Shown here: positions 1 to 2,577 of the stretch, one piece after another
How the letters are laid out: the number at the start of each line of letters is the position of its first letter
Numbering within the stretch: position 1 is the stretch's first letter
Source: a phage
Sequence record: PZ049715.1
Reading direction: 5' to 3' (one strand)
Length of the DNA stretch: 2,577 nt
Translations under genes and position numbers: made by a program
Notes under the pieces: generated by a model
Told to the model about the DNA's origin: nothing
The model's input: only the letters and a program-made list of their open reading frames with translations
Databases searched by the model: none

Positions 1-34
1 AACGGTTAATTATTTATAAGGGAATTAATACGAT

Positions 35-100
35 ATAAGCCAATTGTATGATCGTTACGATTGGCTTATGACTGATTTTTCAAATGGCATTCTTTTTTTT
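35..100 (+). terminator. Candidate intrinsic terminator or structured element: 14-bp stem with 7-nt loop followed by T tracts
   Basis: 35-48 ATAAGCCAATTGTA pairs with 56-69 TACGATTGGCTTAT; the single non-Watson-Crick position (45/59) is a G·U pair in the plus-strand RNA. Loop is 49-55. T5 at 76-80 and T8 at 93-100 follow, but the first T tract begins 6 nt after the stem, so the geometry is imperfect. If real, it would terminate a plus-strand gene lying left of the window. On the minus strand the hairpin is preceded by A runs and not followed by a U run. Confidence 0.3.
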
Positions 101-133
101 GCACAAGAGTAACAATAGAAGCCAAGGCGTCAT

Positions 134-168
134 TTCAGTGGGTAGAGCGTAGGTGTCCTGCCACTGAA
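134..168. repeat. Inverted repeat TTCAGTGG / CCACTGAA (8 bp) around a 19-nt spacer, followed by the 10-bp palindrome AAAGCGCTTT (171-180)
   Basis: Perfect 8-bp complementarity between 134-141 and 161-168; 171-180 is self-complementary. Located 60-95 bp downstream of the Cys-rich gene stop. Neither strand has a U tract after it, so it is not a canonical terminator; it may be a protein-binding site or an RNA-stabilising stem. Confidence 0.3.
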
Positions 169-228
169 TAAAAGCGCTTTCCTACCAAGTCCATAAGATA
201 CCATCTTGGCAGGAAAGCGGCTTGCTGG

Positions 229-558
229 TTATACAGCCATACGTTCACATTCCTCAGCGCACTTCATACAGGCTTTCGCGCACTCTTGGCAGTGATCCAT
301 CTGATGCTTGGCACACTCTTCACCGCAGGCTCGGCAAATTTTTGCACACAATGCACAGAACTCTTTAGCCAACTCGCTCTGGCGACTCATGAGTCTGGCT
401 GCCAGAGCACATATGTCAGCACAATCTCTGTCGAGCTCAATGCAACGGGCCATCGTTTGTACGTCGTCTTCAAGTAAACAGGCAGATGCGCATGCTTCGC
501 AAACTAGAGCGCAGTTAGAACAAGCTTGAATGCAGCTATTGAACATTGTTTCAGTCAT
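229..558 (-). CDS. Cysteine-rich four-helix-bundle copper-binding/storage protein (DUF326, Csp3-like), 109 aa, no signal peptide
   Basis: ORF with ATG at 558..556, preceded by GGAGGA four nt upstream; stop TAA at 231..229. Translation has 19 Cys in 109 aa, arranged in repeated C-x2/3-C runs (CIQAC, CALVCEACASAC, CIELDRDCADIC, CALCAKICRACGEEC, CQECAKACMKCAEEC) in an Ala/Glu/Lys-rich, helix-prone background, which is the hallmark of DUF326/Csp proteins. It sits directly downstream of a Cu-sensing two-component pair. The N-terminus (MTETMFNSC) is not hydrophobic, so the protein is predicted cytosolic. Confidence 0.75.
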   Translation of the reverse strand: MTETMFNSCIQACSNCALVCEACASACLLEDDVQTMARCIELDRDCADICALAARLMSRQSELAKEFCALCAKICRACGEECAKHQMDHCQECAKACMKCAEECERMAV

Positions 559-562
559 GACT

Positions 563-568
563 TCCTCC
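563..568 (-). promoter_or_regulatory. Shine-Dalgarno (GGAGGA) for the Cys-rich gene
   Basis: Minus-strand mRNA reads …ACTTTGGAGGAAGTCATGACTGAA…, with the SD core four nt before the ATG at 558. The TTG at 570 used by the ORF track lies inside the SD itself and is therefore unlikely to be the start. Confidence 0.6.
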
Positions 569-668
569 AAAGTTCGTATTTTAGCGTATAGTCTTGAGCT
601 GGCCTGAGGTGATCCTCTAGCAGCTCATAAATCCGACATATTCAGAGTTCGTCCGTTCCAATGGTTAA

Positions 669-686
669 CATTACAATCGTGTAAGG
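669..686 (-). promoter_or_regulatory. Candidate copper-box operator: inverted repeat TTACA-N4-TGTAA, extended to CcTTACA-cgat-TGTAAtG on the minus strand
   Basis: Plus strand 671-675 TTACA and 680-684 TGTAA are exact reverse complements around a 4-nt spacer; the pairing extends to 669/686 with one mismatch at 670/685. It lies in the cusS-to-Cys-rich-gene spacer, about 110 bp upstream of the ATG, and a weak -10-like TGAATAT (minus, about 645..638) follows some 25 bp downstream. OmpR-family copper regulators are known to bind palindromic boxes near -35. Assignment is by position and symmetry only. Confidence 0.3.
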
Positions 687-743
687 TCCCTTATGATCGC
701 TATGCGGCTGATTTTAAAATATTTACCTTTATTCGATATTTTA

Positions 744-2123
744 TTATTGGCGGGGAAATTCCATGTGAAAGCCCGTCACGCCGTCTAATGAGGTGCACCA
801 GATTCTGCCTTTATGGGCCTCAACAATAGATCTGGTAATAGCCAAGCCGAGGCCAGCGTTGCTTGGACTACCCTCGCGCCGGGCAGGATCGACCCGATAG
901 AAGCGATAAAAGAGCTTGTCCAGGTGCTCGGGCTCGATCGTCCCTCCGGGATTCTCGACGCTGAGGGTTACCGTTCTTTCCGCCTCGTGAATCGTTACAG
1001 AAATAGTTTCCCCTACCGGGGTGTAACGCAGCGCGTTGGATAACAAATTGGAGACCGCTCTATCAATCATTAATTTATCTCCCAGCACATTTCCTGCGCC
1101 TGAGACTGAGAGACGGATATCGCGTTCGTCAGCCACTAAGTGGTAATACGCAAGCAGTTTAGCAACGACATCAGCTAGTTCGATAGACGCTTGTTCGGGA
1201 ATAATCAAGCCGTTGTCGGATTTGGCCAAAAAGAGCATGTCGTCAATAATGCGTGACATACGCTTCAACTCCTCTAGATTGGAGTAAAGATTCTCCTCAT
1301 AAGCATCAATATTCCGCTTTTTGGTCAGCACCACCTCGGTGTGGGTCATGAGGTTGCTAACAGGGGTTCGCAGTTCATGAGCAATGTCCGCCGAGAAATT
1401 GGAAAGCCGAACAAAGGCATCTTCCAAGCGATCTAACATCGCATTGAAGGACAGAACCAATTGCTGTAACTCAAGCGGTATCGGTTCAAGCGGCATTCGT
1501 TCCTGCAACGACCTTGCTGACATCGATGCGGCGAGATGGGTAACTTGCCTCAGAGGCCTGAGACCGCTTCTAACTACCATCCAGCCAAGCGCAGCACTAA
1601 TTAGAGCGCTGACGCTTAATCCAACGCCGAACCAACGCTGCAAAGTCTGAAAGAAATGCGCGTGGTTAGTGACATCAAGAATCAACAGTGCTGTAAGTGG
1701 TTCGGGCTGGTCTGCTACCGAGATTCGGGCAGTCAATCCTCTATACAGGCGGCCGGCATATTTCCATTCCCACATATTCTGCTGTTCTGCGTCCCTATAG
1801 CTTTCCGGGACGTCGACTGTCTTGGGATCAGAAAAGAGCACTCTGCCATCTTCGCTCAAGATGGTCGCCGCTAAATCATGATGGGCACCTAGCAGAGCTC
1901 GCAACTGCGGTAGCTCCTCAGCAAGGTTTGCGCTGCTGCGTACGTTATTGAAAATTTTCTTGGTCGATTCGAGCTTCTCCACCAAGGCCTGCCGATCCAA
2001 CACTTCGAAGTGATGCTGGCTAAGCAAATTGAAGCTCAGCCCAGCTATGGTGAGAACTACAACCACCACAGACATGAACATGACACTCATTCGGGCGGTC
2101 AGCGAAAGGTGACGCAGTCTCAC
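744..2123 (-). CDS. cusS: Heavy-metal sensor histidine kinase (CusS/CopS family): TM1, periplasmic sensor domain, TM2, HAMP, HisKA, HATPase_c
   Basis: HisKA H-box [15 protein letters not shown] with phospho-acceptor His at 1377..1379. The following block [27 protein letters not shown] resembles E. coli CusS as I remember it. HATPase motifs: N-box [35 protein letters not shown]2-box [16 protein letters not shown]. Two hydrophobic segments ([23 protein letters not shown] and [21 protein letters not shown]) flank a periplasmic domain of about 130 aa. Start placed at GTG 2123..2121, which overlaps the upstream TGA as GTGA and keeps the family-typical SLTARM motif before TM1; ATG at 2090 is the alternative. 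The track's ATG at 2261 would overlap the regulator by about 140 nt and adds an Arg-rich, non-homologous extension. Stop TAA at 746..744. Confidence 0.92.
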
Positions 2124-2577
2124 TCCGGTGCATCCATCATATAGCCCATGCCACGCACGGTATGGATCAGTTTGTGCTCGAAGTCGTCGTCGACTTTTGC
2201 GCGCAGACGGCGTACCGCGACCTCGATAACGTTGGTGTCGCTGTCGAAGTTCATATCCCATACCTGAGATGCAATCAGAGACTTCGGAAGCACCTCGCCG
2301 CGTCGGCGCATCAACAATTCCAGCAGTGAAAATTCCTTCGCCGTCAGATCAATTCGCTTCCCAGCACGAACGGCGCGGCGCTTTAGCAGGTCCACTTCGA
2401 GATCTGAAATTTTCACGGTGGTTTGGGTGGGGGAGCCGCTGCCCCTGCGAAGCAATGTCCGGACCCTTGCCAGAAGTTCGGAGAACGCGAACGGCTTAAT
2501 CAGGTAGTCGTCCGCGCCCAGCTCCAGGCCTTTGACGCGGTCTTCCACGCCATCACGTGCGGTCAAGAACAGTACGT
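2120..2577 (-). CDS. cusR: Heavy-metal (Cu/Ag) two-component response regulator, OmpR/winged-helix family (CusR/CopR-like); 5'-partial, N-terminus lies beyond the window end
   Basis: The minus-strand frame stays open to the window edge (…[29 protein letters not shown]…); the M at 2566 in the ORF track is an internal TTG, not the real start. Visible are the end of the receiver domain (conserved K in LIKPF) and a complete winged-helix DNA-binding domain ([71 protein letters not shown]). Long stretches match the E. coli CusR sequence as I remember it. Stop TGA at 2122..2120. The symbol is family-level; copR, pcoR or hprR orthology cannot be excluded without a search. Confidence 0.9.

Follow-up and report, generated by a model that had tools for sequence, protein, structure and literature searches.

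Cytosolic copper storage proteins of the Csp3 family form tetramers in which each monomer holds about 18-20 Cu(I), with an affinity of about 1e17 per M, and the absence of a signal peptide (Tat/Sec) distinguishes them from the periplasmic Csp1 and Csp2. Reviews describe the cellular role of Csp3 proteins as largely enigmatic and their genes as rarely regulated by copper stress (PMC11672702, PMC9470648). The CopRS regulons of Pseudomonas aeruginosa comprise periplasmic and outer-membrane functions, and the Csp3 of this species is unresponsive to copper (PMC7763554, PMC9470648). Regarding operators, the AgrR box of Cupriavidus metallidurans, ATKACANNNNTGTMAT, has been defined via footprinting and interference assays (PMC7380067). 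Here we describe a csp3 gene that lies next to a copper-type two-component system and behind a putative operator of the same kind.

The copRS pair and its copper-resistance island

On sequence comparison, the window (the whole stretch of DNA that was analysed, 2,577 nucleotides) lies in a copper-resistance island that Stutzerimonas (Pseudomonas) stutzeri A1501 acquired horizontally, and forms the regulatory end of this island. The CopS protein has exact matches in CP000304.1 (A1501) and in other Stutzerimonas genomes (identical 459-aa protein, NCBI genomes), and csp3, copS and copR are all encoded on the minus strand within the window. An earlier note on this DNA, made from the letters of the window, had suspected divergent copper-resistance genes beyond position 2577; these are present in the source genome upstream of copR, where genes encoding CopB, a 103-aa ORF, the multicopper oxidase CopA, DsbD, a DUF411 protein (CopG), an HMA protein (CopZ), a Cu P-type ATPase and a DUF2933 protein are found divergent from copRS-csp3. 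The island oxidase CopA has an N-terminal twin-arginine motif (TRRTFIKG), and further out than the copper genes lie IS21, a group II intron and ICE genes. The comparison sample consisted of 80 loci of more than 537 Csp3-encoding relatives, and 945 kb of related loci were scanned. The plasmid collection yielded one relative only, and that a partial one: a megaplasmid that retains just the 3' end of copS.

The window holds the 3' part of copR (2120..2577, minus strand), which encodes the C-terminal 151 aa of an OmpR-family heavy-metal response regulator with the Pfam domain Trans_reg_C and the end of Response_reg; the gene extends past the window edge and the full protein has 225 aa (locus L001). 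Against TIGR01387 the fragment scored 242.5 bits, below the cut-off of 279.2 for the sole reason that it is truncated, and the full-length L001 protein scored 344.7. The gene copS (744..2123, minus strand) has a GTG start and encodes a 459-aa heavy-metal sensor histidine kinase of the CusS/CopS type, with 468.4 bits against TIGR01386 (cut-off 292.55) and the Pfam domains CusS sensor (PF21085, 50 bits, cut-off 24.1), HAMP, HisKA and HATPase_c. The stop codon of copR (TGA, 2120-2122) overlaps the start codon of copS (GTG, 2121-2123) in a GTGA junction. The profile scores and this overlap thus agree with the earlier reading of the two genes as a translationally coupled Cu/Ag two-component pair. 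Scores against the models of E. coli CusS/CusR equivalence were below their cut-offs (NF007345, 353.6 versus 423; NF007346, 335.3 versus 420), and the copR-copS pair is a member of the heavy-metal two-component family without being a CusRS equivalog. Copper- or silver-dependent signalling by CopRS is suggested by this family membership and by the neighbourhood of copper genes. A cop box is located 66 nt 5' of the copR ATG.

The csp3 gene and its proposed transcription unit

The gene csp3 (229..558, minus strand) encodes a 109-aa cytosolic copper storage protein with 19 Cys. Its ORF matched PF03860 (DUF326) in three stretches with an E-value of 1.3e-15 and 57.1 bits (cut-off 20.4), which confirms the DUF326-type Cys-rich protein that had been proposed at this place. 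The best solved relative is the Csp3 of Bacillus subtilis (PDB 5FIG; E=1.7e-28, residues 6-108, ungapped), with which 56 of 103 residues are identical (54%) and all 19 Cys are in register, and by this homology the protein is predicted to fold as a four-helix bundle and would be expected to store Cu(I). The N-terminus, MTETMFNSCIQAC, leads directly into helix 1 and no signal peptide is apparent from reading the sequence; TIGR04401, the model of the Tat Csp1 proteins, gave a score of 39.8 (cut-off 100) and was matched at model positions 45-150 only.

The copS-csp3 spacer measures 185 bp (559-743), between the stop codon of copS (744-746) and the ATG of csp3 (556-558). This is the distance that the earlier note had given, and the Shine-Dalgarno sequence that it had assigned to csp3 is present as GGAGGA at 563..568 (minus strand), 4 nt from the ATG, where it was read directly and where GGAG is conserved in the alignment. 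At the other end of the gene, RNA folding revealed an intrinsic terminator (167..218, minus strand) with a 14-bp stem, GCUUUCCUGCCAAG/CUUGGUAGGAAAGC, followed by UUUUAUU; the fold of positions 120-235 (minus strand) has -42.1 kcal/mol (z -4.19), a stability that none of 200 shuffles reached. Neither the terminator scan nor folding detected a terminator in the copS-csp3 spacer, so that insulation of csp3 from copRS was ruled out and read-through from copRS could add to the expression of csp3. The terminator scan also detected a terminator-like hairpin with a T-run at 34..80 (plus strand), which probably serves a convergent 99-aa ORF with its stop codon at 7-9 (12115-12414 in locus L001), for which a Pfam search gave zero matches.

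Folding also placed a stem-loop, GAGCUGCUAGAGGAUCACCUCAGGCCAGCUC, where the csp3 mRNA is predicted to begin (596..626, minus strand); the first 50 nt of this mRNA have -17.3 kcal/mol (z -4.2). Hairpins of differing sequence were observed at the same 5' place in most other lineages, not in all, with z below -1.9 in 10 of 14.

The palindrome and candidate core promoter upstream of csp3

Published boxes and conservation point to a putative CopR/CusR-type operator at 670..685, the 16-mer CTTACACGATTGTAAT in gene orientation, which includes the perfect palindrome TTACAATCGTGTAA (TTACA-N4-TGTAA) at 671-684, corresponding to -126 to -113 from the csp3 ATG. The window has one such palindrome, while 0.02 are expected (mean of window shuffles), in keeping with the candidate operator earlier placed in front of csp3. 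The 16-mer agrees with the AgrR box at 15 of 16 positions, spacing included (PMC7380067), although that box belongs to another organism and regulator, its first base is A where the window has C, and no flanking direct-repeat half-site was recognised at the window operator. Two further candidates were discarded: a second CopR half-site downstream (TGTCGT), which lies 37 nt from the main box, no helical multiple, and AATTACTATCTGTAAGG, which lies between copR and the ATPase gene in L001 (about 9040) and has 5-3-5 and not 5-4-5 spacing.

The palindrome was detected 5' of csp3 in 64 of the 66 loci with Csp3 proteins at least 76% identical, at a distance of about 125-140 nt in most loci and of 151-170 nt in a few divergent ones. 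Among 31 distinct upstream sequences its arms are invariant and its N4 is variable (CGAT, AGAT, GCAT, ACAT, ATAT, TCAA, GAAT, TTAT, CAAA), and it is kept in three arrangements of csp3, namely after copS, after copA-ORF-copB-cytochrome c, and convergent to copS beside cusCB. Exact copies number 141 in the 945 kb of related loci, where about 0.9 are expected, and include 62 upstream of csp3, 27 of copR, 20 of the oxidase and 7 of the ATPase. The comparative evidence thereby supports the link from regulator to csp3 that the earlier note had proposed; of the two forms in which it had been put, control of csp3 in addition to the efflux or oxidase genes stands, whereas control of csp3 rather than those genes does not, since the same palindrome precedes oxidase and ATPase. 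A conserved regulator-type site of its own at csp3 is noteworthy because Csp3 genes are generally reported to be unresponsive to copper.

We consider it likely, from these comparisons, that csp3 belongs to the CopR regulon as a copper-inducible unit of its own, expressed beside the efflux and oxidase genes, with CopR binding and copper induction both suggested by the conserved site. By homology, CopS would sense periplasmic Cu(I)/Ag(I) and set the phosphorylation state of CopR. The gene csp3 would form its own unit. In its promoter, the centre of the single 6-4-6 palindrome would lie roughly 55 bp before the predicted start, and the unit would also include a separate ribosome-binding site and end at a strong intrinsic terminator. 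With rising copper, phosphorylated CopR or a cross-talking paralogue would occupy the palindrome and activate csp3 in parallel with the multicopper oxidase/CopB genes, the Cu-ATPase operon and copRS itself, read-through from copRS would contribute further expression, and the Cys-lined four-helix bundle of Csp3 would sequester cytosolic Cu(I) during efflux and oxidation. Garber et al. reportedly carried out DAP-seq of CopR1 and CopR2 of P. stutzeri RCH2 in 2018, and the wiring of csp3 may already be covered by that study.

In the ICE copper locus of P. paraeruginosa the same 6-4-6 palindrome is a CusR/CopR/CzcR site, as was proven by mutation, and three regulators bind this box with differing outcomes, no activation among them (PMC11195947). 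Binding at the box is therefore no guarantee of activation, and the cognate regulator of the csp3 box may be one other than the adjacent CopR, such as CzcR or a second CopR, both of which can use this box (PMC11195947).

Regarding the core promoter, conservation points to a candidate at 632..658 (minus strand), GAACGG-N16-TCGGA, with the -35-like element at 653-658 and the -10-like element at 632-636, which begins 12 nt downstream of the box. Between the box and the Shine-Dalgarno sequence, no alignment columns other than its AAC and TCG blocks are near-invariant, and across lineages the conserved blocks read GAAC(G/A)G and TCG(T/G)A, separated by 16 nt. A sigma-70 consensus scan of the spacer gave no minus-strand promoter, and on manual inspection neither the box nor the GAAC block had a conserved TAnnnT hexamer at a suitable spacing, so a plain sigma-70 promoter, while conceivable, was not adopted for csp3. 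The core promoter does not resemble the sigma-70 type, and a second input is therefore likely.

Of the alternatives, the one that survives best is that transcription from the csp3 promoter depends on an AlgU/RpoE-type ECF sigma factor, the CopR box being an upstream activator site, so that envelope stress and copper are integrated, or, in the extreme form, that AlgU is the main driver and CopR modulates; this is a serious if tentative possibility, and the assignment of an AlgU (sigma-E type) factor is suggested by several features of the motif. The two conserved blocks stand by themselves between box and Shine-Dalgarno sequence, with no conserved TAnnnT hexamer, and within the 945 kb of loci the motif occurs almost nowhere but upstream of csp3 and is absent from the other cop-box promoters examined. 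A DNase-footprinted AlgU site, GAACTC-N16-TCGGA, is known from the pslA gene of A1501 (PMC9141998), and the csp3 motif of the window has its geometry, length and -10 element; the csp3 promoter variant of locus L031 has TCTAT, like the A1501 algU promoter (PMC9141998). The AlgU (sigma-22/sigma-E) promoters of A1501 (pslA, algU) have in common with csp3 the layout of GAAC at -35, a 16-nt spacer after the hexamer and TCGGA/TCTAT at -10, and differ in the last two bases of the -35 element (TT/TC versus GG in csp3) and in the response-regulator box that lies 12 nt upstream in csp3. Box-less csp3 paralogues of Stutzerimonas have a clean GAACTT-N16 motif. However, the pattern has about 7 fixed bases, so that one match means little, the -35 element departs from GAACTT in most lineages (AAACGG), and activator-dependent sigma-70 promoters can also be without consensus hexamers.

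A more speculative extension, which we regard as rather unlikely, is that of a hybrid csp3 promoter, in which an AlgU/RpoE-type ECF core gained an upstream CopR box in mobile copper islands, storage would be switched on by periplasmic copper and envelope stress, and the box-less chromosomal paralogues would be ECF-only. If it were true, Cu(I) storage would be on before the cytosol overloads, and the 'enigmatic' Csp3 family would obtain a defined regulatory logic in the Pseudomonadales.

It is improbable that Csp3 acts as a cytosolic donor of Cu(I) to a cuproenzyme of the island and not as a detoxifying sink, for example by loading the Tat-exported CopA before export. The B. subtilis Csp3, which is the closest solved relative, reportedly supplies the multicopper oxidase CotA with its metal (PMC9484137; PMC11672702), one common arrangement has csp3 immediately after the oxidase cluster, and the island oxidase carries the twin-arginine motif; csp3 is, however, also found beside cusCB and ATPase genes without an adjoining oxidase, and co-regulation with efflux fits buffering equally well. 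Very improbable is that csp3 lacks its own copper-responsive promoter and is expressed only by read-through from autoregulated copRS, with a palindrome that is incidental or has another purpose: no terminator-like structure separates copS from csp3, and read-through alone would make csp3 copper-inducible because copR has its own cop box, but palindrome, core-promoter blocks and Shine-Dalgarno sequence are kept before csp3 where copS is not upstream (after copB-cytochrome c, and convergent to copS) and in the megaplasmid with only the 3' copS remnant, and the chance expectation of the palindrome is 0.02 per window.

Comparison with described copper systems

Control of csp3 from its own CopR-type site would make the csp3 clade of copper-resistance islands, with its conserved operator, a tractable counter-example to the copper-unresponsive genes of the family. 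A sensor of periplasmic copper appears to ready a copper sink in the cytosol ahead of need, alongside efflux and oxidation, and, if this is true, the known CopRS regulon extends from the envelope to the cytosol. Strain A1501 and the 185-bp promoter fragment would provide a simple genetic system for the role of Csp3 in vivo. The practical relevance is moderate, as copper tolerance spreads with such islands in the Pseudomonadales, both environmental and clinical.

The pair in the window resembles the CopRS/CusRS/PcoRS systems (CusRS of E. coli, CopRS of P. aeruginosa and the ICE-borne CusRS of P. paraeruginosa IHMA87) in domain architecture and in its overlapping regulator and kinase genes, as well as in the divergent resistance genes (oxidase, CopB, ATPase) and the palindromic 6-4-6 operator of the TTACA-N4-TGTAA type; the cop box 5' of copR fits autoregulation. 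The described regulons of this type cover periplasmic, outer-membrane or efflux functions (PMC7763554), whereas here a cytosolic storage protein has a box of its own. The B. subtilis Csp3 (YhjQ; PDB 5FIG) has 108 aa, compared with 109 aa for the Csp3 of the window, is likewise without a signal peptide and shares with it the C-terminal 'mouth' His pair (KHxxDHC). Among the cytosolic storage proteins (B. subtilis Csp3, M. trichosporium Csp3 and S. lividans Ccsp), characterised csp3 genes have been described as rarely regulated by copper (PMC11672702), whereas csp3 of the window is located in a mobile island behind a putative CopR-type operator. All parts of the module belong to known families, and its wiring is a modest extension of these systems.

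The copR-copS-csp3 module and its island

The arrangement described in the earlier note, a translationally coupled regulator and sensor kinase, a 185-bp spacer and a cysteine-rich gene with its own ribosome-binding site, is present on the minus strand at 2120-2577 (copR), 744-2123 (copS), 229-558 (csp3) and 563-568 (GGAGGA). The window contains the C-terminal 151 codons of copR, covering the end of the receiver domain and Trans_reg_C (Pfam), with a TIGR01387 score of 242 bits; the full 225-aa CopR of the source genome scores 344.7 bits (cut-off 279.2). CopS (459 aa; GTG start overlapping the copR stop as GTGA, TAA at 744-746) has the CusS sensor, HAMP, HisKA and HATPase_c domains (Pfam) and, as had been proposed, belongs to the heavy-metal sensor kinases (TIGR01386, 468 bits against a cut-off of 292.55). 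The pair is a member of the CopRS/CusRS family; an E. coli CusRS equivalog was ruled out because the scores are under the equivalog cut-offs. The exact CopS protein is present in Stutzerimonas stutzeri A1501 (CP000304.1, ~3.66 Mb) and several other Stutzerimonas genomes.

The 109-aa csp3 product is indeed of the DUF326 type (PF03860, E=1.3e-15), and its best solved relative is Bacillus subtilis Csp3 (BsCsp3; PDB 5FIG, E=1.7e-28), with which it aligns without gaps at 56/103 identical residues and with all 19 cysteines in line with the 19 of BsCsp3. A signal peptide is absent from the window Csp3, and the Tat-type Csp1 model matches it in the mature part only, well under the cut-off. CopR, CopS and Csp3 all carry matching RefSeq annotation and are unremarkable representatives of known families. 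Downstream of csp3 is a strong intrinsic terminator (167-218, minus strand; fold -42.1 kcal/mol, z -4.2). A convergent 99-aa ORF without Pfam match ends at 1-9 (plus strand; its final two codons and TAA), and a hairpin with a 15-bp stem and T-run is found 3' of it at 34-80 (plus strand), so that each of these two convergent genes probably has its own terminator.

Regarding the surroundings, the divergent copper-resistance genes anticipated past position 2577 were found in the source genome: DUF2933, a copper P1B-ATPase (TIGR01511, 589 bits), a CopZ-like HMA protein, DUF411 (CopG), DsbD, a copper-resistance multicopper oxidase (TIGR01480, 993 bits), a 103-aa ORF and CopB. On the far side of csp3 are IS21, a group II intron, integrases and TraI-type genes, which mark the region as a mobile copper-resistance island. 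Contigs with 100% identity to the A1501 island also occur in MAGs labelled Bacillota, Rhizobiaceae and Noviherbaspirillum (loci L007, L009 and L013), probably by mis-binning or else by very recent transfer. The Pseudomonas sp. FeN3W megaplasmid (CP136011.1; locus L087, 6001-7249) has a decayed copy of the module, next to a zeta-toxin gene and IS5, in which csp3 and the spacer are kept but copS is reduced to its 3' part (~560 bp, 87% identity), so this csp3 is no longer reachable by copRS read-through.

The cop box upstream of csp3

Within the copS-csp3 spacer (559-743), positions 671-684 form a perfect palindrome, TTACAATCGTGTAA, 126-113 nt 5' of the csp3 ATG (CTTACA-CGAT-TGTAAT in gene orientation), which bears out the candidate operator of the earlier note; shuffles of the window yield 0.02 matches. 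For comparison, 80 loci encoding relatives of the csp3 product (945 kb in total) were fetched and their copper genes mapped. The palindrome lies 5' of csp3 in all three arrangements observed: copR-copS-csp3 as in the window; csp3 after multicopper oxidase, 100-aa ORF, CopB and cytochrome c genes; and csp3 convergent to copS-copR and adjoining a cusCB-like operon that diverges from it. Most lineages have the palindrome ~125-140 nt from the ATG, a few divergent ones 151-170 nt. It was found in 64 of the 66 loci with a Csp3 at least 76% identical, the other two being cut by a contig end (L027) or having an uncertain start (L065), and in none of 20 more distant csp3 loci.

Among 31 distinct csp3 upstream sequences, the arms are invariant while the central four bases take nine forms, a pattern that points to a protein-binding site rather than to recent common descent. 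Exact palindromes number 141 in the 945 kb, against ~0.9 expected, of which 62 are upstream of csp3, 27 of copR, 20 of the oxidase and 7 of the ATPase gene. The same motif is seen in the footprinted AgrR box of Cupriavidus, ATKACANNNNTGTMAT (PMC7380067), and in an ICE-borne copper locus of P. paraeruginosa, where a 4-bp mutation of the palindrome ends copper induction by CusR/CopR and zinc induction by CzcR (PMC11195947).

In the locus that supplied the full-length CopR (L001), the ~585-bp intergenic region between copR and the divergent ATPase gene has its sole canonical cop box 66 nt 5' of copR; its stretch 9025-9110 holds a run of ten A, a GC-rich hairpin after it, GGCGCCGTTGAGGCGCC, and a 5-3-5 variant of the cop-box arms, TTACTATCTGTAA. 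Comparison of cop-box promoters in L001 and L036 revealed a CTGACAG-like element ~19-24 nt past many boxes of copR, oxidase and ATPase genes and none in csp3 promoters.

Candidate core promoter and leader of csp3

Alignment of csp3 upstream regions shows only two near-invariant blocks between cop box and ribosome-binding site, (G/A)AAC, 12 nt past the box, and TCG(T/G)A, 18 nt past that AAC; a conserved sigma-70 -10 hexamer was not found in this interval. The resulting core promoter candidate, GAACGG-N16-TCGGA (632-658, minus strand), has the layout of AlgU (sigma-E type) promoters, namely the DNase-footprinted pslA site of A1501, GAACTC-N16-TCGGA, and the A1501 algU promoter, GAACTT-N16-TCTAT (PMC9141998); one csp3 lineage (L031) has TCTAT as in the latter. 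Within the 945 kb the composite motif is nearly confined to csp3 upstream regions and is missing from the other cop-box promoters. Box-less Stutzerimonas csp3 paralogues (67-72% identity) have a clean GAACTT-N16 motif in place of the cop box; in L067-L071 and L083 it is conserved as GAACTT-N16-CACGA (or ...TCAAA), ~80-100 nt 5' of csp3 at position 6001, and resembles an AlgU/RpoE-type promoter. For csp3 this suggests, tentatively and rather doubtfully, a core promoter of the ECF type that CopR would activate from upstream, the pattern being low in information content; such a possible dual-input promoter would be the more interesting reading.

A stem-loop at 596-626 (minus strand; z -4.2) starts ~6 nt past the -10-like element, where the csp3 mRNA is predicted to begin, and hairpins of unrelated sequence occupy this leader position in most, not all, related lineages (z < -1.9 in 10/14). 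These features would fit a hairpin that stabilises the 5' terminus and transcription starting near 620-626. In Stutzerimonas xanthomarina (L054) the csp3 5' UTR contains an inserted 8-bp tandem repeat, GCTATGTA, in ~7 copies (~5915-5965), and a second complete promoter module (cop box, GAAAC-N-TCGTA, UTR and Shine-Dalgarno) lies 1.3 kb 3' of csp3 (7290-7420), ahead of an ORF of 8 codons and then the gene of a membrane protein (519 aa; VKOR and SPW domains); this looks like a csp3 promoter that was duplicated or put to use for a different gene.

Proposed regulation of csp3 and published copper systems

The best-supported reading of these sequence comparisons is that csp3 would belong to the CopR regulon as an independent unit inducible by copper. 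Periplasmic copper would be sensed by CopS, and phosphorylated CopR or a cross-talking paralogue would bind the cop box, activating csp3 alongside the oxidase/CopB genes, the ATPase operon and copRS itself; the csp3 product would then buffer cytosolic Cu(I). No terminator-like structure was found between copS and csp3, and copRS read-through may add to csp3 expression. The comparative pattern strongly supports the predicted link between regulator and csp3, and the suggestion that csp3 is driven in addition to efflux or oxidase genes holds; that it is driven rather than them does not.

What sets the module apart would be its wiring, the comparative data supporting the recruitment of a Csp3 gene to CopR control within a mobile island. 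No publication tying csp3 to a two-component system was found; Garber et al. 2018, reportedly a DAP-seq study of CopR1, CopR2 and CzcR in P. stutzeri RCH2, may already list this target. Csp3 of P. aeruginosa takes no part in the copper response (PMC9470648), and a 2024 review describes csp3 as rarely under copper-stress regulation and its role as largely enigmatic (PMC11672702). Compared with the CopRS regulons in print, which comprise periplasmic, outer-membrane and efflux functions (PMC7763554), the wiring of csp3 in the window appears less ordinary.

Follow-up and report, generated by a model that had tools for sequence, protein, structure and literature searches.

A Csp3-type copper storage protein gene with a candidate CusR/CopR box, next to copR and copS on the margin of a mobile copper island

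Copper storage proteins of the Csp3 type are known from structures and Cu(I) affinities (PMC5171941), and a distinction between classical and non-classical members has been drawn (PMC10155185). Csp3s protect Escherichia coli from copper by sequestering it in the cytosol (PMC6747150), and deletion of the orthologue in Streptomyces lividans lowers copper tolerance, according to work cited in a review (PMC9470648). However, the Bacillus subtilis protein (BsCsp3) confers no copper resistance in its native host, where it supplies the oxidase CotA (PMC9484137), and the Csp3 of Pseudomonas aeruginosa has been reported to lie outside the copper stress response (PMC9470648). Reviews describe the physiological role of Csp3s as largely unknown (PMC9470648, PMC10155185), in agreement with a first-pass annotation of the DNA studied here, which had called the function poorly characterised. 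Regulation of Csp expression by external copper was considered not confirmed in one of these reviews (PMC9470648).

Here we describe a csp3 gene in a 2,577-nt stretch of the phage sequence record PZ049715.1 (the window). It closes a copR-copS-csp3 module on the margin of a mobile island and carries a box and a terminator of its own. The evidence comes from homologous sequences, the predicted fold, the conserved Cys, the neighbouring genes, and a motif that is both present and conserved. Taken as a whole, we consider it probable that this is a classical Csp3, encoded in a copR-copS-csp3 module, induced through CopR and acting by cytosolic Cu(I) sequestration.

The csp3 coding sequence occupies positions 229..558 on the minus strand (the first-pass annotation had named no strand), from an ATG at 558 to a TAA stop, and its translation confirmed the 19 Cys in 109 residues reported by the first-pass annotation. 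The Cys share is 17.4%, the one residue in six noted there, and the C-x2/3-C repeats are also real, with six CxxC and eight CxxxC motifs (Cys at positions 9, 13, 16, 20, 23, 27, 39, 46, 50, 68, 71, 75, 78, 82, 90, 93, 97, 100 and 104). In 20,000 nucleotide shuffles of the ORF, the mean number of encoded Cys was 3.5 and the maximum 11, so the enrichment is not an effect of composition. Spacings from Cys to Cys alternate between 3 and 4, so that within every predicted helix the Cys share a single face. The clustering on a helical face is strong (resultant R ~0.9), with P values of 0.0000-0.0024 for three helices and 0.02-0.10 for the helix that has only 3 Cys.

The reading frame can be extended upstream by at most four codons (to a TTG at 570), which excludes a signal peptide, as had been claimed; inspection of the N-terminal sequence revealed neither an RR motif nor a hydrophobic segment, and the first bundle helix begins at residue 7 in the AlphaFold model. 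A Shine-Dalgarno sequence, GGAGGA (563..568, minus strand), lies 4 nt upstream of the ATG, and the aligned relatives retain its GGAG. Downstream of the gene is an intrinsic terminator (167..219, minus strand) with a 15-bp stem (175-189 / 205-219) followed by CUUUUAUU. Its folding energy is -28.2 kcal/mol (z -3.9), and none of 200 shuffles folded equally well. The 3′ end of a convergent ORF (99-106 aa) is found at 1..70 on the plus strand, with a TAA at 7-9 and a terminator hairpin at 35-69 followed by a T-run; this ORF is not part of the csp3 unit and marks its downstream boundary. When the entire window was scanned against Rfam with E values up to 1, the only match was a chance snoRNA hit inside copS, and no leader RNA or riboswitch was detected upstream of csp3.

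The first-pass annotation had recognised the architecture of copper storage proteins, and the profile search agrees: Pfam DUF326 (PF03860, the Csp repeat) matches the protein in three stretches with 57.1 bits (cutoff 20.4). A phmmer search against all PDB chains placed BsCsp3 on top (5fig, E 1.7e-28), followed by S. lividans Ccsp (~6e-18) and Methylosinus Csp3 (2.4e-15), with Nmul_A1745, Csp1, RkCsp3 and PA2107 further down. The protein is 54% identical to BsCsp3 over 103 ungapped residues, and all 19 Cys are paired. As the crystal structure of BsCsp3 shows its 19 Cys directed towards the core of the bundle (PMC5171941), all 19 in the new protein are predicted, from this alignment and from the helical face, to lie on helices and face the core, where about 18-19 are expected of a classical Csp3. 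When 60 homologues were aligned, 13 of the Cys, together with His89 and Met36, proved invariant, and conservation reached at least 90% for the remaining six Cys and for His85 and Asp43. AlphaFold2, run with this alignment, predicted the antiparallel four-helix bundle that the first-pass annotation had expected (helices 7-27, 33-58, 64-82 and 88-108) with a pLDDT of 96.3 and a pTM of 0.89. The best Foldseek match of the model in the PDB was Cu(I)-bound BsCsp3 (6wkt_A, TM 0.92, rmsd 1.0 Å), all ranks to 43 were chains of the Csp family, and the first unrelated bundle had an E value of 0.5.

Among NCBIfam models only that of Csp1 (TIGR04401) matched, with 39.8 bits against a cutoff of 100, and this sub-threshold score gives the protein no equivalog-level name. 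The match covers profile positions 45-150, that is, only the bundle part, and thus the signal region is absent from it. The Tat-exported Csp1 and Csp2 were ruled out by this low score and the lack of an RR motif. Since neither a Tat nor a Sec signal is present, the protein is of the Csp3 type, and its earlier assignment to the cytosol stands.

At the open end of the bundle the mouth residues are Met36, His85, Met87 and His89. The three-His motif (alpha3-loop-alpha4) is represented by His85 and His89, and its middle position is Met87, which is the consensus of the clade. Neither the uptake nor the removal of Cu(I) reportedly requires this motif (PMC10155185). By way of the BsCsp3 numbering (PMC5171941, PMC10155185), the mouth residues Cys38, Cys54 and Cys111 of the Methylosinus protein (MtCsp3) would correspond to Cys23, Cys39 and Cys90. 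With the mouth Cys and two liganding His kept, the protein is, judging by its sequence, a classical Csp3; of the classical features that sequence and prediction can address, it appears to have all except the full three-His motif, of which two of the three residues are present. In the alignment, Met36 and Met87 look like a small clade-wide variation at the mouth. The protein is an ordinary member of the known Csp3 family.

Upstream of csp3, both predicted members of the copper sensor-regulator pair that the first-pass annotation had named as neighbours were recovered by profile search. The sensor kinase gene copS/cusS (744..2123, minus strand; GTG start at 2123, alternative ATG at 2081) has the CusS sensor, HAMP, HisKA and HATPase_c domains (Pfam) and matches TIGR01386 with 468 bits (cutoff 292); the kinase gene was also called in loci L001-L006. 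It is preceded by the gene of an OmpR-family response regulator, copR/cusR (2120..2577, minus strand), whose 5′ part is lost at the window end and whose TGA stop overlaps the GTG start of copS. The regulator has Trans_reg_C and Response_reg domains (Pfam), and among NCBIfam models it is closest to TIGR01387 and the copper/silver regulator PRK09836; both scores fall below cutoff because the gene is truncated, and the full-length CopR of loci L002-L006 has 225 aa.

An identical Csp3 protein is encoded by Stutzerimonas stutzeri A1501 (CP000304.1) and by no fewer than five further genomes. All six island-bearing genomes (L001-L006) agree in their gene order upstream. A block divergent from copR-copS-csp3 encodes CopA (a multicopper oxidase), a DUF411 protein, an HMA protein, a P1B-ATPase and a DUF2933 protein, with DsbD in five of the six genomes and, in L002, copB beyond copA. 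Beyond csp3 and the small convergent ORF, the flanks vary among genomes, and csp3 thus lies where a mobile copper island borders on variable sequence. The flank in L002 carries Tn7-like tnsABC, two tniQ/tnsD genes and glmS, that in L001 has IS21-like genes and a group II intron, and that in L004 has a mer operon, the only one among the six flanks. In one genome, the island would be Tn7-like cargo at glmS. Megablast found no match in E. coli genomes and, among plasmids, one copy of 87% identity on a Pseudomonas megaplasmid with a truncated copS, which indicates that neither plasmids nor enterobacteria commonly carry the island.

The linkage of csp3 to copRS is not general and was ruled out as a rule for the family, as only ~20 of the 80 related loci have a CusS/CusR homologue within 4 kb. 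In 70 relatives the genes directly beside csp3 are of mixed kinds, and the copper-related families among them (CusS, CopB, CusF, multicopper oxidase, DUF305 and ATPase) are a minority. Stutzerimonas also has a core csp3 paralogue, 65-72% identical and located between UPF0029/DUF1949 and DUF1826 genes, in which no CusR/CopR box was detected.

The 185-nt spacer between copS and csp3 contains a candidate CusR/CopR box, CCTTACAcgatTGTAATG (669..686, minus strand), an inverted repeat of the form TTACA-N4-TGTAA that starts 126 nt upstream of the ATG. It agrees with the E. coli CusR/HprR box CATTACAAAATTGTAATG (PMC9302797) at 15 of 18 positions, a match reached by none of 200 shuffles. In Pseudomonas, the palindrome of CusR, CopR and CzcR, ATTACA-N4-TGTAAT, was established by DAP-seq, EMSA and promoter mutation (PMC11195947), and CCTTACAcgatTGTAATG fits both this palindrome and the CopR consensus CTGACAn5GTAAT from the same study. 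The box form (A/T)T(T/G)ACA-N4-TGTAAT, for which these reports (PMC9302797, PMC11195947) supply the reference motifs, is present in the csp3 promoter region. We scanned the 20-kb loci L001 and L002 for TTACA-N4-TGTAA with at most one mismatch. Each has exactly three sites, against 0.18-0.35 expected, and all of them are intergenic and upstream of a gene start, namely those of copA, copR and csp3. The site before the oxidase gene copA, CCTGACAgaacTGTAATG, equals the P. aeruginosa CopR consensus CTGACAn5GTAAT (PMC11195947), and that before copR, CGTTACAttttTGTAAGC, lies 66-79 nt upstream of the gene.

Among 86 loci, all 19 that encode a Csp3 of at least 83% identity have both half-sites invariant at 126-138 nt before the ATG. 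The 4-nt spacer of the box varies (CGAT, AGAT, GCAT, ACAT or ATAT), and the sequence around it is only ~56% conserved in these 19 loci. Ten of the 19 have no copRS immediately upstream. Because the box is kept without copRS and in diverged surroundings, we assign it to the csp3 promoter itself and do not regard it as a remnant of the 3′ end of copS. The box was found in 8 of 67 more distant relatives; as these mostly lack it, and as only about a quarter of the 80 loci have a CusRS pair within 4 kb, the predicted regulation of csp3 would be specific to the clade.

A conserved block, TGTCGGATT (630..638, minus strand; TGTCGTAAT or TGTCGTATT in relatives), was identified from the alignment ~30 nt downstream of the box. 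Its consensus among relatives is TGTCG(G/T)A(T/A)T. Judged by conservation, it may be an extended -10 element, an assignment of low confidence. A consensus promoter scan called neither this block nor any other sigma-70 promoter on the csp3 strand. No terminator was found in the copS-csp3 interval, so read-through from copS could contribute to csp3 expression. CopR, CusR and CzcR are paralogues that share the box type, and their binding can activate or repress (PMC11195947); thus, neither the sign of csp3 regulation nor the identity of the regulator is certain. From the sequence, csp3 appears to be switched on by the adjacent copper sensor-regulator pair.

We infer the Cu(I) stoichiometry, the tetramer, CopR binding, copper induction and the detoxifying role of Csp3 in the following scheme. 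CopS would sense Cu(I), and probably also Ag(I), in the periplasm, and CopR would then activate the three box-bearing promoters, those of copA-copB, the divergent region between copR and the P1B-ATPase gene, and csp3. The Csp3 monomer is predicted to be a four-helix bundle in which 19 Cys thiolates line the core. Judging from BsCsp3 and MtCsp3, it should bind ~19-20 Cu(I) per monomer with an affinity of ~1e17 M-1 and would probably be a tetramer. It would sequester cytosolic Cu(I), buffering alongside the P1B-ATPase of the island. The Met/His mouth (Met36, Met87, His85 and His89), intermediate between those of Csp1 and of classical Csp3s, might tune the rates of Cu(I) exchange.

The main rival to this account, which we regard as unlikely, accepts the same Csp3 and differs in its purpose: Cu(I) would be stored to metallate the Tat-exported oxidase CopA/PcoA before or during its export, and not for detoxification. 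The island offers several arguments for such a supply role. Its oxidase has a twin-arginine signal, TRRTFIKGLAATG (containing TRRTFIKGL), and thus folds in the cytosol, and copA carries the same type of box as csp3, so the two would be co-induced. At the same time, oxidases are rare as immediate neighbours of csp3 (2 of 70 relatives), and in loci L010-L013, where csp3 bears the box, the two adjacent ORFs, to which this comparison is confined within the 4-kb flanks, do not encode oxidases. It also counts against this supply role that the acquisition of copper in the cytosol by Tat-exported copper-resistance oxidases is unsettled. On the other side, the feeding of an oxidase is the only native function demonstrated for a Csp3 (PMC9484137, PMC10155185), and the slow release of Cu(I) by Csp3s to chelators fits transfer to a specific partner (PMC5171941).

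It is improbable, in our judgement, that the protein takes up soft metals in general, such as Ag(I), Cd(II), Hg(II) and Zn(II), as a sink that is not specific for copper. A DUF326 protein is strongly over-produced in cadmium-tolerant Enterobacter cloacae, with its mRNA up 14-fold with cadmium (PMC6727835), CusS-type kinases also sense Ag(I), and CzcR-type zinc regulators can use a box of the csp3 type (PMC11195947); in addition, the metal selectivity of Csps is unreported according to a review (PMC9470648). However, the relatives with known structures and thermodynamics all bind Cu(I) in linear two-thiolate sites, which suit this ion (PMC5171941), the neighbouring island genes are all copper-related, and the mer operon that adjoins the island in L004 is found in one of the six flanks only. 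Far less probable still is an Fe-S ferredoxin, a thiol-redox protein or an unstructured metallothionein-like peptide, although the protein is very Cys-rich and one cluster of homologues (P0027) bears the legacy name 'ferredoxin'. Neither Fer4 or similar Pfam/NCBIfam models nor metallothionein Pfam models matched at E<0.01, and the Cys follow a heptad-like 3/4 spacing and not CxxCxxCxxxCP. The prediction is a rigid four-helix bundle of high confidence, whose structural neighbours are all Csps up to the unrelated match at E 0.5; together with the profile result, this ruled out both a metallothionein and a ferredoxin. All parts of the first-pass annotation that could be checked held true, and the outcomes that would have spoken against it, a fold other than a helical bundle or a best match to a metallothionein or Fe-S family, were thus absent. 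In combination, the most likely function of this Csp3 on our analysis is copper-induced sequestration of cytosolic Cu(I).

The value of the finding is modest and lies in regulation and physiology, given that the protein is ordinary. Its new element is the prediction that CopR/CusR controls a cytosolic copper store carried by a mobile island. We propose tentatively, with slightly more doubt than conviction, that a CusRS/CopRS system which senses the periplasm acts directly on csp3, and that the gene travels with a mobile copper-resistance island. If true, a cytosolic Cu(I) store would be hard-wired to copper sensing in the envelope, and the island would provide a tractable Gram-negative system in which detoxification by Csp3 can be set against the loading of a co-regulated Tat-exported multicopper oxidase. 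The conserved box before csp3, common to the oxidase and regulator promoters, leads to a simple prediction of copper induction. Stutzerimonas strains with the island and core paralogues are a natural system to separate detoxification from enzyme supply. Garber et al. 2018 reportedly studied the targets of CopR1, CopR2 and CzcR in P. stutzeri RCH2, and their targets may include this gene. Csp3 is not named among the CusR/CopR targets in PMC11195947, where the terms 'Csp' and 'four-helix' do not occur.

Among described proteins, BsCsp3 (YhjQ; 5FIG apo, 6WKT Cu(I)-bound) is closely similar in size (108 vs 109 aa), and both are without an extra N-terminal helix. Asp42 of the Bacillus protein corresponds to Asp43 here, and its His84 and His88 to His85 and His89, whereas its His86 is replaced by Met87 and its Leu35 by the clade-invariant Met36. 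BsCsp3 is controlled by SigK, expressed during sporulation and feeds CotA (PMC9484137); in contrast, the csp3 gene described here lies in a Gram-negative copper-resistance island, downstream of a candidate CusR/CopR box. MtCsp3 (5ARM/5ARN) and SlCsp3/Ccsp (6EI0, 6EK9) share the Cys-lined bundle (TM 0.87-0.93) and the three mouth Cys that are absent from non-classical Csp3s, and the alpha3-alpha4 loop ligands His104 and His110 of MtCsp3 correspond to His85 and His89. They differ in sequence (36-42% identity in structural alignments) and in an alpha3-alpha4 loop that is two residues longer, and MtCsp3 has an extra N-terminal helix of its own. For SlCsp3, up-regulation at 400 µM copper and a contribution to tolerance have been reported; two-component control has been described for neither protein. 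Csp1 and Csp2 (TIGR04401; 5FJD/5FJE) have the same fold and a thiolate-lined Cu(I) core (TM ~0.89, 30% identity), and the Met-rich mouth of Csp1 resembles the Met residues at the mouth here (PMC5171941). They have a Tat signal and 13 Cys, as opposed to 19 Cys and no Tat signal in this protein.

With regard to regulation, the locus resembles the CusR/CopR regulons, such as E. coli cusCFBA/hiuH, in the regulator family and the ATTACA-N4-TGTAAT box (PMC9302797, PMC11195947). It also resembles the accessory cusRS-pcoA2 locus of P. paraeruginosa, an island that was gained by horizontal transfer and whose two-component system regulates itself. The known targets of CusR/CopR have periplasmic or envelope functions, whereas here, if our reading is true, a cytosolic store would be placed under a periplasm-sensing system.

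On the minus strand of the window, the TGA stop of the regulator gene copR overlaps the GTG start of the kinase gene copS (GTGA, 2120-2123), an arrangement in the sequence which suggests that translation of the two may be coupled. Some public gene calls begin copS at a downstream ATG (2081) instead of this GTG. The multicopper oxidase of the copper island carries a twin-arginine signal, MQSKTTRRTFIKGLAATG (2594-2743, minus strand, in L002, OZ346046.1, one of the public loci that encode an identical Csp3 protein). A canonical CopR box, CCTGACAgaacTGTAATG, is located ~230 nt upstream of the oxidase start in this locus (2972-2985; 1665-1678 in L001, another locus with the identical protein).

The window opens with the last codons of a convergent ORF of 99-106 aa, whose TAA stop is at 7-9 and whose terminator consists of a hairpin (35-69) followed by a T-run (window 1-70, plus strand; L001 10550-10870, minus strand). 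This ORF had no Pfam match and is kept beside csp3 in all six loci encoding the identical protein. Another small ORF, of 63 aa, lies antisense and wholly within csp3 (window 286-477, plus strand; L001 10082-10273, minus strand). The publicly available annotation for the A1501 contig lists this ORF as a gene, probably a spurious call inside the strongly conserved csp3 coding region.

Stutzerimonas genomes encode two or three csp3 paralogues each, as seen in S. stutzeri UBA2301 (L008/L014), S. azotifigens 115A1 (L015, L018 and L023) and loci L022-L033. Copies of the island type have the CusR/CopR box. The core copy, which is 65-72% identical and sits between UPF0029/DUF1949 and DUF1826 genes, is without this box. 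Where box-bearing csp3 genes occur without copRS, as in L010, L012 and L013, their neighbors encode a VKOR-SPW fusion of thiol oxidoreductase type (L010 4543-6018 and L012 4645-6102) and a protein with a cytochrome c domain (L010/L013 2713-3528). Such a context may point to a copper or redox module of another kind.

Stutzerimonas-type csp3 was also found on two MAG contigs labeled "Bacillota bacterium," one 100% identical and accompanied by copS (L007, DAINRC010000175.1) and the other 90% identical (L011, DAINRC010000071.1). The most likely source of these genes is a binning error rather than cross-phylum transfer.

Pseudomonas sp. FeN3W has an intact copper island on its chromosome (L004) and a second csp3 copy, 87% identical, on a 909-kb plasmid (L087, CP136011.1, 6001-7249). 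Only the 3′ part of the adjoining copS remains on the plasmid, and genes for a zeta toxin and an IS5 transposase are located alongside. On the island side that matches the tns genes of L002, the chromosomal locus of this strain has a mer operon, and L001 has IS21-like genes and a group II intron reverse transcriptase. In L002 (11358-20330), the island end comprises copR-copS-csp3 and the small ORF, and is directly adjoined by two tniQ/tnsD genes, tniB (tnsC), tnsB, tnsA and then glmS. The L002 copper island therefore looks like the cargo of a Tn7-like element at attTn7.

Follow-up and report, generated by a model that had tools for sequence, protein, structure and literature searches.

A conserved palindrome upstream of csp3 as a probable CopR/CusR-type operator in copper islands of Pseudomonas and Stutzerimonas

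All three genes of the window, by which we mean the whole stretch of 2,577 nt analysed here, lie on the minus strand: the 3' part of a response regulator gene, a gene for a sensor histidine kinase and a small Cys-rich gene, csp3. The features are given below from the higher to the lower coordinates.

2120..2577, minus strand: copR/cusR-type response regulator, C-terminal 151 codons, the gene running off the window (Pfam Trans_reg_C)
744..2123, minus strand: copS/cusS-type heavy-metal sensor histidine kinase (TIGR01386, 468 bits against a cut-off of 292.6)
670..686, minus strand: candidate CopR/CusR-type operator or "copper box", CCTTACAcgATTGTAAT (motif match, conservation, recurrence)
653..659, minus strand: conserved block GGAACGG (GAAACGG in relatives), candidate -35 element (kept across lineages with diverged flanks)
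638..644, minus strand: TGAATAT, the -10 candidate of the original prediction, unsupported (not conserved)
632..637, minus strand: conserved block GTCGGA (GTCGTA in relatives), candidate -10 element (alignment)
561..568, minus strand: ribosome-binding site of csp3, GGAGGAAG (GGAG kept in the alignment)
229..558, minus strand: csp3, 109 amino acids with 19 Cys, predicted cytosolic four-helix-bundle copper storage protein (DUF326 and PDB match)
167..222, minus strand: intrinsic terminator of csp3, a 16-bp-class hairpin followed by UUUUAUU (fold energy)

The locus encodes a heavy-metal response regulator and sensor kinase pair. From domain and profile matches, the regulator is a heavy-metal response regulator of the OmpR family; its full-length copy in the 20-kb island of Stutzerimonas stutzeri A1501 (locus L001) scores 344.7 bits with TIGR01387 (cut-off 279.2), and it falls below the equivalog cut-off of Escherichia coli CusR (335 against 420 bits). 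The kinase carries the CusS sensor, HAMP, HisKA and HATPase_c domains of Pfam, starts with a GTG that overlaps the stop codon of the regulator gene and ends with a stop codon at 744-746, from which a spacer of 185 nt leads to the start of csp3. Over 2576 nt the window is 100% identical to three chromosome loci (L008-L010), for which the public records are GenBank assemblies such as CP025149.2 and CP063358.1. In these chromosomes the window DNA sits inside a copper island, where genes for DUF2933, a P-type ATPase, an HMA chaperone, DUF411, DsbD and multicopper oxidase/CopB are found divergent from the regulator.

The csp3 product matches Pfam DUF326 with 57.1 bits (cut-off 20.4) and is a clear homologue of the Csp3 proteins of Bacillus subtilis and M. 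trichosporium (PDB 5fig and 5arm), its best PDB match being B. subtilis Csp3 5fig (E = 1.7e-28, residues 6-108). It aligns only to positions 45-150 of the profile of the TAT-bearing Csp1, below the Csp1 cut-off; the TAT-signal part of that profile is left unmatched and the protein has no signal peptide. Its Cys-lined DUF326 repeats, its length of about 110 amino acids and the lack of a TAT or Sec signal all point to membership of the Csp3 group. Translation would start from the ATG at 558. The fold of the csp3 terminator reaches -28.2 kcal/mol (z = -3.6), none of 200 shuffled sequences being as stable; it had escaped the simple terminator scan, its loop being longer than 8 nt. With its own ribosome-binding site and a strong terminator, csp3 is therefore a self-contained unit. 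The gene is monocistronic, and ribosome-binding site, terminator, box and the conserved blocks described below form a compact module, consistent with its presence in several copper clusters.

The dyad reads CATTACAATCGTGTAAGG on the plus strand at 669-686 and CCTTACACGATTGTAATG (also written CCTTACAcgATTGTAATG) on the coding, minus strand at 686-669. The original prediction was correct in its sequence and coordinates, and also in placing the dyad between the kinase stop and the Cys-rich gene, the order on the minus strand being 744-746 for the stop codon, 686-670 for the box and 558 for the ATG. Between the kinase stop and the box there are 57 nt, and between the box and the csp3 ATG 111 nt. 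Its core, TTACA-N4-TGTAA, is found at 671-684 and has perfect 5-nt arms; when the arms are extended to 7 nt there is one mismatch, A:G at 670/685. The description of an 18-bp dyad with a single mismatch holds for this hyphenated 7-N4-7 form and fails for a continuous 18-bp dyad, in which only six of the nine pairs match, the central four nucleotides (ATCG) not being self-complementary.

From a statistical perspective, the bare palindrome is no better than chance. Dyads with perfect 5-nt arms and a gap of 0-10 nt occur three times in the 185-nt spacer against 2.05 in shuffled spacers (P = 0.34), those with 7-nt arms and at most one mismatch three times against 2.8, and a repeat search with a 6-nt seed did not report the dyad. 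The dyad as a significant feature in its own right was consequently rejected, since shuffled spacers give as many; it is as a match to a known motif that it exceeds chance, and the argument for a function has to be built on evidence other than the palindrome.

ALTERNATIVES examined included an RNA hairpin or terminator, read-through from copS and a CopY-type cop box. An inverted repeat within a transcribed spacer could act at the level of the RNA, as a hairpin, terminator or attenuator on the 3' end of copS or on the csp3 leader. Against this, a stem made from the dyad would have five pairs, rich in A and T, and would lack a T-run. In the fold predicted for 650-705 the two arms are not paired with each other, and 33 of 200 shuffles are at least as stable (z = -1.0). 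The bases between the arms vary without compensation while both arms are invariant, as would be expected of a protein site. The terminator scan gave no match in the spacer and the Rfam search no family match, and the hairpin, terminator and riboswitch readings were rejected on the terminator scan, the comparison of the fold with shuffles and Rfam. An RNA-level role of the dyad is, on this evidence, extremely improbable.

The identity of the dyad as a motif emerges from comparison with known copper boxes. On the coding strand, the box CTTACAcgattGTAAT agrees with the Pseudomonas aeruginosa CopR consensus CTGACAn5GTAAT at 10 of the 11 specified positions. With at most one mismatch allowed, this consensus finds one match in the spacer, where 0.004 would be expected, and it is the sole match in the whole window. 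The consensus (from PRODORIC) is quoted together with a CzcR site, GAAACn6GTAAT, in PMC11195947. It has the same length and orientation as the csp3 box, with GTAAT nearest the gene, and differs in its left half, CTGACA against CTTACA, so that the csp3 site is the more symmetric of the two.

The closest described counterpart comes from P. paraeruginosa IHMA87, in which CusR, CopR and CzcR all act via one palindrome in the pcoA2-cusR intergenic region, which was found by DAP-seq and verified by EMSA, and which a 4-bp mutation inactivates (PMC11195947). The palindrome is printed there as ATTCATnnATGTAAT; we read it as ATTACATnnATGTAAT because the same paper calls it a "perfect palindrome" and gives the mutant as ATTACATnnATAGCCT. 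Against ATTACATnnATGTAAT, the csp3 box is identical at 11 of the 14 specified positions. The two sites share the TTACA-N4-TGTAA core, the spacing and the TGTAAT half-site, and the pcoA2-cusR palindrome likewise lies in a horizontally acquired Pseudomonas copper island, beside a box-preceded cusRS/copRS pair. They differ in their flanks, the csp3 box having C for A at position 1 and ...ACAC/ATTG... for ...ACAT/ATG..., and in their setting: the pcoA2-cusR palindrome occupies a divergent intergenic region between regulator and operon, whereas the csp3 box is downstream of a kinase gene and would serve one small gene. The csp3 gene is not mentioned in PMC11195947.

More distant relatives are the E. 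coli CusR box, AAAATGACAAnnTTGTCATTTT as quoted in PMC11195947 and also given as TGACAAnnTTGTCA, and the TGACA-N4-TGTCA-like repeats covered by the P. putida CopR1/CopR2 footprints (PMC12428095). Both have the 5-N4-5 inverted geometry of the csp3 box, and in both species an OmpR-family heavy-metal regulator is associated with a copper regulon and an autoregulated two-component operon. The half-sites are TGACA/TGTCA in E. coli and P. putida and TTACA/TGTAA in the csp3 box, which, unlike those boxes, is without A/T-tract extensions. The original prediction had noted that the half-sites differ from those of the E. coli CusR box, which is right, yet TGACAAnnTTGTCA has the same 5-N4-5 geometry. It had also suggested a lineage-specific variant of the box; the variant is real but already described, TTACA/TGTAA(T) being the published Pseudomonas form.

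The half-sites of the csp3 box, CTTACA-cgat-TGTAAT, conform to T(G/T)ACA...TGT(A/C)A with a gap of 4 bp and carry the TGTAAT signature, and the box is placed in non-coding DNA upstream of a copper gene, csp3, with the GTAAT half nearest the gene. By every sequence-level criterion, it would count as a "copper box" of the proteobacterial CopR/CusR family, in the TTACA/TGTAAT form known from Pseudomonas. Two other assignments were tried and rejected. The "cop box" of Gram-positive CopY/CopR is given in PMC7253601 as TACAnnTGTA and has the TACA/TGTA letters and the link to copper in common with the csp3 box; its regulator, however, is a winged-helix repressor of the BlaI/MecI type and not part of a two-component system, it acts by repression, and the spacer measures 4 bp here against N2 there. 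A CzcR box of the GAAACn6GTAAT type, using the GAAAC block downstream, was discarded as both order and spacing are wrong, the arrangement here being GTAAT-N11-GAAAC.

The original prediction had proposed to look for the dyad upstream of other copper genes, and in the 20-kb island of S. stutzeri A1501, on which the recurrence scan was run, it is found before two of them, copR and the multicopper oxidase gene. The core TTACA-N4-TGTAA occurs exactly twice in these 20 kb, once at the csp3 site and once at 7683-7696, with 65 nt between it and the copR ATG, and the recurrence includes in this way the promoter of the regulator itself. One more site appears when a mismatch is allowed, CCTGACAGAACTGTAATGTT at 1664-1679 upstream of the multicopper oxidase gene, which matches CTGACAn5GTAAT at 11 of 11 positions. 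Matches to the consensus with at most one mismatch number three in the island against 0.18 expected, and none of 100 shuffles reaches three. The oxidase and csp3 boxes have the same orientation, with the GTAAT half nearest the gene, and share the flanks CCTKACA....TGTAATGTT, 16 of 20 bases being in common. Between copR and the DUF2933 gene, at about 7470, there is also TTAC-N5-GTAA, which resembles the box but falls short of it by one bp and was left out of the count. With a box before copR and a consensus box before the multicopper oxidase gene, csp3 would therefore be part of the copper regulon of the island.

For a wider comparison, one genome per species was scanned with a Csp3 alignment, which gave 80 loci. 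All csp3 homologues with at least 86% protein identity carry CCTTACAnnATTGTAAT, 125-138 nt before the ATG. In a footprint alignment of 12 distinct, diverged csp3 upstream sequences, no variation is seen in 15 of the 17 columns of the box, whereas the remainder of the spacer has 21 such columns out of 165 (Fisher p = 1.7e-10); these counts are not fully independent, since the compared loci are related by descent. The variable columns of the box are those of the central dinucleotide only, which is CG, AG, GC, AC or AT. The half-sites are kept while spacer and flanks drift, and such invariant arms around a free centre are the signature expected of a dimeric protein site whose spacer would be uncontacted.

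Within 300 nt upstream of csp3 homologues the box has a density of 1.17 per kb, compared with 0.063 per kb elsewhere in the loci. Of the 44 matches found elsewhere, 40 lie outside ORFs of at least 150 amino acids, though 77% of the bases are inside such ORFs; from this and from the enrichment it follows that the motif would be a general regulatory word of these copper islands. A chance palindrome without function would be compatible with the shuffled spacers and with the silence of the repeat search, as described above; what stands against it is that the dyad matches a known motif, recurs in the island, is conserved and is enriched both upstream of csp3 homologues and in intergenic DNA. The comparative data effectively refute a chance origin, to which we give next to no credence.

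The box is kept in different genomic contexts, and outside it the upstream regions of these contexts are essentially unalignable. Many of the box-bearing csp3 loci have no kinase gene upstream. One of them (L016) has copB and a cytochrome c gene ahead of csp3 and lacks an upstream two-component system; in two loci of the P. entomophila type (L055/L057, 70% identity) it follows cusA-cusF, with the box at -102; and in three Alcaligenaceae loci (L073/L083/L085) copRS and csp3 are transcribed divergently, with the box ATTACAAAATTGTAAT between them. The plasmid collection gave one useful diverged copy, from the plasmid of Pseudomonas sp. FeN3W, which is decayed and has a truncated kinase gene, and the box is still kept there. 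An exact-box search was mostly negative in csp3 paralogues at 60-77% identity, which show another conserved block, GAACTT, instead; paralogues at 66-72% identity have no box, and the link between box and csp3 is therefore not universal to the family.

These contexts bear on the possibility that most csp3 expression comes from transcripts reading through from the autoregulated copRS operon, the dyad adding little. The terminator scan found no terminator-like site in the 185-nt spacer, an AT-only inverted repeat past the kinase stop is too weak to terminate, and copR has its own box; with no terminator between copS and csp3, part of the expression of csp3 could therefore come from read-through. 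The box, however, is the best-conserved element of the spacer, is followed by conserved promoter-like blocks and travels with csp3 to loci that have no copRS upstream. Read-through would explain neither the conservation of the box nor its presence where copRS is lacking, and as the main source of csp3 expression it is very improbable.

The same loci are also of interest for the identity of the regulator. The box may be a true regulator site at which the adjacent regulator is not the main actor, a paralogous CopR or CzcR acting instead, or at which binding does not activate and leads to competition or repression. In the P. paraeruginosa trio, the outcomes on one box range from strong activation to blocking, with CopR blocking CusR at pcoA2 (PMC11195947). 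The same box can in this way be bound unproductively in Pseudomonas, and binding alone is therefore not proof of activation. Some csp3 homologues have the box but no adjacent two-component system, and these must be served by a regulator encoded in trans. Several CopR/CzcR paralogues are present in P. stutzeri. On the other side, the box of the island is directly downstream of its cognate copRS, whose promoter has the same box, and it precedes the conserved promoter-like blocks and does not overlap them, which fits activation. Control by a paralogue, or by binding that does not activate, is in our view unlikely, and less easily dismissed than read-through. Activation by a copper-sensing two-component regulator, with the adjacent one or a paralogue (core CopR/CzcR) as the binder, is the reading that we prefer.

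Downstream of the box, the promoter has to be sought among elements that depart from the canonical ones. The block GGAACGG begins 10 nt after TGTAAT, and the TC of GTCGGA comes exactly 16 nt after it; the resulting GRAACGG-N16-TCGKA blocks likely mark the promoter, with GGAACGG as a candidate -35 and GTCGGA as a candidate -10 element. If these assignments are right, the box would be centred near -50, in the position of an activator. The -10 candidate of the original prediction, TGAATAT, did not survive the alignment: it is TACACGT in a lineage at 94% identity (L015/L011) and unrelated sequence in the other lineages. It was dropped together with TAAAAT (583-578), neither being conserved or having a -35 partner at 16-18 nt. 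The promoter scan found no canonical sigma-70 -35/-10 pair at the expected distance; its sole find was a pseudo-promoter on the plus strand (670-697), which takes the dyad as its "-35" (ATTACA) and is on the wrong strand for any gene. In the cop promoters of P. putida, 5'-RACE likewise showed no canonical sigma-70 hexamers. The CopR footprints of that species are found anywhere from about -35 to -130 (PMC12428095).

The consensus of AlgU/sigmaE promoters is GAACTT-N16/17-TCtgA, with TCgtA and TCggA as accepted variants (PMC3819740; PMC10651043). The window has GAACgg-N16-TCggA (658-632) and its relatives AAACGG-N16-TCGTA, in which the -35 part is imperfect and the motif of low information. In two distant box-bearing homologues (L048 and L063), GAAACTT-N16/17-TCGAC stands at a comparable offset; set against the consensus this reads AAACTT-N17/16-TCGAC, again a match to a motif of low information. 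The resemblance of the conserved blocks to an AlgU/sigmaE-type promoter is a lead and not a finding, and we regard such a promoter as more doubtful than likely; from these blocks we infer the approximate start site and the kind of sigma factor that might be involved.

Taken together, the dyad is very probably the docking site from which a copper-sensing two-component regulator switches on csp3. The original prediction of a binding site for a winged-helix heavy-metal regulator and of an activator-dependent csp3 promoter finds support in silico, in the recurrence of the dyad before other copper genes of the island, in half-sites that are kept while the spacer drifts and in the geometry and core shared with the validated Pseudomonas box. 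The dyad would serve as operator for OmpR-family response regulators of the heavy-metal branch (CopR/CusR/CzcR). CopS/CusS would sense periplasmic copper and cause the phosphorylation of the regulator, whose phosphorylated dimer would bind the inverted half-sites CTTACA and TGTAAT, 4 bp apart. Bound about 50 bp upstream of the transcription start, it would recruit RNA polymerase to an intrinsically weak promoter, and the monocistronic csp3 would be induced to make a cytosolic, Cys-lined copper-storage protein; the same box before copR would provide positive autoregulation. We infer binding, and activation as its direction, and we hold this explanation as a whole, copper-induced activation of csp3 from such an operator and csp3 as a member of the copper regulon of the island, to be highly likely.

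Both the type of operator and the switch are already well understood; what is new, as far as the searchable literature goes, is csp3 as a target. In that literature, no report was found of a Csp3/DUF326 gene as a target of CopR/CusR, and none of the known Csp3 proteins is described under a periplasm-sensing CopRS/CusRS box. A Streptomyces homologue of Csp3 has been reported under the control of the cytosolic sensor CsoR.

The box-bearing gene follows copS in some loci, copB and a cytochrome c gene or cusA-cusF in others, and in still others it is divergent from copRS. A more speculative extension, which we consider rather doubtful, is that box, promoter, csp3 and terminator make up a portable copper-inducible cassette that has moved between islands, with an AlgU/sigmaE-like ECF promoter (GRAAC-N18-TC). 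If the cassette were real, a cytosolic copper store would be under the control of a periplasm-sensing two-component system; if the ECF promoter were real, csp3 would integrate copper, through phosphorylated CopR, and envelope stress, through the sigma factor.

The regulation of Csp3-type cytosolic copper stores is poorly documented in Gram-negative bacteria. A conserved CopR/CusR box before csp3 would mean that the periplasmic copper signal governs the decision to store copper along with the genes for efflux and oxidation. This would link cytosolic copper storage to a periplasmic copper sensor with no new mechanism, and the promoter is directly testable. For the annotation of copper islands, which are spreading among Pseudomonas and Stutzerimonas, the csp3 box would add a target to the CopR/CusR regulon, and its natural variants sharpen the model of the motif, with a free central dinucleotide and invariant CCTTACA / ATTGTAAT. 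Furthermore, box, weak promoter, ribosome-binding site and terminator would offer, in about 520 bp, a compact copper-responsive part.

The predicted CopR box (window 670-686, minus strand) that precedes csp3, the gene of the 109-aa copper-storage protein, is followed on its downstream side by a pair of conserved blocks:

653-659, minus strand: GGAACGG, candidate -35 block
632-637, minus strand: TCGGA within the candidate -10 block, at a spacing of exactly 16 nt

From its sequence, the arrangement GGAACGG-N16-TCGGA is a candidate promoter that resembles the AlgU/sigmaE-like type (GAACTT-N16/17-TCtgA) more than the sigma-70 type. Two distant csp3 homologues (L048 and L063) carry GAAACTT-N16/17-TCGAC after their own boxes. 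The coding strand of the window also holds a direct repeat, ACGAACT(T/C)TG, of which one copy (643-652) comes after the candidate -35 block and before the candidate -10 block and the other (568-577) adjoins the ribosome-binding site (ACGAACTTTGGAGG), with the CGAAC of this latter copy being kept in the relatives.

A further box was found in L001, the 20 kb of the S. stutzeri A1501 copper island:

L001 1664-1679, minus strand: full-consensus CopR box CCTGACAGAACTGTAATG, 5' of the multicopper oxidase gene

This box lies 324-423 nt 5' of the annotated oxidase start, a distance implying that the leader is long, that the start has been mis-called or that a small ORF has gone unannotated.

Two hairpins were located on the other side of csp3:

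167-222, minus strand: intrinsic terminator of csp3, a strong hairpin directly 3' of the csp3 stop, followed by UUUUAUU
34-70, plus strand: terminator-like hairpin 3' of a 99-aa ORF, with a T-run to about 80

The csp3 terminator (-28.2 kcal/mol, z = -3.6) is overlooked by a simple terminator scan because its loop is long. The 99-aa ORF (L001 10550-10849) converges on csp3, ends at about window position 9 and gave no match in Pfam. At the 5' end of the spacer between the kinase gene and csp3, the kinase gene (copS/cusS) terminates in a double stop, TAA TAA (741-746), and an AT-only inverted repeat, TAAAATAT-N13-ATATTTTA (715-743), lies directly 3' of the kinase stop; it is probably dispensable, since the stretch containing it is deleted in the 94%-identity lineage (L015/L011).

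A relic copy of the csp3 module is present on the megaplasmid of Pseudomonas sp. FeN3W (L011, CP136011.1; 6000-7900), which retains, at about 87% identity, csp3 with its box and the 3' portion of the kinase gene. The annotation of this interval lists neither a kinase nor a regulator gene, and where the match ends it overlaps a zeta-toxin family gene. The copper island itself adjoins mobile elements that differ from strain to strain:

L002: Tn7-like tnsABC/tniQ genes
L004: mer operon
L001/L007: IS21 and a group II intron reverse transcriptase

Contigs on which the Csp3 protein is identical and the kinase matches at 100% also occur in MAG bins that bear the labels Bacillota and Rhizobiaceae (L012, L014), a sign of either mis-binning or a very recent transfer. 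L005 and L001 do not differ in the Csp3 protein or in the spacer box, but the kinase (gene 8436-9815) is only 94% identical, suggesting recombination inside the island.

The CopR box is absent from the csp3 paralogues of Stutzerimonas core genomes (L032-L047; 66-72% identity), which have in its place, about 100-130 nt 5' of the ATG, a strongly conserved (T)GAACTT block, a candidate -35 element like those of ECF or sigma32 promoters. The missing box and the shared block suggest that the two groups of csp3 paralogues are tied to different signals.

Follow-up and report, generated by a model that had tools for sequence, protein, structure and literature searches.

Does the sensor kinase encoded in this stretch of DNA detect copper or silver directly and, if so, which of its residues would bind the metal? 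The window, that is, the whole 2,577-nucleotide stretch of record PZ049715.1 that was analysed, contains a histidine kinase gene whose predicted periplasmic domain bears a histidine motif close to each of its two membrane-proximal ends, and a further pair of histidines in mid-domain. The original prediction took these motifs as support for direct metal sensing in the manner of Escherichia coli CusS. Here, the gene, the fold of the sensor, the alignment of the motifs with the CusS ligands, their conservation and the surrounding genes are considered in turn.

Gene organization and domain architecture

The window contains three genes, all on the minus strand, encoding a response regulator (partial), the sensor kinase and a Cys-rich protein. 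The kinase is encoded by a 459-residue CDS at 744..2123 (minus strand), identified by TIGR01386 and Pfam, that begins with a GTG at position 2123. This start codon overlaps the stop codon of the response regulator gene as GTGA, and the longest ORF for the kinase begins at an ATG that lies within the regulator gene. Because homologues begin with 'M(K/R)HLSLTARM' and, in the shorter form, the TIGR01386 profile begins to match at residue 6, residue numbering here starts with the GTG at 2123. TIGR01386 (cztS_silS_copS), the model for heavy-metal sensor kinases, matched residues 6-457 over positions 2-457 of the 457-position profile, with a score of 468.4 bits as compared to a cutoff of 292.55. Pfam detected a CusS sensor domain (PF21085) at residues 4-157 (50.0 bits, with a gathering score of 24.1; E 4.6e-13), as well as HAMP (183-235), HisKA (240-305) and HATPase_c (348-458) domains. 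The parts of the kinase are thus arranged in the order TM1, periplasmic CusS-type sensor, TM2, HAMP, HisKA and HATPase_c, with the phospho-His being H249 in the HELRTP motif of HisKA (codon 1377..1379, minus strand).

The response regulator gene (2120..2575, minus strand) is cut by the end of the window, so that the last 151 residues of an OmpR-family heavy-metal regulator are encoded here. This cognate regulator was recognized by TIGR01387 (E 3.7e-72), by the copper/silver regulator model NF007346 (E 4.6e-70) and by Pfam Trans_reg_C. Plus-strand ORFs are also found within the kinase region, at 1656..1874, 1697..1951 and 2010..2144. As none of these gave a Pfam match above threshold, they were treated as antisense artefacts and rejected as genes. 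With no Pfam match above threshold on the plus strand of the region and no Rfam family found in the window, the reading of the region as a kinase gene has no competitor.

Position of the histidine motifs and fold of the sensor domain

Hydropathy analysis, using 19-residue windows and a threshold of 1.6, revealed peaks flanking the sensor domain. TM1 corresponds to approximately residues 12-34 (2022..2090, minus strand), with the centres of the above-threshold windows falling on residues 14-28 and a helix that, in the AF2 model, runs on into the periplasm. TM2 corresponds to approximately residues 163-185 (1569..1637, minus strand), with a hydropathy peak centred on residues 174-176 and the C-terminal helix of the model spanning residues 152-174. 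The periplasmic sensor lies between the two, at approximately residues 35-162 (1638..2021, minus strand), and was assigned a PDC/PAS-like fold on the basis of the AF2 model, the PDB fold match and the profile.

Three motifs had been flagged in this domain, and examination of the minus strand verified the codon positions named for each of them. H37-H38-F39, in SQHHFEVLD, is encoded at 2007..2015 (H37, CAT, 2013..2015; H38, CAC, 2010..2012; F39, TTC, 2007..2009), while H154-A155-H156, in TNHAHFFQ, is encoded at 1656..1664 (H154, CAC, 1662..1664; H156, CAT, 1656..1658). H81-H82, in GAHHDL, is encoded by CAT CAT at 1878..1883 (H81, 1881..1883) and lies where helix 2 meets strand 1. The proposed placement of the first two motifs next to the membrane was borne out by the hydropathy peaks and by the terminal helices of the AF2 model, which put H38 a few residues beyond TM1 and H154 in the opening turn of the helix running into TM2. 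The description of these ends as 'His-rich' survived only in part. Histidine accounts for 6 of the 126 sensor residues, as compared to 9 of the 333 residues elsewhere (Fisher one-sided p=0.20), such that composition is not significant and enrichment was rejected as evidence. What does exceed chance is conservation at fixed positions, as considered below.

In the AF2 model of residues 25-175 (mean pLDDT 93.2; pTM 0.85), long helices at the two termini (26-59 and 152-174) are accompanied by a second helix and by a sheet of five strands. When this model was compared with the PDB using Foldseek, the top match was 5ku5_B, the Ag-bound CusS sensor (E 9.3e-5; probability 1.00; TM 0.59/0.61). With a TM of ~0.6 and an rmsd of 7 Å, the match is moderate, which is due in part to the extension of the modelled helices into the membrane. 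Moreover, as the model is that of a monomer, interface geometry is assumed from CusS. At the sequence level, a single-sequence search of PDB sequences with the sensor domain yielded no match even at E <= 10. A profile built from 35 trimmed sensor domains was needed to reach the crystallised chain 5ku5_A, which it matched with an E value of 3.1e-6.

Correspondence to the metal ligands of CusS

In earlier reports (PMC10100754, PMC7763554, PMC12589874), CusS is described as binding Ag(I)/Cu(I) at two kinds of site, namely, an interface site formed by H42, F43 and H176, carried on two helices that lead down to the membrane, and a second site comprising S84, M133, M135 and H145, located in a disordered loop. 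The H42/F43/H176 site is presented in two of the reports as the trigger of the conformational change (PMC10100754, PMC12589874), and the triad is reported to be required for copper resistance (PMC12589874). The corresponding residues in Pseudomonas aeruginosa CopS are H41, F42 and H140 (PMC7763554), and those in P. putida CinS are H37 and H147, as cited in PMC3140484.

To relate the flagged residues to these ligands, the window kinase was compared with the translated product of E. coli K-12 cusS by BLASTP and by MAFFT L-INS-i, and a sensor profile was aligned with 5ku5_A. For MAFFT, 144 relatives, most of which show 20-35% sensor identity, were aligned together with the window kinase and E. 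coli CusS, giving a set of 146 sequences. BLASTP (38% identity; E 9e-94) paired H38-F39 with H42-F43, H154 with H176, H156 with H178 and H82 with S84, and the 146-sequence alignment reproduced these pairings. The profile, in turn, set 'HF..D' on 'VHFAEQD' and 'DIthHehF' on 'SIDFHLHY'. The predicted equivalence of the HHF motif and the CusS VHFAEQD segment was therefore recovered by all three approaches, each of which placed H38-F39 on H42-F43, and the flagged residues H38, F39 and H154 fall on metal ligands reported for the structurally characterized CusS sensor. The HAH motif fared less uniformly. H154 stands where CusS has H176, the third element of the interface site, but H156, corresponding to CusS H178, is variable. 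By alignment, H38, F39 and H154 are the counterparts of the CusS interface Ag(I)/Cu(I) site, and homology argues that the window kinase would sense metal directly.

E. coli CusS (5KU5) and the window kinase thus have in common PF21085, the fold, the domain order, the interface triad and the HFxxxD motif. They differ in that identity is 37.4% overall and ~14% in the Foldseek alignment of the sensor, and in that the window kinase scored 353.6 bits with the enterobacterial CusS model NF007345, short of the cutoff of 423, in a match confined to residues 136-458.

Conservation of the motif residues among relatives

Conservation was next counted across the relatives and within a close clade of Pseudomonas/Stutzerimonas sequences showing at least 40% sensor identity (n=19). 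H38 is kept in 127 of 138 sequences (92%), F39 in 128 of 137 (93%) and H154 in 138 of 146 (95%), with the respective close-clade counts being 17/17, 16/17 and 18/19. D43 (codon 1995..1997, minus strand), the HFxxxD Asp that corresponds to CusS D47, is nearly invariant, being retained in 138/139 sequences (close clade, 17/18), and F157 in 136/146 (close clade, 18/19). Two independent alignments (A1 and A2) mark the same nearly invariant columns, with D43 being invariant in both. The remaining histidines behave differently, with H37 being kept in 32 of 138 sequences, H156 in 59 of 146 and H82 in 50 of 140. H81 is present in 116 of 140 (83%) and W120 in 122 of 141, and the complete H38-F39-H81-W120-H154 pattern is seen in 91 of the 146. 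By these counts, H38, F39 and H154 are the only family-wide elements among the flagged site residues, while H37 and H156 probably play an auxiliary or second-shell role in this clade.

The presence of H37 and H156 nonetheless raises the possibility that these residues join H38 and H154 of the other protomer in a site of higher coordination, suited to Cu(II) or another divalent ion or serving to tune affinity, unlike the situation in CusS and CopS. Such a site would account for the fact that the close clade keeps H37 in 15 of 17 sequences and H156 in 12 of 19, as compared to 14-23% and 33-38%, respectively, among more distant relatives. Furthermore, an extra histidine at another position, namely, 153 (giving 'HH'), is common among distant relatives and is present in 77 of the 146 sequences, and Myxococcus xanthus CorS is reported to use three histidines, namely, H34, H38 and H171 (PMC10100754). 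Yet, with both motifs being helical in the model, H154 and H156 (i, i+2) are predicted to project from opposite sides of their helix, with ~100 degrees separating H37 from H38. In addition, CusS also contains H178, which is not reported as a ligand, and close-clade relatives (P0011 and P0039) present Ser at position 156. An expanded site of this sort is accordingly considered improbable.

Genomic context and regulation

Stutzerimonas stutzeri, S. frequens and S. kunmingensis contain identical or near-identical copies of the kinase gene, and S. nitrititolerans contains 93% relatives. A kinase encoded on P. putida plasmid pKF715B shares 77.7% identity with the window kinase. In the S. stutzeri KOS6 locus (L003), of which the flanks at 2211..4813 and 8639..13321 were considered, one side contains a divergent DUF2933-like ORF and a gene encoding a copper P-type ATPase (TIGR01511, E 1.4e-176), and the other contains the Csp-like gene, IS21 istA/istB and an integrase fragment. 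Given the IS21 element and integrase fragment in the flank, as well as the identical kinase genes in several Stutzerimonas species, the locus is probably part of a mobile metal-resistance island. Copies of the kinase gene showing 100% identity also appear on 3-7 kb MAG contigs (L002, L006 and L013) binned as Rhizobiaceae, Bacillota and Noviherbaspirillum. These most likely reflect mis-binning or contamination or, failing that, very recent transfer of the island.

Downstream of the kinase gene, following a 185-bp spacer, lies a gene (229..558, minus strand) for a Csp/DUF326-type Cys-rich protein of 109 residues, 19 of which are Cys, that starts with MTETMF. The protein was matched by Pfam DUF326 (E 1.3e-15) and, below the cutoff of the model, by the Csp1-family model TIGR04401 (E 4.8e-10). 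It has the appearance of a copper-storage protein of the four-helix-bundle type. At window positions 34..80 (plus strand), downstream of the Csp-like gene, a hairpin with a 15-bp stem followed by a T-run resembles a terminator, which would end transcription of a gene converging from beyond the left end of the window.

The spacer that separates the kinase stop codon from the Csp-like gene contains a CusR/HprR-type palindromic box, CATTACAatcgTGTAAGG (669..686, plus strand); for comparison, CATTACAAAATTGTAATG is the CusR/HprR box of E. coli (PMC9302797). TTACA-N4-TGTAA (671..684) occurs once in the window, as compared to 0.02 expected occurrences. A second perfect TTACA-N4-TGTAA, the sole other in the 13.4 kb KOS6 locus, precedes the regulator start by 67 nt (L003, 5248..5261). 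The regulator probably binds these boxes, and the presence of one ahead of each gene suggests autoregulation, together with direct control of the Csp-like gene.

Among named relatives, the closest is a kinase encoded on a P. syringae plasmid, after copABCD and copR, showing 55.7% full-length identity, the same sensor length class and the motifs S(Q/R)HHF (there SRHHF), GAH, WEW and TxHxHFF (there THMHFF). In both cases, the kinase gene comes directly after that of a response regulator. The two differ in their neighbours, which for the window kinase are the DUF2933-like ORF, the copper P-type ATPase and the Csp-like gene. The ORFs that were scanned in the ±6 kb around the kinase included no copABCD homologues, nor was cusCFBA seen beside the kinase within the ±6 kb examined.

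Copper-type and zinc-type sensors

Membership in the family does not in itself fix the ligand, since CzcS, a zinc sensor, and HprS, a family member linked to hypochlorite in the literature, keep similar helices yet sense other signals. As such, it could be argued that the histidine clusters are incidental and that the conserved residues are purely structural, contributing, for example, to packing at the dimer interface, with the kinase responding to zinc, an oxidant or envelope stress. The statistically insignificant His enrichment of the sensor (p=0.20), the variability of H37, H82 and H156, and the existence of non-copper sensors in the family, such as HprS, would all agree with such an argument, as would the conservation of H81 and W120 in CzcS, the zinc ligands of which are different residues (PMC5540610).

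P. aeruginosa CzcS (5GPO) is indeed related to the window kinase in fold and family, and shares with it the 'GH'-motif His and the conserved Trp, retained in CzcS as the His of 'LVAHSGL' and the Trp of 'FQSW' in the profile alignment. The functionally relevant Zn(II) ligands of CzcS are, however, H55 and D60 of helix 1 (PMC5540610), and the profile alignment to 5gpo_A shows these positions to be occupied by ~K56 and ~N60 in the window kinase. Judged in this manner, the window sensor carries a copper-type and not a zinc-type site. Moreover, the exact triad described as binding Ag(I) in CusS (PMC10100754) is present and 92-95% conserved, the same triad is reported to be required for copper resistance (PMC12589874), and the genes neighbouring the kinase are copper genes. 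An incidental origin of the histidines is hence decidedly unlikely.

The mid-domain histidines and the second CusS site

H81 and W120, the latter belonging to the MWEW motif just ahead of the short hairpin YAGR (codon 1764..1766, minus strand), are found in ~85% of CusS-type sensors and in CzcS, and have been assigned no function in the literature consulted. E. coli CusS itself departs from the family at these positions, having Y83 and L128, such that H81-H82 of the window kinase stands where CusS has Y83-S84. Because both residues also occur in CzcS, where the zinc ligands are H55 and D60, a structural role is more likely, with H81 and W120 most likely being a structural pair of the fold.

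The original prediction had also drawn attention to GAHHDL as a further HH pair. The pair is present, but is unsupported as a pair of ligands. The Met/His loop of CusS (S129-N152), which bears M133, M135 and H145, is inserted after the position of W120. The window kinase presents the four-residue hairpin YAGR in its place and hence lacks both the loop and the second Ag site of CusS; with the loop so replaced, that site cannot exist in the window kinase. S84 is the sole second-site position with a counterpart in the window kinase, namely, H82. M117 was considered as the counterpart of CusS H145 ('MWEW' versus 'HSNW') and was rejected, as the 146-sequence and 4-sequence alignments both insert the whole loop after W120.

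That H81-H82 could nevertheless provide a second metal site equal to CusS S84/M133/M135/H145, giving four ions per dimer, is highly improbable, for although H82 aligns with S84, H81 is found in 83% of relatives and W120 sits at the foot of the hairpin bearing the CusS loop ligands, the S129-N152 loop has been swapped for a four-residue hairpin, H82 is seen in just 3 of 19 close-clade members, loop-less CopS-type sensors bind ~2 Cu(I) per dimer (PMC7763554) and H81 and W120 also exist in CzcS, where functional zinc is held by H55/D60 (PMC5540610).

In lacking the loop, the window kinase resembles P. aeruginosa CopS, which combines a short sensor with the H41/F42/H140 interface site and binds ~2 Cu(I) per dimer (PMC7763554). 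The ligand histidines are 116 residues apart in the window kinase, as compared to 134 in CusS and 99 in P. aeruginosa CopS (H41/H140; PMC7763554), making the window sensor intermediate in length between the two. In terms of signalling, CusS relies on autokinase activation, whereas in P. aeruginosa CopS phosphatase activity is switched off (PMC7763554, PMC11195947). The HELRTP motif of the window kinase, with T253, fits both modes.

A model for metal sensing by the window kinase

Taken together, the observations point with good confidence to a copper, and probably also silver, sensor kinase of the CopS/CusS family from Stutzerimonas, in which metal would be sensed via the H38/F39/H154 site. In these terms, the window kinase is an ordinary member of the family, the site, its position and its role having already been established for CusS, CopS and CinS.

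By homology to CusS and CopS, the kinase would act as a dimer, with the helix leaving TM1 of one protomer bearing H38 and F39 and the helix entering TM2 of the other protomer bearing H154. Two symmetric interface sites would thereby be created, each predicted to hold a single Cu(I) or Ag(I) ion between two imidazoles, with the Phe ring packing on the ion. Metal binding would tie the membrane-proximal helices together, shifting TM1/TM2 and HAMP, and the kinase/phosphatase balance at H249 would move in the direction of more phosphorylated regulator. The regulator would then likely act at the TTACA-N4-TGTAA boxes ahead of its own gene and the adjacent Csp-like gene.

There is also an outside chance that, in the Stutzerimonas/P. 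putida/P. syringae CopS clade, the interface has been expanded by H37 and H156, such that the TM1 helix presents HH and the TM2 helix presents HxH, and that, separately, H81/W120 is a shared signalling element. Were this so, the expanded site could differ from those of CusS and P. aeruginosa CopS in affinity, metal preference or coordination number, and the H81/W120 pair would be more than scaffold, serving as an element common to copper and zinc sensors.

For the preferred reading, in which H38, F39 and H154 bind the metal, the family-wide conservation of these residues makes them the ones to mutate first, as the core of the site. H37 and H156 would follow as candidates for clade tuning rather than as core ligands, and H81 and W120 would serve as probable fold controls. 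Finally, being without the loop site, like CopS, the window kinase is placed in a short-loop, CopS-like branch of the family, for which ~2 metal ions per dimer would be expected, as opposed to four.
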